DNA from: Candidatus Poribacteria bacterium
GTDB taxonomy: Bacteria > Poribacteria > WGA-4E > WGA-3G
NCBI GenBank assembly: GCA_965242965.1
Contig: OZ251518.1
Location: 5,472,001 to 5,536,000, forward strand
Direction of reading: 5' to 3'
DNA length: 64,000 bases
The translations under genes were made by a program, and so were the position numbers. This document shows, in pieces, positions 1 through 64,000 of this stretch. Position 1 is the first letter of the stretch. Every line of letters starts with the position of its first letter. The notes beneath the pieces were generated by a model that saw only the letters and a program-made list of their open reading frames with translations, searched no databases and was not told the DNA's origin.

Positions 1-305
1 CAACTGTTTAGCCGATTTCGCCTTCTATTGCGGCACCGGCTACAAAACCACGATGGGGATGGGGCAAACCAAACGCCTTCGTTAGTCATAAGATTTTATG
101 GGGGACGGTTTTCTCGCGCTACAGGCATCGCGGGGGACAGGCCCCCGCGCTACGATAATAAAAGAAAAGGCATGGCGGGGATGGCACGAATTTTACAGCC
201 CCCGCGCGACCTTCCGGTAGGAGAGACCTCCTGGTCTCGATGCAATAGTTGTGCCGGTAGACGAGCTCTCCCGGTCTCGATGCAATAAAAGAAAAGGAGA
301 CAAAA

Positions 306-1943
306 ATGTCCGAAACCTACATTCCGCTCTCACAAATCAACACCTACGTTTTCTGCCCCCGGCGGTTCTACTATGAATCGGTGGAGGGACATCAGATGAT
401 TAACGCGCACGTTGAGGAGGGGAAAATTAAGCATGAGCATGTCCACACCAAAGTGAAAAATCGGCGCAAAGGCGACAAGACTATCTCACGGCGGCAATAC
501 CTTGCCTCCGATACCCTCGGCGTTTCGGGATACACGGATCTGGTTGAGGAGAAAAACGGCGTGCCATACCCGGTTGAATTCAAAAAGGCGGGGATGGGGA
601 ATTGGCTCAATGACCAGGTGCAACTCTGTCTACAGGGGATGCTCCTTGAAGAGAAAACCGGCGTATCCATTCCGCACGGTTATATCTTCTACATCGGTTC
701 CAAGCGACGGCGCAAGGTTCCGTTTGATGCAGAACTCCGCGAGACGACACGCAACTACCTCAACGAGGCCCGAGCCCTATTGGCATCGCGGAAGATTCCA
801 AAGCCTGTCCACGATAATCGATGCAACGGATGTAGCATGCGCCCAGTCTGCCTGCCCGACGAAGTGGCTTACCTCCACGAATTGGATGAACGTCCGAAAC
901 GCATCAAGCCTGCACTCGGCATTGATAATGTCCTCTACGTTGATGAGCCGGGATGCGCCATCAAGAAGACAGGCGAACGCATCCTTGTGGCGAAAGAAAA
1001 TGAGATTATCCGTGATATTCCGCTCATCCATCTCGGACAAGTCGTCATTTCAGGGAACGTGAATTTGACGACACCGGCGATGCAAACGCTCTTACACGAA
1101 GGCATCCCGGTGGTGTTTCTCTCCGCATACGGCCGGTATCACGGCGCGCTGACACCGCAAGTTTCCCGCAATTCGCTTTTGCGCCGGGCGCAACACCGGG
1201 TTGCTGATAACGCCGAGAGGTGCCTCGCGCTCTCCAAAGCCTTCGTGCATGGGAAAATCTGGAACATGCGCACGATGCTCCAACGCCGCAAATGGCGCGC
1301 CGAAAAAGGCACCGAGGACGCACTCGCGCCGCTCCTTGCAAGCATTAAGGCGATGCATGGCATGCAAAAACGGATCCCGCGCGCGACAGAACTCACGCAA
1401 CTGCTCGGAATGGAAGGCAACGCCTCCGCCGAGTATTTCCGTTCCTTCGCTTTCATGCTCAAATCGGAGATGGGATTTGATTTTGAACGCCGGAGCCGGA
1501 GACCTCCTGCAGATGCAACGAATGCCCTTCTCAGCTTCGCTTACTCGCTGTTGACAGCGGATGTGATGGCCGCAATCCAGATAGTCGGGATGGACCCGTA
1601 TATCGGTTTCTTCCATCAGGTGAAATACGGAAAGCCGTGCCTCGCCTTGGATCTGATGGAGGAATTTCGCCCTATCATCGCCGATTCTGTTGTCATCACG
1701 CTGATCAACACCCGGCAAATTACCCCGGCCGATTTCGAGAAGTCCCACGGAGGATGGTATCTCAAATCAAATGCCCGAAAGAAGTTTTACGCCGCTTACG
1801 AGACGCGGAAAAATGAGACGCTCACGCATCCCGTGTTCAAATATAAACTCAGTTTCCGCCGAGCGATGGAGTTGCAAGCGCGTTTGCTCGCAAAATATCT
1901 GACAGATGAAATCGACGCATACACGCCGCTCACCGTCCGGTAG
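306..1943 (+). CDS. cas4-cas1: Cas4-Cas1 fusion protein
   Basis: N-terminal Cas4 (CPRRFY, D..VEFK nuclease motif, CNGCSMRPVC Fe-S cysteines) followed by Cas1 (GMEGNASAEYF, RRPPADATNALLSFAY, DPYIGFFH, LALDLMEEFRP). RBS AAGGAG upstream. Confidence 0.95.
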   Translation: MSETYIPLSQINTYVFCPRRFYYESVEGHQMINAHVEEGKIKHEHVHTKVKNRRKGDKTISRRQYLASDTLGVSGYTDLVEEKNGVPYPVEFKKAGMGNWLNDQVQLCLQGMLLEEKTGVSIPHGYIFYIGSKRRRKVPFDAELRETTRNYLNEARALLASRKIPKPVHDNRCNGCSMRPVCLPDEVAYLHELDERPKRIKPALGIDNVLYVDEPGCAIKKTGERILVAKENEIIRDIPLIHLGQVVISGNVNLTTPAMQTLLHEGIPVVFLSAYGRYHGALTPQVSRNSLLRRAQHRVADNAERCLALSKAFVHGKIWNMRTMLQRRKWRAEKGTEDALAPLLASIKAMHGMQKRIPRATELTQLLGMEGNASAEYFRSFAFMLKSEMGFDFERRSRRPPADATNALLSFAYSLLTADVMAAIQIVGMDPYIGFFHQVKYGKPCLALDLMEEFRPIIADSVVITLINTRQITPADFEKSHGGWYLKSNARKKFYAAYETRKNETLTHPVFKYKLSFRRAMELQARLLAKYLTDEIDAYTPLTVR

Positions 1944-2029
1944 GAGAGCCCTCCCGGTCTCGATGCCCCGGGTAGGCGCGCCCTCCCGGTCTCGATGCTC
2001 CCAATCCGGATACCGAAAGGAGCAACCCG

Positions 2030-2302
2030 ATGCTTTACACCGTCGCTTACGACATCACCGATGACAACCGCCGTGCCAAAGTCGCGAAAATCCTTCAGGA
2101 CTTTGGCACGCGCGTCCAATACAGCCTCTTTGAATGCAACACCGACAGGCGCGCGTTCCTCCGATTACAGCATCGGTTGGAAGCGGAGATCGATCTGGCA
2201 GAGGATACCATCACGTTTTATCACCTCTGTGCGGCTTGCGAAAAACAGATCCACCGCCTCGGACTAAAAAAAGGGCTTGACAAAAAATCGTATATAGTGT
2301 AA
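2030..2302 (+). CDS. cas2: CRISPR-associated endonuclease Cas2
   Basis: 90 aa with VAYDITDDNRR and RVQYSLFEC motifs; lies between cas1 and the array; AAGGAG RBS. Confidence 0.95.
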   Translation: MLYTVAYDITDDNRRAKVAKILQDFGTRVQYSLFECNTDRRAFLRLQHRLEAEIDLAEDTITFYHLCAACEKQIHRLGLKKGLDKKSYIV

Positions 2303-2305
2303 AAT
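2277..2305 (+). promoter_or_regulatory. sigma70-type promoter for the CRISPR leader/array, overlapping the cas2 3' end
   Basis: TTGACA (2277-2282), 17 nt, TAAAAT (2300-2305). Confidence 0.6.
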
Positions 2306-2514
2306 AAAACGTGAAATTAACTTTCAGGAAAAATCTGTCAAGGAAAGGGGACCGGAATTCCTGTATCCCTGGCAGAGGGGAGATTGAGCCTTATGTGTCT
2401 TGGCTGGACAGGATTCTTGCACAGGCAGTTAGCATGCGCCATCGTGCTGAAAATGCACGCTGGCAGAAGTGCAGGTGTTCAGCCAAGGCGTGTCAGGGGC
2501 TCCGCAGGCACGGA

Positions 2515-4795
2515 CCTGAAATGACAAGCATCTCGATTACGAGATTGAAACTATAATCTAAGTGTGGTTCGAGATGCCTCTCAAACGACCTGAAATGACA
2601 AGCATCTCGATTACGAGATTGAAACTATACTCTCATCAGTGATGCCGCGACGCTTTAGGTATTCCTGAAATGACAAGCATCTCGATTACGAGATTGAAAC
2701 TGTGAAACCGGGGGCGTTGCACATGTTTGAACCTGAAATGACAAGCATCTCGATTACGAGATTGAAACGAAGCTCGCGCAGATGGCGCAGTTCGATGGGA
2801 CGTTCCCTGAAATGACAAGCATCTCGATTACGAGATTGAAACATGAACGTGGGTGCGGCCATAATAAATGAGCAGGACCTGAAATGACAAGCATCTCGAT
2901 TACGAGATTGAAACTGACATGGTAGGAAGCCTCGCAGCGGACTTGCAAGAGGTCCTGAAATGACAAGCATCTCGATTACGAGATTGAAACGAATTACGGG
3001 TTCGACGAGACATTGCAACTGCCACAAAGCCTGAAATGACAAGCATCTCGATTACGAGATTGAAACTTCGGCAGGCGATTGTGCTCATGTTCGGTTAAGA
3101 GCTCCTGAAATGACAAGCATCTCGATTACGAGATTGAAACGAACTACACGGCACATGAGGTGTGCATTTTCCCGACGGCCCTGAAATGACAAGCATCTCG
3201 ATTACGAGATTGAAACTCGCCGAAATACTCGCGTTGCGCTTTCAGGATACGTGTCCCCTGAAATGACAAGCATCTCGATTACGAGATTGAAACCCGTATG
3301 CACGGTATTTGGAAGGCGGCACCAAGCACATGCCTGAAATGACAAGCATCTCGATTACGAGATTGAAACTATTAGAAACCTAATCTTGCCACCAAACTTT
3401 AGGGTGAGCCTGAAATGACAAGCATCTCGATTACGAGATTGAAACTCCTATAGGTATTGCGCGCCAAAGGATTTTCATGTGCCAACCTGAAATGACAAGC
3501 ATCTCGATTACGAGATTGAAACGGTATAGGGTGCAGATGCCCCCGTTCGTTGCTTGAAATACCTGAAATGACAAGCATCTCGATTACGAGATTGAAACAG
3601 TGTCAAGCACCTTGCTCACCTTGAACGTCTCCACGACCTGAAATGACAAGCATCTCGATTACGAGATTGAAACGTCCGCAATAGCGTCGAACCCCATTCC
3701 CGTGAACCGCGCACCCTGAAATGACAAGCATCTCGATTACGAGATTGAAACATTACAAACAGCCTACGCCGAGATCAGCAGTTATCCTGAAATGACAAGC
3801 ATCTCGATTACGAGATTGAAACTGTCAATGGCTTGATGATTACGCGCTGCGAACGCCGGTGCCTGAAATGACAAGCATCTCGATTACGAGATTGAAACCA
3901 GGTAGGCGAGTGTTGCGCCTGTAATGAAGGCGATGACCTGAAATGACAAGCATCTCGATTACGAGATTGAAACTGTGCCGTGAGCATCCGTGCAATGCCC
4001 CGCAGGGCCCGCCTGAAATGACAAGCATCTCGATTACGAGATTGAAACTTACAGACGCTCCAACGGCGTTTAGACTCTCATCCGCCTGAAATGACAAGCA
4101 TCTCGATTACGAGATTGAAACAAGGAGGTTCGGGGGCGGGGAGCTAAGAAGGAGTTTAAACCTGAAATGACAAGCATCTCGATTACGAGATTGAAACGCA
4201 TCCACCTCAGCCGCCAGCCGATGCGCCATCGACCCCTGAAATGACAAGCATCTCGATTACGAGATTGAAACGGAAGCATGGGTTGCCTGAACGGGTAAAG
4301 CAACGCATAACCTGAAATGACAAGCATCTCGATTACGAGATTGAAACGCTGCTGATGGCGACTACGTTGTGTATCTGCGCGCCCCTGAAATGACAAGCAT
4401 CTCGATTACGAGATTGAAACCATCCGATGCTAGGCACGACGTGGAAAAAGATGAAGCGTGACCTGAAATGACAAGCATCTCGATTGCGAGATTGAAACGA
4501 CGTGATGGTGGGTATGCGGGAGTATGCCCGCATGACGCCCTGAAATGACAAGCATCTCGATTGCGAGATTGAAACGCTTTTCAGGCGAAGCAGACCGTGA
4601 GCTACTTTTTCCTGAAATGACAAGCATCTCGATTGCGAGATTGAAACGCGGATGCAACGCTGCAGGGGAGTGTCCTCTCTTGTACCCTGAAATGACAAGC
4701 ATCTCGATTGCGAGATTGAAACCAGAATCTCCGTGCACCGAGGCGACAGCCCGACACGCCTGACCTGAAAAGCATCTCGATTGCGAGATTGAAAC
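2515..4795 (+). CRISPR. CRISPR array, 31 repeats / 30 spacers, 37-bp repeat CCTGAAATGACAAGCATCTCGATTACGAGATTGAAAC
   Basis: Repeats counted by eye; unique spacers of about 31-41 bp; ATTGAAAC 3' end. The last five repeats (from 4462) carry an A>G change and the final one (4759-4795) is degenerate, so the leader is at about 2303-2514. Confidence 0.98.
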
Positions 4796-5171
4796 GGGTA
4801 GAGATCGGGCGATCTCTACCTACAGAGGAATGTGGGCTCAAGTTCTACTTACAGAGGGACGCGGTCAGGGATTCACGAACCTAAGGAGACGTTTTCCGGC
4901 GATGCGTTGTTTTTCTGATAACTGTCCGATACGATAGCCGTTTTGGTAACGGAGGGTGGGGAACTGTCCGTCGCGAGGTCAGATTGAACCGTGAACGCTT
5001 GCGGGGGACAGGCCCCCGCACTACGAGACATGACGGTTTCCGCTGCGGGGGACAGGCCCCCGCACTACGAGACATGGACAGTTCTCTCTTCCTGCCTGAT
5101 TTTTCAACAAAATTTGACTGCGATTCGCTTTTCGTGTATAATGTCACCTATATTTACAACCGCACGGCAGG

Positions 5172-7079
5172 ATGATAATGCGAGACGCGACAGACCGGTT
5201 TTCTCCACTCAGTTTGAAGGCAGTCGGCATCGGACTGCTGCTCATCCCACTTAACGCAATATGGCAGATGATGGGCCTCCGCTGGGACATCGCGCACATG
5301 TCGATGATCTCGCTGCTTTACAACACGGTCACGCTGCTATTTGTTTTAACCGTCGTCAATCGCCTCTCTCAAAAAGTTGCACCGCGCCTCGCGCTCTCGC
5401 CTGCTGAATTGCTGACGATTTATGTCATGCTCTGCCTCTCCACGGCTATCGGCGGACACATGTGCGTGCAGATTCTTATCCCTATTATCGGATACGTTTC
5501 CGCCTTCGCAACGCCGGAAAACGATTGGCAATCGCTCTTTTGGCACTACGTTCCATCATGGACATCAGTCACCGATAAACGCGCGCTCACAGAGTTCTTC
5601 GGCGGCGGTTCGACGTTTTACCGATACCTTGAAGCGTGGATAACGCCGCTGGTGTGGTGGGCACTCTTCCTCGTCGCGCTGTTCTCGGTGATGCTCTGCA
5701 TCAATTTCATCTTCCGCAAGCAGTGGACAGAGAACGAGAAGTTGAGTTATCCGCTGATTCAGTTGCCGCTCGCTATGGCGAATCCGAGGAGCGGCTTTTT
5801 CCGCAGTCGCGCCATGTGGATTGGGTTCGGCATCGCTGCTGGCATCGATCTACTCAACGGGCTCAACTATCTCTATCCGCAGGTGCCGCGTCTCAGCGGT
5901 ATCCGCGCGTATGACATCGCCGACTTCTTTACTACCCGCCCGTGGAACGCGATTAATTGGCTGCCAGTCGGCGTTTATCCGTTCGCCGTTGGATTGGCGT
6001 TCTTCATGCCGCTGGAGTTATCGTTTTCGTGCTGGTTCTTTTATCTCTATTGGCAATTGCTGCGTGTGCTAGGCAGCGCGCTCGGTTTCGCACCGCAATT
6101 CCCTTACGCAGCCGAGCAGTCTTTCGGCGCGTATATCGGCATCGGGTTTGTCGCTGTCTGGAGTGCGCGCCGGTATCTGATGCAGGTAGTGCGGACACTT
6201 TTTCGCTGGGGTGCGGGGACAACTGAACCGGTCTCCTATCGGGCGGCGGTGGTATGGCTGCTGCTCAGCCTTGCCTTTCTGGTGGGATTTTGCTATCAGA
6301 TGGGGATGTCGCTGTGGGTAATAGCGGTATTCTTCGCGCTCTATTTCGCATTGGCTACGGGGATTACGCGGATGCGCGCTGAACTCGGTTCGCCTGTCCA
6401 TGACCAGCACTATGCGGGCCCAGACCGGATGATGTATTCTATGTTCGGCGCGAAGCGACTCGGCGCGAGCAACATGACAGGACTCGCCTATCTCTACTTT
6501 TTCAATCGCGCCTACGATTGTCTCCTGATGCCGCATCACTTGGAAGGGTTGAAAATTGCAGAGCGCGCCCGCATTGATAGCCAAAATTCGGGAAGAAAAT
6601 TCGCCATCGCAATCATTATCGCCATCGGTGTCGGCATCGTCGCGACGATTTGGGCGTATCTGCATGTCTCTTACCACGATGGCGTTTACACGGCGTGGGC
6701 AGGCAGAGAGACGTTTGAGCGGCTCGGCAGAAGGCTCACGCAGCCGGCAGGCGCGGACACTGCGGTTATCGGCGCGGTCAGCGTGGGAACGCTTGGTGCC
6801 GTGCTTTTAGCATTCCTGCGCGGACGGTGGATGTGGTTTCCGTTTCACGCCGCCGGTTATGCTGTCACCAGCACCTTCACAATGAACTTCTTCTGGTTCT
6901 CGCTTTTCGTCAGTTTCGTGCTGAAGTGGGTGATTACCAAGCATGGCGGCATCGGCGGTTTCAGGAAGGCGGCACCATTTTTCCTCGGGCTGGTGCTCGG
7001 TGAGTTTGTCGTGACGACGTTCTGGGGCACGGTGGCGATTGTGTTTGGGTTGGAGACGTATATTACGATTAATTTATGA
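5172..7079 (+). CDS. polytopic membrane protein, putative transporter (DUF6785/DUF6784, OPT-like)
   Basis: 635 aa with many hydrophobic segments; RKQWTENEKLSYPLIQLP and APFFLGLVLGEF motifs. Confidence 0.6.
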   Translation: MIMRDATDRFSPLSLKAVGIGLLLIPLNAIWQMMGLRWDIAHMSMISLLYNTVTLLFVLTVVNRLSQKVAPRLALSPAELLTIYVMLCLSTAIGGHMCVQILIPIIGYVSAFATPENDWQSLFWHYVPSWTSVTDKRALTEFFGGGSTFYRYLEAWITPLVWWALFLVALFSVMLCINFIFRKQWTENEKLSYPLIQLPLAMANPRSGFFRSRAMWIGFGIAAGIDLLNGLNYLYPQVPRLSGIRAYDIADFFTTRPWNAINWLPVGVYPFAVGLAFFMPLELSFSCWFFYLYWQLLRVLGSALGFAPQFPYAAEQSFGAYIGIGFVAVWSARRYLMQVVRTLFRWGAGTTEPVSYRAAVVWLLLSLAFLVGFCYQMGMSLWVIAVFFALYFALATGITRMRAELGSPVHDQHYAGPDRMMYSMFGAKRLGASNMTGLAYLYFFNRAYDCLLMPHHLEGLKIAERARIDSQNSGRKFAIAIIIAIGVGIVATIWAYLHVSYHDGVYTAWAGRETFERLGRRLTQPAGADTAVIGAVSVGTLGAVLLAFLRGRWMWFPFHAAGYAVTSTFTMNFFWFSLFVSFVLKWVITKHGGIGGFRKAAPFFLGLVLGEFVVTTFWGTVAIVFGLETYITINL

Positions 7080-7439
7080 GGAAAGGCGGCTGCGTTCGTT
7101 TCAAACCCCTCTCCCGTCCGTAGCGCGAGGGCCTGTCCCTCGCGAACGTTCAGAACCTTCCTTCCATCCGTAGTGCGAGGGCCTGTCCCTCGCGAACGTT
7201 ATTGTAGCAATTGGACATGCCCGAGGACATTGGGGGCCCCACCTCTGTAGTTCGGGATCGCCCGATCCCGAACAGGTCAAGATCAGGCGATCTTGACCTA
7301 CAGTGGTGATGCGGGTTGCCAGCCAAACGCATGGCGAGGGCCTGTCCCTCGCGATCTCCATTGTCAAGAGAGGCGTTTTAGGTCCTACTATTGCATCGAG
7401 ACCAGGAGGTCTCTCCTACCGGGAAGACATTATAGACAA

Positions 7440-8519
7440 TTACGCCACCTCCCACTCTTTCAAACCCGTTGGCATCGGCGCGGGCCGTTCGGTGGTGCTC
7501 TCTATCTCAACATGCTCGCTAGTTTCAGAGGACTTGTCAAAAGCGAGCATTACCTCTAGCACATGATACGCTAAATCGCCGTTTGCGCGATGCGCGCGCC
7601 CCGCCAGAATTGCGGCCACCATGTCAATCACGCCTATCATTCTAGCGTTGTTAGGGAAGGCGAGCGGCACTGACTCCCAGCCTTCGCGCGCGTCGGCAAC
7701 GTTCACCGTCCCACCGAAGCCGTTCGGATCTGGGACTTGCATTGAGCCGGTTTCGCCGTAGATTTCAATGCACGGCAAACTGTGCCGCCACATATCAAAA
7801 CTCATCATCATCGTGATGAGCGCGCCGTTATGAAATTCCATCGTGCCGGTGAGGTGCGTCGTCGTTTTGACAGGGATGCGCAGTCCTTTCACCGCTTCAC
7901 TCGTCGCGATGCGTTCTTCAAACGCCTTCGTCGTCATTGCCGCGACGCGCTTGACAGGACCGAGGAGATTCACCAAAGCGGTGACGTAGTAGGGCCCCAT
8001 GTCTAACATCGGGCCGCCGCCAATATCATAATAGAAGGCGGGGTTAGGATGCCAACTTTCGTGTCCGTGTCCGCACATAAACGCCGTGCCGGCGATAGGT
8101 TTGCCGATTGCGCCTGCATCCAATGCTTGCCGAGAAGTCTGGATACCCGCGCCGAGAAAGGTATCGGGTGCGGAACCAACGCGGAGTCCCTTCTCCGCCG
8201 CGAGTGCGATGAGTTGCTTGCCGCTTTCAACGTCTACGCCGAGAGGCTTTTCGCTATAGACATGTTTGCCTGCCTCCAGCACCTGCAGTCCGACTTCCAC
8301 GTGCGCCCGCGGAATGGTAAGATTGACGACGAGTTCAATCTCCGAGTCGGAGAGGAGTTCGTCGACGGTGAGTGCCTCGCAGCCGTGTCTTTCTGCCTGC
8401 GCTTGAGCGGCTTCCATGCGGAGGTCTGCGCATGCCTTGATTTGTAAAATATCCGTTTTCTGTGCGCCGCCGAAGTAGGCACCGCTTATCGTGCCACAGC
8501 CAATAATTCCGATTTTCAT
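7440..8519 (-). CDS. Gfo/Idh/MocA family oxidoreductase
   Basis: IGIIGCGTIS Rossmann motif, GKHVYSEKP, GGGPMLDMGPYY. Confidence 0.9.
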   Translation of the reverse strand: MKIGIIGCGTISGAYFGGAQKTDILQIKACADLRMEAAQAQAERHGCEALTVDELLSDSEIELVVNLTIPRAHVEVGLQVLEAGKHVYSEKPLGVDVESGKQLIALAAEKGLRVGSAPDTFLGAGIQTSRQALDAGAIGKPIAGTAFMCGHGHESWHPNPAFYYDIGGGPMLDMGPYYVTALVNLLGPVKRVAAMTTKAFEERIATSEAVKGLRIPVKTTTHLTGTMEFHNGALITMMMSFDMWRHSLPCIEIYGETGSMQVPDPNGFGGTVNVADAREGWESVPLAFPNNARMIGVIDMVAAILAGRAHRANGDLAYHVLEVMLAFDKSSETSEHVEIESTTERPAPMPTGLKEWEVA

Positions 8520-8596
8520 ATTGTGTGATGCATCCTTTTGCGTGTGAATTTGGTTGTGTTTATTGTAGCACGCGCGCGGGATATTTGCAAATATGG

Positions 8597-8822
8597 AGCA
8601 GGATTTCCAAGATTATGGAGCAGGATTTTCGAGATTTTCAGGATTAAGATTTTCAAGATTTCCGGGATTAGGAAGCGGGATTTTCAAGATTCTCAGGATT
8701 AGGATTTCCAAGATTTCTAGGATTAGGAAGCGGGATTTTCAAGATTCTCAGGATTAGGATTTCCAAAATTATGAAGCAAGATTTTCAAGATTTCCGGGAT
8801 TAGGATTTTCAAGATTTCCAAT
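8597..8822. repeat. imperfect short tandem repeat tract (AGGATTTTCAAGATT-like units)
   Basis: Many imperfect copies in the divergent intergenic region; the same family recurs near 16230, 16445, 16655, 18800, 21500, 32495 and 35320. Confidence 0.85.
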
Positions 8823-8833
8823 AAAAAAACCTA

Positions 8834-8862
8834 TTGACACACGACAGGATTTTGACTATAAT
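8834..8862 (+). promoter_or_regulatory. consensus sigma70 promoter of glcB
   Basis: TTGACA, 17 nt, TATAAT. Confidence 0.75.
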
Positions 8863-8896
8863 AATCGTAAATTCCGACTAAACATGGAGAAGCAGT

Positions 8897-11079
8897 ATGG
8901 GAAACCGAATTGCAATCGGGAATCTCAAGGTAGATGAAGGCTTATATGCATTGGTGAGAGACGAAATCGCGCCGGGCACCGGCATCGAAGCGGATGCGTT
9001 CTGGGAGGCATTCAGCGACATCGTCACGACGATGGCACTCGAAAACCGCGCGCTCTTGGATAAACGCGACGCGATGCAGCAGCAACTTGATGCGTGGCAC
9101 CTCGCGCGCAAAGGTGAACCGATAGACAGCGCGGCATACACCGCATTCCTTGCCGAAATTGGGTATCTGGTTCCGGAAGGCGAGAATTTTCGCGTAACGA
9201 CAGAGAACGTTGACTCGGAAATCGCCACCCTTTCCGGGCCACAACTTGTCGTTCCGACAGATAATGCGCGCTATGCGCTCAACGCCGCGAACGCCCGGTG
9301 GGGCAGTCTCTACGACGCGCTCTACGGCACCGATGTTATCAGCGAGGAAGATGGCGCGACGCGCGGCACCGACTATAACCCCATCCGCGGTGCGAAAGTC
9401 ATCGCCGAAACCGAGAAGTTTTTAGATGCCGCGGTCGGACTAGCATCGGGCAGTTTTTCTGACGTTACGCAATTTTCTCTCAAAGCGGTTGCGGGGCAGC
9501 AACAACTGCACGCGCGCCTCAACGATGGCGGTGAGGTTGGCTTGGCGGATGTCAATAAATTTGTCGGCTTCGCACGAGATAGCGATGAACTCCGCGCGAT
9601 TTTATTCCAAAACAACGGATTGCACATTGAAGTGCAGATTAACCGGGAACATCCCGTTGGCAAGGCGCATGCAGCCGGTGTAGTTGATGTCCTTCTGAAT
9701 CGGCGATAACGACAATTCAGGATTGTGAAGACTCTGTCGCCGCCGTGGATGCCGCCGATAAAGTCCAAGTCTATCGCAACTGGAACGGCATCATGCGAGG
9801 CACGCTGGAGACGACGTTCGAGAAAAACGGCAAGCCGCTCACGCGCCGCTTGGCACCAGATAAAACCTTCACCGCGCCTGATGGAAGCACGTTGACGTTG
9901 CCCGGGCGCAGTCTCCTCCTGATTCGGAACGTCGGACTCCATATTTATACGGATGCTGTCACGATGGCATATGGCAAGGAAATTCCGGAGGGGTTTTTAG
10001 ATGCGATGGTGACAACGTTCGCCGCCATGCACGATTTGCAGGGTAACGGCGAGTTCACGAATAGCCGAACGGGTAGCGTTTACATTGTCAAGCCGAAGTT
10101 CCACGGACCTGAAGAAGTCGCGTTCACGGTGCGGCTGTTTGAGCGGATAGAGTCCGCGCTTGGGCTCGCGCCAAATACCGTGAAAATCGGGATTATGGAT
10201 GAGGAACGGCGCACCACCGTCAACCTCAAGGCGTGCATCCGCGAGGCGAAGGCGCGCATCGTCTTTATCAACACCGGATTTTTGGATAGAACCGGCGATG
10301 AAATCCACACCAGTATGGAGGCGGGCGCGGTGATTCCGAAGATGGACATCCGCGACGAGCCGTGGATGCGTGCGTATGAAGATTGGAACGTTGATCTCGG
10401 CATTGAGACAGGATTGCCCGGCACTGCGCAAATCGGGAAGGGGATGTGGACGAAACCTGATGAGATGGCGGAGATGCTTGAGACGAAAGTGAATCATCCG
10501 TTAGCGGGTGCAACGACAGCGTGGGTCCCTTCCCCGACAGCGGCGACGCTCCACGCGATGCATTACCATCGTGTCAGCGTCGCAAAGCGGTTAGACGAAC
10601 TTTCCTTGCGAGAGCGCGCAAGTCTGGCAGACCTGTTGACTCCGCCACTTTTAGAGGAACGCGTTGTCTCTCCCGACGAAATTCAGCAGGAGTTGGATAA
10701 CAACGCGCAGGGCATCCTCGGCTATGTCGTGCGATGGGTAGAGCAGGGTATCGGCTGTTCAAAAATTCCGGATATCCACAACGTCGGTTTGATGGAAGAC
10801 CGGGCGACGCTGAGGATATCAAGTCAGCACATCGCGAATTGGCTGCACCACGGTATCGTTACGGAATCGCAAGTTACGGAGACGTTCCAGCGGATGGCGG
10901 CAGTCGTTGATGCACAGAACGCAGGCGATGCTGCATATCGGAATATGTCGCCGAATTATGCCGAAAGCATCGCGTTTCAGGCGGCGTTGGATCTGGTTTT
11001 CAAAGGGTGCGAGGTGCCGAACGGCTATACGGAGTTTGTGTTGCATCCGCGGCGGCGAGAGGTGAAGGCGAGGAAGTGA
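8897..11079 (+). pseudogene. glcB: malate synthase G with a 1-nt frameshift near 9696 (pseudogene or sequencing error)
   Basis: GPQLVVP..NARYALNAANARWGSLYDALYG in the first ORF; [24 protein letters not shown] and [13 protein letters not shown] in the second. The conserved [13 protein letters not shown] is readable after restoring one base at CTTCTGAA. Confidence 0.9.
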
Positions 11080-11157
11080 ACGTTCGCGAGGGACGGGCCC
11101 TCGCGCTACGGTAGCCTCTGCCTTTTCTGTCGTTCTGTCGAGACCGGGAGGTATCTT

Positions 11158-12006
11158 CTAAAGCCGATAGAACTTCACGGCGTTATCGTGGAACAGGTTT
11201 CTTATCTCCTGCGGTGAGCATCCTGCAACTGCATCCTGCAACGTCTGCACCCAACGCGGATAGGTTGAGGCTTGCGTTGAGACGGGCCAGTCGCTGCCGT
11301 ATATCACCCGCTTGAAACCGAAGCAGGCGATGACATGCTCAATATAGGGCTGAAGGTGCGCCGGGGTCCATGCACCGTGGTCTGCCTCCGTTACCAACCC
11401 TGAGATTTTGCAATGGACGTTGGGGAATTCCGCCAGCGTTTCTATCTCCTGCTGCCACGGCTCAAGCCGTTGATTTTTGATGTCGGGTTTGCCGATATGA
11501 TCCAAGATAAATTGGATTTCGGGGCACTGCTCTACTAGCCGAATCGTATTGGCGAGCTGCGGGTGGAAGATACAGAGATCGAAACTCAATCCGTAGTCAG
11601 CGAGGGTTTTGACACCCCGCACGAAGTCAGGTTGGATGCAGAAATCGACGCTTTCGGATTGGATGAGGCGGCGAATGCCTTTGACGAGTGAATTCTCGGC
11701 GAGTTTCTCGACAAACGGCGCGACGCGCTCGCCTTCTTCCAGCGGTGCCCATGCCACGATGCCTTGAATTCTCGGGTCGGACGCGGCGAGGGAGGTTACC
11801 CACGCTGTTTCCTTCAGTCCGTCATCGGGATGCGTATCGCATTGCACGAAGACCACGGCTTCGACAGGCAGTTCGCCGTGCGCGGCGGTATAATCTGCTA
11901 GCAGATAGGGTTTGTTGAGCAGCGGTACGCTTTCCAGCCAAGGGTACCTGAGCTGCTCTGGGTGCCAAAGATGAACGTGTGTATCAATGATTGTGAGTTT
12001 TTCCAT
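11158..12006 (-). CDS. amidohydrolase family protein (L-fuconolactonase-like)
   Basis: IIDTHVHLW, LDHIGKP, CKISGL and YGSDWPV motifs. Confidence 0.85.
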   Translation of the reverse strand: MEKLTIIDTHVHLWHPEQLRYPWLESVPLLNKPYLLADYTAAHGELPVEAVVFVQCDTHPDDGLKETAWVTSLAASDPRIQGIVAWAPLEEGERVAPFVEKLAENSLVKGIRRLIQSESVDFCIQPDFVRGVKTLADYGLSFDLCIFHPQLANTIRLVEQCPEIQFILDHIGKPDIKNQRLEPWQQEIETLAEFPNVHCKISGLVTEADHGAWTPAHLQPYIEHVIACFGFKRVIYGSDWPVSTQASTYPRWVQTLQDAVAGCSPQEIRNLFHDNAVKFYRL

Positions 12007-12129
12007 CGGGTGCTCCTTATTTGGGGGCTATTTTAGCGGTTTTGCGTTGGATTGTCAAGAAGAAAATTTGACATGGGCAATGATGACATGCTATAATTGT
12101 GAAGCAGGACGCAGAATCCACATTTGGAC

Positions 12130-12831
12130 GAGAGTGTTTCATATCGCGATGCACACCCGTAGGCGCGCCCTCCCGGTCTTGATGTTCCCGTAGCGCGGGG
12201 GCCCTCGGATGCCATACGCGCATCCGAGCGGGTTTCCCCCGCGTTGTCCAGCGTCAAGAGATGGCGTTTTAGGTGCTTTAGCACCTACATGTCTATAGAA
12301 ACACGTGTCGTGCCATTTTCAAGGTCTTTTAAGACCTTAATAAAAAACACGCGCGGCCCTGGCAAAATCTATTAAGGACCTAAAGGACCTTAGGTTCTTC
12401 GCGGCGGCGTGCTATAGACATTAAGGTCCTACGGACCTAAGAGACGTTTTTTTTCGTAGCGCGGGTGCCTGTCCCCCGCGAGCGTTGGATTCCGCGGCAC
12501 GCACGATGGCGAGGGAAACCCGCTCGCATGCGCGTGTGGCATGCGAGGGCCCTCGCCCTACGGTGCGGGGGTGGCGTTTTTTTTCGTAGCGCGGGGGCCT
12601 GTCCCCCGCGATCGCCATCGTCACGATGTGTGTTTCCCCCGCTGTAGTTTGTGCTCGCCCGCTCCCGAACGGATCAGGATCAGGCGATCCTGATCTACAG
12701 GGATGATAAGGTCTGGCAGCAAGACGCATGGCGAGGGCCTGTCCCTCGCCCTACGGTGAGGGGAAGGCGTTTTTTTCATCGTAGCGCGAGGGCCTGTCAC
12801 CACGACGTTGGGCGATTTATGAAACACCCTG
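12130..12831. mobile_element. MITE-like composite element carrying REP clusters (no target duplication visible)
   Basis: GAGAGTGTTTCATA left end and TATGAAACACCCTG right end enclosing several GTAG hairpins. Confidence 0.55.
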
Positions 12832-12867
12832 GGTAAACTATCAAACATTCCTAACAAAGGAGAAAAT

Positions 12868-13668
12868 ATGTCAAAAAGACGAATCGTTCTAGTGGCAGGG
12901 AAGGCGAGCCACGGCGGCGGTGCGCATGAACACCCCGGCGGATGCAACCTCCTCGCCGATCTACTCAATAAAACCGATGCAGATGTTGAATCCGTTGTCT
13001 ATCAAGGTTGGCCAACCGATGCTGCCGCTTTTGATGATACGGCCGCTATCATCGTCTATTCAGATGGCGGCGCGAGGCACCTCTGCATCCCGCACCTCGC
13101 GCAGATTGCTGAACTCGCAGATAAAGGCATCGGCATCGCGATGTTGCACTATGCAGTTGAAGTGCCGAAAGGTGAACCGGGGGACCGCTTCCTCGATTGG
13201 ATCGGCGGCTATTTTGAGACGCACCTCTCTGTCAATCCGTATTGGACAGCGACGTTCACTTTGTTCCCGGAACACCCCACGACGCGCGGGATAGAGCCGT
13301 TTTCGTTAGAGGACGAGTGGTATTATCACATGCGGTTTCGTGAAAATATGCAGGGTGTCACGCCGTTATTGAGTGCCATCGCGCCTGAATCAACGCTGAC
13401 GAGACCGGACGGACCGCACAGCGGTAACCCGCACGTGCGCAAATCGGTTGCCAACGGCGAACCGCAACATCTGGCATGGTGCGTGGAGCGCGCAGATGGC
13501 GGCCGCGGTTTCGGATTTACCGGCGGACACCTGCACAGCAATTGGGCCGATGACCGGCTTCGCAAGTTCATCCTCAATGCCATCGCATGGACAGCGCAGG
13601 TGGAAGTTCCCGAAGGCGGCATTTCCACGCCGACACCAACAGCGGCGGAATTGGAGGGATATTTGTAA
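12868..13668 (+). CDS. ThuA-like domain protein
   Basis: SHGGGAHEH, HPTTRGIEPF..DEWYY and GGRGFGFTGGH motifs; AAGGAG RBS. Confidence 0.8.
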   Translation: MSKRRIVLVAGKASHGGGAHEHPGGCNLLADLLNKTDADVESVVYQGWPTDAAAFDDTAAIIVYSDGGARHLCIPHLAQIAELADKGIGIAMLHYAVEVPKGEPGDRFLDWIGGYFETHLSVNPYWTATFTLFPEHPTTRGIEPFSLEDEWYYHMRFRENMQGVTPLLSAIAPESTLTRPDGPHSGNPHVRKSVANGEPQHLAWCVERADGGRGFGFTGGHLHSNWADDRLRKFILNAIAWTAQVEVPEGGISTPTPTAAELEGYL

Positions 13669-13884
13669 GGGTGGATTTCTACATCCATCCGTCCTGCCCG
13701 GTTACCGTAGTGCGAGGGCCTGTCCCTCGCAAGCTGTCCTACCACTTACCGTAGTGCGAGGGCCTGTCCCTCACAAGCTGTCCTACTACTTTCCGTAGTG
13801 CGAGGGCCTGTCCCTCGCAAGCCGCTGCACGACACGTTTAACGGTGCAGATTTCTATAACTGCCCATTTGACAGGAGCGAAAAC

Positions 13885-14745
13885 ATGAGCCAAGACTTAC
13901 AAGATTATCTCTTCGACCTGCAGGGGTATCTCATTTTACAAAACGCGCTCTCGGAGGAAGACCTCGGGGCGATTAACGGTTGGATCGATGCACACTGGGA
14001 ATACGTAGAAACCCCGTGGGAAACCGGCAATCTTGAAAACAGCCGGATGCCGCGCTGGCTCGGCAATATTGAGACGCACACCTACAATGTCGAAAATGGT
14101 GTGAATTTCCAGAATATCATTGAGGGTGGCGATGTCTTCGAGAAGCTGATCGATCATCCGGCGTGGATTCATCTCGTCCAGAAATACATCCATTCCGAAG
14201 TCAACGGGCTTTCCATCCACGAGAATTTCCTGAATGTGCGCGGCAAAGGCGGTTTCATCCATATCCACTGCGGTGGACATGTCCCGCTGAGTTACCTCAC
14301 TTTCAGGCAGGAAAATACCGGCGAATGGATGGTTGGGCAGATTAACGTGCTGATGGCACTCAACGACATCGGACCCGGGGATGGCCCGCCCGTGCTGGTT
14401 CCGAGCAGCCACAAATGCACGGAGATCCACCCACGTTTGGAACAAGATGGCAAGGGTTTGGTTTACGATGGCATCACCGGGAAACCGGCGGGCACCGCCG
14501 TCGCGACGAAGGAGATTTATCTGAAGGCAGGTGATGTGGTAATGTTTACGGATGCGATTACGCACGGTTCGGCGGAACGCACTAATCCGGGGTATCGCCG
14601 TTCGATCGTCTACCGTTATTCGCCGAGGTATGTCCGCGAGCGTTTTGACTATCCGCATTCGGCGGAGTTATTGGCCCGGTTGACACCGGCGCAGCGTAAG
14701 ATTATCCAACCGATGTCGCCGCGTCGGCCGCCGGAGGTTAGGTAA
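13885..14745 (+). CDS. phytanoyl-CoA dioxygenase (PhyH) family protein
   Basis: YLFDLQGYLIL, LVPSSHK and KAGDVVMFTDAITHGS motifs. Start moved to the ATG after AGGAG because the longer ORF begins in a REP. Confidence 0.8.
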   Translation: MSQDLQDYLFDLQGYLILQNALSEEDLGAINGWIDAHWEYVETPWETGNLENSRMPRWLGNIETHTYNVENGVNFQNIIEGGDVFEKLIDHPAWIHLVQKYIHSEVNGLSIHENFLNVRGKGGFIHIHCGGHVPLSYLTFRQENTGEWMVGQINVLMALNDIGPGDGPPVLVPSSHKCTEIHPRLEQDGKGLVYDGITGKPAGTAVATKEIYLKAGDVVMFTDAITHGSAERTNPGYRRSIVYRYSPRYVRERFDYPHSAELLARLTPAQRKIIQPMSPRRPPEVR

Positions 14746-16236
14746 TTGTCACCACAGAAAACCCTCTGGGGCGGCCGATTCAGCACCAGCCTCACTACCG
14801 AAACCGTCGCCTTCACCCAGTCCGTTGCGGCAGACACGCGCCTGATCGGATACGACATCTGGGGCAGCCAAGCGCATGCGATTATGCTCGCACGGCAAGG
14901 TATCATCGCGGAAGAGGACTTGCGCGAGATTTTGCGCTGGCTGCAAAAGGCAGAAGAGGATTTCAAAAACGGCACGCTGACGCTTGAGCCGAGTAAAGAA
15001 GACGTGCACATGAACGTTGAATCGTATCTTATTGAGAACGCGGGACGCGAATTCGGCGGAAAACTCCACACCGCACGTTCTCGGAATGACCAGGTGCTTG
15101 TTGACGCGCGCCTCTACATTCGGGAAGAAATCCTCAACGTCCAGCGCGGCCTCTCCGCACTTTGCGATGCGTTCCTTAAGATTGCTGAGGAGCATACCGA
15201 AACCGTGATGCCCGGCTATACGCATACGCAACATGCGCAGCCGATTAGCCTCGGTTTTTGGGCGAGTGCCTACGTGAGCATGTTCCTCCGGGACCAGAAG
15301 CGGTTGCATTCCGCCTACGCGCTTGCCAATACAAACCCACTCGGTGCGTGCGCCTTGGCAGGCACGACTTTTCCCATCGACCGGCACCTCACAACAAAGC
15401 TGCTTGGTTTTGACGCGCCGCATGAACACGCTCTTGACGTTATCAGCAGTCGTGATTTCATCGCGGAGACACTCTTCGCGCTGTCGTTAGTCATGGCAAA
15501 CCTTTCGCGAATTAGCGAAGAGATTGTCTATTGGACGACGTATGAATTCGGGATGGCGGTGCTTGACGATGCCTATAGTTTCGGGAGTTCCATCATGCCG
15601 CAGAAAAAGAATCCTGACATCGCGGAGCTCACGCGAGGCCGTACCGGGCGTGTTTACGGGGCCCTGTTCGATCTCCTGACAAATCTCAAGGGGTTGCCGA
15701 TGGGTTACAACCGAGATTTTCAGGAGGACAAGCCGCCCTTGTGGGAGGCGTTTGACATCGTCAAGGCGTGCCTCGGAGTGCTACCGGAACTGCTTGGGAC
15801 GACAGATTTCCGCGAAGAACGGATGGCAGAATTGGCGAACGCCAACTTTGCAACGGCGACAGAATTGGCGAATTATCTCGTCACGGAACACGACATCAGT
15901 TTCCGAGAATGCCACGAGATTGTCGGATGGCTCGTCGGGGAATTGGTGAAGCAAGACAAGACGTTCGCTGACTGGGAAGCAACGCAGTGCCTGCTGAAGG
16001 AAAAAGGCATTGAGATTCCGATTGCGCAACTGCAACAGATTCTGGATGCGGCGTTGGCAATCCGCAACAACCGAAGCCTCGGCGGCACGTCTCCCGATGA
16101 AGTGTATCGGATGTGCGAGGTGTTTGAAGAGCAGTTGAACGAAATCGCGTTGCAAATCTACACTCGTCAAACGCAGATTGACGATGCCCACCGCGAGACG
16201 CTGCGAACGGTTGAAGAGGTTCTGAAGCAGGATTAA
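14746..16236 (+). CDS. argH: argininosuccinate lyase
   Basis: LWGGRF, KLHTARSRNDQV, GSSIMPQKKNPD and YNRDFQEDK motifs. Confidence 0.95.
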   Translation: MSPQKTLWGGRFSTSLTTETVAFTQSVAADTRLIGYDIWGSQAHAIMLARQGIIAEEDLREILRWLQKAEEDFKNGTLTLEPSKEDVHMNVESYLIENAGREFGGKLHTARSRNDQVLVDARLYIREEILNVQRGLSALCDAFLKIAEEHTETVMPGYTHTQHAQPISLGFWASAYVSMFLRDQKRLHSAYALANTNPLGACALAGTTFPIDRHLTTKLLGFDAPHEHALDVISSRDFIAETLFALSLVMANLSRISEEIVYWTTYEFGMAVLDDAYSFGSSIMPQKKNPDIAELTRGRTGRVYGALFDLLTNLKGLPMGYNRDFQEDKPPLWEAFDIVKACLGVLPELLGTTDFREERMAELANANFATATELANYLVTEHDISFRECHEIVGWLVGELVKQDKTFADWEATQCLLKEKGIEIPIAQLQQILDAALAIRNNRSLGGTSPDEVYRMCEVFEEQLNEIALQIYTRQTQIDDAHRETLRTVEEVLKQD

Positions 16237-16853
16237 CAGGATTTGCAAGATTTCCAACTAGTCTCGATGCCTCCCAGTAGGAGAGACCTCCTGGTCTCGA
16301 TTTTTCCCGGTAGGAGAGACCTCCCGGTCTCGATGCATTCGGGGGTTCCCGTAGTGCGAGGGCCTGTCCCTCGCCGAGCCAAAATTCTCCTTTCACCGTA
16401 TCGCGGTGGGAAAACCTGTCCCTCGCGATTCCTTCTGTCTGGAGCAGGATTTGCAAGATATGAGCAGGATTTGCAAGATTTTCAAGATTAGCAGGATTAG
16501 GGGTTTTTATCGCGCCGAAATGTCTCTTTAGGTCTGTTAAGTCCTGCATGTCTGTAGCACAATCGGACATCAGCAGTCCTAAGGTCCGTTAGGACCTTAA
16601 TCCGAAGCCGCATGGTTGTTTGACGAAAGCGGCTTGCGTTCCCTATTGTCTGAATCAGGATTTACAGGATTAGAGGATTTCCAAGATTAGGGAATCTGTG
16701 CAGTCAATATCCTTTGGAATTCTGTCTGCATTTCCGATATGCCGCGCTGACGAAAAATGCCTTTAGGTCCGTAGGACCTTAATGTCTATAGAAAAACAGA
16801 CCGCGAAGAATTCTAAGGTCCGGAAGCCCTTAATGTGGAGATGCATTTTTCCC

Positions 16854-16882
16854 TTGACAAACGGGATTTTATCTGCTATAAT
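16854..16882 (+). promoter_or_regulatory. consensus sigma70 promoter with extended -10
   Basis: TTGACA, 17 nt, (TGC)TATAAT upstream of the 17023 gene. Confidence 0.75.
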
Positions 16883-17022
16883 TTTTGTTACGAAATATGC
16901 ATGAATGCCCAATTAGCCGGAGACATACGGTTTTCGGTTTTCGTGCTGCTTCTACTCTCGTTCTCCCGCGGAGGGAGAGGGGACTTACGACATTAATTGG
17001 GTAATTCAAAGGAGATTAAATT

Positions 17023-18720
17023 GTGAATTTAGATAAGGAACGGGAGCGGTTATCACAAGCGGCTAACTTGGAGTGGCTTCGACGCGACTGGAAAATGTCT
17101 GAGATGATTACCGTAGACCTGTCACATGAACATCCTTTGCAAGGACATTTCATCCATCAGTGTGCTCTGATTCCACAAGATTTGGTTGGCCTAGAATTTT
17201 CCAAAGCAACTTTGGAAGAGACACGTTTGTATAATGGTGGGGTTCCCGCAGCTTTTTCCCCTACATGGGGCAGTGAAGGACAGGTGGAATACTTCCGTTA
17301 TGGAGTTGAAAACGGTGTTGAACCTCTGATTATTAGGCGTTATTTCCATGGACTCCGAGAGGGCTACAAGGAGATATCGGAGGAGTTCCGCCACTTCCAC
17401 CGGCTCTATCACGATAGGAAAACGGATAAGTACATCAAAATTGATGATGCTGGAAATGAAGAGGTAGTGGCTGTTGTTCAGCCCAACCAGATTGATATCC
17501 GGCTTAAGGAGATTCGCCAGTTTTTAGCTGTCAAACAGATGTTCCTATCAATTTGTTTTGAGTTTACTGAGTACTCGGAACACTCGCTGGAAGATCTTGG
17601 AATTGACTCAGATTCGGGGAGCGATCTCCAGCGCGATAACGATAGGCTTCTGTGTTGGACGCATTACTATGGGGACTACAGTTATGCATCCCGCAAATCG
17701 TTTAGCAGGTTGATGGGAAAACGGCTCATCAAACCGCTCCCAAAGTCCAAGAGCGGATTCGGGGATTTTGCGGAGCAAGGTAGGGAGTATGTCGAGTTCA
17801 TCTTTGACGTTGACGAAAATGGAGATGGAATTTGTCATACGTGCGACCCAGATAAACTGGATTTTCCTAAGAGAAATCCAGATGCTCCTTTCCATCTGAT
17901 TCCTATCCACTTTTCCAAGAAGGTTTTAGATAAGTATTACAACGAACCCGGCAAATATACGGTGCGGGATTCTGAGGTGAGTTGTGGTTCGCTGTGGTAT
18001 GTGAAAATCGACAACCATGCCCCGGACAAAGTCTGCGTGATGTTCCGTGATCTGTGCTATCTGCCTTACACGGAGCAACTCCATTGGCGGGTGCACAACG
18101 TTCTGCCGGAAGGCGGGGTGAGTGAAACGTTCTATGGGCGCAACATTGATGGGCTGTGGATGAATTCAGATCAGCCGGATCTCTTGTTCAAACAACATTA
18201 TGAACTCTTGCAAAGGACTTGTGACGAATGTCTGGGGTGGCAATTGTTGAAGCCCCTCGGTCCTGGAGACGAGTACCGCCTCAAGCGCATAAGGGTTCCT
18301 GCCGTTGACGAGGAATCCGATTTTAAAGATTTGGTATCAGATCTCACAAGCGTATTAATCGACAAATCGCTCAACGAAAAACGCTTGAAGGATTTGATTC
18401 CGGTTGCCGAGCGAAAGAAGGGTGAAAGGAGCATCAGCCTCCTTGAATCGGCTTTCAAGTGCCGCGGTGTCGCCGGAAGTGAGAAGCATATTCGCTTCCT
18501 CCGTTCTCTTTGGGATTTGCGGACGACTCGCAGTAGTGCGCATCCTGAAATCCTAGAGGACCCAAGGTATGAAAAAGCCGCTAAGCATTTTGAGCTTGAT
18601 AATCTGAATTGCAGCGCGGCGTTCTCCAAAATTCTTGAGCAGGCTGTGGCATTTCTTGAATTCCTCACCGGTGTCGTGCGTAGCGGCAAACTCGGCGATA
18701 AAAACGGTGGCGATAGTTGA
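17023..18720 (+). CDS. hypothetical protein with a C-terminal HEPN-like Rx6H motif
   Basis: 565-aa ORF with AAGGAG RBS, visibly more AT-rich than its neighbours; LWDLRTTRSSAH in a helical C-terminal region. Confidence 0.6.
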   Translation: MNLDKERERLSQAANLEWLRRDWKMSEMITVDLSHEHPLQGHFIHQCALIPQDLVGLEFSKATLEETRLYNGGVPAAFSPTWGSEGQVEYFRYGVENGVEPLIIRRYFHGLREGYKEISEEFRHFHRLYHDRKTDKYIKIDDAGNEEVVAVVQPNQIDIRLKEIRQFLAVKQMFLSICFEFTEYSEHSLEDLGIDSDSGSDLQRDNDRLLCWTHYYGDYSYASRKSFSRLMGKRLIKPLPKSKSGFGDFAEQGREYVEFIFDVDENGDGICHTCDPDKLDFPKRNPDAPFHLIPIHFSKKVLDKYYNEPGKYTVRDSEVSCGSLWYVKIDNHAPDKVCVMFRDLCYLPYTEQLHWRVHNVLPEGGVSETFYGRNIDGLWMNSDQPDLLFKQHYELLQRTCDECLGWQLLKPLGPGDEYRLKRIRVPAVDEESDFKDLVSDLTSVLIDKSLNEKRLKDLIPVAERKKGERSISLLESAFKCRGVAGSEKHIRFLRSLWDLRTTRSSAHPEILEDPRYEKAAKHFELDNLNCSAAFSKILEQAVAFLEFLTGVVRSGKLGDKNGGDS

Positions 18721-19254
18721 CCTGCACTTCGGTGCAACGGGCGGAGAGAGACATCCGCCCTTAACACCGAAAAAGAAACCCACACATCAACGAGAAACCC
18801 TAATCCTGAAAATCCTCTAATCTTGCAAATCCGCGATTCAGACAATAGGGGAATACGCCGCTTGCAACCATGCCCATGCGCTTAACATTAAAGTGAGGGG
18901 GTTTCATAAATCGCTCAACGTCGCGGTGACATGCCCCCGCGCTACGATGAAAAAGAACCTCTTGTAAATCCGCGATTCAAACAAAAACTTTGACGAAAAG
19001 CACCAAATTTGCTACAATAGCGTTGTTTGCCGAGATAACCGATGAACAAGATGAACAGGTTAGTTACCGTAGGGCGAGGGCCTTTCCCTCGCTGGGCGGC
19101 GGTATTAACAGAAAACGTCCAGCTGTCCCCGTTCACCGTAGGGCGAGGGCCTTTCCCTCTCCTTGCATCGAAATCCGAATGAGGGCGGATGTCCGTATCC
19201 ACCCTCTTCAGTGGGAGAGACCTCCCGGTCCCGATACACAAAAGGAGAAATTGA

Positions 19255-20916
19255 ATGAAAAGATTAACGCTTTTAACTTTGACCTTGGTGTTAACTGCCT
19301 TGGCGCAGTTGAGCACGCCGCCCGTGCAAGCAGAGGTTTCTATTCCGGATGCCGAGTTAGCGGCGGTTATCCGCGAAACCCTGGAGCTGCCAGCAGGCGC
19401 AGCAATCACGGTGGATGCGATGCGCAATTTAACGGAGCTTAAGACAAGCCTCCTTGGGATAGCAGACCTCACCGGGCTGGAGCATGCAGTCAACTTGGAG
19501 GTGCTGGATCTCTGGGGCACCGGTGTATCGGATGTGTCTGCGCTGGAAAACCTGACAAACTTGGAGTGGCTGTATCTCGGCTGGACCGCCGTTTCGGATG
19601 TGTCTGCGCTGGAAAACCTGACAAACTTGGAGTGGCTGCGTCTCGGCGACACCGCCGTTTCGGATGTGTCTGCGCTGGAAAACCTGACAAACTTGGTGGA
19701 GCTGGCTCTCAGCGGCACCGCCGTTTCGGATGTGTCTGCGCTGGAAAACCTGACAAACTTGGAGGTGCTGTGGCTCAGCTTCACCGATGTCTCGGATGTG
19801 TCGCCCTTGCTAGGGTTGAGTCTGCCCGGAGATTGGACCGGCAAAGGGCTGACTCTCTGGGACTGCCTGCTAAGTTACGCCTCTATCCACACGCATATTC
19901 CTGCCTTGCAGGCGAAGGGGATAGAGGTGGGATTCGACAACGTCGCGCATCCTGCTTTGTTGAAAGTCTCTGGGGATGGGCAAGAGGGCGCGGGTGCAAC
20001 AGCGTTGCCAAATCCTTTTGTCGTGGAGGCGATGGATGAGCACGGTGAGCCGATAGTCGGCAGGATAGTCGAATTTGATATCCTTGGCGGCGGTGGGAGT
20101 CTCAGTGCTGAAACGGTGGAGACAGATGCGCAAGGGAACGCGCGGGTAACTCTCACGCTTGGTAGTTCTCAAGGCGTAAATAAGGTCAGGGCATCTTCGG
20201 AGGGGATTCGGTCTTGGGTGTTGTTTACTGCTGTTGGGACAGGAGATGCACCGCCACGCGTTGCGGATATGAATGGGGATGGTGTCGTCAACATTCAGGA
20301 TTTGGTGCTGGTTGCCGGTCAGTTCGGGAAAACGGGTGAGCACGGTGCGGATGTGAATGGGGATGGTGTTGTTAATATTCAGGATCTGGTGTTGGTTGCG
20401 GGTGCGTTTGGGGAAGACGCGGCTGCGCCGTCGGCGGGCGCGGTTTCGCGGGCGCGTTTGACGGTATCGGATGTGGAGGAATGGCTAATTGAAGCGCGGG
20501 CATCGATTCGTTCCGGCTCGGGCGATCCCGAACTACAGATAGGGAGTGCATCGGGACCGGGAGGTCTATCCCACCGGCGTGGGATTGCGGTGTTGGAGCA
20601 GCTCCTCGCCAGCCTCATGCCAAAGGAGACGGCACTGCTTGCCAATTATCCGAATCCGTTCAATCCGGAGACGTGGATACCGTATGAATTAGCAAAGACT
20701 GCCGAAGTCACGGTCTCCCTCCATGCGTCGGATGGGAAACTCGTCCGCACGCTAACGTTAGGGCAAATGCCTGCCGGTGTGTATCAAGGGAAAAACCGTG
20801 CGGCGTATTGGGATGGCCGGAATGCGCAGGGTGAGCCTGTTGCAAGTGGCGTGTATTTCTACACGTTGCAGGCAGGAGAGTTTTCTGCGACGCGGAAGAT
20901 GGTGATTCGGAAGTAA
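19255..20916 (+). CDS. secreted internalin-like LRR protein with Ig-like, dockerin-like and FlgD-Ig/T9SS-like C-terminal domains
   Basis: Signal peptide; 22-aa LRRs; TDAQGNARVTLTLG; two DxNGDGVVNIQDLVLVA repeats; NYPNPFNPETWIPY...WDGRN..GE.VASGVYFY. Confidence 0.85.
   Translation: MKRLTLLTLTLVLTALAQLSTPPVQAEVSIPDAELAAVIRETLELPAGAAITVDAMRNLTELKTSLLGIADLTGLEHAVNLEVLDLWGTGVSDVSALENLTNLEWLYLGWTAVSDVSALENLTNLEWLRLGDTAVSDVSALENLTNLVELALSGTAVSDVSALENLTNLEVLWLSFTDVSDVSPLLGLSLPGDWTGKGLTLWDCLLSYASIHTHIPALQAKGIEVGFDNVAHPALLKVSGDGQEGAGATALPNPFVVEAMDEHGEPIVGRIVEFDILGGGGSLSAETVETDAQGNARVTLTLGSSQGVNKVRASSEGIRSWVLFTAVGTGDAPPRVADMNGDGVVNIQDLVLVAGQFGKTGEHGADVNGDGVVNIQDLVLVAGAFGEDAAAPSAGAVSRARLTVSDVEEWLIEARASIRSGSGDPELQIGSASGPGGLSHRRGIAVLEQLLASLMPKETALLANYPNPFNPETWIPYELAKTAEVTVSLHASDGKLVRTLTLGQMPAGVYQGKNRAAYWDGRNAQGEPVASGVYFYTLQAGEFSATRKMVIRK
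19489..19801 (+). repeat. 66-bp coding tandem repeats (LRR units)
   Basis: TCGGATGTGTCTGCGCTGGAAAACCTGACAAACTTGG occurs four times at 66-bp period. Confidence 0.9.
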
Positions 20917-20935
20917 AAAACCGTTCCCGTTCACC

Positions 20936-21465
20936 GTAGGGCGAGGGCCTGTCCCTCGCCGTGCGTCGGTCGTGACAGCAAACATCCGTGGTCTCTCGGT
21001 TGCGGGCGTTTTCTGCCTAGGTCGGTAGATAGCGAGGGACAGGTAATTTGCCTCGTCTCTGTAGGTCCAGATCGCCCGATCTTGACCCGTTCGGGATCAG
21101 GATCCCGAACTACAGTCACTGGGGCACGCGGGCGATCGCGGGGGACAGGCCCCCGCGCTACGGGAAGAAATAGGCAATCGCCGCCTCGCACGTAGGGCGA
21201 GGGCCTGTCCCTCGCCGTGCGTCGGTCGTGACAGCAAACATCCGTGGTCTCTCGGTTGCGGGCGTTTTTCGCAGCGGTTGAGAGATCGCGGGGGACAGGC
21301 CCCCGCGCTACGGTAAGAAATAGGCAATCGCCACATGGCACGTAGGGCGAGGGCCTGTCCCTCGCCATGCCCCGGTCGTGACAGCAAACGGCCGTGGTCT
21401 CTGGGTTGTGGACCTTTTCCGCAGGGGTTGAGAGATCGCGGGGGACAGGCCCCCGCGCTACGGTA
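20936..21465. repeat. tandem REP-doublet (REPIN-like) cluster, three related units
   Basis: GTAGGGCGAGGGCCTGTCCCTCGCC...GGTCGTGACAGCAAAC...CGCGGGGGACAGGCCCCCGCGCTAC units repeated. Confidence 0.85.
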
Positions 21466-21606
21466 AGAAAGATGATTTGCCTCGCCAAGAGGTTCCTAAT
21501 CTTGTAAATCTTGTAAATCCTGCTAATCCTGCTTCAGACAATTAAGAGCGCGGAGGACAGGTCCCCGTGCTACGAACTACGAAGGTCCAAGCCAAATAGC
21601 GGGCGA

Positions 21607-22338
21607 ATGGTGGAGGATTACACATTGAAAGACAGACTCGACAAACTCATTATCGCTTTGGATACCGATGATAGAGAGAAAATTGAACGGATATCCAAAT
21701 CGGTTATTGAAATGAAGGTGTCGTGGGTGAAAATTGGATTTCAGGCGTTTACCGCCGTTGGCAGCGAAGGATTTGAATCCCTCTGCCAGAATAGGCATCG
21801 CATTTTTCTCGACCTGAAGTTTCACGACATTCCAAACACGGTGGCGCGGGATGTCGGCACCATGACGAAACGGGGCGCGCACATGATTAACATGCACGCC
21901 GCCGGTGGCATTGAGATGATGCAGGCGGCGAGGACCAGCGCGGATGACGCTTCCTCTGGGAACTCCTGTCCTATCTTACTCGGCGTGACAATGCTCACCA
22001 GCATTGATGAACCCGGTTTTCAGACAACTTTCGGTTCTGAGCGGCAACTCACAGAACAAGTGGTTCATCTCGCCAGACAGACACAAGAGTCCGGATTGGA
22101 CGGAGTCGTCGCATCGCCGCTAGAAATTGAAGCGATTCGGGAGGCATGCGGCGACGATTTTGTGATCGTCACACCCGGTATTCGGCCGAAATGGGCCGCT
22201 ACAGGAGATCAGCGTCGATTCACAACGCCGGCGGAGGCGATTAACCGGGGTGCGGACTACATCGTTGTCGGCAGACCGGTTTTGGAAGCGGCAGACCCGG
22301 GGGAAGCCATCGAAAAAATCCTTGACGAAATGGTTTGA
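21607..22338 (+). CDS. pyrF: orotidine-5'-phosphate decarboxylase
   Basis: LIIALD, FLDLKFHDIPNTV, VTPGIRP, DQRR and YIVVGRP motifs. Confidence 0.95.
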   Translation: MVEDYTLKDRLDKLIIALDTDDREKIERISKSVIEMKVSWVKIGFQAFTAVGSEGFESLCQNRHRIFLDLKFHDIPNTVARDVGTMTKRGAHMINMHAAGGIEMMQAARTSADDASSGNSCPILLGVTMLTSIDEPGFQTTFGSERQLTEQVVHLARQTQESGLDGVVASPLEIEAIREACGDDFVIVTPGIRPKWAATGDQRRFTTPAEAINRGADYIVVGRPVLEAADPGEAIEKILDEMV

Positions 22339-22395
22339 GAAAAGGTAGAATGCCGATAAAACCGCATAGCGGCTTTATGTCTATAGAGGTTAACC

Positions 22396-23835
22396 ATGAA
22401 CCTAATCTGTATCTGCTTAGACACGTTTCGCGCCGACATCATCGGCAGCGGGAAGAAGTTCAGCCACGCGCGAACGCCGAACCTTGACGCGCTTGCATCC
22501 GAGAGCGTCCGATTTACGCGTGCCTTTGGTGAAGGCCAACCGACGCTGCAAGTCCGCCGCGCGAATTTCACGGGGATGCGCAGTTTCCCGTGGAAATATA
22601 ACTTTGACCGGCGCGGGCATTGGCATCACGCCCCCGGCTGGCATAAGATTCCACCCGAACAGGATACGCTCGCCGAAGTGTTGCTGGAACGCGGGTATCT
22701 CACCGCGCTCATCGCCGATACGTATCACATGTTCAAACCGACGATGAACTTCTCGCGCGGCTTCGCGCATTTCGATTTCATCAGGGGACAAGAATCGGAT
22801 AATTGGCGCAGCGGCGACCCGAGGTTGATTGAAGCGCAACTCCGGGAGCACGTGCGGGAACCGCTGAATTGGCGGCGGCACGCCGGTTTAGTCAACTATC
22901 TGCTTTGCCAACGCCACCGCAAATCGGAAGATGATTACAGTTGTGCGCGCGTCTTCCGAGCGGCATCCGATTGGCTTGACGATAATCACACCGCCGGTCC
23001 TTTCTTCCTGTGGGTGGATAGTTTCGACCCGCATGAACCGTGGGATCCGCCCAAACCCTACGCCGATTTCTACTTCCCGGATTATGAAGGAAAAGATTTC
23101 ATCACGCCGGGCAGCGCAAACGAAGGCGAGGGGCCCACCGAAGCGGAACTCCGCCGCATCGAGGCACTCTATCTCGGCGAGGTGACGTTCGTGGATAAGT
23201 GGGTAGGCGCGCTGCTTGACAAGATAGACACGCTGAATCTTCGCGATGACACCATCGTCGTGTTGATGTCCGACCACGGGACGCAACTCCGCGATCACGG
23301 AAGCTTCGGTAAAGGGGCGAACAAACTGCATCCGTTCAATACGCAGCTCAACCTGATGATTCGGCATCCGAATGGCCCGAGGGAGCTCGAGGTCTCCGCC
23401 TTCGTCCAAAATCACGATCTGATGCCGACGCTTCTGAATCAACTCGGAATTCCGTGCGGTTGGACAGATGGCGAGGATATGTGGCCGCTCGTTACACAGG
23501 AGAAAGCGTTCTTGCGCGAACGGATTATCACCGGATGGGCTGGGTTTATTACCGGCAATGCGCGCGGGCGCGTCAGCGTGCGCGATAACCGTTGGAATTT
23601 CTGCACCTCTGTCGGTTATCGCGATGAGAAAGGCGATGAACTGTTTAATATACGGAAAGATCCGGAGGAGAAAGTCAACGTCGCGAGCGAGCATCCATCG
23701 GTTGTTGCGGAACGCCGGCGGGATGTGGAAGCGTTGATTGGGCAGCCGTTGCCGGGGCATTTCATTGAAGTGTGCGACCCGGGGCATGCACCGATGACGC
23801 GGTGGCTGCAGGGGAAGTTGGCGGAGATGTCCTAA
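22396..23835 (+). CDS. sulfatase-like hydrolase (alkaline phosphatase superfamily)
   Basis: LDTFRAD, TPNLDALA, FDPHEPWDPP and SDHG motifs; lacks the canonical C/SxPxR. Confidence 0.85.
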   Translation: MNLICICLDTFRADIIGSGKKFSHARTPNLDALASESVRFTRAFGEGQPTLQVRRANFTGMRSFPWKYNFDRRGHWHHAPGWHKIPPEQDTLAEVLLERGYLTALIADTYHMFKPTMNFSRGFAHFDFIRGQESDNWRSGDPRLIEAQLREHVREPLNWRRHAGLVNYLLCQRHRKSEDDYSCARVFRAASDWLDDNHTAGPFFLWVDSFDPHEPWDPPKPYADFYFPDYEGKDFITPGSANEGEGPTEAELRRIEALYLGEVTFVDKWVGALLDKIDTLNLRDDTIVVLMSDHGTQLRDHGSFGKGANKLHPFNTQLNLMIRHPNGPRELEVSAFVQNHDLMPTLLNQLGIPCGWTDGEDMWPLVTQEKAFLRERIITGWAGFITGNARGRVSVRDNRWNFCTSVGYRDEKGDELFNIRKDPEEKVNVASEHPSVVAERRRDVEALIGQPLPGHFIEVCDPGHAPMTRWLQGKLAEMS

Positions 23836-23892
23836 AGTTTGGATATTTTGCGTCCGGCTAGTTCACTGCTTATATCGAATGGGGATGAAAAG

Positions 23893-24297
23893 ATGAATAA
23901 GCACAGAATCGTGGCAGACTTCCACAACGCTGATGAACAAGGAAGGCTCCGTCTGACGTGCATTGGGACAATTCGAGATGTAGCAAAACTCGGTATCGGC
24001 CTACATGATGGGATGGAATTGGTTCTGGTTGACGATGATCTGGAAGTTGATAGCATCGTTGAATGGAATCCTGATGAAGCCTGTTGGGTTGCCGCGATTG
24101 ACTGGGACGCGATACGGGATGTGCCGATGCCTGAAACACGAAGGAACGTTGCCAGCTCGTTCTGGTTCTGTAGCAGCCCCGGTCCCGATGGCGGCATCAC
24201 CGGTTTCCTCGCGTTAACGTTGACGCAAGGCATCGCGAAAAATCCTGCTCTTTCCCTTGGCAAAACCGAGGATTCAGGATTTGGAAAAGTTGGTTGA
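23893..24297 (+). CDS. hypothetical protein
   Basis: Protein-like N-terminal 75 aa (ADFHNADEQGRLRL..WVAAIDW); the tail may be spurious. Confidence 0.5.
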   Translation: MNKHRIVADFHNADEQGRLRLTCIGTIRDVAKLGIGLHDGMELVLVDDDLEVDSIVEWNPDEACWVAAIDWDAIRDVPMPETRRNVASSFWFCSSPGPDGGITGFLALTLTQGIAKNPALSLGKTEDSGFGKVG

Positions 24298-24323
24298 CAT
24301 CATCTCACGAAAAGTGGTATAAT
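24294..24323 (+). promoter_or_regulatory. sigma70 promoter of Rpn gene 1 (near-leaderless)
   Basis: TTGACA, 18 nt, (TGG)TATAAT; ATG 9 nt downstream with no SD. Confidence 0.7.
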
Positions 24324-24332
24324 AATTCTATC

Positions 24333-25277
24333 ATGACACAATATGACGATGCAGCAAAATATCATCTGCTGCAAAACGCTGACACCCTCCTCCCGTATCT
24401 GCAGGATGCACCGAACCTGAAAGTGCTGCGGCGGCTGGATACGCAGCAGCCGACGTTGAAAACGCGGCATGCCGATAGCACGTGGGAGATAAGCGTTGAT
24501 GGAGAGGAGGGCATTTCGCATGTGGAAGTGCAGACGCATAATAGTCCGGAGCCGATGCCGTTCCGCGTGGCGGGGTATCACGGTTTCCTCATTGGGGAGC
24601 ATAAGAAGCCGGTGTATAGCACGGTTATCTACTTGCATGCCAAGGCGGGGCGGAATGACCCGGGTGGTTATGGTTATGAGTGGCATGGGCAGCCGTGTTA
24701 TCTGCTGACATATCGAGTAGTGCGTCTGATTGAGCTGGACGGCCCCTCGGTGTTGGAATTGCAGGCCCCGGGCTTGATGCCGTTTACGCCGTTGATGCGT
24801 CCCCCCGATGGGATGAGCGCGGAACGATGGTTGCAAGAGTGTATTGATGCAACCTCCTCGCTGTCTGTCAGTGTGGCGCATCGGCACGACTTGCTGGCAC
24901 TTCTGAGTATCTTCGGGAAATTGGGTTACGACGAGTCACTGATAATGAAGTCAGTGAAGGAGGACATGGTGAACGAATCACTTGTTTTTCAACGCTATGC
25001 CAAACGCTATGCCGAGAGCTATGCTGAAAGCTATGCCGAGGCGGCGATAAAACCGGCGGTTGAGGAAGCACTTGCGCGCGGCATTGAGGAAGGCGAGCGG
25101 AATGCCACGATTGGGACTATCCTCAGTTTCCTTGAAGCGCGTTTTCAGACAACGTCAGTGCATTCCTTAAGACCGCTGCTTGAAACGATTGACGACATGG
25201 AGCGACTCAAGCAGCTGGCTCCTGCCGCCGCGTCGGCAGAGAACCTGGAGACGTTCCTAGAGGCACTCGGCCGCTAA
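24333..25277 (+). CDS. Rpn/YhgA-like PD-(D/E)XK nuclease 1
   Basis: YDDAAK, RHADS..HVEVQ, MPFRVAGY, YSTVIYL and GLMPFTPLM motifs, with a RGIEEGE helical tail. Confidence 0.8.
   Translation: MTQYDDAAKYHLLQNADTLLPYLQDAPNLKVLRRLDTQQPTLKTRHADSTWEISVDGEEGISHVEVQTHNSPEPMPFRVAGYHGFLIGEHKKPVYSTVIYLHAKAGRNDPGGYGYEWHGQPCYLLTYRVVRLIELDGPSVLELQAPGLMPFTPLMRPPDGMSAERWLQECIDATSSLSVSVAHRHDLLALLSIFGKLGYDESLIMKSVKEDMVNESLVFQRYAKRYAESYAESYAEAAIKPAVEEALARGIEEGERNATIGTILSFLEARFQTTSVHSLRPLLETIDDMERLKQLAPAAASAENLETFLEALGR
24966..25277 (+). CDS. putative internally initiated small protein (RpnS-like) of Rpn gene 1
   Basis: AAGGAGG at 24957-24963 followed by in-frame ATG (24966) and GTG (24969). Confidence 0.55.
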   Translation: MVNESLVFQRYAKRYAESYAESYAEAAIKPAVEEALARGIEEGERNATIGTILSFLEARFQTTSVHSLRPLLETIDDMERLKQLAPAAASAENLETFLEALGR

Positions 25278-25418
25278 CTTGTCGCTTTGTTCTTAAAGCG
25301 GCAACCGAAGAAAATCCCGATGCAGGAGAATGGGGGTTCTTCGCGAACCGAAGAAGGCGAGAGTCCGAGCGTTCTTGCCTTCTTTGTCTCCTGCCCCGGG
25401 ACCTGCAACATCTCGGCC

Positions 25419-25535
25419 GGGATGAGCGCGCCGCGGTGGTTGCAAGCGTGCATTGATGCAACATCCTTGCTGTCTGTAAGCGTGGCACATCGGCACGACT
25501 TGCTAGCACTTCTCAGCGTGTTTGGAAGGTTAGGT
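25419..25535 (+). pseudogene. diverged partial duplicate of Rpn gene 1
   Basis: GMSAPRWLQACIDATSLLSVSVAHRHDLLALLSVFGRLG matches 24810-24926 and is cut off by the element at 25536. Confidence 0.8.
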
Positions 25536-25834
25536 GAGGGTGTTTCATATATCGCTCAACGTCGCGGGGACAGGCCCCCGCGCTACGGTGAAAAAACGCC
25601 GCCCCTTCACGTAGGGCGGTGGGAAAACCTGTCCCTCTCTATGTGTTTTGCTATCAAACCTCATCATCCCTATAGTTCAGGATCGTCTGAAGCTCTGGCA
25701 TGTTGGTTTCCAAGCGATCCTGACCCGTTCGGGATCGGGCACTTCCGAACTACAGCGGTGGGCCCGATGCCTGCCGGTATTCGCCCTCCCCCCAAGGCGG
25801 GATAAATACCGAAACGGAATTATGAAACACCCTC
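25536..25834. mobile_element. MITE-like element, flanks not duplicated
   Basis: GAGGGTGTTTCATA...TATGAAACACCCTC perfect 14-bp inverted ends with REP cargo. Confidence 0.75.
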
Positions 25835-25837
25835 ACT

Positions 25838-26014
25838 TTAGTACGACAGTTGGCGTTGGGACATCAACCTGCCGGTGTCTATCGGATTCGGAGTCGTGCG
25901 GCGTATTGGGATGGGAGGAATGAATTGGGAGAACGCGTTGCCAGTGGGATGTATTTCTATACACTTACAGCAGACGATTTCTCGACGACCGGGAAAATGC
26001 TGATGCGGAAGTAA
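25838..26014 (+). pseudogene. C-terminal fragment of a secreted protein (FlgD-Ig/T9SS-like domain)
   Basis: LVRQLALGHQPAGVY..RAAYWDGRNELGERVASGMYFYTL..KMLMRK-stop, homologous to the end of 19255-20916; no start codon. Confidence 0.8.
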
Positions 26015-26133
26015 TTCAAGGGCGTTTCGTTGTGACGGTAACGCATCTCTCTGCAACACGTTTCAATCGGAAGACCGCGGCGGACAGCCCCCGCGCGCCG
26101 GTTTCGGAAACCTTCCTAATGGAGGTGCAATTC

Positions 26134-26748
26134 ATGGTTTTTAGTGATTTCAAGAAAATTTCTGAAGTGCAAGAAACGTTTGATATCATCTATGTGGAAG
26201 ATGACTTCGTCAAGGTTCAAGAGGCAGAACCTTCGGAACAATTCCTGCAAGACTTTGAGTGGACGAGACAGAACCTGAACGTCTTCGTCTCCGAGGCATC
26301 GCGATGTGAGGCGATCATCTTTCCCGTTTTGAAAGAGAACTATAAGGCATACGCCGATAACTACGAACTCTGGATTGGGACATCCATCGCCTACGACGAG
26401 ACCTTGAATGGAACGCCGGATTACCTCATTTCTACTCGCTCTCGATTAGGTAAGACAGTGGTTGGAAAGCCGTTGATAATTCTGGTTGAGGCGAAGTGGA
26501 ACGATTTTGACCGGGGATGGGGACAATGTCTCGCGGAGTTGGTAGCTGCGCAGAAGATGAACAACGACGCGGATTTTCCCGTGTATGGCATTGTCACCGA
26601 TGGCAATTTGTGGCAATTTGGGCGGCTTGTCGGTGACACCTTTGCCCAAAACCGCGCAGATTTTACGTTGGCGAATCTGCCACTGCTGTTTGGCGCAGTG
26701 AAGGCTGTGTTCAAAGCCGCAACTGAGTCTTCATGCAATACGGCGTGA
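26134..26748 (+). CDS. restriction-endonuclease-fold (PD-(D/E)XK, HsdR N-terminal-like) hypothetical protein
   Basis: GTPDYLI, LVEAK, GWGQCLAELVAAQ and YGIVTDGNLWQF motifs; GGAGG RBS. Confidence 0.65.
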   Translation: MVFSDFKKISEVQETFDIIYVEDDFVKVQEAEPSEQFLQDFEWTRQNLNVFVSEASRCEAIIFPVLKENYKAYADNYELWIGTSIAYDETLNGTPDYLISTRSRLGKTVVGKPLIILVEAKWNDFDRGWGQCLAELVAAQKMNNDADFPVYGIVTDGNLWQFGRLVGDTFAQNRADFTLANLPLLFGAVKAVFKAATESSCNTA

Positions 26749-26883
26749 GGGAGCGTGTTCGCATCAAAATTGGACATTTTCTGCGACAATATGCTATACT
26801 ACTCTCAACGTTGGAGTATCGCGACCGGGAGGGCTCTCCTACCGGTGGCGACACTATCAGAATAAGAACGGAGGCGAATTTTC

Positions 26884-27912
26884 ATGAAACAGATTTGCTC
26901 AATAGCAGCGTGGCTTCTCGTTATCGGGGTGATGCTGCACGGCATCGCGAATGGTTACGCCGATAAGCATCAGGCAGAAGAAAAGCCGTTTAAGGTTGCA
27001 ATGCTGCTGTCTGCTTCCATCGATGACCAGGGTTGGACAACGATGGGATATGAGGGGCTCAAAGCCATTGAAAAGGAGCTCGGCGCGGAGATTGCCTACG
27101 TTGAGAACATTAAACCTGCCGCCCAAGCGGCGCAGTTTCGGGCATTCGCGCAGAAAGGGTATCAGCTCATCTTCGGGCACGGATACGAATATCAAGCGAC
27201 AGCGAAAAGCGTTGCGGTAAATTTTCCTGATACTATCTTTGTGAATACTTCGGGGAGCATCGCTGTCGCACCGAATCTGGCCCCCATCGACTCGCGCGCC
27301 GAAGGTGCTACCTATCTCTTGGGCATCATTGCTGGCGCGATGACGAAAAGTGGTAAAATCGGTGTGCTCGGTGGACGCAATGTCCCGTCTATTAATAGCA
27401 CGTTTGTCGCGTTTGAGGCAGGCGCGAAAAGTGTCAACCCCGATGTCAACGTGCAATGGAATTACGTCGGCGATTGGGTGAACCGAGACAGAGCGAAGGA
27501 GATAACCCTCTTGCGGATTAAAGAGGGGTTTGACTTTTTCTTTCACAACGCCGATATAGCGGCACGCGGCATGTATGAAGCGGCGGAAATCGCGCAAGCC
27601 GTCGGGAAACAGGTTTGGACGTTCGGTTCCAACCGCGCGCAGCATGAAGTCTCGCCGACGACAATTTTGGCGAGTTCTGTCATCAAATCATCTCTCTTTG
27701 TGCATATCGCCAGAGATGTCAAGAACGGCACTTTTGAGCCGAAGCCTTATGTCTTCACAATGACGAAAGGCGGCGCGATTGAGATGCGCTATAATCCGAA
27801 GTTGAAGGATAAAGTGCCTGCAGAAGTGCAAAAGCAGGTTGCGGCGGCGGAAAAGCAAATCCTCGCTGGCACGCTGGAAGTGCCGCAAATCGATTTTGCG
27901 AATAACGAATAA
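26884..27912 (+). CDS. BMP family ABC transporter substrate-binding protein (nucleoside-binding type)
   Basis: Signal peptide; DDQGW..GYEGL, LIFGHGYEY and MTKSGKIG motifs. Confidence 0.85.
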   Translation: MKQICSIAAWLLVIGVMLHGIANGYADKHQAEEKPFKVAMLLSASIDDQGWTTMGYEGLKAIEKELGAEIAYVENIKPAAQAAQFRAFAQKGYQLIFGHGYEYQATAKSVAVNFPDTIFVNTSGSIAVAPNLAPIDSRAEGATYLLGIIAGAMTKSGKIGVLGGRNVPSINSTFVAFEAGAKSVNPDVNVQWNYVGDWVNRDRAKEITLLRIKEGFDFFFHNADIAARGMYEAAEIAQAVGKQVWTFGSNRAQHEVSPTTILASSVIKSSLFVHIARDVKNGTFEPKPYVFTMTKGGAIEMRYNPKLKDKVPAEVQKQVAAAEKQILAGTLEVPQIDFANNE

Positions 27913-27975
27913 AAAACGTGCCGGTGAGCGCGGACTCAAACCGCGCCTATCGGTTCACCAGAAGGAAAACATTAC

Positions 27976-28995
27976 ATGAAACATAAACATTGGATGTCTA
28001 TCTGTCTTCTCACGCTCGGGGTGCTGCTCTTCGGCGGCGCGAATGTTGACGCTGATGGCCATAAGGCGAAGGAATTCAAAGTAGCGATGCTTCTGCCTGC
28101 CTCTATCAGCGATGCCGGGTGGAACGCGCTGGCTTACGATGGGCTGAAAGGCATCGAAAAGGAGCTCGGCGCGAAAATCAGTCACGTGGAAAGCCGAACC
28201 CCGGCAGACCAGGAGGAACACTTCCGTGCCTATGCGTTGGATGGGTATCATCTCATCTTCGGGCACGGATACGAATATCAAGATGCTGCGAAGGCAGTCG
28301 CGCCGGATTTCCCTGAAACGGTTTTTATCACCTCGTCGGGTGGCACTATCATGGACAACGTCTCGCCGATTATCTTTCGGCTTGAGCAAGCCGCCTACCT
28401 GTTGGGTGTCATCTCCGGAATGATGACGCAGACAGACAAAATCGGCATTATCGGCGGACAAAACATTCCATCGGTGAATAGCACATTTATGGCGTTTGAA
28501 GGCGGCGTGAAAAGCGTCAACGCTGATGCGGAGGTGCGCCGTGCCTACGTTGGAGACTGGGAAAACATCGGCAAGGCGAAGGAGCTCGCGCTCGCGCAAA
28601 TTCAGGAAGGCATCGATTTTATCTTTCATAACGCCGATGCGGCGGGACGCGGTGTGTTCGATGCGGTAGAGACATCGCAAGCCCAAGGGAAATTTGCCTG
28701 GACGTTCGGTTCTAACCGCGACCAGAGTGAAGTCTCGCCGACGACGGTGCTTGCCAACGCTGTGATTACACCGGGTGCGTTCTTGCAGGTTGCGCGGCTT
28801 GTCAAAGAGGGCACTTTCAAACCGCAGTCTTACGTTTTCACGATGGCGAGCGATGGCGCAATCGCGATGAACTATAACCCGAAATTGAAGGATAAAGTGC
28901 CTGCAGAAGTGCAAAAGAAGGTAGAAGAAGTCAAGAAGGCAATCCTCGCCGGCACCGTGAAAGTCCCGCAAATTGATTTTGAGGATACCGATTGA
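27976..28995 (+). CDS. BMP family ABC transporter substrate-binding protein, tandem paralogue
   Basis: Same motifs (SDAGWN, LIFGHGYEY, YNPKLKDKVPAEVQK). Confidence 0.85.
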   Translation: MKHKHWMSICLLTLGVLLFGGANVDADGHKAKEFKVAMLLPASISDAGWNALAYDGLKGIEKELGAKISHVESRTPADQEEHFRAYALDGYHLIFGHGYEYQDAAKAVAPDFPETVFITSSGGTIMDNVSPIIFRLEQAAYLLGVISGMMTQTDKIGIIGGQNIPSVNSTFMAFEGGVKSVNADAEVRRAYVGDWENIGKAKELALAQIQEGIDFIFHNADAAGRGVFDAVETSQAQGKFAWTFGSNRDQSEVSPTTVLANAVITPGAFLQVARLVKEGTFKPQSYVFTMASDGAIAMNYNPKLKDKVPAEVQKKVEEVKKAILAGTVKVPQIDFEDTD

Positions 28996-29234
28996 TATCT
29001 GAGTGCCGTAGCGCGAGGGAAACCTGTCCCTCGCGAGGCTCTCAACAACCGTAGCGCGAGGGCTTATCCCTCGCGGTGCTCTCAACAACCGTAGCGCGAG
29101 GGCTTGTCCCTCGCGATGCCTCTCAATACTGAGTGCCGTAGCGCGAGGGCCTGTCCCTCGCGATGCTTCTTGATACCTGATTACCGTAGCGCGAGGGCCT
29201 GCCCCTCGCGAAGCCTCAACGGAGGATTGGCCCC

Positions 29235-32039
29235 ATGACACAGACATTAACAATTGACGGAAAGGAAGTCGCCTTTTCTGAAGGTGAAACGCTCCTTGAA
29301 ATCGGAGAACGGCATCACAAAGAGATTCCGACGCTCTGTTATGACACGCGGCTTGAACCCTTCGGCGGGTGTCGACTCTGCATCGTTGAATTGGAAGGCG
29401 CGCGCAATCCTGTCGCTTCTTGCACGACGAAAGCGGCACCAGGAATGGTAGTCCGCACTGCAACGGAGCAGATTGAGGCGTATCGGAAGACGCTCGTCGA
29501 TCTGGTCCTCAGCGAAAATCGGGAAGTTGATGTGCATCCGCTGCGAGGGTATGCCTCTGGTGAACTTGCAAGCCTCCGCGATAGATATGGGGTGTGCAGT
29601 GAAGGCGCGCGGGAGACAGGCCCCGGGCGGTTAACGGGCGCGACGTCTGGCACGAGCAAATCCGATGACAATCCTTTCATTCTGCGGGACTATGAGTTGT
29701 GCATCTCGTGTTATCGGTGCGTGCGCGTCTGCGCTGAACAAGAGGGGGACCACGCTATCACCGTAATGAACCGCGGTTTCCACACACAGATTGCCACCGA
29801 GTTTGATGGGCTCCTCAAAGATTCTGCATGCACCTTTTGTGGGCAGTGCATCCAGACATGTCCTACCGGCGCGCTAGCGGATAAGAAGGCACTGCGCGCT
29901 TCCGATACCGTAGCGCGGGGGCCTGTCCCCCGCGTGCCTTCAGCGGTAGAAAGCAGAGAAGCCGAAGGACAGGCCGTCGCACTAGGTGCTGCTCCCTTTG
30001 CCAAAACGCGGACGATATGTCCCTATTGTGGGGTTGGATGTTCGGTGGATATTCTCACGCAAGAAGAGAAAATTGTCGGTATCCACCCGGCGATGGACGG
30101 GCCTGCCAATCTCGGCGCGCTCTGTGTCAAAGGGCAGTTTGCCTATGACTTCGTGCAACATCCCGATCGACTCAAGATACCGCTTGTTCGGGGAGAAGAT
30201 GGCGAACTTCACGAGACAACCTGGGACGACGCGCTGGATAGAGCCGCCGAAGGCTTCCGCAAAACGCACGCGGCGCACGGCAAACACAGCGTTTACGGCA
30301 TCGCCTCTGGGCGCGCCCCGAGCGAAGCCGCCTATCTGATGCAAAAGTTCATCCGCGTCGGTTTCGGCACGAACTACATTGACAATTGCAGCCGTGCCTG
30401 ACACGCGCCAACCGTTGCCGGGCTGGCAGCGACAATTGGACGCGGTGCAATGTCAAATCCGCTTGAGGATATGGAGAAGCCGGATGTGATTTTCTGCATC
30501 GGCACGAATATGACAGAGTGTCACCCTGTCGCCGCGACAGGGTTGAAAAAGGCGGTGGCGCGCGGCGCGAAACTCATCGTCGCCGACCCGAGGCGCATCG
30601 GCTTAGCGGAGATGTCGCATCTCTATCTACCGCTGCGTGTCGGTTCTGATACTGCACTGCTTCTCGGCATGGCGCACGTCATCGCGCGCGAGGGATTAAT
30701 TGACGAAGAGTTTATCAGGAACCGCACCGTCGGTTTTGACGAATTCTTTGAGCACATCTCGCAGTGGACACCCGAGTGGGCTGAAACCATCACCGGTGTG
30801 CCGGCGAAGGACATTGAGACAGCGGCGATTTGGTATGGCAGCGCAGACAAAAGTGCCATCTACTACACCCTCGGCATCACAGAACATATTTGTGGGGTTG
30901 AGAATGTGCAGAGTCTGTGTAATCTCGCGCTGATGACAGGCAACCTTGGGCGCGAAGGCACCGGTATCAACCCGATGCGCGGACAAAACAACATTCAGGG
31001 AGCCGGCGACAGCGGCGCGTTGCCAAATAACTACCCCGGCTTCCAGTCTGTCACTGAACCCGCAAATCAGGCGAAGTTCAAACGCGAGTATGGCACGGAG
31101 ATTGAGTTGGAGAAGGGCATCACGAAGGTAACCGCGCTAGAGTTGTGCGGCGACAGCATCCACGCCATGCTCATTGATGGCGAGAACACCTTACTGTCCG
31201 ACCCGGACCGGGCGCATTGCGAGCATGCGTTGCGTTCACTGGAACACCTCGTCGTCATTGACATTTTTTTGACGGAGACAGCGCAACTCGCCGATGTCGT
31301 CCTCCCAGCGGCGGCGTGGGGAGAGACAGATGGAGTCTGCACGAACACGGAACGTCGGGTGCAGCGGCTGCGCGCAGCAGTCCCTCCCGCCGGCGAAGCG
31401 AAACCGGATTGGTGGATTATCTCTCAAATCGCGCAACGCCTCGGTTTTAACGGGTTTGATTTTGACGCGCCGAAACCGATTTTCAACGAACTCTGCCGGG
31501 TATCGCCGATTTACGCGGGATTAGATTGGGAACGCATTGACAAAGGTGCCAAAAACGGTGTAAACCAGTGGCCCGTGCCGCACGAAGAGCATCCCGGCAC
31601 GCCACGGTTGCATGAAGGTGAGTTTGTCAACGGGCGCGGCATCTTTTCAAACGTGCATTACCGCGACCCGGCCGAAACGATTGACGAGGCGTTTCCGGTG
31701 TGGCTCACGACGGGCCGCCGCCTGCAGTCTTACCATACCCGCACGCAGACCGGGCGCGCGCAGGGGATTGAGTATCTGCTGCCGGAAGAGACTCTTGAGA
31801 TAAATCCCGCTGATATTGAGAAATGGGGATTATCGGATGGGGAGTGGTGTAAGATGAGCAGCGCGCGCGGGAGTGTTAATATTAAGGTAAAGGCGACGAA
31901 TCGTTCGCCGCGCGGCACCGTTTTCGCCAGCTTCAGTTTCGCCGATGTGCCTGTTAACGTCCTGACTGGCTCTGGCTATGATGCGATAACGCATACGGCG
32001 GAATTGAAGGTTTGTCCGGTTCGATTAGAACCGATATAA
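29235..32039 (+). CDS. fdhF: selenocysteine-containing formate dehydrogenase alpha subunit with N-terminal Fe-S domains
   Basis: Two in-frame ORFs joined at TGA 30399-30401 in DNCSRA-U-HAPTVAGL; 2Fe-2S and 4Fe-4S motifs, CPYCGVGC, PMRGQNNIQGA, TNTERRVQ. Confidence 0.92.
30413..30431 (+). promoter_or_regulatory. putative bacterial SECIS hairpin
   Basis: CGTTGCC-GGGCT-GGCAGCG stem-loop about 11 nt after the UGA. Confidence 0.7.
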
Positions 32040-32053
32040 ACGGAGGTCCTGCG

Positions 32054-32362
32054 ATGAATTGGAAATCACGTTGGACAGAACAGAGTGCGGATGTCAACGC
32101 GCTCAAAAAGCAGTTGCAATCCGAAGGTTTCGATGCTTATCAGTGGACGGGCCGCCCCGGCGGTGCCTACCTCAACTATATCCATGCGCAAGACGAAGTC
32201 GTCTGTGTGTTATCGGGGACTGCTGACGTTGAGGTGGCCGATGCGCACGGCACTGCCGAACCCGGCGACCGGATTGATGTCCCCGCGAATACCTACCACT
32301 CCCTCACCGTCACGAGCGATGAGCCGCTGGTAGTTTTGACGGGGATGCGCCATTCGTTGTAA
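32054..32362 (+). CDS. cupin domain protein
   Basis: YIHAQDEVVCVLSG and PGDRIDVPANTYH motifs; GGAGG RBS. Confidence 0.8.
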   Translation: MNWKSRWTEQSADVNALKKQLQSEGFDAYQWTGRPGGAYLNYIHAQDEVVCVLSGTADVEVADAHGTAEPGDRIDVPANTYHSLTVTSDEPLVVLTGMRHSL

Positions 32363-32541
32363 AGACGGCTGTCTATAGCCGCCAACTAATCACCATCGCG
32401 AGGGACAGGTTTTCCCGCGCGCTACTACAATCATTCAGAATCCTCTCGGGGGAATCTGATGGAAAAGGACAGTTTCAGGATATGAGGCAAACGTAATCTT
32501 GCTAATCTTGCATAATCCTGGAAATCCTGCTTGGAGAATTT

Positions 32542-34032
32542 ATGAACATTACCGTCAAAACCGGCGATTTTCGGCAAGAGGAGACAGGTGTCGTCGTCAT
32601 CGGCATCCTCGAAAATCCGGATTTTTATAGTGGATACCTCCACCTTGCCGACGAGGCATTAGGCGGACGTATCCGTGAACTGATAGAGCTTGGCGACTTC
32701 AAAGGCAAACTGAAAGACACCAGTCTGCTCTATACCCGCGGCGCGATGAAAACCCCGCGCGTCCTCTTGGTAGGGCTCGGTGCATATCACGAATTGACTG
32801 TGGAGAAGGTGCGACAGGGGGCCGGCCACGCAGCGAAACACTTGCGGGACATAGGGTTGAAAACCGCAACGTTCCTCATCCCTGACGAAGTGCCAGAGCT
32901 GGGGGCGATGGTGCAGGCGGCCGCCGAGGCGATTTTGCTTTCGCTTTACCAATTCAAGCAGCACAAAACCGTGCAGGAAGATGACGATGAGAAGGGACTT
33001 GAATCCATCACCTTCCTCGCCGAGAGTGCACCGAGCCAGCCTGTGGTGGAACGCGCTGTTCACCGCGGTCAAACCATCGCCGGCGGCACGATGCTCGCCC
33101 GCGATTTGAGCAATCAACCGGCGAACCATCTCACCCCGACGCAACTCGCCGAAACAGCAGAGACTGTCGCCGCTGATAACGGACTATGTTGCGAAGTGTT
33201 TGATAAAGCGACGTTGGAAGCGAAAGGTTTCCGCACACTCCTCGCCGTTGCACAGGGCAGCGTTGAGGAGCCACGGTTTATCATCTTGGAGTATACCCCC
33301 GAAGGCGAAGGACAAGATACCGTCGTCCTCGTCGGGAAAGGCATCACCTTTGATACCGGGGGGATTTCACTCAAGCCTGGGAAAGGCATGCACGAGATGA
33401 AGCACGACATGTCCGGGGCGGCCGCGGTCCTCGGCGCGATGCAGGTAATTGGACAGTTGAAACCTGACTTGCACGTCATCGGTCTCGTCGCCGCGACCGA
33501 GAATATGCCGAGTGGCACGGCGATTAAACCGGGCGATGTTGTCACCGCCTACGGTGGGAAGACGATCGAGATTCTCAACACCGATGCGGAGGGACGGCTT
33601 GTGTTGGCGGATGCACTCGGCTGGACAGCGCAGTATAACCCGCAAGGCGTAGTCGATCTGGCGACACTCACCGGTGCCGTGATTACGTGTCTTGGGCATG
33701 TCGCCGCCGGTGCGATGACCACGGATCCGGCGTTAATGGACAAAGTCAAGGCGGCCGCCGAGAAGACGCACGAGCGCGTTTGGGAATTGCCGCTCTGGGA
33801 CGATTACGATGAGGGAATCAAGAGCAAGGTTGCCGATGTGCAGAATATCGGCGATGGCACCGCTGGCACGATTGCGGGCGGCGCGTTCTTGAAGAAGTTC
33901 GTCGAAGATTACCCGTGGGTGCATCTTGACATCGCCGGCACGGCTTGGGGGATGAAGGGTTCTACCTATATTCCGGAGGGTGCTTCGGGTTATGGGGTGC
34001 GGTTGTTGGTGCAGTTGGTTGAGGATTGGTAG
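32542..34032 (+). CDS. pepA: leucyl aminopeptidase (M17)
   Basis: VGKGITFDTGG, MKHDMSGAA, NTDAEGRL and WVHLDIAG motifs. Confidence 0.95.
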   Translation: MNITVKTGDFRQEETGVVVIGILENPDFYSGYLHLADEALGGRIRELIELGDFKGKLKDTSLLYTRGAMKTPRVLLVGLGAYHELTVEKVRQGAGHAAKHLRDIGLKTATFLIPDEVPELGAMVQAAAEAILLSLYQFKQHKTVQEDDDEKGLESITFLAESAPSQPVVERAVHRGQTIAGGTMLARDLSNQPANHLTPTQLAETAETVAADNGLCCEVFDKATLEAKGFRTLLAVAQGSVEEPRFIILEYTPEGEGQDTVVLVGKGITFDTGGISLKPGKGMHEMKHDMSGAAAVLGAMQVIGQLKPDLHVIGLVAATENMPSGTAIKPGDVVTAYGGKTIEILNTDAEGRLVLADALGWTAQYNPQGVVDLATLTGAVITCLGHVAAGAMTTDPALMDKVKAAAEKTHERVWELPLWDDYDEGIKSKVADVQNIGDGTAGTIAGGAFLKKFVEDYPWVHLDIAGTAWGMKGSTYIPEGASGYGVRLLVQLVEDW

Positions 34033-34048
34033 ATTTCTCTGCGGAAAT

Positions 34049-34072
34049 GGAGGGGTTTCCCGAAACCCCTCC
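34049..34072. terminator. hairpin between convergent genes
   Basis: GGAGGGGTTT-CCCG-AAACCCCTCC. Confidence 0.55.
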
Positions 34073-34086
34073 ACCGTTCCACATCG

Positions 34087-35055
34087 CTATTTCTTCTTCA
34101 GTTCTCCCCATGTTGTCGTTAACTGGGACGCTTGAGGTTCAACTGGAAAAGAAGATGGATGCCACCAGTCCGGGTCCTCATTATTTGTTGAATCCGAACT
34201 AGAGGTGAGTCGCTGCCAATTGTTAGTCCCTCGCGTTATTTTGTAGATATGCTCGGTCTCGGTAACAAACATATCAAACACTGTCACAAGGAGTTCGCCA
34301 CCGTACGGAGCAACAGCAGGACTGTATACGAAATGATCTTCCCACCAATTCAGGACTGTCGCTTCTCCACCCCAACGGGGCACAGAATAAATCCCATCGT
34401 AGGTAGTCCATAGCCATGAAAAAACGATGTAGTTACTTTGTGGCCCCCATGCAGGATCCGAGATCGTAGCATCAGCAGTGCCACGGACAATTCTCCTTTT
34501 GATGCCCGTTTGGACGTTAATAACGTAAAGAGAAGCTCCCGTGTAAACGTTAAATCTGGAACCTCCGCTAATAAACGCTATATGTGTTCCATCTGGGGAC
34601 CAGGCGGGATTTGCTCCGGTAACGAGAAACTCCGAAGCACCCGTGAATCGGTTGTAGATGTAGATATCCTCCTCGTTCCACGAGTAAGCGATTCTTCGTC
34701 CATCTGGTGCCCACGTCGGCGATGTCCTATGGCCTGAATTCCGTCTCACTCTCCGTTGGTTGCTCCCGTTGGCATTCATAATATACACATCGGGTTGCCC
34801 ACCGCGTTCGGAGACAAAGAGAATCTCTGTTCCATCGGGAGACCATGTCGGATCGTAATCGTCCGCGAGATCCGTGGTTAAGATGGTTAGCCCATCTCCG
34901 TTCGGTCCCATAGAACAAATGTCTAAATCGCCAAGGTTGCAGGTATACACGATTTTGCCGCTTTCCCAGATGCTGGCGAAAACGGGTGAGCAAATGCTTG
35001 CATACCCTAATGCCAAGGCGATGACACAAAACGCGAGATACCGCGTAACTTTCAT
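34087..35055 (-). CDS. secreted TolB-like (PD40) beta-propeller protein
   Basis: Signal peptide; repeated PxWSPDG; C-terminal PVEPQASQLTTTWGELKKK. Confidence 0.85.
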   Translation of the reverse strand: MKVTRYLAFCVIALALGYASICSPVFASIWESGKIVYTCNLGDLDICSMGPNGDGLTILTTDLADDYDPTWSPDGTEILFVSERGGQPDVYIMNANGSNQRRVRRNSGHRTSPTWAPDGRRIAYSWNEEDIYIYNRFTGASEFLVTGANPAWSPDGTHIAFISGGSRFNVYTGASLYVINVQTGIKRRIVRGTADATISDPAWGPQSNYIVFSWLWTTYDGIYSVPRWGGEATVLNWWEDHFVYSPAVAPYGGELLVTVFDMFVTETEHIYKITRGTNNWQRLTSSSDSTNNEDPDWWHPSSFPVEPQASQLTTTWGELKKK

Positions 35056-35315
35056 AAAAATTCCTCCTATTGATTCATTAATACGCTAACCAAATTGTGT
35101 TAACAATAGACATGACACGACGCGTGGAATTAGCATTCCTCGCGTAAGAAAAAAGATTTTCGGGCTCAGGCGAGCCCGAACTACAGTGGTGAATCGGTTG
35201 CCGCGCAAGGGACAGGCCCTCGCGCCGGTAACTTTCTGGTAGGCGCGGTTTCAAACCGCGCCTACCCGCTTCGTCCAGTGGCAACCCCAGGTCTGCTACA
35301 GGAAACCCAAGTGTA

Positions 35316-36176
35316 CTAATCTTGTAAATCCTGGAAATCTTGTAAATCCTGCTTGACGAACGCAACGAGATGCACTACAAGTTGCTCTGTATCGGGAAAT
35401 TCGGCGAACGTTCTGTCGCGGAGTGCGTCCTCCAACTCCGTAACATAGCGGTTCTCTTCCTGAAGCCCGATATCCTGCCGCCACTGTTTCAAGGCGGTGC
35501 GTTCGCCGGTGCGGAGATATTGCAAGAGCGCATTGATGACTTGTTTGTGGACATCCACGGCGCGAATGTGTTCGTTCGCATCGCCCGTGAACGTGATGTA
35601 GAAGTTGCCATCAAGGTTGCACCACTCCGTGATACCGGCGCGGGCGAAAATCGTCAGTTTGTTTCGGGTAATTCCGAGCGAGTGTTCCCACGGTTCTAAC
35701 TCCGAAAGTAGGTATTGAACCGTTTGCGGCTCACTCAGAATTTGAGACTGGGAGAGCTCTCCTACTGCACAAGTGCCGTTGAGAGGTGCTGTCCTTCCGA
35801 GATGGTAACGAAAATACCTGAATTTAAACCCGGTTATCGTCGTGTTGAGCAGCGCGTTGGCGTAGAGCGTTTTCGCCGGTTTCCCTATCGGCTCAAAGTG
35901 CTTAAGAAAGATTTTCTCGATCTGCGTCAGGAGAGCAAGCGGTTCACCTTCGCCTGCAGATTCTTCGAGAGCTTCAATGACACTGGGGACAACGCCAAAG
36001 AGTTCCGCAAATTCCGCTCGGGACCACCCGATGGCTTGGCGTAAATCGTAAACGTGTTGCGCGATTCCGCCGTTGATTTCCGCTGTGTCTAGCAAGACAA
36101 GCATCTCGGGATCCTCATTAAAATAGAGTTTGTCCATAATCTCAATAGCATCCGTAATCTTCCTATTTTCAGCCAT
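35316..36176 (-). CDS. HigA-like HTH domain fused to an unknown C-terminal domain
   Basis: TDAIEI..IAQHVYDLRQAIGWSRAEFAELFGV XRE-like HTH; GGAGG RBS; the 3' end runs into a QDLQDFQD repeat. Confidence 0.6.
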   Translation of the reverse strand: MAENRKITDAIEIMDKLYFNEDPEMLVLLDTAEINGGIAQHVYDLRQAIGWSRAEFAELFGVVPSVIEALEESAGEGEPLALLTQIEKIFLKHFEPIGKPAKTLYANALLNTTITGFKFRYFRYHLGRTAPLNGTCAVGELSQSQILSEPQTVQYLLSELEPWEHSLGITRNKLTIFARAGITEWCNLDGNFYITFTGDANEHIRAVDVHKQVINALLQYLRTGERTALKQWRQDIGLQEENRYVTELEDALRDRTFAEFPDTEQLVVHLVAFVKQDLQDFQDLQD

Positions 36177-36246
36177 TGTCAACCTCCAGAATATGTAGCA
36201 TCGGATTTTGCTCAAACTGCCGTTTGCGTTTTAGCGCGAGTTATTT

Positions 36247-36650
36247 GAGGGTGTTTCATAAATTGCTCAACGTCGCGGTGACAGGCCCCGCGCTGCGGTG
36301 CGGCTGTGTCTCCCTACAAAGTAGGGAGGAAGACAGGCGTGAAAAAAACGCCGCCCCTTCCCGTAGGGCGAGGGCCTGTCCCTCGCCATGCGTTTGGAAA
36401 CCGTGGCATCTACCCCCAAGCCCCCGGGGGTTTCCAAAGGGTGAATGCCTGCAGTCCTCATCACCCCGGTAGTGCAGGATCGCCAGATCCTGACCCGTTT
36501 TACCGGGGTGGAAGGCGATCCCGCACTACAGCGGTGGGCCCGATGCCTTCCGGTATTCGCCCGCTCTCCAAGGCGGGATACATTGCGTAATGCGTATACC
36601 CCCCCTAAAGGGAGTTATACGCAACCGAAACGGCGTTAGGAAACACCCTC
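36247..36650. mobile_element. MITE-like element with 8-bp target duplication AGTTATTT
   Basis: GAGGGTGTTTCATA / TAGGAAACACCCTC ends; AGTTATTT at 36239-36246 and 36651-36658. Confidence 0.85.
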
Positions 36651-37014
36651 AGTTATTTCACGTTGGGGGACAGCCGCGGTTTTCTTGGCAATACCGTGTG
36701 TGAGAACAGCGGTTTCACCGTGCTAGAAAGCGAGGAAAAACTGTAAAGACCCCGGTTAAAAACCGCGCCTAACGCCTTCGTTTTACGTAAGTCCCATGTG
36801 TCTACGACTTCGAGGTGAAAGCTCCCAAACACCATAAGGGGAATCTTCGCGCAAGAAACCTTCCCTTACCAACTTCTCGCGCATATTATCGCAGTAAATC
36901 TTCCAATTTCTCTGCCCATAATCTTCCATCATGCGTTCTGCCGCTTTTAGAACCACCGGGGTGTTTAAAACCTCGGGTCTCGTAACTCTGCCATTATAGG
37001 CAGGCGTTTTGGGA

Positions 37015-38721
37015 TTATTTCACTTCAAGCGACCGGTAAACCTGCTTGATTTTGGCCGCCATCAGTTCGGCGCGTTTGGAGAGGAATTCCTCATAGGGCA
37101 TGCTGCCCGCACCACTCGGTATACAGTGCTGTTCCATGTGTTCAACACCTTCAAGTGGATTGAGTTTATATGCATCGTCAATATAGGTATGGAACGGCGT
37201 ATCCCGAATTGCGAGGTTGTCGGATTGCGTCGTTATAGCCATATTGGGAATCGCGCTCCGTAACTTTTCGTCAATACCTTCTTCGCGCAGTGTTTTCTGA
37301 GGGTAGATGTGGTGCCATTGCAGGGTGTCGCGATTCTGTGGCAAGGCTACCACGGAATCAGTGCTGAAGAGTGCGGTATCTTCAGATAGGGCTTGCACAG
37401 CTTGCCAGACTTGCCATTCACGATTCCGGCGCAGTGCCTTCTTTTTGATGAGCCGCGCCGGCAGCTCCACTTTGAAGAAGTCGTCAGTGGTAAAGGCTGC
37501 CATCCCATCAATGTAGTCGTGTGGGTTTTCTGCCGTGCTGAAGCCGCGAACCGCCTCGCGGACTTCAGGTCTACCTCGCAAGGTACCTTGGAGGTTTTTC
37601 GCGAGTAACCACCGGTAAATCAACGTCTTAATGCTCTCAATGTCCATTCGGCGTTCAAGACAGCAGTGGAGGTATAACCAGTAGGCTACGCTCGCTTGTT
37701 GATCCGCTATGAACATGCGCATGGGATGCATCAGTTCATTGAATTCGGTGAAGTGTGCCTCGGACACAATTGCCTTGATTGCGGCGCGGAGGGCGGTAGT
37801 TGGCTCTTCGGCATCTCTGCTCGTTGGCGACATTTTCCCGATGATACTGTCAAGATTGGCCGTACCGAAGACGCGCCAGATAAGTACTGAGCCGACATCT
37901 GCTTTGTCGGGATGGTAGGCATAGTAACTCCAGTTTTTGTAATCGTGCATCCACTCCAACGTGGTGTAGAGCGGATGCCTCTCGCCTATCTCACAGCGGC
38001 GGCGGGCTTCGGCGGGGTTTTGGAGTCCTAGACAGAAACGAACGATAGTCTCCGCGACTTCGGGGTGATGCGTTTGCAATTCGGCGAGGCAGATTTGTAT
38101 CGCCTCAACCCGTGTCGGACTTTCGTTGACTTGCCGAAACACCTCATAGACATGTGGATACGGCATGTTTTCCCAGATTTGGAAGACACCAATTTTGTTG
38201 GATCTGATGTCTACCAACTTGTCAATGTTTTCTTCAGCACTTTCGCTTTCCTCGTCGGAGAGCCAATTTTGATCGCAGTAGGCTTTCCGAATTTTCCGTT
38301 TTTCTCCGTTGAACAACGGGGAAATGTCGGGAATCCATGCTTCGAGTTTCATATGCTTTTTCCGCGAGAGTGCGAACTCACCGGTTAGCGGGTTGAAGGC
38401 AATACCGATGCGCTTTTGCTCGTAGTCCTCTGTCAGCACTGTGTTGCCGAGTAAGGCGGTGTTCATCGCGGCGAGCCGCTGCTGTCCATCAATGACGAGC
38501 CAGTTTTCGCCGGTAGACTGGTTTCCGTTGCGCAACAGAATACCGTCTTGTTTCCAGATACAGAGCGTGCCAAGCGGGATACCTTGGTACGCGCTTTCCA
38601 CGAGCCGTAAGATCTGCTTGTCTTTCCACACAAACGGACGTTGGAGCGCGGGAATTTCGTACCTCTCGCTGCGGAGAGCTTCTATGACATCCGCTAAGTT
38701 TTGGGTTTCAAGATTATACAT
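37015..38721 (-). CDS. DUF262 (GmrSD-like) protein with C-terminal DUF1524/HNH-like region
   Basis: IPALQRPFVW, VIDGQQRL, FRQVN and HHIYPQ..N..N motifs; AAGGAG RBS before ATG 38721. Confidence 0.8.
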   Translation of the reverse strand: MYNLETQNLADVIEALRSERYEIPALQRPFVWKDKQILRLVESAYQGIPLGTLCIWKQDGILLRNGNQSTGENWLVIDGQQRLAAMNTALLGNTVLTEDYEQKRIGIAFNPLTGEFALSRKKHMKLEAWIPDISPLFNGEKRKIRKAYCDQNWLSDEESESAEENIDKLVDIRSNKIGVFQIWENMPYPHVYEVFRQVNESPTRVEAIQICLAELQTHHPEVAETIVRFCLGLQNPAEARRRCEIGERHPLYTTLEWMHDYKNWSYYAYHPDKADVGSVLIWRVFGTANLDSIIGKMSPTSRDAEEPTTALRAAIKAIVSEAHFTEFNELMHPMRMFIADQQASVAYWLYLHCCLERRMDIESIKTLIYRWLLAKNLQGTLRGRPEVREAVRGFSTAENPHDYIDGMAAFTTDDFFKVELPARLIKKKALRRNREWQVWQAVQALSEDTALFSTDSVVALPQNRDTLQWHHIYPQKTLREEGIDEKLRSAIPNMAITTQSDNLAIRDTPFHTYIDDAYKLNPLEGVEHMEQHCIPSGAGSMPYEEFLSKRAELMAAKIKQVYRSLEVK

Positions 38722-39058
38722 GTTATCTCCTTCATACCCCAAGTTGCCGCCTAAAAAGAGTCAGTGTCCCAGGGGTTTGGCATAAACGTTCATGAGACTT
38801 CTGATAGAGTTTTACTAAAAATTGAAGATCAGGCCAATTTCGGTTTCAGAATCACCAAATAAAGGGAGACGCATCCGTGCTCCCTATTTGGGTGGATGCG
38901 CTTCCTGTAACGGAGAATGACGTTCAGAAGCGGCGGCTGTCCCGCGGCGGCGGGAAGCAGCCTTCTCAACGTTTCCTTGTGCGCAGCACTAGCGAAAACG
39001 GTTCGTCCCGGCGGGACCAAGTTTCTCGCAAAGCGCACCGAGGCCAATCTCGTAAATC

Positions 39059-39226
39059 TCAAGATTCGTCATCTTTAAGATTTCGGTATGTCCAACCTGA
39101 CTCTTCCAGCTGCCTTATCGCCTTGCGGCATTCTGCTTTGGAAATTTTCGGCAGCGAGTTCAGCCACCGTTGCATTGGGACCTGGCCGCTCGGTTCTCGA
39201 TAGTAAACAATTCGTGTCTGTGCCAT
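39059..39226 (-). pseudogene. truncated RelE/HigB (Gp49-like) toxin, 55 aa
   Basis: MAQTRIVYYREPSGQVPMQRWLNSLPKISKAECRKAIRQLEESG resembles the N-terminal half of Gp49-like toxins; TTGCCA-17-TAAATT promoter 6 nt upstream. Confidence 0.55.
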
Positions 39227-39313
39227 AGAGACAATTTACCATATCTCGCAATTTTTGGCAATTCGCTTAAAAACCGGAAGAGACTGCACAAGCCTCTTCC
39301 GGGGAATCGCAGC

Positions 39314-40873
39314 TCATCGCTCTGTCCGAAGTTGAATCAACTTATTGACAGCATGGATGTATGCCTTGGCACTCGCTTCGATAATGTCCGTGCTCGCGCC
39401 AGTGCCGGTGATGATATGTCCATTGTCCTGCACCTTCAGCGAAACCTCGCCGATGGCATCCTCGCCTTCTGTCACCGAACGGATTTGATAGTCGATCAGG
39501 TTCAGTTGGATGTCAACAATCTGTCCGATCGCTTTGAAGGCGGCATCAACCGGTCCGTCGCCGGTAGAGGCGTTCTCAACAACGCCGTCCTCTGTCTTAA
39601 CACCCACAGTAGTCGTAGGCGAGATTTTGGTGCCGCTCACGACCTGGATGTAATCCAATTCAAACACTGAAGGCACGGCGCGGATTTCGTCGCTCATAAT
39701 CGCCTCGAGGTCTGCGTCGTGGACAGCCTTTTTCTTGTCTGCCACCTGCAAGAAGCGTTCATAGACTTTGTCCAGCTGCGCCGGTGGCACCTCATACCCG
39801 AGTTCACTGAGACGATGCTTGAGCGCGTTGCGTCCGGAGCGCGGACTCAGAATCAACTGGCTCTCCTTCCAGCCTATCTCCTTCGGATCGATGATTTCAA
39901 AGGTGACGCGCGACTTAATGATACCGTCCTGATGGATGCCGGAGCTGTGCGCGAATGCATTCGCCCCGACAATCGCCTTGTTTGGTTGCACTGCGATGCC
40001 CATCGTGCGGCTCACGCGCCGACTAATCGGCACGATTTCTTTCGCGTTAATGTCGGTATAGTAGCCTTTGAAATAATCGCGGCGGGTGCGGATTGCCATG
40101 ACAACTTCTTCCAAGGAGGTATTCCCCGCGCGCTCGCCGAGGCCGTTGATAGTGCACTCCACCTGCCGCGCTCCCTGCTCAATAGCCTCAAGACTATTCG
40201 CAACAGCGAGCCCTAAATCGTTGTGGCAGTGAACGCTGATAATCGCATCGTCAATATTCGGGACATGCTTCCTGATGCCCGCGATAAGTTCCCCGAATTC
40301 AGCCGGCACCGTCCAGCCGACGGTTTCCGGAATATTGATAACCGTCGCGCCCGCCGCAATAGTGGCTTCTACGACCTTATAGAGGAACGCCGGTTCGGTG
40401 CGTCCGGCATCCATCGGCGAGAATTCGACGGTGGCATCGGGGTGCCCGGCGCACAAACTCTTCGCGTAAGCGACAGCGTCAACAGCCATCCGCAGTGTAT
40501 CTTCCGGTGTAGTCCGCGTAATGCGTCCCATGTGGATAGGCGAGGTGCCAACGAAGGTATGGATGCGGGCGCGCGGCGCGTCCTGAATCGCTCGCCACGC
40601 CGCCGTGATGTCCTTTTCCACGACGCGGGCGAGCCCGCAAATCTCGGGTCCCGTCACTTCATTGGCGATGCGTTGCACTGCCTCAAAATCGCCTGGCGAG
40701 GAGATAGGAAAGCCTGCCTCGATGACATCGACGTTCAGTTTGGCGAGGTGTTTTGCAATCTCCAGTTTTTCTTCGATTCCCAGTGCGGCACCGGGCGTTT
40801 GCTCGGCATCGCGCAGTGTGGTATCAAAAATGTAAATCTTTTCTTGTGGTTGGTTCTCTTCAAAATTATCCAC
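39314..40873 (-). CDS. leuA: 2-isopropylmalate synthase
   Basis: IFDTTLRDAEQ, HCHNDLG, GLGERAGN, HSSGIHQDG and GDGPVDA motifs; GTG start chosen because the longer ORF is REP-derived. Confidence 0.95.
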   Translation of the reverse strand: MDNFEENQPQEKIYIFDTTLRDAEQTPGAALGIEEKLEIAKHLAKLNVDVIEAGFPISSPGDFEAVQRIANEVTGPEICGLARVVEKDITAAWRAIQDAPRARIHTFVGTSPIHMGRITRTTPEDTLRMAVDAVAYAKSLCAGHPDATVEFSPMDAGRTEPAFLYKVVEATIAAGATVINIPETVGWTVPAEFGELIAGIRKHVPNIDDAIISVHCHNDLGLAVANSLEAIEQGARQVECTINGLGERAGNTSLEEVVMAIRTRRDYFKGYYTDINAKEIVPISRRVSRTMGIAVQPNKAIVGANAFAHSSGIHQDGIIKSRVTFEIIDPKEIGWKESQLILSPRSGRNALKHRLSELGYEVPPAQLDKVYERFLQVADKKKAVHDADLEAIMSDEIRAVPSVFELDYIQVVSGTKISPTTTVGVKTEDGVVENASTGDGPVDAAFKAIGQIVDIQLNLIDYQIRSVTEGEDAIGEVSLKVQDNGHIITGTGASTDIIEASAKAYIHAVNKLIQLRTER

Positions 40874-41154
40874 GAGTTTTTCCTCTTTGTTGTTCGCGAT
40901 GCGGCGGTATTCCGGTAGGCGAGACCTCCCGGTCTCGATGCACACCCGGACCTGAACTACAGGCGGCGCGCACTTGAGCCCTGTAGTTCGGGATCGCCTG
41001 ATCCCGAACGGGTCAAGCCGGTCTGGCAGCATCGAGACCCGGAGGTCTCGCCTACTGGGGATGCATCGAGACTAGGAAGTCTCTCCTACTGGGAGACATC
41101 GAGACCCGGAGGTCTCTCCTACCGGGAAGACATTGCTATATGAAATACCCTCAC

Positions 41155-42171
41155 TTATATCTCCCTGCCGACAGCGATGGCAATCGGTTTCAGTTCCTGC
41201 ATGAGTTGCGTGAACTGGGCTGGGAACAACGACTGCGCGCCATCGCCTGTCATGGAATGGTCCGGATCGTGATGCACTTCTAGCAACAGTCCATCAGCAC
41301 CGGAGGCGACAGAGGCTTTCGTCATATCACTGACGAGGCTCCGGATGCCGGTACCGTGGCTCGGGTCAACGATAATAGGCAGGTGGCTCAATTCATGAAC
41401 AACCGGCACAGCGTTGAGATCGAGCGTGTTGCGGGTGTGCGTCTCAAAGGTGCGGATGCCGCGCTCACACAGAATCACATCCGGGTTCCCTTCGGCGAGG
41501 ATATATTCTGCGGCGAGCAGCCACTCCTCAATCGTTGAAGCCAATCCGCGCTTGAGGATAACAGGCTTCTGCGCTCTGCCTACCTCACGCAGCAAGTAGA
41601 AATTCGTCATATTCCGGGTCCCCAGTTGGAACACGTCTGTCCATTCCCCGACGAGCTCCACTTCGTGCGGTGTCATCACTTCGGTGACGATACTCAACCC
41701 AGTTTCCTCTTTAGCGGCATTGAGCATCTGCAGCGCGCTTTTGCCGTAGCCTTGGAAACTATAGGGGCCAGTGCGCGGTTTGAATGCGCCGCCGCGGATA
41801 AAAGACGCACCCGCGTCCTTCACCAATCTCGCGATGGTGACAATCTGTTCGGTGCTCTCCACGGCACACGGGCCGGCGATGACAGGGAGCTGTCTCCCAC
41901 CAAACTTCGTGCCGTTGACAGCGATGATAGTGGGTTCCTCCCGAAACTGGCGGCTCGCCAATTTAAACGGAGCGGTGATGGGCATCGTCCGTTCAACACC
42001 GGACATTGACTCGATTGGAATGTCGCCGAGTCGCGATTTATCGCCGATGACACCGATGACGGTGTGCTGTTCGCCGGTTGAGATTTGCGCTTTCAACCCC
42101 GCTGCCTCGATGCGTTTGACAACTGCGCCGATTTGTTCCTCTGTTGCATCTGTCGTGGTAACGATTACCAT
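41155..42171 (-). CDS. aroF: DAHP synthase type I-beta with N-terminal ACT-like domain
   Basis: [28 protein letters not shown] and VDPSHGTG motifs. Confidence 0.93.
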
Positions 42172-42234
42172 GATTTCCAATTTCCCTTTTTCGTCTTTCG
42201 CAATGCGTGGCTCCGCGCCACGCGTCCTTCCGTT

Positions 42235-42274
42235 AAAAAAAATACCCAACATCGAACGGATTTCGACGTTGGGT
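42235..42274 (-). terminator. intrinsic terminator in the aroF leader (attenuator)
   Basis: ACCCAACGTCGAA-ATCCG-TTCGATGTTGGGT-A-T8 on the minus strand. Confidence 0.8.
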
Positions 42275-42311
42275 GGTAGGATATGGGATCGGTTAAAACA
42301 AAACATCGTTG

Positions 42312-42473
42312 CTAACGAACCTGACACCACCCGCGGTCGAGGCAGAAATAGAGATACACCCCGAACGTCCGGAGCGTCAAGGCGTAAGTATAGCTGCACC
42401 GTAAAGAGACAGACGCGCGCTGTCCCCGGGCTGCCTGTGCAGTTAAAGTGGTGGTGTTTTCAAACGTTTGCAT
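42312..42473 (-). CDS. putative 53-aa attenuator leader peptide
   Basis: MQTFENTTTLTAQAARGQRASVSLRCSYTYALTLRTFGVYLYFCLDRGWCQVR; aromatic residues cluster near the stop. Confidence 0.55.
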   Translation of the reverse strand: MQTFENTTTLTAQAARGQRASVSLRCSYTYALTLRTFGVYLYFCLDRGWCQVR

Positions 42474-42573
42474 CGTTCAAATCCCAATTCTTGCGGTTAT
42501 CCAGCAATACCGCTGTTCTTTTGCATATTTAGACGTTCACAGCGGCAAAGCGTTTAAAAAAATCTGATAATAT

Positions 42574-42602
42574 ATAATACCACAATTTCAGGCAAAAGTC
42601 AA
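42574..42602 (-). promoter_or_regulatory. sigma70 promoter of aroF-leuA
   Basis: TTGACT, 17 nt, (TGG)TATTAT. Confidence 0.65.
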
Positions 42603-42629
42603 ATTCTTTTTTTCCAGAGCGATTTAATC

Positions 42630-42919
42630 GAGAGTGTTTCAGAACTCCGTTTCGGTATTTATCCTCCCCTAGGGGATGGGCAAATACCGATAGAAAAGCG
42701 AGGGGAGGGTGCCGCGCATCGGGCCCACCTCTGTAGTTCGGGAGCGCCCGCTCCCGAACGGGTCAGGATCAGGCGATCCTGACCTACAGGCGTGATGCGG
42801 TCTGCCAGCCAAACGCATGGCGAGGGACAGGCCCTCGCCCTACGGTAACCCGGGCCGTTTTTTTCATCGTAGCGCGGGGGCCTGTCCCCGCGACGTTGAG
42901 CGATTTATGAAACACCCTC
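42630..42919. mobile_element. MITE-like element with 8-bp target duplication ATTTAATC
   Basis: GAGAGTGTTTCAGA / TATGAAACACCCTC ends; ATTTAATC at 42622-42629 and 42920-42927. Confidence 0.85.
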
Positions 42920-42968
42920 ATTTAATCGAGACCGGGAGGTCTCTCCTACCCGGGAGCGCAGACGACGC

Positions 42969-44411
42969 TCAATAAACGATTTTTCCATCAATTTGAGACA
43001 TATCCCCTAAATCGTGCCCACACAAATTCAGGACAGTAGGGAAAACATCGACGGATCGGATGCATGTCTCGGCAATCGGAACGTTCATCGCGAGGGGGAT
43101 GTGCAGATGCTCAGCGAGCAAGGCACCGTGTGTCGCGTGATGCGCCGGGATTTCATAACGGGCGCGTAAGTCATAGCCGCTCTCCGCACTTAAAACCAGG
43201 TCTCCGGCGCGGGCACTCTGAAAAATCTGCCACAACTGAACGATAGCATCCGGATAAGCGGTATCGTAAGTCTGGCGTAGGAGCTCGCGCGAAGATTTGT
43301 TATCGTAACAAACGCCGTATCCGAGCGGGTCCTTCTGCTCAAACCGGTAGGAAAACCGGTCCGCTTGGCAAGTTATCTTCCCCTTCCCACATCGGTTTTG
43401 AACGACGATGCTTCCGTCTCTGCCTTGCCCGGCGACGAGAGCCAATCCCTCCAACTCCAAGAGTGCTTCAACGACACCGATTTGCTGTAGGTGTTCAAAA
43501 GGCGTGCGTTCTCCCCAGCCAGCACCCTCGTTTTTGAAGTAGAGATGCGTCATTCCGTTGCCGGATACCATGCTCGCGCTTGTGGCACCGCGTCGCCATA
43601 GACGTGGATAATGCAGGCATCGCCAGCCTCCATCGTCAAGTTGTTTCACGACATCAATGTGGGTGTGCGTGTTCGTCATACCGTGGTCGCTTGAAATGAG
43701 GATGAGCGTTTCATCAAACGCATGCGTCTTTTGCAACGTATCAACGAGTTGCCCAACGGCGGCATCTATTTCTCGATATGTCTCAATCACCCGCGGCGAT
43801 TGCGTATGCGAGAGGTGCGAGAAAGTATCCACTGCCGGGAAGAGACACATCACAAACCGGTCCCCGGCTTCTACGGCTGCGTGGAGGTGGCGGCGCGCAA
43901 TCTGATTGACGAACCGCCATTTGTGCGAAAAATGGGCATAGGTATAAGCGAACGGCTTCACCCATCGCGTCAGGTTTTTGGCAGGCGGGCACCCACGCGC
44001 GAGCGGATTGTAAATGTTGCTGACCGGGGAGAAGAAGTTGAACAGTGTCGGACTCCCCGGAAGATCAGCCTCGAAATCCAACGCGTCAAGTCCCATGTAA
44101 CTGCAAACACCCGGGCGTTTGAACCGATGCGGGTTCTGAAATTCGGTTTTAGACAGCCAGCGGATGCCGGGTATGTTCGCCGTTCCCGGAAACAGCCCCA
44201 TAAAGAACGGTGTGAAGGCGGGACCGGTTGTCGAGGGAAAGACAGAAACCGCTTTTTTGAGGCACCCGCGCGCAATCACGTATTTCTTGATGTTCGGCAG
44301 TGTCCCGTTTTCTACCAATTCCTTGAAAATTGTATAAGGCGCGCCATCGATCAAGATAAAGATGAACCGTTTGAAAGGCGTTTTGGTTGATTCCATAAAG
44401 TCCCGCTTCAT
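42969..44411 (-). CDS. type I phosphodiesterase/nucleotide pyrophosphatase family protein
   Basis: ILIDG, SVFPSTTGPA, DTFSH, SSDHG and ATHG motifs; ATGA overlap with tyrS. Confidence 0.8.
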   Translation of the reverse strand: MKRDFMESTKTPFKRFIFILIDGAPYTIFKELVENGTLPNIKKYVIARGCLKKAVSVFPSTTGPAFTPFFMGLFPGTANIPGIRWLSKTEFQNPHRFKRPGVCSYMGLDALDFEADLPGSPTLFNFFSPVSNIYNPLARGCPPAKNLTRWVKPFAYTYAHFSHKWRFVNQIARRHLHAAVEAGDRFVMCLFPAVDTFSHLSHTQSPRVIETYREIDAAVGQLVDTLQKTHAFDETLILISSDHGMTNTHTHIDVVKQLDDGGWRCLHYPRLWRRGATSASMVSGNGMTHLYFKNEGAGWGERTPFEHLQQIGVVEALLELEGLALVAGQGRDGSIVVQNRCGKGKITCQADRFSYRFEQKDPLGYGVCYDNKSSRELLRQTYDTAYPDAIVQLWQIFQSARAGDLVLSAESGYDLRARYEIPAHHATHGALLAEHLHIPLAMNVPIAETCIRSVDVFPTVLNLCGHDLGDMSQIDGKIVY

Positions 44412-45679
44412 TCAAACACGACGCGATGGTAACGTTTTTTGCCGGCACGGAGACGCAGCGCGTTGTCCTCAAGTAGCGTTGCATCGACAACGGTGTCAAT
44501 GGCGCGATACTGCTTTTCGTTGATGTATGCACCACCTTGCTGGATGAGCCGTCGCGCTTCACTCCGCGAACTCGCCAGACCGGCTCCATGGAATAACTCC
44601 ATGATAGGGATACCGGCGTGAATGCGTTCAGCCGGGAGAGTGGAGGTTGGCATTGCCTCCAGTTCTTCGCCTCCGCCTCCGAATGCGGCGCGCGATGCCG
44701 CCCGCGCTTTATTCGCCGCCGTTTTCCCGTGCGCGAGTGTCGTCGCTTCGTATGCGAGGACCGCCTTTGCCTCCCGAATCGCCTCGTGCTCCAAACCGCC
44801 GAGCCGCCGCACTTCGTCCATCGGCAGAAAGGTGAAACAGGCTAAGAACCGCTCCACATCCCTGTCATCGGTGTTAATCCAGTATTGATAAAATTCGTAA
44901 GGCGATGTTTTGTTTGCATCGAGCCAGACTGCGCCGCCCGCGGTTTTTCCCATTTTCGCGCCGCCCGCTGTCGTGAGCAAAGGGAAGGTGAGCGCGTGCA
45001 CCCGTTCGCCTTCAAGCCGACGGACCAGGGCTACCCCGGCGAGGATGTTGCTCCACTGGTCATCGCCGCCGATTTGGAGGACGCATCCGTACCGCTGATA
45101 GAGACACAAGAAGTCGTAAGCTTGGAGCAGTTGATAGTTGAATTCTAGGAACGAGAGTCCCTCTTCGCGTTCCAGGCGTTGGCGATACGCTTCGGCACGG
45201 ATCATTTCGTTGACCCGGAAGTGCCTGCCGATATCGCGCAGAAAGTCAAGATAGTTCAACGGCAGCAACCACTCCGCATTATCCAGAAACAGTCCGTCAG
45301 AGCTATCTGTGTCAGGGTTGTCCGTGTCATGTGTTGGCGCGTCAAGTTTGACATACCGCTGGAGTTGTCCCAAGATGCTTGCGCCGTTCGCCGCGATTTG
45401 TTCGCGCGGCAGCAACTGACGCATCTCTGTCTTATCGCTCGGGTCGCCTATCATCGTCGTCCCGCCGCCGATGATAGCGATAGGTTGATGTCCGGCGCGT
45501 TGCAGGTGCGCCATCGCCATTATCGGCACGAGGCTCCCTACATGCAGGCTATCAGCTGTCGGATCGAAGCCGACGTAGTAGGTTATCTGTTTTTCGGCAA
45601 GCAGTTGCGCGATGTTTTCTTCATGCGTGCATTGCTGGACGAATCCCCGTTCCTTGAGGGTATTAAAAACATTATCCAC
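44408..45679 (-). CDS. tyrS: tyrosyl-tRNA synthetase
   Basis: GFDPTADSLHVG, YQLLQAYDF, QIGGDDQW and KMGKT motifs; S4 tail. Confidence 0.97.
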   Translation of the reverse strand: MDNVFNTLKERGFVQQCTHEENIAQLLAEKQITYYVGFDPTADSLHVGSLVPIMAMAHLQRAGHQPIAIIGGGTTMIGDPSDKTEMRQLLPREQIAANGASILGQLQRYVKLDAPTHDTDNPDTDSSDGLFLDNAEWLLPLNYLDFLRDIGRHFRVNEMIRAEAYRQRLEREEGLSFLEFNYQLLQAYDFLCLYQRYGCVLQIGGDDQWSNILAGVALVRRLEGERVHALTFPLLTTAGGAKMGKTAGGAVWLDANKTSPYEFYQYWINTDDRDVERFLACFTFLPMDEVRRLGGLEHEAIREAKAVLAYEATTLAHGKTAANKARAASRAAFGGGGEELEAMPTSTLPAERIHAGIPIMELFHGAGLASSRSEARRLIQQGGAYINEKQYRAIDTVVDATLLEDNALRLRAGKKRYHRVVFE

Positions 45680-45822
45680 TTTTGGTTCCTTTTTTCTAAC
45701 GATGGTATTTTTTTCGGGGTGCTCTCCCTCTGGTAGGAGAGACCTCCTGGTCTCGATGCCTCCTAGTAGGAGAGACTTCCTGGTCTCGATGCCTTCCGGT
45801 AGAATGTTCTCCCTATTTTAGT

Positions 45823-46124
45823 GTAGGGGTTTCATAAATCGCTCAACGTCGCGGTGACATGCCCCGCGCTACGGTGAAAAAAACACCACCCTCCACGTAG
45901 GGCGAGGGCCTGTCCCTCGCCATCGTTCATGCACCAGACCCCCTCCCCTCTGTAGGTCAAGAGCGCCTGCTCTTGACCCGTTCGGGAGCGGGCGCTCCCG
46001 AACTACAGATGGGTGCGCAAATCGTTCGCGCACCCCAACGATCGCGGGGGACAGGCCCCCGCGCTACGGAAAATCAAGACCAGAAGTCTCTCCTATCGAA
46101 TGCATCAAAATATAAAACACCCTC
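45823..46124. mobile_element. MITE-like element with 8-bp target duplication ATTTTAGT
   Basis: Degenerate ends GTAGGGGTTTCATA / TATAAAACACCCTC; ATTTTAGT at 45815-45822 and 46125-46132. Confidence 0.8.
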
Positions 46125-46129
46125 ATTTT

Positions 46130-46159
46130 AGTATATCATAAACGGAATGGGTTTGTCAA
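46130..46159 (-). promoter_or_regulatory. sigma70 promoter of tyrS
   Basis: TTGACA, 18 nt, (TGA)TATACT. Confidence 0.6.
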
Positions 46160-46248
46160 ATTATTGTTTGAAGCAGGATTTCTAGGCTTGACAATTGCTA
46201 GACGCTTGTGATAAAATTAAAAAAACTTCAAAGATAGGGGGAAACAAC

Positions 46249-46626
46249 ATGGCTGAAGAAAACGGAAACAACACGATTGCGACTGAAACAGCACCGCCGA
46301 TGCAGGCAGAGAGTTGCATAATTATCAACGCCGCACAGGTGCAGTCTATGGATATTGGACAGCAGTTTACGCGGGTCAAAACCGATAACGGGTGGCGCAT
46401 TCAGTTGAAGGCACAGGCACGCGTGACTGTCAACTTCATCACAAGCATGCGGAAATTTGAGACGACACTCCTGCAGGACGATACCATTGAACGTGATGGC
46501 GATGACATCGTCCTGCTGCGCAACCAACCGGCGGACGCGTATCGCACGCAACGCGGGACTTCGTCGCTAGCGAGAGCTCCCGAGAAGCCCCTCATCTCGG
46601 ATCCGCCGATTGAACGGACGATTTAG
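46249..46626 (+). CDS. hypothetical protein
   Basis: ORF with AGGGGG RBS and an upstream TTGACA..TAAAAT promoter-like motif. Confidence 0.6.
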   Translation: MAEENGNNTIATETAPPMQAESCIIINAAQVQSMDIGQQFTRVKTDNGWRIQLKAQARVTVNFITSMRKFETTLLQDDTIERDGDDIVLLRNQPADAYRTQRGTSSLARAPEKPLISDPPIERTI

Positions 46627-46658
46627 CCGCAGCAAAACCGACTGCGACAGAGGTTCAC

Positions 46659-47180
46659 GTGGTATTAGAACGCATCTATCGGCTCCTCTCTAGTTTGAAA
46701 GGCGGAACGATGATTCCGACAGAAGTGGTGCTGAGCCCAGAAAGTTACGCATGCATTGCCTCGGCACTTTCTGAAACCCGCCAGTCCGACAGCATCACCG
46801 AATCGCAAGTGGCACTGCATCTCGGCTTGGATGTTACTGTTCGCGAGAGAAATACGGACGCTCTCATCGTAAAGGAGCTGGTCCCGAACCCGTGCCCGGT
46901 CTGCCACCGTCAGTTGACATTCCTCCGGGAGGCGATTGCGCGTTTTGAGGACGATGGCAGGAGCCTCATCCGTTGCCAGATGGGGCATCGTTATCGGGGA
47001 CAACTGCGAGTCTTCCAGATTAGCATTAGGGAAGGGGTGCGCGAGACAGAAAAGTCGGTGAAAATTTGCCCAGAGTGTGGCAGCGAGAGTATCCAATATC
47101 TGGGCCCGACAGAGATGCTGTGCCTTGATTGTGATTGGGATAGCGGGTTGGAAGCGCGGTTTCAGCCGCGTGCGCGGTAG
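46659..47180 (+). CDS. hypothetical protein with zinc-ribbon motifs
   Basis: CPVC, CQMGH, CPEC and CLDC motifs. Confidence 0.6.
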   Translation: MVLERIYRLLSSLKGGTMIPTEVVLSPESYACIASALSETRQSDSITESQVALHLGLDVTVRERNTDALIVKELVPNPCPVCHRQLTFLREAIARFEDDGRSLIRCQMGHRYRGQLRVFQISIREGVRETEKSVKICPECGSESIQYLGPTEMLCLDCDWDSGLEARFQPRAR

Positions 47181-47216
47181 GCGCGTTTTCAAAACGCGCC
47201 TATCCGCGTCCTTCAT

Positions 47217-48851
47217 CTAATGGAAATGCCCCGCGTGCGGGTCGGCGGCTTCGCCAAGTTCCGGCGGTTCCTCAATATCGGTAATCAAGCTCTCTGTCGT
47301 TAACAGCAAGCCTGCGATACTTGAGGCATTCTGTAACGCGGAGCGGACGACTTTGGTTGGATCGACGATACCGCCTTCAATCATGTCGCCGTATTCGCAT
47401 GTCGCGGCGTTGAACCCGAAATTGCCTTCGCCTTCTTGGACGGCTGCAACGACAACGGGGCCTTCTTCGCCTGCATTTTCGGCGATGGCACGGACAGGGG
47501 AAAGCAAAGTGCTTCGGACAATGTTAAGTCCTGTCCCCTGGTCTGCCTCTAATTCCAATGCGTCCAGTGCTGCGGCTGCGCGCAAGAGCGCGACACCGCC
47601 GCCGGGGACTATGCCTTCCTCAATCGCGGCACGCGTTGCGGCGAGTGCATCCTCAAACCGCGCCTTCTTCTCTTTCATCTCCACTTCCGTTGCTGCACCG
47701 ACGTTGACTACGGCGACACCACCGGCGAGTTTGGCGAGGCGTTCCTCCAACTTCTCTCTATCGTATTCGGAGGTAGTCTCCTCGATTTGCGTGCGGATCT
47801 GCGCGACTCTGCCGTCAACGTTCTCTTTCGCGCCGTTGCCGCCGACGATCGTCGTGTTGTCCTTGTCAATCACAACGCGCCGCGCTGTGCCTAACATGCC
47901 GACGACGATGTTCTCCAAACGAATGCCGGTTTCCTCGGAGATGACCTGGCCGCCAGTCAGCACGGCGATGTCTTCCAGCATCTCCTTGCGCCTGTCCCCG
48001 AAGCCGGGTGCCTTCACCGCCGCCGCCAGCATCGTGCCGCGGAGCCTGTTTACCACCAAAGTGGACAAGGCTTCGCCTTCCACATCCTCAGCGATAATCA
48101 GCAGGGGCCGCCCGAGCTGCATCACCTTTTCCAGAATCGGGACAAGCGTCTGCACCGCGCTGATTTTCTCGGTGTTAATCAGAATGTAGGGGTTCTCAAG
48201 TTCCACCACTTGTTCCTGCAGGTCTGTCACAAAGTTAGGTGACAGGAAGCCGCGGTCAAACTGCATCCCTTCAACGACATCCACGACGGTTTCCGAGGTT
48301 TTCCCTTCCTCAATGGTGATAGCACCGTCATTGCCGACTTTATCAAGTGCTTCGGCGACGATTGTGCCGATGTCGCTGTCGTTGGCCGGGTCATTCGCGG
48401 CGATGGATGCCACCTGTAGGATTTCTTCGTGCGTGTTCACGGCGCGGCTTTGCGCGGTGATGGCATCCACGGCGGCGACGACAGCCTTGTCAATGCCGAT
48501 TTTCAGCTGCATCGGATCTGCACCGGCGGTGACGTTCTTAAGGCCCTCGTGCAGGATTTCCTGTCCCAACAGCGTGGCGGTAGTCGTCCCATCACCGGCA
48601 ATATCGTTTGTTTTGGTTGCGATGGATTCCAACAACTGGGCACCCATGTTTTCATAAGGGTCTTCCAGTTCAATTTCTTTTGCTACGGTGACACCATCGC
48701 ATGTGACAAGCGGCGCGCCGAACGACTTCTGAATGACGACGTTCCTGCCGCGCGGGCCAAGCGTGACCTTCACGGCGTTGGCGAGGGTATCCGCGCCTCG
48801 CTTAAGCGCAACTCTCGCCTCTTCGTCAAAGATAATTTGCTTTGCAGGCAT
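47217..48851 (-). CDS. groL: chaperonin GroEL
   Basis: [27 protein letters not shown] and KAPGFGDRR motifs. Confidence 0.97.
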
Positions 48852-49298
48852 TGCGTTCCTCCTCTATCGGTTTGAAACGGGTTTGCATTTGAATGCTATA
48901 GAATATGTTTAATTATACCACGTCTTGTGATTAAAGTCAAATTTTCGCGCGGAGAAATAGAATGATTGAGTTTTTCGTTTTCCACGGCATGCGTTTTGCT
49001 GTCAGACCGCGTCACTCCTGTAGGTCAGGATCGTCTGAAGCTCTGGCATCTTTGCCAAGTGATCCTGACCTGTTCGGGAGCAGGTGCTCCCGAACTACAG
49101 AGGTGGGCCCGATGCCTTTCGGTATTCGCCCTCCCTCCACGGCCGAATAAATACCGAAACGGAGTTATGAAATACCCTCATTTAGTTTTCTGTTTTCCTC
49201 GGCATGGCGAGGGACAGGCCCTCGCCCTACGGTAAGCGGAGAAATAGAACGATTTAGTTTTCCATTTTCCATGGCATGGCGAGGGACAGGCCCTCGCC

Positions 49299-51020
49299 CT
49301 ACGGTGCGCGGAGAAACGGAACAATATCCTCTCCTTCGGTGGCGATATAACGTTGATTTGCCCGTAAATGGGTGGCAGTATCAACTTGCCCACTCGGCCA
49401 GCGGATTTCTATCAGTTCTACAGATTCAGCGTTTTTTAGTCCAAAATGGACGCGCAGATCACTGAAGGAAAGATAACTGCCGCTACTCTGCACCTCGGCG
49501 TATTGTGTCAATTCCCCGGCGACTACCTTGATGCGCGCGCCAATTGCGGAACGGTTGCTTTGCGTGCCGACAGCTTGAATCTGTATCCAATTGTTCCGAT
49601 TGCCGCCCTCGTTTCTGAGCAGGTCTGCTGTCTGATTCCAGTTCGTTATGAGGATGTCAATATCGCCATCGTTATCATAATCGCCGAAGGCGGAGGCACG
49701 GCTTATTTTCTGCAACGCGAACCCTGCACCCATCTGTGCGGTGACATCCGCGAACTGTCCATTCCCTAAATTTTGGAAGAGCAGATTCTGCTGCGGCGCG
49801 GTAGTAGACCGGTCGACTTCGGCGATATTGTCCATCGTATGTCCGTTTGCAACGAAAATGTCCTTGTAACCGTCGTTATCGTAATCCAAAAAGCCGATGC
49901 CCCAGCCGAGGTAGCGATGCGTATGTTCCGCGATGCCCGCCGGAATCGTGGTGTCAATGAAAAAGTTGTCGCCTTCGTTGTGATAGAGGGTGTTAGTTTC
50001 GTTCTGGAAGTTGCTCACCGTTGCGTCAAGTCGTCCATCGTTATCGTAGTCGGCAAACGCGACACCCATCCCCGCCTCCTCTTTTCCCGTGTCGCTGCAG
50101 CTGACCCCGGCAAGCAGTCCGATTTCCTCAAAAGTGCCATCGCCTCGGTTTTGGAAGAGGTAGTTGAAACCCTGGTCATTCGCGACGTAGATGTCGGCAT
50201 CGCTGTCGTTGTCAATGTCGCCGATGGTAACTCCGAGCCCGTGCGCGGCGGGCACGTTTGCAAAGCCGCTCTGTTCGGTGAAGTCGGTGAAGGTGGCATC
50301 GCCGTTGTTATGATAAAGGCTGTCCGTTTGCGGCGGATAACTGTGAGGCCCGCAGTAAACTGGGATGCCCTGCCGGTCGCACGGTTTGTCTGTGAGCGGG
50401 GAGTAATCGGCGTAATTGGTAATGTAGAGCTCAAGAAACCCATCGTTGTCCAGATCAGCGAATGCGCAGCTAGTGCCCCACTTCGGGTCGGCGACGTTCG
50501 CAGCCTGCGCGACATCGGTGAAGGTGGCATCGCCGTTGTTGCGGTAAAGGACGTTCGTGCCGAAATTTGTCACATAGAGATCGGTGTCGCCATCGTTATC
50601 GTAATCCCCGGTCGTCGCGCCGACACCGTATCCAGCGTCGCCTACGCCAGCCGAAGAGGTAACATCGGTAAACATCCCGTTGCCGTTGTTGCGATAGAGA
50701 ACGTTCGTCGGCATTTCCCCGTTTGTTTCAGCTATTTGCGGGCGCGCGTTGATGAGGTAAATGTCAAGAAAACCGTCGTTATCGTAATCAAAAAAGCCGC
50801 CGCCTGAGCCGTATTGTTCGTTGAAAAGTCGTTTGCCGCTTTCTCCATCGGTGTGCAGGAAACGAACTCCTGATACTTCGGCGACTTCCACGAAGGTAAC
50901 AGCGTTTTCCGCTGTGGCAAATGAGGTTGAAAGCATCGCGATGCAGATAAAATAGAGCGTTACCGATAGGCGCGTTTTGTAAGCGCGCGCGGGGTTTGTT
51001 GGGGGCCGAGAGTCCATCAC
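49299..51020 (-). CDS. CRTAC1-family FG-GAP repeat protein with ASPIC/UnbV domain
   Basis: Repeated DYDNDGxxD and LYRNNGDGTF; C-terminal AIGARI..HFGL..IRWPSG. Confidence 0.9.
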   Translation of the reverse strand: MMDSRPPTNPARAYKTRLSVTLYFICIAMLSTSFATAENAVTFVEVAEVSGVRFLHTDGESGKRLFNEQYGSGGGFFDYDNDGFLDIYLINARPQIAETNGEMPTNVLYRNNGNGMFTDVTSSAGVGDAGYGVGATTGDYDNDGDTDLYVTNFGTNVLYRNNGDATFTDVAQAANVADPKWGTSCAFADLDNDGFLELYITNYADYSPLTDKPCDRQGIPVYCGPHSYPPQTDSLYHNNGDATFTDFTEQSGFANVPAAHGLGVTIGDIDNDSDADIYVANDQGFNYLFQNRGDGTFEEIGLLAGVSCSDTGKEEAGMGVAFADYDNDGRLDATVSNFQNETNTLYHNEGDNFFIDTTIPAGIAEHTHRYLGWGIGFLDYDNDGYKDIFVANGHTMDNIAEVDRSTTAPQQNLLFQNLGNGQFADVTAQMGAGFALQKISRASAFGDYDNDGDIDILITNWNQTADLLRNEGGNRNNWIQIQAVGTQSNRSAIGARIKVVAGELTQYAEVQSSGSYLSFSDLRVHFGLKNAESVELIEIRWPSGQVDTATHLRANQRYIATEGEDIVPFLRAP

Positions 51021-52534
51021 TGCTTTTTTGCCTCCTGAATTTCTTTCAAGCGCGCTCGGTAGGCACTGTTATTCGGTGCTAAAGCGATGGCGCGTAGAAT
51101 GGCTTTCTCCGCTGCCGCATACGCGCCCTGGCGATAATAGACATAGGCGAGCGTCTCCAGACGTGCCGCGTTCTCCCCTAATGCGACGGCACGTTCCGAC
51201 AAAGCTCTCGCGCGCGGCAATTCTTCACCTCGCTTCGCATAAAGCCACGCGAGGTTGTTATAGGCATCCGCCGCGTTTTCATCTGCCGCAATCGCGCGCT
51301 CAAACGCGTTCACTGCTTCCTCAACATTTTCTGTTTTGAGATGCAACACGCCAAGCCGCACCCACGCCTGCGCGTCGTTTGGATGGTGCCGCGTTAAGTC
51401 GCGATATATCTGAACGGCATCGGCGTGCTTGCCTTGCTGCGCGTAACTCTCGGCGAGTCCATAGTAAGCAGGCGTTAAATCGGCATCCTTCTGAATCGCC
51501 GTTTGCAAATAGGACACGGCATCGGTGAATTTGCGCTGGCGCGCATGGAGCCAACCGAGGTGGAGATAAGCTTCAGCGTTACTATCGTCCAACTGAAGGA
51601 CGCGTTGAAACGCCGAAATCGCGTCTGAAAACTGTCCGTTTTGCATGTAAAGTCCACCCAGATTGTGATAAAGCGGCAGGGATTCGGGATGCAAAGCCGC
51701 TGCGATTTGGTAGGTGTGAATTGCCGCCTCGTTATTGCCGACTTCAAGGTGCGCTTCTGCCAACTGCATGCGCGGTTCCAACGCCGTAGGATGTTCGTGC
51801 AATACCCTGCGGTACCGATGCGTCTGTTCCTGATACGTTTTCATTCGCTGGAAAGAAGCCAGTTGGGTTTTCGCCGCTTCAACTCGCTTGAGTTTTCGGT
51901 AGGCGATGGCGAGATTGTAGTGAGTCTCGACGTGATAGGGCGCGAATTCAATTGCTTTCTGGTAGAACTGCACCGCCTCCTCCAACCGATTTTCCATAAA
52001 GGCGACACGTCCGGCACCGTGGTATCCCTCGGCGAGGGATATGTCTAGCGCGATTGCCTTCTGATACGCCTGCTGCGCCGCCGCCAATTTTCCGCGTTGG
52101 ACGTAAATATCGCCTAATCGTAAAAAAGGTTCGGCTGCCGTCGGCAAAAGCATAACAGCGTTTTGCGCGTGCTTTTCGGCATCGGCAAACTTGCCTTGGG
52201 CGTGGTAAATGCGGGCCAGACAGACATGCGCAACGCCGTGCGTCTCTGGCGATGCAAGAAGTCCTAATGCGTGACGATACGCGTCCGCTGCATCGTTCGT
52301 TTTGTCTTGTAGCCGATACACCGCCCCGAGTTCGCAGTATGCCTCGGCGTGGCGCGGGTTCAGTTGCAAGACGTTTTGGAACGCAGTCACCGCCTCGGCG
52401 TAAAGTCCGAGTTCCATGGCGCGCATCCCACGCGCATAGTGTTCAGATACCTGCGCCTGCGCGATACCGCAATAGGCAATAATGAAGAAGATGCCGGCAT
52501 ACCAACACATCTGTTTATATCTCAGCGTTCTCAT
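51017..52534 (-). CDS. secreted TPR-repeat protein
   Basis: Signal peptide and many AYxNLG/A-type 34-aa repeats. Confidence 0.9.
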   Translation of the reverse strand: MRTLRYKQMCWYAGIFFIIAYCGIAQAQVSEHYARGMRAMELGLYAEAVTAFQNVLQLNPRHAEAYCELGAVYRLQDKTNDAADAYRHALGLLASPETHGVAHVCLARIYHAQGKFADAEKHAQNAVMLLPTAAEPFLRLGDIYVQRGKLAAAQQAYQKAIALDISLAEGYHGAGRVAFMENRLEEAVQFYQKAIEFAPYHVETHYNLAIAYRKLKRVEAAKTQLASFQRMKTYQEQTHRYRRVLHEHPTALEPRMQLAEAHLEVGNNEAAIHTYQIAAALHPESLPLYHNLGGLYMQNGQFSDAISAFQRVLQLDDSNAEAYLHLGWLHARQRKFTDAVSYLQTAIQKDADLTPAYYGLAESYAQQGKHADAVQIYRDLTRHHPNDAQAWVRLGVLHLKTENVEEAVNAFERAIAADENAADAYNNLAWLYAKRGEELPRARALSERAVALGENAARLETLAYVYYRQGAYAAAEKAILRAIALAPNNSAYRARLKEIQEAKKQ

Positions 52535-53663
52535 AAACCACTTTACCGTCGAAAATTGTCACCAGCACCTCAATTTTGCACGCTGCCGCGTCCCACCGCA
52601 AAAAGAGCAGGTTTGCCGATTCGGATGAATGCAGATTTTCCACACCGAGCAGACGCGCAGGCTGTTTCGTGGCGAGAGCAAATGCCTCCGAAAGCGAAAT
52701 GCCGGCAAAACGGACGCTATTTTCGACACCGCGCATCAATTCAATCGCAGAACCGGCGAGATACTCCGTGCCTACCAAGCGAACCTTGGCTTCATCGGTT
52801 AACTCCACCTTTTTCCCTGCGAATTGATAAACACCCGGTGTCATCCCTGCCAACGCCACGGCATCGCTAATGAGGATACACCGCGCCAGCGTCTTCGCGC
52901 GCATCATCGATTTGACAACGGCAGGCGGCAGATGATGTCCATCGACAATGAGACTTGCCCAGAGTTCATCAGCGGCGAGTTGCTCCCAGATGTAGTTCGG
53001 ATGTCGGCGGATAACGGCGTGCGCACCGTTGCCGAGGTGGGTGGATAACCGCGCGCCTGCCTTGACAGCGGCGTGAATATCGGATGCCGAGGCATTCGTG
53101 TGCCCTAAAGCGACGACGATGTCGTGCTTGACGAGTTTCTCAATAAACGGAATCGCACCCTTACGTTCCGGGGCGAGGGTTACCAACCTGATTTTTCCCT
53201 CGGCGATGTCCTGCCAACGTTGGAATTCGTCCCAATCCGGGTCGCGGGCATGTTCCCGCGGATGCGCGCCGCGCGGCCCGTCTTCCGATGAAATGTAGGG
53301 CCCCTCAAGATGCACGCCGATAACGGAACGGGCAACTTGCGCGTTATTCTCGCACGCCTTGACAATCGCGCGTAGCGAACCCGCAATGCGCTCAAACGAA
53401 CCTGTCACCACTGTCGGACAGAAGAAGCCGGTGCCGACATGCCACAGCGCGCGAACTATCGCAGAAACATCCGATGGCGTAACGCCAGCAACATTCAGAT
53501 CGAACCCCATAAAGCCGTTGACCTGGGTGTCGACGAGGGATGGAGCAATCAGGAGCGTGCTATCGGCGGACGCGGCTTCGCGAATAGATTGCACGCTCCC
53601 GTTGTCGTCAATGGCAATTTCTAGCGGTGTGTTGTCAAAAACGTAGTGTCCGCTGAGTATCAT
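52515..53663 (-). CDS. N-acetylglucosamine-6-phosphate deacetylase-like amidohydrolase
   Basis: DTQVNG, HLEGPYI, GAH, VTLAPE, THLGN, DGHH and LAGS motifs. Confidence 0.85.
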   Translation of the reverse strand: MILSGHYVFDNTPLEIAIDDNGSVQSIREAASADSTLLIAPSLVDTQVNGFMGFDLNVAGVTPSDVSAIVRALWHVGTGFFCPTVVTGSFERIAGSLRAIVKACENNAQVARSVIGVHLEGPYISSEDGPRGAHPREHARDPDWDEFQRWQDIAEGKIRLVTLAPERKGAIPFIEKLVKHDIVVALGHTNASASDIHAAVKAGARLSTHLGNGAHAVIRRHPNYIWEQLAADELWASLIVDGHHLPPAVVKSMMRAKTLARCILISDAVALAGMTPGVYQFAGKKVELTDEAKVRLVGTEYLAGSAIELMRGVENSVRFAGISLSEAFALATKQPARLLGVENLHSSESANLLFLRWDAAACKIEVLVTIFDGKVVYENAEI

Positions 53664-53764
53664 CGGCGTTTGTCCTGCATTCAGAATTTGGGGTTTATGA
53701 TACCGCAATTTGCGTTTATTGTCAAGCGCATTTTCCGCGCTAGAGGCGATTCAGTATTTTCCGC

Positions 53765-53793
53765 TTGACACGTTATACTAAAATCGCTAAAAT
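53765..53793 (+). promoter_or_regulatory. sigma70 promoter upstream of the element and PhyH gene
   Basis: TTGACA, 17 nt, TAAAAT. Confidence 0.6.
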
Positions 53794-53797
53794 AGCT

Positions 53798-54243
53798 GAG
53801 GGTGTTTCATATCTCCGTTTCGGTGTTTATCCCGCCTTGGAGGGATGGCGAATACCGGGAAGGCATTGGCCCGACCTCTGTAGTTCGGGAGCGCCCGCTC
53901 CCGAACGGGTCAGGATCAGGCGATCCTGACCTACAGGGGTGATGCGGTCTGCCAGCCAAACGCATGGCGAGGGAAACCCGCTCGGATGCGCGGATGGCAT
54001 CCGAGGGCCCTCGCCCTACGTGAAGGGGTGGCGTTTTTTTACCGTAGCGCGAGGGCCTGTCCCTCGCGATCGCAACATGGAGGGGAAATCCGCTCGGATG
54101 CGCGTGTGGCATCCGAGGGCCCCCGCGCTACGGGAACATCGAAACCCGAGGTCTCTCCTACGGTATTGCATCGAGACCGGGAGGTCTCGCCTACCGGAGG
54201 AACACGAAACCATTTTGACAACAATGGGTTATGAAACATCCTA
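53798..54243. mobile_element. MITE-like element with imperfect target duplication (AAAATAGCT / AAAATAACT)
   Basis: GAGGGTGTTTCATA / TATGAAACATCCTA ends with REP cargo. Confidence 0.75.
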
Positions 54244-54281
54244 AAAATAACTTCCAACGACAAAGAGGAGGCACGAAAACA

Positions 54282-55136
54282 ATGACTACCACTCCAATCC
54301 TCCAGGGCGAACCGTTCAGCATGGAGAAGACGGCGCAGATTGCCCAACAATTTTTCCGCGATGGATTCGTTCATATTCCCGGTGTATTAACAGACGCGGA
54401 AGTCACCGCGCTCCGCGAGAAAACCGATGAACTCTTTGCAGATCCAGAATTGGCGGAGAGAACCAATCCAACCCTCGCCGATGTGAGATACATCCAGATG
54501 GGCGCGCATTCCGAATCGGGAGAGCAACAGCCGTTCATCTTGCGAAATACGATTGAATTGGACGCGCTTTTTCGCGATATGCTCCTCCGAGAACCGATAC
54601 TCAGTCTCGCAGAGGCGATTGTCGGCGAAGATTGTAAGTTTTGCGGACAGAATGTCCTGCGTAACTTGCCAGGGCTGTCTATTGATAGGTGGCATGTCGA
54701 CGGTTCTGTCCATTTCCCCGTTACCGATGAGATGCCGCACCACGACCCGAGGCTTCGGATGCCGGTGATGTGGTTCACCGTGCAGATGGCACTGTCGGAC
54801 ATTGATTCACTTGAGCACGGTCCGACGCAGTATGTGCCGGGTAGCCACTATTCAGGCAGGCATCCTAACGATGCCGAGAACCCTGAATTTGAGGGAAACA
54901 CGCCTGTCTCGGTTTTCTGCAAGGCAGGCGACATTTATCTGCAGGACCCGCAGTGTTGGCACCGCGGCGCGCCGAACCTTTCAAAGCGAACGCGCTATAT
55001 TTTGCAATCGCAATACGCCGCCTACTGGGCATATTGGCGGTTTAGCCTCTGCAATAGTGTGCCGGTACCGAAAGACGCTCTTCAGAATTCCAGCGAACGG
55101 TTGTTGCGTTTATTGGGAAATCCTCTTCACGCCTGA
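54282..55136 (+). CDS. phytanoyl-CoA dioxygenase (PhyH) family protein
   Basis: FFRDGFV, WHVD, GPTQYVPGSH and WHRG motifs. Confidence 0.85.
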   Translation: MTTTPILQGEPFSMEKTAQIAQQFFRDGFVHIPGVLTDAEVTALREKTDELFADPELAERTNPTLADVRYIQMGAHSESGEQQPFILRNTIELDALFRDMLLREPILSLAEAIVGEDCKFCGQNVLRNLPGLSIDRWHVDGSVHFPVTDEMPHHDPRLRMPVMWFTVQMALSDIDSLEHGPTQYVPGSHYSGRHPNDAENPEFEGNTPVSVFCKAGDIYLQDPQCWHRGAPNLSKRTRYILQSQYAAYWAYWRFSLCNSVPVPKDALQNSSERLLRLLGNPLHA

Positions 55137-55257
55137 TGCCGGTAGGCGCGGTTTCAAAAAATTGGTTTTAAACCTATTCGGAAAAAATGGTCTTTTTTCT
55201 TGGCATTCCGCTTGGAATATGGTATACTAACGTTACAGAACATTTTCGGAGGATACC

Positions 55258-56094
55258 ATGGCTGAAGAAAAAAGGAACGAAGTGGTTCCCGTCACAGCCG
55301 AATACGAAGTCGTCGATCAGGTGGATGACCAGGCGATTATCGAGTTGATGACAGGGCAAACCATTCAGGATTACGTCTACTCCTTCAAACAGGGTGGGCG
55401 CACGGTTGAAGGCTTGACGTTAGCAGGCATTAACGAGGCCGCCAATCGGCGCGGCGGCATCCAAGTGGAAGATGTCACGTATGAAGAGCGCGACAATTCC
55501 TGGATTGCTGTCGCCAAAGCGACAGATACCATCACGGGTTCATCCCGTTACGGTGCGTATGAGCAAGCGAAAATGATGGGAGGGCGCGCTGACCCGTTCG
55601 CCTTCACCAAAGCGATTCACAAAGCGCAGCGGAACGCTATCAAACAGTTGATTCCGGTGCCGGTGATTCGCGAGGTGCTGAACTTCTACCTGCATCGGCA
55701 AACGCAGGGTGGGGCTGCCGCACAGCAGCCGCGGGCGCGACAGGGCGGCGGGAATATCGCTACGGCGCAGAAAGCCGCATTCGCAATTGCGAGCCAGCTC
55801 GCTACGCCGCTCGAAAAGAAGGGCATCTCCAAGGCGGATCTTTGGAACTACATCAAGCGCAGATACGGCGTGGAGTCCCGCAACGACATGTCCGAGATGC
55901 AGTGGACAGAGCTCGCCGCGGAACTCAAAGCGGCGGAAACTGCGCCGAAGCTGCTGGAGGATTTGTGCTCTCGTATTAAGCAGTTAACCACGGCGAGTCA
56001 GCAGAGTGAGGTGCCAACGCCTGAAGAACCGCCGGCTGAGGAGGCTGCCGCGCCGAAAACCGAGGCATCCGCATCTCAGAGCGCGCCTTTTTAA
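55258..56094 (+). CDS. hypothetical protein, possible Rad52/ERF-like single-strand annealing protein
   Basis: Beta-strand core then FTKAIHKAQRNAIKQL helix; acidic tail ending in PF; GGAGG RBS. Confidence 0.45.
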   Translation: MAEEKRNEVVPVTAEYEVVDQVDDQAIIELMTGQTIQDYVYSFKQGGRTVEGLTLAGINEAANRRGGIQVEDVTYEERDNSWIAVAKATDTITGSSRYGAYEQAKMMGGRADPFAFTKAIHKAQRNAIKQLIPVPVIREVLNFYLHRQTQGGAAAQQPRARQGGGNIATAQKAAFAIASQLATPLEKKGISKADLWNYIKRRYGVESRNDMSEMQWTELAAELKAAETAPKLLEDLCSRIKQLTTASQQSEVPTPEEPPAEEAAAPKTEASASQSAPF

Positions 56095-56458
56095 GTCCCG
56101 TGGCGCGGGGGCCTGTCCCCCGCGATCGTCCGACGAGAAGACGGGCCCCCGTTACCGTAGCGCGGGGGCCTGTCCCCCGCGATCGTTGCATGGCGAGGGA
56201 CAGGCCCTCGCCCTACGGTGCAAGGAACCGTTCTTAGTCCCGTAGCGCGGGGGCCTGTCCCCCGCGATCGTCCGACGAGAAGACAGTGCCCCCGGTCCCG
56301 TAGCGCGGGGGCCTGTCCCCCGCGATCTCTCGCGTGCATGAACGATGGCGAGGGACAGGCCCTCGCCCTACGAAAAAACGGCCGGGTCCCGTTCGTTGCA
56401 TGGCGAGGGACAGGCCCTCGCCCTACGAAAAAACGACACTGTCAAGGAAAATTCAAAA

Positions 56459-59400
56459 ATGCCGCAAAAAAAAGAGAACGTCATCACAAGTGCAGTAGTC
56501 GATGTGCTAGAGAATTTATTACCTCGCCAAGCAGGATGGGAAGTCGAAGAACAAGAAAGCGTCCTTGACGGAAACGCGAAGACCCCGGATATCGTCGTGA
56601 AACGACTCCGACACGAAACAGTCGGCATCGATGCAAAATGGCAGGTCGGCGATGGCGAGAAGGAACTCCAATCTGTCCGCGATAAATACTGGGGACAGCC
56701 GCTAATCTCCGAATTCCGCGGCAACAGTGCCGAGTTGAATACGGTGATGGTTATCCGGTATCCTGAATGCTTCCGCGGTCTGAAAAGATGGGAGTTACAG
56801 GAGATTCTTCCTAACGCCGGTGACATTGAGTATGTCCTAGTAGGCCAGTCAAAGGGGGTTGATTACCGTTTCCCGCGTTTGGGATTCGCAACCGGCAATC
56901 TCACGGATGTGGCAAACGCTATCCGAGTCGGCGCGGTGCCGAGTGAGCGCATCAAAGCCGCGGCAAAACAGATGAAAGCAGACGTTGAGGGTGCCGCGCG
57001 CGACTTGCACAACGCAGTATCTCAAAAATCCGTGATAGGCGAGGAACTGAAGGAGATTTTGGACCAGGTCGAATATAGTGAACAGGCTTCGCAGGTAGCA
57101 TGCTTGATAATTGTGGACGCATTCGTGTTCCAAAACTCTCTAGCCGGGGAACTGAGTCTGAAATCGGTTCGGCCGCCTGCCTATTACCAAGTGAACGGCA
57201 TCGACCTGAAATCGGTAGTGGCAGATTGGGATGCGATACTGAACGTCAACTACCACCCGATTTTCCAAGGCGCGCGGGATATGCTGTCCCGAGCGTTTAC
57301 CTACGACGCGGCGATGGCGAAAAAGGTGCTAGAGGAATTGTGCGATATTGCCTGCACGCTAATCGAGTCACACCTCCCACAAATCCACGAATTAGCGGGT
57401 GAGGTATTCCAAGAGCTGCTAGTGGACAGGAAGAACGTCAAGGCGAACTACACGTTGTCAGAGAGCGCGGCGTTCATCTCGGCACTGGCATGTCCGAGTC
57501 TGCCTGAGGAATTGACGCTGGAAACGCTGCCGAAAGTGGCGGATTACGCCTGCGGGACAGGAGCCTTGCTGAACGGCGTTTACAAACGCATCCAGCAGCT
57601 CTGGGAAGAGCGGAAAGGCGAAACAAGCGTCTGCATCCATCAGCACATGCTTGAGAATAATCTGGCGGGCTGCGACATCTTCACACACTGCACCCACTTA
57701 ACGTTCGCGGCGATGGCGAGCGCGCATCCCCAAGTGACACTCGGCGCAACCCGGGTCATCACCGCTCCCCACGGTAAAGTCAGCGAGACTGAATTCAAGA
57801 CAGGTTCGTTGGAGTTGCTAGATAACCAAATGCTATTTGACGCGTTGGATGCGTTTGACAAGCAAGCGAGCGGGGCTGAAGAAGCGACAGCAGAACTCAA
57901 GCGCGAATTCCCCGATGGCGAGATGGATATTGTCATCATGAACCCCCCGTTCCTGACGAACAGCGCGGACAATAATGCGAAGAATCAGAAGCTAGTCTTC
58001 GGTTCTCAGTATCGGAGTAAGGCAGAGCAGGAACTGATGCTGGAGGAACTAGGCAAGAAGAAATCGCGGGTTGGACATGGAAAAGTCCCATACTCCTATT
58101 TCGTGGAACTTGCTGATTTGAAGTTGCGCGACGGCGGACGGATGGCGATGATTCTGCCAGCATCGGTTTTCACAGTTCCTTCGTTTAAGAAGGTGCGCGA
58201 GATGTGGGCGAGGGAATATCACAACGTGCTCGTTGTGACTATGGCGCATAATAACGCGTTTTCTGCCGATACGACTATCGCAGAGTGCATGGTTATCGCA
58301 GACAAAGGCGTTGACAAGAATACAGGCAGGGCGAAATTCGTATCCCTCAGTGAGCGTCCAGGCAACCTACTTGCATCGCAAGTTTTGGCAACCGAGATAG
58401 GACGCAAGGAAGTCACGCGGCGATTGGAAGATGATGCGCTTGGCGGTGAACCCTTCAAAATTGGCGGCGCAAGTGTGGCTAGTGCGTTAGATTGTCCCAT
58501 TGATGCGGACGAATGGGGTGTATCCTGTCTGAAGGCAATGTCGTTGGGACAGATTGCCTATCAACTAAGTCATGGAAACTTGCGGTTCCCCGGTTTAATT
58601 GACGCACTGGAGCTCCCAGTATGTCCGTTGGGCGAAATCGGGAAAGTAGGGGCCAGCGAACCTGACATCAAGCAGAAGGGTAAGCGTGGTGCGTTTGAGA
58701 TGCACGAACGTGAGTCTGCCGTGCAAGAAGGGTATGATGCCATCTACAAATCGAAGAACATCACGTCGCAGCGGGCGATGCAAACCGTGCCAGACTACAA
58801 GGCGCAGATCAAACCTTTTAACGTAGAAAAGGCGCACAGGATTTTGCGTGAGCATAATAGCCGAACGCATTATCAGATGTATTTGGTTTACTCCGCTAAT
58901 TCGATGTTCTCGCATTGGACTGAAAGTCCATCGATCGGTGTTAATTTAATTACCAACGTTCGTTTGTCGGAATCGAAGTATGAAGCCGCATGGACACTCT
59001 GGACAAACTCAACACTGGGATTACTCTGTCACTGGGCGAGGGCTGGCAAACAGCAACCGGGACGCGGGATACTCAAATTAACGGGTTTGAAATCAGTGCC
59101 GACGCTGGATGTCCGTGAACTCTCGGATGTGCAATTAGCCGCGGCGGAGCATGTGTTCGCCGAATTGAAAACTGCACGGATGCTTCCCTACAACGAATGC
59201 CTCTGGGATGCGTGGCGACATATCCTTGATGCGCGGTTGCTTTCAGAGGTGCTTGGTATTGATGCGCCTGCTGTCCACGAGGCGATGCAGACGCTTCGTG
59301 AGATGTTGTCCGCTGAGCCGAGCATCACGGGTGACAAACAGAGCGTTTGCGACTTGGCGGCGGAGCGAGAAGAATACGGTTACGCCGATGACAGCGCGAT

Positions 59401-59500
59401 ATTGGCGACGCAGCAGCTTCAGTTGCGGATGCGAGGTATCCCGTTACCTGATGCATCCGCTGAATTTGAAAAGGCGCGGGCGGAAGCAAAGAAATCTTGA
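56459..59500 (+). CDS. single-chain restriction-modification enzyme (type IIG-like: nuclease, N6-adenine MTase, TRD)
   Basis: PDIVV..GIDAK nuclease motif, DYACGTG SAM-binding motif, IMNPPF catalytic motif, C-terminal TRD-like region. Confidence 0.8.
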   Translation: MPQKKENVITSAVVDVLENLLPRQAGWEVEEQESVLDGNAKTPDIVVKRLRHETVGIDAKWQVGDGEKELQSVRDKYWGQPLISEFRGNSAELNTVMVIRYPECFRGLKRWELQEILPNAGDIEYVLVGQSKGVDYRFPRLGFATGNLTDVANAIRVGAVPSERIKAAAKQMKADVEGAARDLHNAVSQKSVIGEELKEILDQVEYSEQASQVACLIIVDAFVFQNSLAGELSLKSVRPPAYYQVNGIDLKSVVADWDAILNVNYHPIFQGARDMLSRAFTYDAAMAKKVLEELCDIACTLIESHLPQIHELAGEVFQELLVDRKNVKANYTLSESAAFISALACPSLPEELTLETLPKVADYACGTGALLNGVYKRIQQLWEERKGETSVCIHQHMLENNLAGCDIFTHCTHLTFAAMASAHPQVTLGATRVITAPHGKVSETEFKTGSLELLDNQMLFDALDAFDKQASGAEEATAELKREFPDGEMDIVIMNPPFLTNSADNNAKNQKLVFGSQYRSKAEQELMLEELGKKKSRVGHGKVPYSYFVELADLKLRDGGRMAMILPASVFTVPSFKKVREMWAREYHNVLVVTMAHNNAFSADTTIAECMVIADKGVDKNTGRAKFVSLSERPGNLLASQVLATEIGRKEVTRRLEDDALGGEPFKIGGASVASALDCPIDADEWGVSCLKAMSLGQIAYQLSHGNLRFPGLIDALELPVCPLGEIGKVGASEPDIKQKGKRGAFEMHERESAVQEGYDAIYKSKNITSQRAMQTVPDYKAQIKPFNVEKAHRILREHNSRTHYQMYLVYSANSMFSHWTESPSIGVNLITNVRLSESKYEAAWTLWTNSTLGLLCHWARAGKQQPGRGILKLTGLKSVPTLDVRELSDVQLAAAEHVFAELKTARMLPYNECLWDAWRHILDARLLSEVLGIDAPAVHEAMQTLREMLSAEPSITGDKQSVCDLAAEREEYGYADDSAILATQQLQLRMRGIPLPDASAEFEKARAEAKKS

Positions 59501-59799
59501 ATCCAAATCTTGATGTGCCCGTAGTGCGGGGGCCTGTCCCCCGCGATCGTCCAACGAGAAGACGGTGCTCCCGGTCCCGTAGCGCGGGGGCCTGTCCCCC
59601 GCGATCGTTGAATTGCGCGGACGCTGGCGAGGGAAACCCGCTCGCATGCGCGTGTGGCATGCGAGGGCCCAAGCCCTACGATGAAGGAGGGGCTTTCTGC
59701 CGCCGCGGCCTCGGTAGGCGAGCCGCCCTATTGCATCGAGACCAGGAGGTCTCTCCTACGGGGATTTATGAAACCCCCTCACTATTGGGGATACCGGCG

Positions 59800-60078
59800 T
59801 TAGGTTTTGTTGTTTCGGTGGTAGTCCAGCAAGGTTTGTAATACATCGTCAAACGTTGGCGCGCGAAGGGCGGTGTAATGTAACTGCTCCAAGAGTTGCA
59901 AATCGGTGAGCGCCTCAAATGTAGGTTTGAAGAGAGCCACATCCGAATCGTCAAAGCGTGCATCCAATACCGCGAGGAGGTTATCAATGCCGAGTTGGAT
60001 GCCTTCTTTGCGTGCCTTTTGGCGTGCTTCCTCCAAGGGCTTCTCCATGAGGTCTTGTAAAAGCGATGCATGTTTCAT
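59800..60078 (-). CDS. stand-alone RpnS-like cassette 2 (92 aa)
   Basis: TCGGAGGAAGACATG start; homologous to the C-terminus of 60607-61572. Confidence 0.8.
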   Translation of the reverse strand: MKHASLLQDLMEKPLEEARQKARKEGIQLGIDNLLAVLDARFDDSDVALFKPTFEALTDLQLLEQLHYTALRAPTFDDVLQTLLDYHRNNKT

Positions 60079-60197
60079 GTCTTCCTCCGAAAGCATGGTG
60101 CGGGCTGTCTCCGAGTCATGGGCGCGATGGCGGCAAGAACGGTTCCGTTTCTCGGCGTTCGTCCCACGCGGCTTGGGATGCGCCGCGTGGGTTGGTG

Positions 60198-60488
60198 TTA
60201 GGCTCCGTTGTTTCGGTAGTCCTTCAAGGTTTGCATCACATCGTCAAACGTTGGCGCGCGCAGGGCGGTGTAATGTAAATGCTCCAAGAGTTGCAAATCG
60301 GTGAGGGCCTCAAATGTAGGTTTGAAGAGAGCCACATCCGAATCGTCAAAGCGGGCGTCCAATACAGCAATGAGATCAGTAATGGCACTTTTTTGTTTCC
60401 CGAGTTCGATGCCCTCTTGAAATGCCTCTTCGCGTGCTTCTTGCAAGGGCTTCTCCATGAGGTGTTCGAGAATAGATGCATGTTTCAT
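60198..60488 (-). CDS. stand-alone RpnS-like cassette 1 (96 aa)
   Basis: TCGGAGGAAGACATG start; homologous to the C-terminus of 60607-61572. Confidence 0.8.
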   Translation of the reverse strand: MKHASILEHLMEKPLQEAREEAFQEGIELGKQKSAITDLIAVLDARFDDSDVALFKPTFEALTDLQLLEHLHYTALRAPTFDDVMQTLKDYRNNGA

Positions 60489-60606
60489 GTCTTCCTCCGA
60501 AAGAATGGTGTGGGCTATCTCCCGGTCATGGGCGCGATGGAGGCCGGAACGGGTGCGTTCTTGGCGTTCGTCCCACGCGGCTTGGGATGTGCCGCGTGGG
60601 TTGGCG

Positions 60607-60885
60607 TTAGGTTCCGTTGTTTCGGTAATCCTTCAAGGTTTGCATCACATCGTCAAACGTTGGCACGCGAAGGGCGGTGCGAAACAGCAGCCTAAGGAGT
60701 TGTGCATCGGTGATGGCCTCAAAGATAGGTTTGTAGAGATCTACATCCGAATCGTCAAAGCGGGTGTCTAATACCTCGATGAGGATCTCAATGCTGTTTT
60801 CTCGCGCGCCGAGTTCTCTTCCCTCTTGGCGTGCCTCTTGCAAGGGCTGCTGCATGAGGTGTTGGAAAATAGATGATTGTCTCAT
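60607..60885 (-). CDS. putative internally initiated RpnS-like protein of Rpn gene 2 (92 aa)
   Basis: In-frame ATG at 60885 with GGAGG 5 nt upstream, the same start context as the two downstream cassettes. Confidence 0.65.
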   Translation of the reverse strand: MRQSSIFQHLMQQPLQEARQEGRELGARENSIEILIEVLDTRFDDSDVDLYKPIFEAITDAQLLRLLFRTALRVPTFDDVMQTLKDYRNNGT

Positions 60886-61572
60886 GTCTTCCTCCGAAAT
60901 AATGGTGTAGATTGTCTCCGAGTCATGGGCAAGATTGCCAAATATCCCGGTAGCCATCAGTAAGTTGTCGATATTCGCCGTGTCAAGCGGCAATTGCCGC
61001 GTCGTCTCGACGCACTGCCGCAGCCACGTGACACTATCCACTCCCGCCGGTGGTTGCATCAGCGGCAGAAACGGCATCAAACCCGGCGGGCGCGCTTCCA
61101 GAAGCGGTCCTCCCTCAAGTTCATAAAGCCGAACCACTTCGTATTCCGAGATGAACCGTTGTCCGGGAACATCTACATTTTTAAAATAACCCCCCGGGTC
61201 CCTGCGACCGGCGGGTGGATAAAAGTAGATGACATACGACCGGATAGGAAGTTCGTTGTCCTCAGTGCATCTCCCCCGGTAGCCGGCAATTCGGCGTTCA
61301 ATCGAAATTGGGTAACTATCGTGCAGCTGATATTCACGATGGATGAGCGTCGGTTCGCCTTCCAGCGAGATTTTCGTCAGGCTATCCATGCGTCGGACAT
61401 CCATCGCCGGGAGTTCAATATCAATATGCTCTATGATTTCAAAGTCGGCGGTGCCGAGTATCAGGCGCAACATGTCCTTTGGAAATGCACGCGCCGCGTG
61501 CTTTGCGGCAATATCGTACCGGTCCACGGGCAAGTTGTCCCAGTCAAAGGGTGTATAAATGCTGTTTTCCAT
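60607..61572 (-). CDS. Rpn/YhgA-like PD-(D/E)XK nuclease 2
   Basis: YDIAAK, RRMDS..HREYQ, RRIAGY, VIYF and GLMPFLPLM motifs, with a EARQEGRELG tail; paralogue of 24333-25277. Confidence 0.8.
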   Translation of the reverse strand: MENSIYTPFDWDNLPVDRYDIAAKHAARAFPKDMLRLILGTADFEIIEHIDIELPAMDVRRMDSLTKISLEGEPTLIHREYQLHDSYPISIERRIAGYRGRCTEDNELPIRSYVIYFYPPAGRRDPGGYFKNVDVPGQRFISEYEVVRLYELEGGPLLEARPPGLMPFLPLMQPPAGVDSVTWLRQCVETTRQLPLDTANIDNLLMATGIFGNLAHDSETIYTIISEEDMRQSSIFQHLMQQPLQEARQEGRELGARENSIEILIEVLDTRFDDSDVDLYKPIFEAITDAQLLRLLFRTALRVPTFDDVMQTLKDYRNNGT

Positions 61573-61579
61573 ACACAAT

Positions 61580-61609
61580 AGGATACCATAGACGCGCCGT
61601 GGTTGTCAA
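61580..61609 (-). promoter_or_regulatory. sigma70 promoter of Rpn gene 2 (leaderless)
   Basis: TTGACA, 18 nt, (TGG)TATCCT; ATG follows after 7 nt. Confidence 0.65.
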
Positions 61610-61851
61610 GTTTTTCTGACGAGTTATAGCGATTTCGTTCTTCTATCCTGCCGAAAGTCGGTTTCACTATGCATAATTTTAGCAGATCTGGTATAATTAT
61701 TGCAATGTTTAAAATCTGAAAAATTTTGAATGAATTCGCCTTAAAGGGGTTAAAGTTTTAAAATCCAATTTTCGGTAGGAGGGACATCCTTGTCCCGATA
61801 GTGCTTACATTGCACCTCGGCGGGCACTCCTTCGGAGAAAACCAAATAATA

Positions 61852-62107
61852 GAGGGTGTTTCATAAATTTATCCCTTGAGGGGAGGCGCATCGGGCCCAC
61901 CACTGTAGTTCGGGATCGCCCGATCCCGAACGGGTCAAGATCAGGCGATCTTGACCTACAGACCTGGCGCGCGAGCGATGGCGAGGGAAACCCGCTCGCA
62001 TGCGCGTGTGGCATGCGAGGGCCCAAGCCCTACGTGAAGGAGCGGCGTTTTTTCACCGTAGCGCGGGGCCTGTCATCGCAACGTTGAGCGATTTATGAAA
62101 CACCCTC
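61852..62107. mobile_element. MITE-like element with 8-bp target duplication AAATAATA
   Basis: Perfect GAGGGTGTTTCATA / TATGAAACACCCTC ends; AAATAATA at 61844-61851 and 62108-62115. Confidence 0.88.
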
Positions 62108-62126
62108 AAATAATAGAGGAACAAAT

Positions 62127-64000
62127 ATGTCCGAAGAGCAAAACAAAAAAACAGAACTGCAACGGGGCACGATTGACGAATTGCCCCCATTTATTGATAA
62201 AACACTGAAGCACCTAGAGATTCGGTTTGAGCAGATTCGGTTCGCTGTCCAAAGCGATGTCAGTTCCTCAGGCGTTTTCGGCGAGGAATGGTTTGTAATG
62301 ACAGACGCGGCGGTTTTTACCGTCGCCGGTGATGGCAGTGTGATACACTTCATTCCGTATAAAAATGTGCTCGGCATCCGCGCCGAAGTGATGATAGACG
62401 CAGGGCTGCTGGTGTTAGAATCGCGCGAGGGCACCGTCGATCTGATTCGGTATTCCAACGGTTGCGCGGCGAAGTTCGGCTTCGTTGCACGCTTCATCGG
62501 TGATGAAATTGAGCACCGAGATGGGAAACGCGACGAAGCACCGATATGGGACTATAAAGTCGAAGAACAGGTTTGCGCATCGTGCGGATTGCCGTTGCCT
62601 GACGAATTCTCGCCTTGTCCGGCATGCACCAAAAAACATAAGGTAATGCTGCGGATTGCGTCGTATCTCAAACCGTATCGCACCAAAGCAATCCTTTTCA
62701 TCGCTTTCGTGATTAGCGGCACACTGATTTCGCTGGTGCCGCCTTACTTCTCCCGCATCTTGATAGACGACATTCTGGCGTTGAACGAAGCGGCGGCTGC
62801 GCAAACTCCCTCCGAGACGCAGATCGGCGCGATATTCCGCGCGATTCAACCAGTGACGATGGCACTAGCGATTGCGGTTGGCTGTCTGCTCGTCACGATG
62901 ATAATCCGCGAAATTATCACCGTCTTCCGATTAAGGTTGGGCGCGTGGTTGACATTCCGCGTGGCGGCAAGTATCCGAGCGCATGTCTATCGGCATCTAC
63001 ACAACCTCTCTATTCGGTTCTTTGACAAGCGCAAAACCGGTACGGTTATCTCGCACATCACCGAGGACAGCGAACGGCTTCAGGACTTTATGTTAGAAGG
63101 GTTGTCCTTCCTCGCCGTGGAGTTACTGCTGTTCTTCGGCATCGGCGGCATGCTATTTTGGATGAATTGGAGGCTTGCTTGCTTCATCTTGATTCCCATT
63201 CCTATTATCGTCTTCGGCGCGGGATGGTTTTGGAAAATAGTGCGTAACCTGTGGCACCGCGCCTGGCGACGCAGATCGAAGTTGTTTGATGTCGTGAACG
63301 ATTCTGTCTCCGGTATCCGAGTCGTGCGCGCCTTCGGAAGGCAGCGCGACGAGGTAACTCGGTTTGAGGAATCCAACATTGACGCACGCGATTATGAGAC
63401 ACACGCGGAACTCATCTGGGCGACTTACTATCCGCCGCTGATGTTTGCTGTGTCGCTCGGCACACTCATTGTATGGTATGTTGGCGGACTGGAGGTCCTC
63501 GGCGGCACAATGTCACTCGGCACGCTGATGGCGTTTCAAAGTTACTTAATGATGTTTTATGAGCCGCTGCGCTACATCAGTCCGCTCATCAACTGGGCAT
63601 CCCGTTCCATGACAGCGGCGGAACGCCTCTTTGAGGTAATTGACTCGCAACCGGAACAGATCGACGATGGCACGTTGGAATCAATGCCGAACATTACCGG
63701 TGAGGTGCTGTTTCACAACATGACGTTCGGCTACGAGTCGCATAAACCGGTGTTGAAGGACATCAACCTCCACGTCAAATCTGGGGAAATGATCGGACTC
63801 GTTGGGCATTCGGGTGCAGGGAAATCGACGCTGATTAATCTGATTTGCCGGTTCTATACGCCGGATGCCGGCCGCTTAGAAATCGATGGCGTAGAGATTG
63901 AGAAGATTCAACTTGATGATCTTCGGCGACAAATCGGGGTAGTGCTGCAAGAACCGTATCTGTTCAGCGGCACCATCGCCGAGAACATCGCCTATGCGCA
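62127..64000 (+). CDS. ABC exporter, fused permease and ATPase with N-terminal extension (truncated by window end)
   Basis: ATG after AGAGGA; FFDKRKTG in the membrane domain; Walker A GHSGAGKST; LRRQIGVVLQEP. Confidence 0.9.
   Translation, partial: MSEEQNKKTELQRGTIDELPPFIDKTLKHLEIRFEQIRFAVQSDVSSSGVFGEEWFVMTDAAVFTVAGDGSVIHFIPYKNVLGIRAEVMIDAGLLVLESREGTVDLIRYSNGCAAKFGFVARFIGDEIEHRDGKRDEAPIWDYKVEEQVCASCGLPLPDEFSPCPACTKKHKVMLRIASYLKPYRTKAILFIAFVISGTLISLVPPYFSRILIDDILALNEAAAAQTPSETQIGAIFRAIQPVTMALAIAVGCLLVTMIIREIITVFRLRLGAWLTFRVAASIRAHVYRHLHNLSIRFFDKRKTGTVISHITEDSERLQDFMLEGLSFLAVELLLFFGIGGMLFWMNWRLACFILIPIPIIVFGAGWFWKIVRNLWHRAWRRRSKLFDVVNDSVSGIRVVRAFGRQRDEVTRFEESNIDARDYETHAELIWATYYPPLMFAVSLGTLIVWYVGGLEVLGGTMSLGTLMAFQSYLMMFYEPLRYISPLINWASRSMTAAERLFEVIDSQPEQIDDGTLESMPNITGEVLFHNMTFGYESHKPVLKDINLHVKSGEMIGLVGHSGAGKSTLINLICRFYTPDAGRLEIDGVEIEKIQLDDLRRQIGVVLQEPYLFSGTIAENIAYA

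Follow-up and report, generated by a model that had tools for sequence, protein, structure and literature searches.

A tandem array of diverged C-terminal modules follows a full-length Rpn-like gene in a sponge-symbiont (Poribacteria-like) metagenome-assembled genome. The gene, hereafter L, probably belongs to the Rpn superfamily (YhgA-like; TIGR01784, PF04754, COG5464) as a very divergent representative of Poribacteria type, and it most likely works in the manner of RpnL/RpnS/RpnSs of E. coli. The two cassettes behind it are, as judged from alignment and substitution patterns, intact copies of its C-terminal (RpnS-like) module, which keep their own SD motif and ATG and appear to be under purifying selection. 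Rpn is a recently recognised defence and toxin-antitoxin type with specificity in a hypervariable helix, and the diversification of this helix is a question raised by Zhong et al. and the accompanying commentary. The locus belongs to an unannotated, highly expanded Rpn-like family in sponge symbionts that is missed entirely by curated models. It suggests that stand-alone antitoxin-like copies can build up in twos or threes while selection on them persists, with modules moving between fused and stand-alone positions (this locus and eight sister loci).

Architecture of the locus

All features of the array lie on the reverse strand of the window, which is the whole stretch of 64,000 nt that was analysed. 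L encodes 321 aa from an ATG at 61572 (60607..61572), and a longer alternative of 323 aa begins at a TTG at 61578 (60607..61578). Its N-terminal domain comprises residues 1-228 (60889..61572), and its C-terminal domain corresponds to an internal in-frame, RpnS-like ORF of 92 aa (60607..60885, hereafter S). The start of S consists of GGAGG at 60895-60891, a 5-nt spacer and an ATG at 60885-60883 (together 60883..60895). A variable tract of four-amino-acid repeats (EARQ EGRE LGAR ...) is located in helix 1 at L residues ~246-259 (60796..60837). L also adjoins an Eco57I/type IIG-like methyltransferase gene.

The first downstream unit contains a GC-rich hairpin with a 10-bp stem and a 9-nt loop 3' of the L stop (hairpin 1, 60572..60600), a 45-nt stretch, GGAGG included, homologous to the part of L that precedes the internal ATG (60489..60533), and cassette 1, a stand-alone RpnSs-like ORF of 96 aa (60198..60488). 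The second repeats this order with GC-rich hairpin 2, 3' of the cassette 1 stop (60163..60191), a 45-nt homology with GGAGG (60079..60123), and cassette 2, a stand-alone RpnSs-like ORF of 92 aa from ATG 60078 (59800..60078), for which an alternative ATG at 60096 gives 98 aa (59800..60096). In both units the homology to L starts at GCCCATGAC, 45 nt 5' of each ATG, and the 14 nt preceding the ATG, TTTCGGAGGAAGAC, are the same in L and both cassettes. On its 5' side the variable part is bordered by this 45-nt homology, on its 3' side by a near-identical end. The preliminary description had proposed an internal GGAGG-N5-ATG at 60885 opening a 92-aa C-terminal ORF in an Rpn-like gene, and two tandem units of ~400 bp 3' of the gene, each with a hairpin, the 45-nt homology and an intact ORF for the C-terminal domain only; both were borne out by the ORFs, the sequence and the alignment.

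The hairpin CCCACGCGGC-N9-GCCGCGTGGG occurs in exactly two copies in the window and in none of 100 shuffles. The hairpins follow the stops of L and cassette 1, not the stop of cassette 2; hairpin 1 has no U-tract after it and was not called as a terminator. A strong hairpin stands between the units, and cassette transcription could therefore be low. A promoter-like TTGACA-18-TATCCT 5' of L (61580..61609, 10/12 matches) is a weak hint, because the promoter scan was not above shuffles (3 found vs a mean of 2.1). The same scan gave no promoter-like site 5' of the cassettes, and none of the public runs containing the stretch is recorded as RNA.

Kinship of L with Rpn proteins

The search with L found 84 homologues, and proteins 91-96% identical to it are present on other contigs (P0002-P0004). 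No Pfam family was assigned to L, to the cassettes or to any of 28 members (E<=1), DUF4351 (PF14261) gave no match for S or the cassettes at E<=0.1, and none of the PADLOC models matched L or cassette 1. TIGR01784 reached 16.4 bits against L (E 0.006), below its curated cut-off of 52.1, and across the whole genome TIGR01784 and PF14261 gave 0 matches (E<=0.01) with the positive controls detected. A scan of metagenomes with L led to 92 pattern matches and 0 relatives.

Profile-profile comparison by hhalign, in which a 75-sequence L-family alignment was set against E. coli RpnE and 17 canonical TIGR01784 ORFs of related genomes, connected the L family with canonical Rpn at 95.3% probability (E 2.3e-8, 269 columns). 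The C-domain was the main source of the signal, reaching 97.1% (E 6.4e-11) when aligned alone with canonical Rpn C-termini. The N-domain alone matched canonical Rpn weakly (2.4% probability, E 0.019), and the L family against E. coli RpnE alone gave 3.75% (E 0.011). The name Rpn for L rests on remote homology between profiles and not on a curated model. The "Rpn nuclease" of the preliminary description thus stands in part: the remote link exists, mostly via the C-terminal domain, whereas the curated Rpn/DUF4351 models are unmatched.

Residues D63, E80 and Q82 of L are invariant among the 75 sequences and in register with the canonical Rpn D...ExQ. Single-sequence AF2 modelling of L was useless (pLDDT 34.9), and an alignment-based model (pLDDT 85.9) was used instead, showing a long helix at 234-272 and three short helices in the C-domain. 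L residues 19-152 were matched by VIA-align to NucS (2vld, Z 6.7), SdaI (2ixs, Z 6.6) and Can2 (8bao, Z 6.7). The fold matches of the N-domain to NucS, SdaI, Can2, VC1899 and Cas4 range from Z 5 to 6.9, all below Z 8, and possibly reflect a common arrangement. The N-domain is predicted to be a putative PD-(D/E)XK-type nuclease. Foldseek with the L model returned no match at E<=0.001, a profile search of solved structures returned chance-level matches only (E 4.3), and the RpnAS chain was absent among the matches of the structure profile search, Foldseek and VIA-align wide. The closest named ESM-Atlas clusters are Rpn/DUF4351 (0.97), which serves as a lead only.

Internal start and repeat-bearing helix

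Of the 18 full-length paralogues, 17 carry an SD-like motif ahead of the junction start, compared with 12 of the 152 remaining internal ATGs of these genes, and the peptide contexts of this motif vary (SEED, RRIT, PEGI, PEEVR, SEAT, LEET). According to Zhong et al. (2023, PMC10400941), hypervariable four-amino-acid repeats 8-20 residues after the internal Met are a hallmark of Rpn, and one repeat more leads to loss of neutralisation in E. coli Rpn. In the present family, the 4-aa repeats of helix 1 begin ~17-20 residues past the internal Met (EARQ/EGRE/LGAR in S), and the paralogues carry EARQ, EGIE, (EGRE)x8, (QGIE)n and (EGRx)n types. The tract varies in length among 12 close units, whose alignment displays the 4-aa repeats plainly, and helix 1 often differs in length by a multiple of 4 aa. 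At the sequence level, L is supported as a gene-within-a-gene of the RpnL/RpnS kind.

The complex model of L(229-321) with cassette 1 scored 0.63, and the best of 3 controls scored 0.01. Among 80 solved complexes 58 attain this mark, as do 2 among 110 mismatched pairs. The runs of the model share at least 96% of contacts, with a partner pLDDT of at least 83. The predicted interface is formed by helix 1 on helix 1 (L 236-271, cassette 1 residues 14-46), and the repeat tract (L residues 247-260) constitutes its core. Because a like dimer (RpnAS) has already been solved, the model, which is unable to separate cognate from near-cognate partners, speaks for likeness and not for binding.

Sequence and selection of the cassettes

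The cassette proteins share 66.7% and 60.2% identity with the L C-domain and 77.9% with each other by tblastn, and 69% and 67% with L in a MAFFT alignment with 8 pre-ATG residues included. Cassettes 1 and 2 are each other's closest sequences, followed about equally by their own L and the C1:3437404 paralogue (60-68%). The indels among the copies measure 12, 15 and 3 nt, and the frame is therefore kept in all. The first two fall in the EARQ/EG helix, so the earlier placement of frame-preserving indels in the EARQEG helix holds for the 12- and 15-nt indels. Compared with L, cassette 1 has a helix 1 longer by 4 aa, and cassette 2 differs by +4 aa, -5 aa and +1 aa, with a helix 1 shorter by 1 aa. 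Cassette 1 shares its helix-1 length with the paralogue C1:3437404, which lies at C1:3436720-3437694, and not with its own L, a weak hint at the previously suggested role of the cassettes as a library of antitoxins to paralogous or incoming toxins. A diversity-generating retroelement was considered and rejected because no adenine bias exists, the differences being spread across all four bases (L vs cassette 1: A 17, C 14, G 16, T 11).

The dN/dS of cassette 1 is 0.56 against L and 0.39 against cassette 2, and that of cassette 2 against L is 0.52. Considered without the other loci, this one gives a marginal selection signal (Fisher p 0.015-0.07; chance of an open frame 0.13-0.25 per pair). In the whole genome, open frames over the domain were found in all 13 downstream cassettes and 1 orphan (14/14), the dN/dS of within-locus pairs is below 1 in 18/18 cases (0.11-0.75) with dS up to >1, and the pooled pairs have a pS of 0.384 vs a pN of 0.151.

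Paralogues and related genomes

The genome has 18 full-length paralogues, half of which (9/18) are accompanied by one to three cassettes, always downstream and on the same strand. An SD-like motif stands ahead of the start codon in 13 of the 14 cassettes, and the remaining one begins in an ATGA stop/start overlap. By counts made partly by hand, 8 of 13 cassettes differ in helix-1 length from their own L, 5 of these 8 by multiples of 4 aa; together with the repeat effect in E. coli, this means that the cassettes may not block the adjacent L. Among 80 related loci in other genomes, 12 likewise have cassettes, and one relative has up to 79 search matches, which are matches and not gene counts. 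The syntenic locus of G002, another species of the same genus, consists of L and two cassettes with flanks 80-86% identical, in line with the cassette number seen here. A shufflon or invertible-cassette system was rejected, all cassettes being downstream in direct orientation. The flanking repeats were likewise discounted as specific evidence of locus mobility, given their ~700-2100 genome copies.

Exchange of modules between L and cassettes

Comparison with the G002 syntenic array revealed mosaics. In G002 cassette 1, 38/38 informative sites on the left match cassette 2 and 46/49 on the right match L. In the L of this window, 20/21 sites on the left match G002 L and 44/48 on the right match G002 cassette 2, so that the distal half of its C-terminus is nearest to the second cassette of G002, not to G002 L. 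The permutation p is 0.0005 for both mosaics, an uncorrected value from five triplets tested that were picked after viewing the alignment. As read from these alignments, segments have been exchanged between L and cassettes, which lends direct comparative support to the idea of C-termini swappable by recombination. The G002 cassettes have no 5' homology to L and retain GGAG-N6-ATG, a pattern that fits translation better than recombination targeting.

Proposed mechanism and alternative explanations

On the basis of the above features, the 321-aa L would be a PD-(D/E)XK-type nuclease toxin, and its last 92 codons would also be translated alone from the internal GGAGG-N5-ATG, as the conservation of this start suggests. 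By analogy and according to the complex model, S may engage the identical domain of L through the long helix 1 and thereby block L. The units are tandem and diverged; the cassettes are stand-alone S paralogues ("RpnSs") that would have arisen through tandem duplication of the L 3' end, with a duplicated segment reaching from 45 nt 5' of the internal ATG to just beyond the hairpin. The array is dynamic, as the mosaics between the two species show: homologous recombination or gene conversion, with breakpoints in or beside the 4-aa-repeat tract, swaps segments among L and the cassettes. The cassettes may serve as additional or variant antitoxins and, at the same time, stock alternative C-terminal specificities. 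A tentative extension, which we consider possible but doubtful, is that the arrays are a selected recombinational reservoir and at the same time a trans-acting network, in which modules are switched from cassettes and mismatched cassettes neutralise paralogous or incoming toxins. The cross-species move of one module between L and cassette positions points to the reservoir; neither a reservoir nor a network role was found for Rpn systems in the literature searched. If the network were true, immunity in a genome that has 18 toxins of this kind would form an interlocking web. The loci form a natural data set on the role of the copies as spare antitoxins, cross-immunity or specificity reservoir.

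An assembly artefact, with strain variants of one 3' end stacked into an array, is hardly credible. The source is metagenome-assembled, the units are 79-86% identical (mean column identity 83%) and Logan contigs break within the region, yet the 14-21% nucleotide difference between units is far beyond strain variants, and the same architecture recurs at 9 loci here, at the G002 syntenic locus and at 12/80 loci of other assemblies. Contigs of public runs also cover both junctions. The check relied on short Logan contigs, none spanning the array, from runs that may include the source sample: the L/cassette 1 junction is covered mismatch-free in 2 runs (X1 60474-60643, X2 60475-60658), and the cassette 1/cassette 2 junction by one contig in 1 run (X4 60129-60254) that differs by 3 letters and has 1 gap. 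Skips of ~2010 nt (59759 to 61774) were rejected as empty sites, since their sides of <30 nt in the abundant flanking repeat mark them as repeat artefacts. It is also very improbable that the cassettes are functionless, decaying debris of a 3'-end duplication. Tandem direct duplications are indeed frequent around rpn genes, and the selection signal of this locus taken by itself is marginal, but the 14 open frames, the 18 pairs with dN/dS below 1 at dS up to >1 and the in-frame indels argue against decay, as does the two-cassette array kept at the G002 locus between flanks 80-86% identical.

Unlikely in our view is the explanation that the cassettes are mainly silent or weak donor copies, a reservoir of the pilS/pilE or orphan-module type, selected for renewing the C-terminal specificity module of L through gene conversion or deletion-fusion and not for acting as antitoxins. 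The cross-species mosaics between L and cassettes, the 45-nt 5' homology and near-identical 3' end around the variable part, the hairpins between units together with the lack of promoter-like sites 5' of the cassettes, the 8/13 length mismatches and the fusion of N-domains with rpnSs reported by Zhong et al. (PMC10400941) would all be expected of donors. Translation is nevertheless suggested by the SD-like motif and start codon kept in 13/14 cassettes, one cassette being start/stop-overlapped for coupled translation, by the GGAG-N6-ATG of the G002 cassettes in spite of their missing 5' homology, and by ypaA (RpnESs), which is produced as a protein in E. coli (PMC10400941). Somewhat less probable still is a role of L as a DNA-processing enzyme, for example in recombination, with the small proteins as regulatory or dimerisation subunits and no toxin-antitoxin or defence role. 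The homology to Rpn is remote only, and 18 copies per genome with up to 79 matches in a relative resemble a selfish or mobile element; against this stand the features specific to RpnL/RpnS (junction SD and start, 4-aa repeats of helix 1, downstream Ss copies), the adjoining Eco57I/type IIG-like methyltransferase gene and the argument of Zhong et al. that Rpn genes are not transposases (PMC10400941).

Comparison with known systems

Single downstream stand-alone copies of RpnS are known from E. coli, namely ypaA (= rpnESs) and rpnCSs (Zhong et al. 2023, PMC10400941). There, the RpnSs copies derive from the upstream gene and disappear when the N-terminal domain becomes fused to the rpnSs region (PMC10400941). 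The claim that this type of array was undescribed fails, because the separate downstream copies, their origin and their loss by fusion had already been reported in that work. Arrays of two or three RpnSs were not found in the text consulted from PMC10400941, the supplements of which may list multi-copy rpnSs, and a literature search on arrays or Poribacteria Rpn yielded nothing relevant beyond Zhong et al. and the commentary. The locus extends the single-copy arrangement of E. coli to short arrays.

As in rpnE-ypaA and rpnC-rpnCSs, a nuclease-type N-domain is joined to a variable C-domain, an SD and start lie at the junction, and 4-aa repeats of variable length occur early in helix 1. The stand-alone copy of the C-domain directly downstream, its derivation from the upstream gene and its loss or exchange by fusion are also shared. 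In MG1655, ypaA starts 13 nt past rpnE, which resembles the stop/start-overlapped cassette C1:870106 of the present genome. The sequences here, however, lie under every curated Rpn/DUF4351 threshold, and the locus has two cassettes, other loci of the genome and of relatives having as many as three, compared with one in E. coli. Cassettes accompany 9/18 paralogues, and GC hairpins separate the units, unlike in E. coli. In addition, the C-domain is predicted as one long helix with three short ones, whereas RpnAS is described as a three-helix bundle.

In cyanobacteria, stand-alone DUF4351 (PF14261) genes occur beside Rpn/DUF2887-type genes. These are likewise small separate genes consisting of the Rpn C-terminal module only, and the nearest Atlas clusters of L are DUF4351, but PF14261 matches no copy in this genome. 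Orphan CdiA-CT/CdiI and Rhs-CT modules are toxin tips with cognate immunity genes, usually without start signals. The cassettes share with them the tandem, diverged 3'-end modules downstream and a short parental homology at the 5' edge that allows recombination. The analogy drawn in the preliminary description is nevertheless loose, since the single ORF of each unit is homologous to the C-terminal domain, a putative antitoxin or dimerisation module with SD and start kept, and no second (immunity) gene is present. The pilS copies are silent and promoterless, without an independent product. Like the pilE/pilS system, the array has partial variants close to the gene that is expressed, into which segments pass by mosaic exchange; unlike pilS, the cassettes look translatable.

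Organization of the locus

The full-length gene L is encoded by an Rpn-like ORF at window positions 60607-61578 on the minus strand (321 aa counted from the ATG at 61572) and has two ~400-bp units in tandem downstream of it. Inside L, a GGAGG at 60895-60891 and a 5-nt spacer precede an ATG at 60885, which opens an in-frame C-terminal ORF of 92 aa on the minus strand (hereafter S). Each downstream unit consists, in order, of a GC-rich hairpin (CCCACGCGGC-N9-GCCGCGTGGG; 60572-60600 and 60163-60191), a short spacer, a 45-nt stretch homologous to the L sequence preceding the internal ATG, and an intact ORF for the C-terminal domain only, namely cassette 1 (60198-60488, minus strand, 96 aa) and cassette 2 (59800-60078, minus strand, 92 aa). 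The window contains this hairpin twice and 100 shuffles contained none; the final 14 nt of the homologous stretch, TTTCGGAGGAAGAC, are identical in L and both cassettes. Three indels of 12, 15 and 3 nt distinguish the three copies; the cassette proteins share 66.7% and 60.2% identity with the C-terminal domain of L and 77.9% with each other. Inspection of the ORFs and the sequence confirmed the internal start and 92-aa ORF claimed in the preliminary description, and every checked particular of its two hairpin-bearing units, with their pre-ATG homology and intact C-only ORFs, was correct.

That description also named a mis-assembly of strain variants as an explanation that would undo the array. 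The L/cassette 1 junction was spanned without mismatch by contigs from two public runs and the cassette 1/cassette 2 junction by one contig in a third, in runs that may include the source sample, and the gene-plus-cassette architecture is also present at other loci of the same genome and in other assemblies. The array is no assembly artefact.

Short GC-rich interspersed repeats lie on either side of the locus (59560-59800 and 61800-62110). Parts of them reach approximately 700-2100 copies in the 5.7-Mb genome and a word depth 100-1000 times that of unique sequence in sponge-metagenome runs, and the two flanks have in common an 82-nt stretch with 93% identity. The product of the convergent neighbour (56345-59500, plus strand; 1051 aa) contains an Eco57I-type/N6 DNA methyltransferase domain and also shows weak matches of the type IIG and PglX-like kinds. 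This neighbour is syntenic in G002, a genome of the same genus, which suggests that the neighbourhood is of a defence type.

A probable divergent Rpn-superfamily branch

Curated models failed to recognize the protein. L and the cassettes had no Pfam match, and 28 further queries with family members gave none at E<=1; with TIGR01784 (Rpn family; cut-off 52.1 bits), L reached 16.4 bits; TIGR01784 and PF14261 (DUF4351), both of which match in control genomes, had no match genome-wide; no PADLOC model matched; and none of 84 database homologues of L carried an Rpn-related Pfam family. The family alignment (A4, 75 members) was then compared, profile to profile, with 17 above-threshold TIGR01784 ORFs of related genomes plus E. 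coli RpnE, yielding 95.3% probability (E 2.3e-8, 269 columns). The C-terminal domain contributes most of the signal (97.1%, E 6.4e-11). Taken by itself, the N-domain gives a weak match (2.4%, E 0.019) in the same register, with the family-invariant D63 and E80-x-Q82 aligned on the canonical Rpn D...ExQ.

In the AF2 model of L built on A4 (pLDDT 85.9), residues 19-152 resemble PD-(D/E)XK nucleases, including NucS (2vld; Z 6.7, rmsd 3.2, 102 aligned), Can2 (8bao; Z 6.7), SdaI (2ixs; Z 6.6) and VC1899 (1xmx; Z 6.5), every Z being below 8, the tool's mark for clearly meaningful matches. Foldseek returned no match for the L model at E<=0.001. In the modelled C-domain, three short helices come after a 39-residue helix (234-272), and the closest named ESM-Atlas clusters were Rpn/DUF4351 (0.97), a lead only. 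Despite the failure of the curated models, the remote-homology evidence for Rpn kinship is coherent, and L would therefore represent a divergent Rpn-superfamily branch outside TIGR01784 and PF04754.

Loci related to L were found in genomes of Candidatus Poribacteria and some of Latescibacteria, and the protein family is present in 17 of 18 genomes of the same taxonomic family. One related genome, G004, holds 79 matches (search matches, not gene counts), with at least nine inside 21 kb at G004:C1:5264719-5285110; this clustering suggests that whole genes lie there in a large tandem array.

Recurrence, start signals and selection

An iterated profile search over all six-frame ORFs of the 5.70-Mb genome identified 18 full-length genes, each with an N-domain and a C-domain. 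C-domain-only ORFs trail nine of them, always downstream and on the same strand: six genes carry one, two carry two (the window locus and C1:1155k, in contig coordinates) and one carries three, giving 13 cassettes plus one orphan (C1:21.6k). The longest array, at C1:4822360-4824165 (minus strand), has three 81-codon open frames (77 aa each from ATG) spaced by about 292-298 bp, all length-matched to their gene, with dN/dS of 0.14-0.42. The paralogue at window 24318-25268 (plus strand; C1:5496318-5497268), which had been mentioned previously, is 34% identical to L and has no C-cassette downstream; a fragment at 25413-25535 (plus strand) matches N-domain profile positions 175-215.

Of the 18 full-length genes, 17 have an SD-like motif ahead of the junction start, as compared with 12 of 152 other internal ATGs in these genes, and its retention across differing peptide contexts argues for selection on the nucleotide signal. 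Among the 14 stand-alone copies, all with frames open over the C-domain, the motif precedes the start in 13 (12 flagged by script, the 13th, C1:223348, seen in the sequence); in the 14th, C1:870106, the start lies in an ATGA overlap with the upstream gene's stop.

The preliminary description had proposed comparing dN/dS between cassettes and counting cassettes in related genomes. All 18 within-locus pairs fell below 1 (0.11-0.75; dS 0.20 to above 1), with pooled pS of 0.384 versus pN of 0.151 over these non-independent pairs. The locus syntenic in G002, with flanks 80% and 86% identical and the same methyltransferase-like and ABC-transporter neighbours, likewise comprises a full-length gene and two cassettes, and extra cassettes occur at 12 of 80 related loci in other genomes, up to three per locus. 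At the window locus itself, dN/dS was 0.56 (L/cassette 1), 0.52 (L/cassette 2) and 0.39 (cassette 1/cassette 2), with marginal support (Fisher p = 0.07, 0.04 and 0.015); after an equal number of random substitutions, a frame would stay open by chance with a probability of 0.13-0.25. The argument for selection therefore depends on recurrence and conservation. By these sequence comparisons, the cassettes are genes under purifying selection.

Exchange between the gene and its cassettes

Two distal sequence types, RFDDSDV...PTFDDV (first) and RFQDxDVQ...IDEVTR (second), are seen among the close units. L and both cassettes of the window belong to the first type, as does cassette 2 of G002; the G002 gene and its cassette 1 belong to the second. 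G002 cassette 1 matches cassette 2 at 38/38 informative sites on its left and the full-length gene at 46/49 on its right. Similarly, L matches the G002 gene at 20/21 sites on its left and G002 cassette 2 at 44/48 on its right, where its nucleotide identity is 82% to that cassette, comparable to flanking orthologous genes, versus 65% to the G002 full-length gene. Breakpoints map to alignment columns 52-58, within or just past the helix-1 repeat tract, and both mosaics gave a permutation p of 0.0005 (uncorrected; five triplets, picked after inspecting the alignment). Thus, one module is fused in one species and stands alone in the other, and the earlier proposal of C-termini swapped by recombination gains comparative support. 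Such a swap fits the fusion of N-domain and rpnSs region described by Zhong et al. (PMC10400941).

Helix-1 repeats and predicted pairing

Zhong et al. (2023, PMC10400941) describe the repeat-bearing helix as the dimer interface in RpnS, where one added repeat kills neutralisation unless present in both partners. As in E. coli RpnS, a tract of 4-aa repeats is plain in helix 1 of the L family. The EARQ/EGRE/LGAR tract starts about 17-20 residues past the internal Met and varies in length among 12 close units from two genomes, whose alignment makes 4-aa repeat units visible; other paralogues bear (EGRE)x8, (QGIE)n or (EGRx)n.

The predicted complex of L(229-321) with cassette 1 scored 0.63, with 0.01 for the best control, and passed the mark, as 58 of 80 solved complexes do but only 2 of 110 mismatched pairs. 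Repeat runs shared at least 96% of contacts, partner pLDDT was at least 83, and the interface places helix 1 against helix 1 with the repeat tract at its centre. As a prediction, the model shows likeness to an RpnS-type dimer, not binding, and cannot resolve specificity.

Between the internal start and the distal anchor, the helix spans 36 aa in L, 40 in cassette 1 and 35 in cassette 2. Genome-wide, only 5 of 13 cassettes agree in length with their own gene (hand counts at three loci); cassette 1 has the length of the paralogue C1:3437404 (40 aa; 68% identity). If the E. coli rule holds, the eight mismatches imply that many cassettes would not block the neighbouring gene, leaving room for cross-immunity or a specificity reservoir.

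Length variation is also seen elsewhere. Helix 1 of the paralogue at C1:1913340-1914368 (plus strand) contains EGRE eight times in succession, and the cassette downstream of it is shorter by 24 aa (six repeats). At C1:3435502-3437694 (plus strand), two tandem full-length paralogues, each 77-80% identical to L, differ in that the tract of the first is 16 aa longer. C1:2258063-2259257 and C1:3184742-3185924 are duplicates of one gene-plus-cassette pair that differ in repeat number (40/28 vs 28/32 aa), and at both loci the distal type of the cassette has stayed different from that of the gene.

Proposed mechanism and relation to described systems

The locus probably works by a mechanism like that of RpnL/RpnS/RpnSs, RpnSs being the E. 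coli counterpart of the cassettes. L would be a nuclease toxin restrained by its C-terminal domain when this is translated separately; tandem 3'-end duplication would have given rise to stand-alone paralogues of the domain, and homologous recombination would reshuffle them. The sequence comparisons establish the anatomy, the conserved start signals, purifying selection, recurrence, synteny and mosaicism; translation of the small ORFs, toxicity of L, its neutralisation and a role in defence are inferred.

The array had been put forward as undescribed. For single downstream RpnSs genes this does not stand: such genes have been published, together with their derivation from the gene upstream and their loss through fusion, as have tandem arrays of whole rpn genes (PMC10400941). 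Our literature search found no description of arrays with two or three stand-alone copies, nor of the Poribacteria L family or of cross-species swaps between L and cassettes, with the supplementary data of Zhong et al. possibly bearing on all of these. At two loci of related genomes (G025:C1:806177-807323 and G054:C1:3407405-3408531), above-threshold canonical TIGR01784 Rpn genes are followed by a small ORF; these ORFs match the last ~50 TIGR01784 positions only and look like single RpnSs-like copies.
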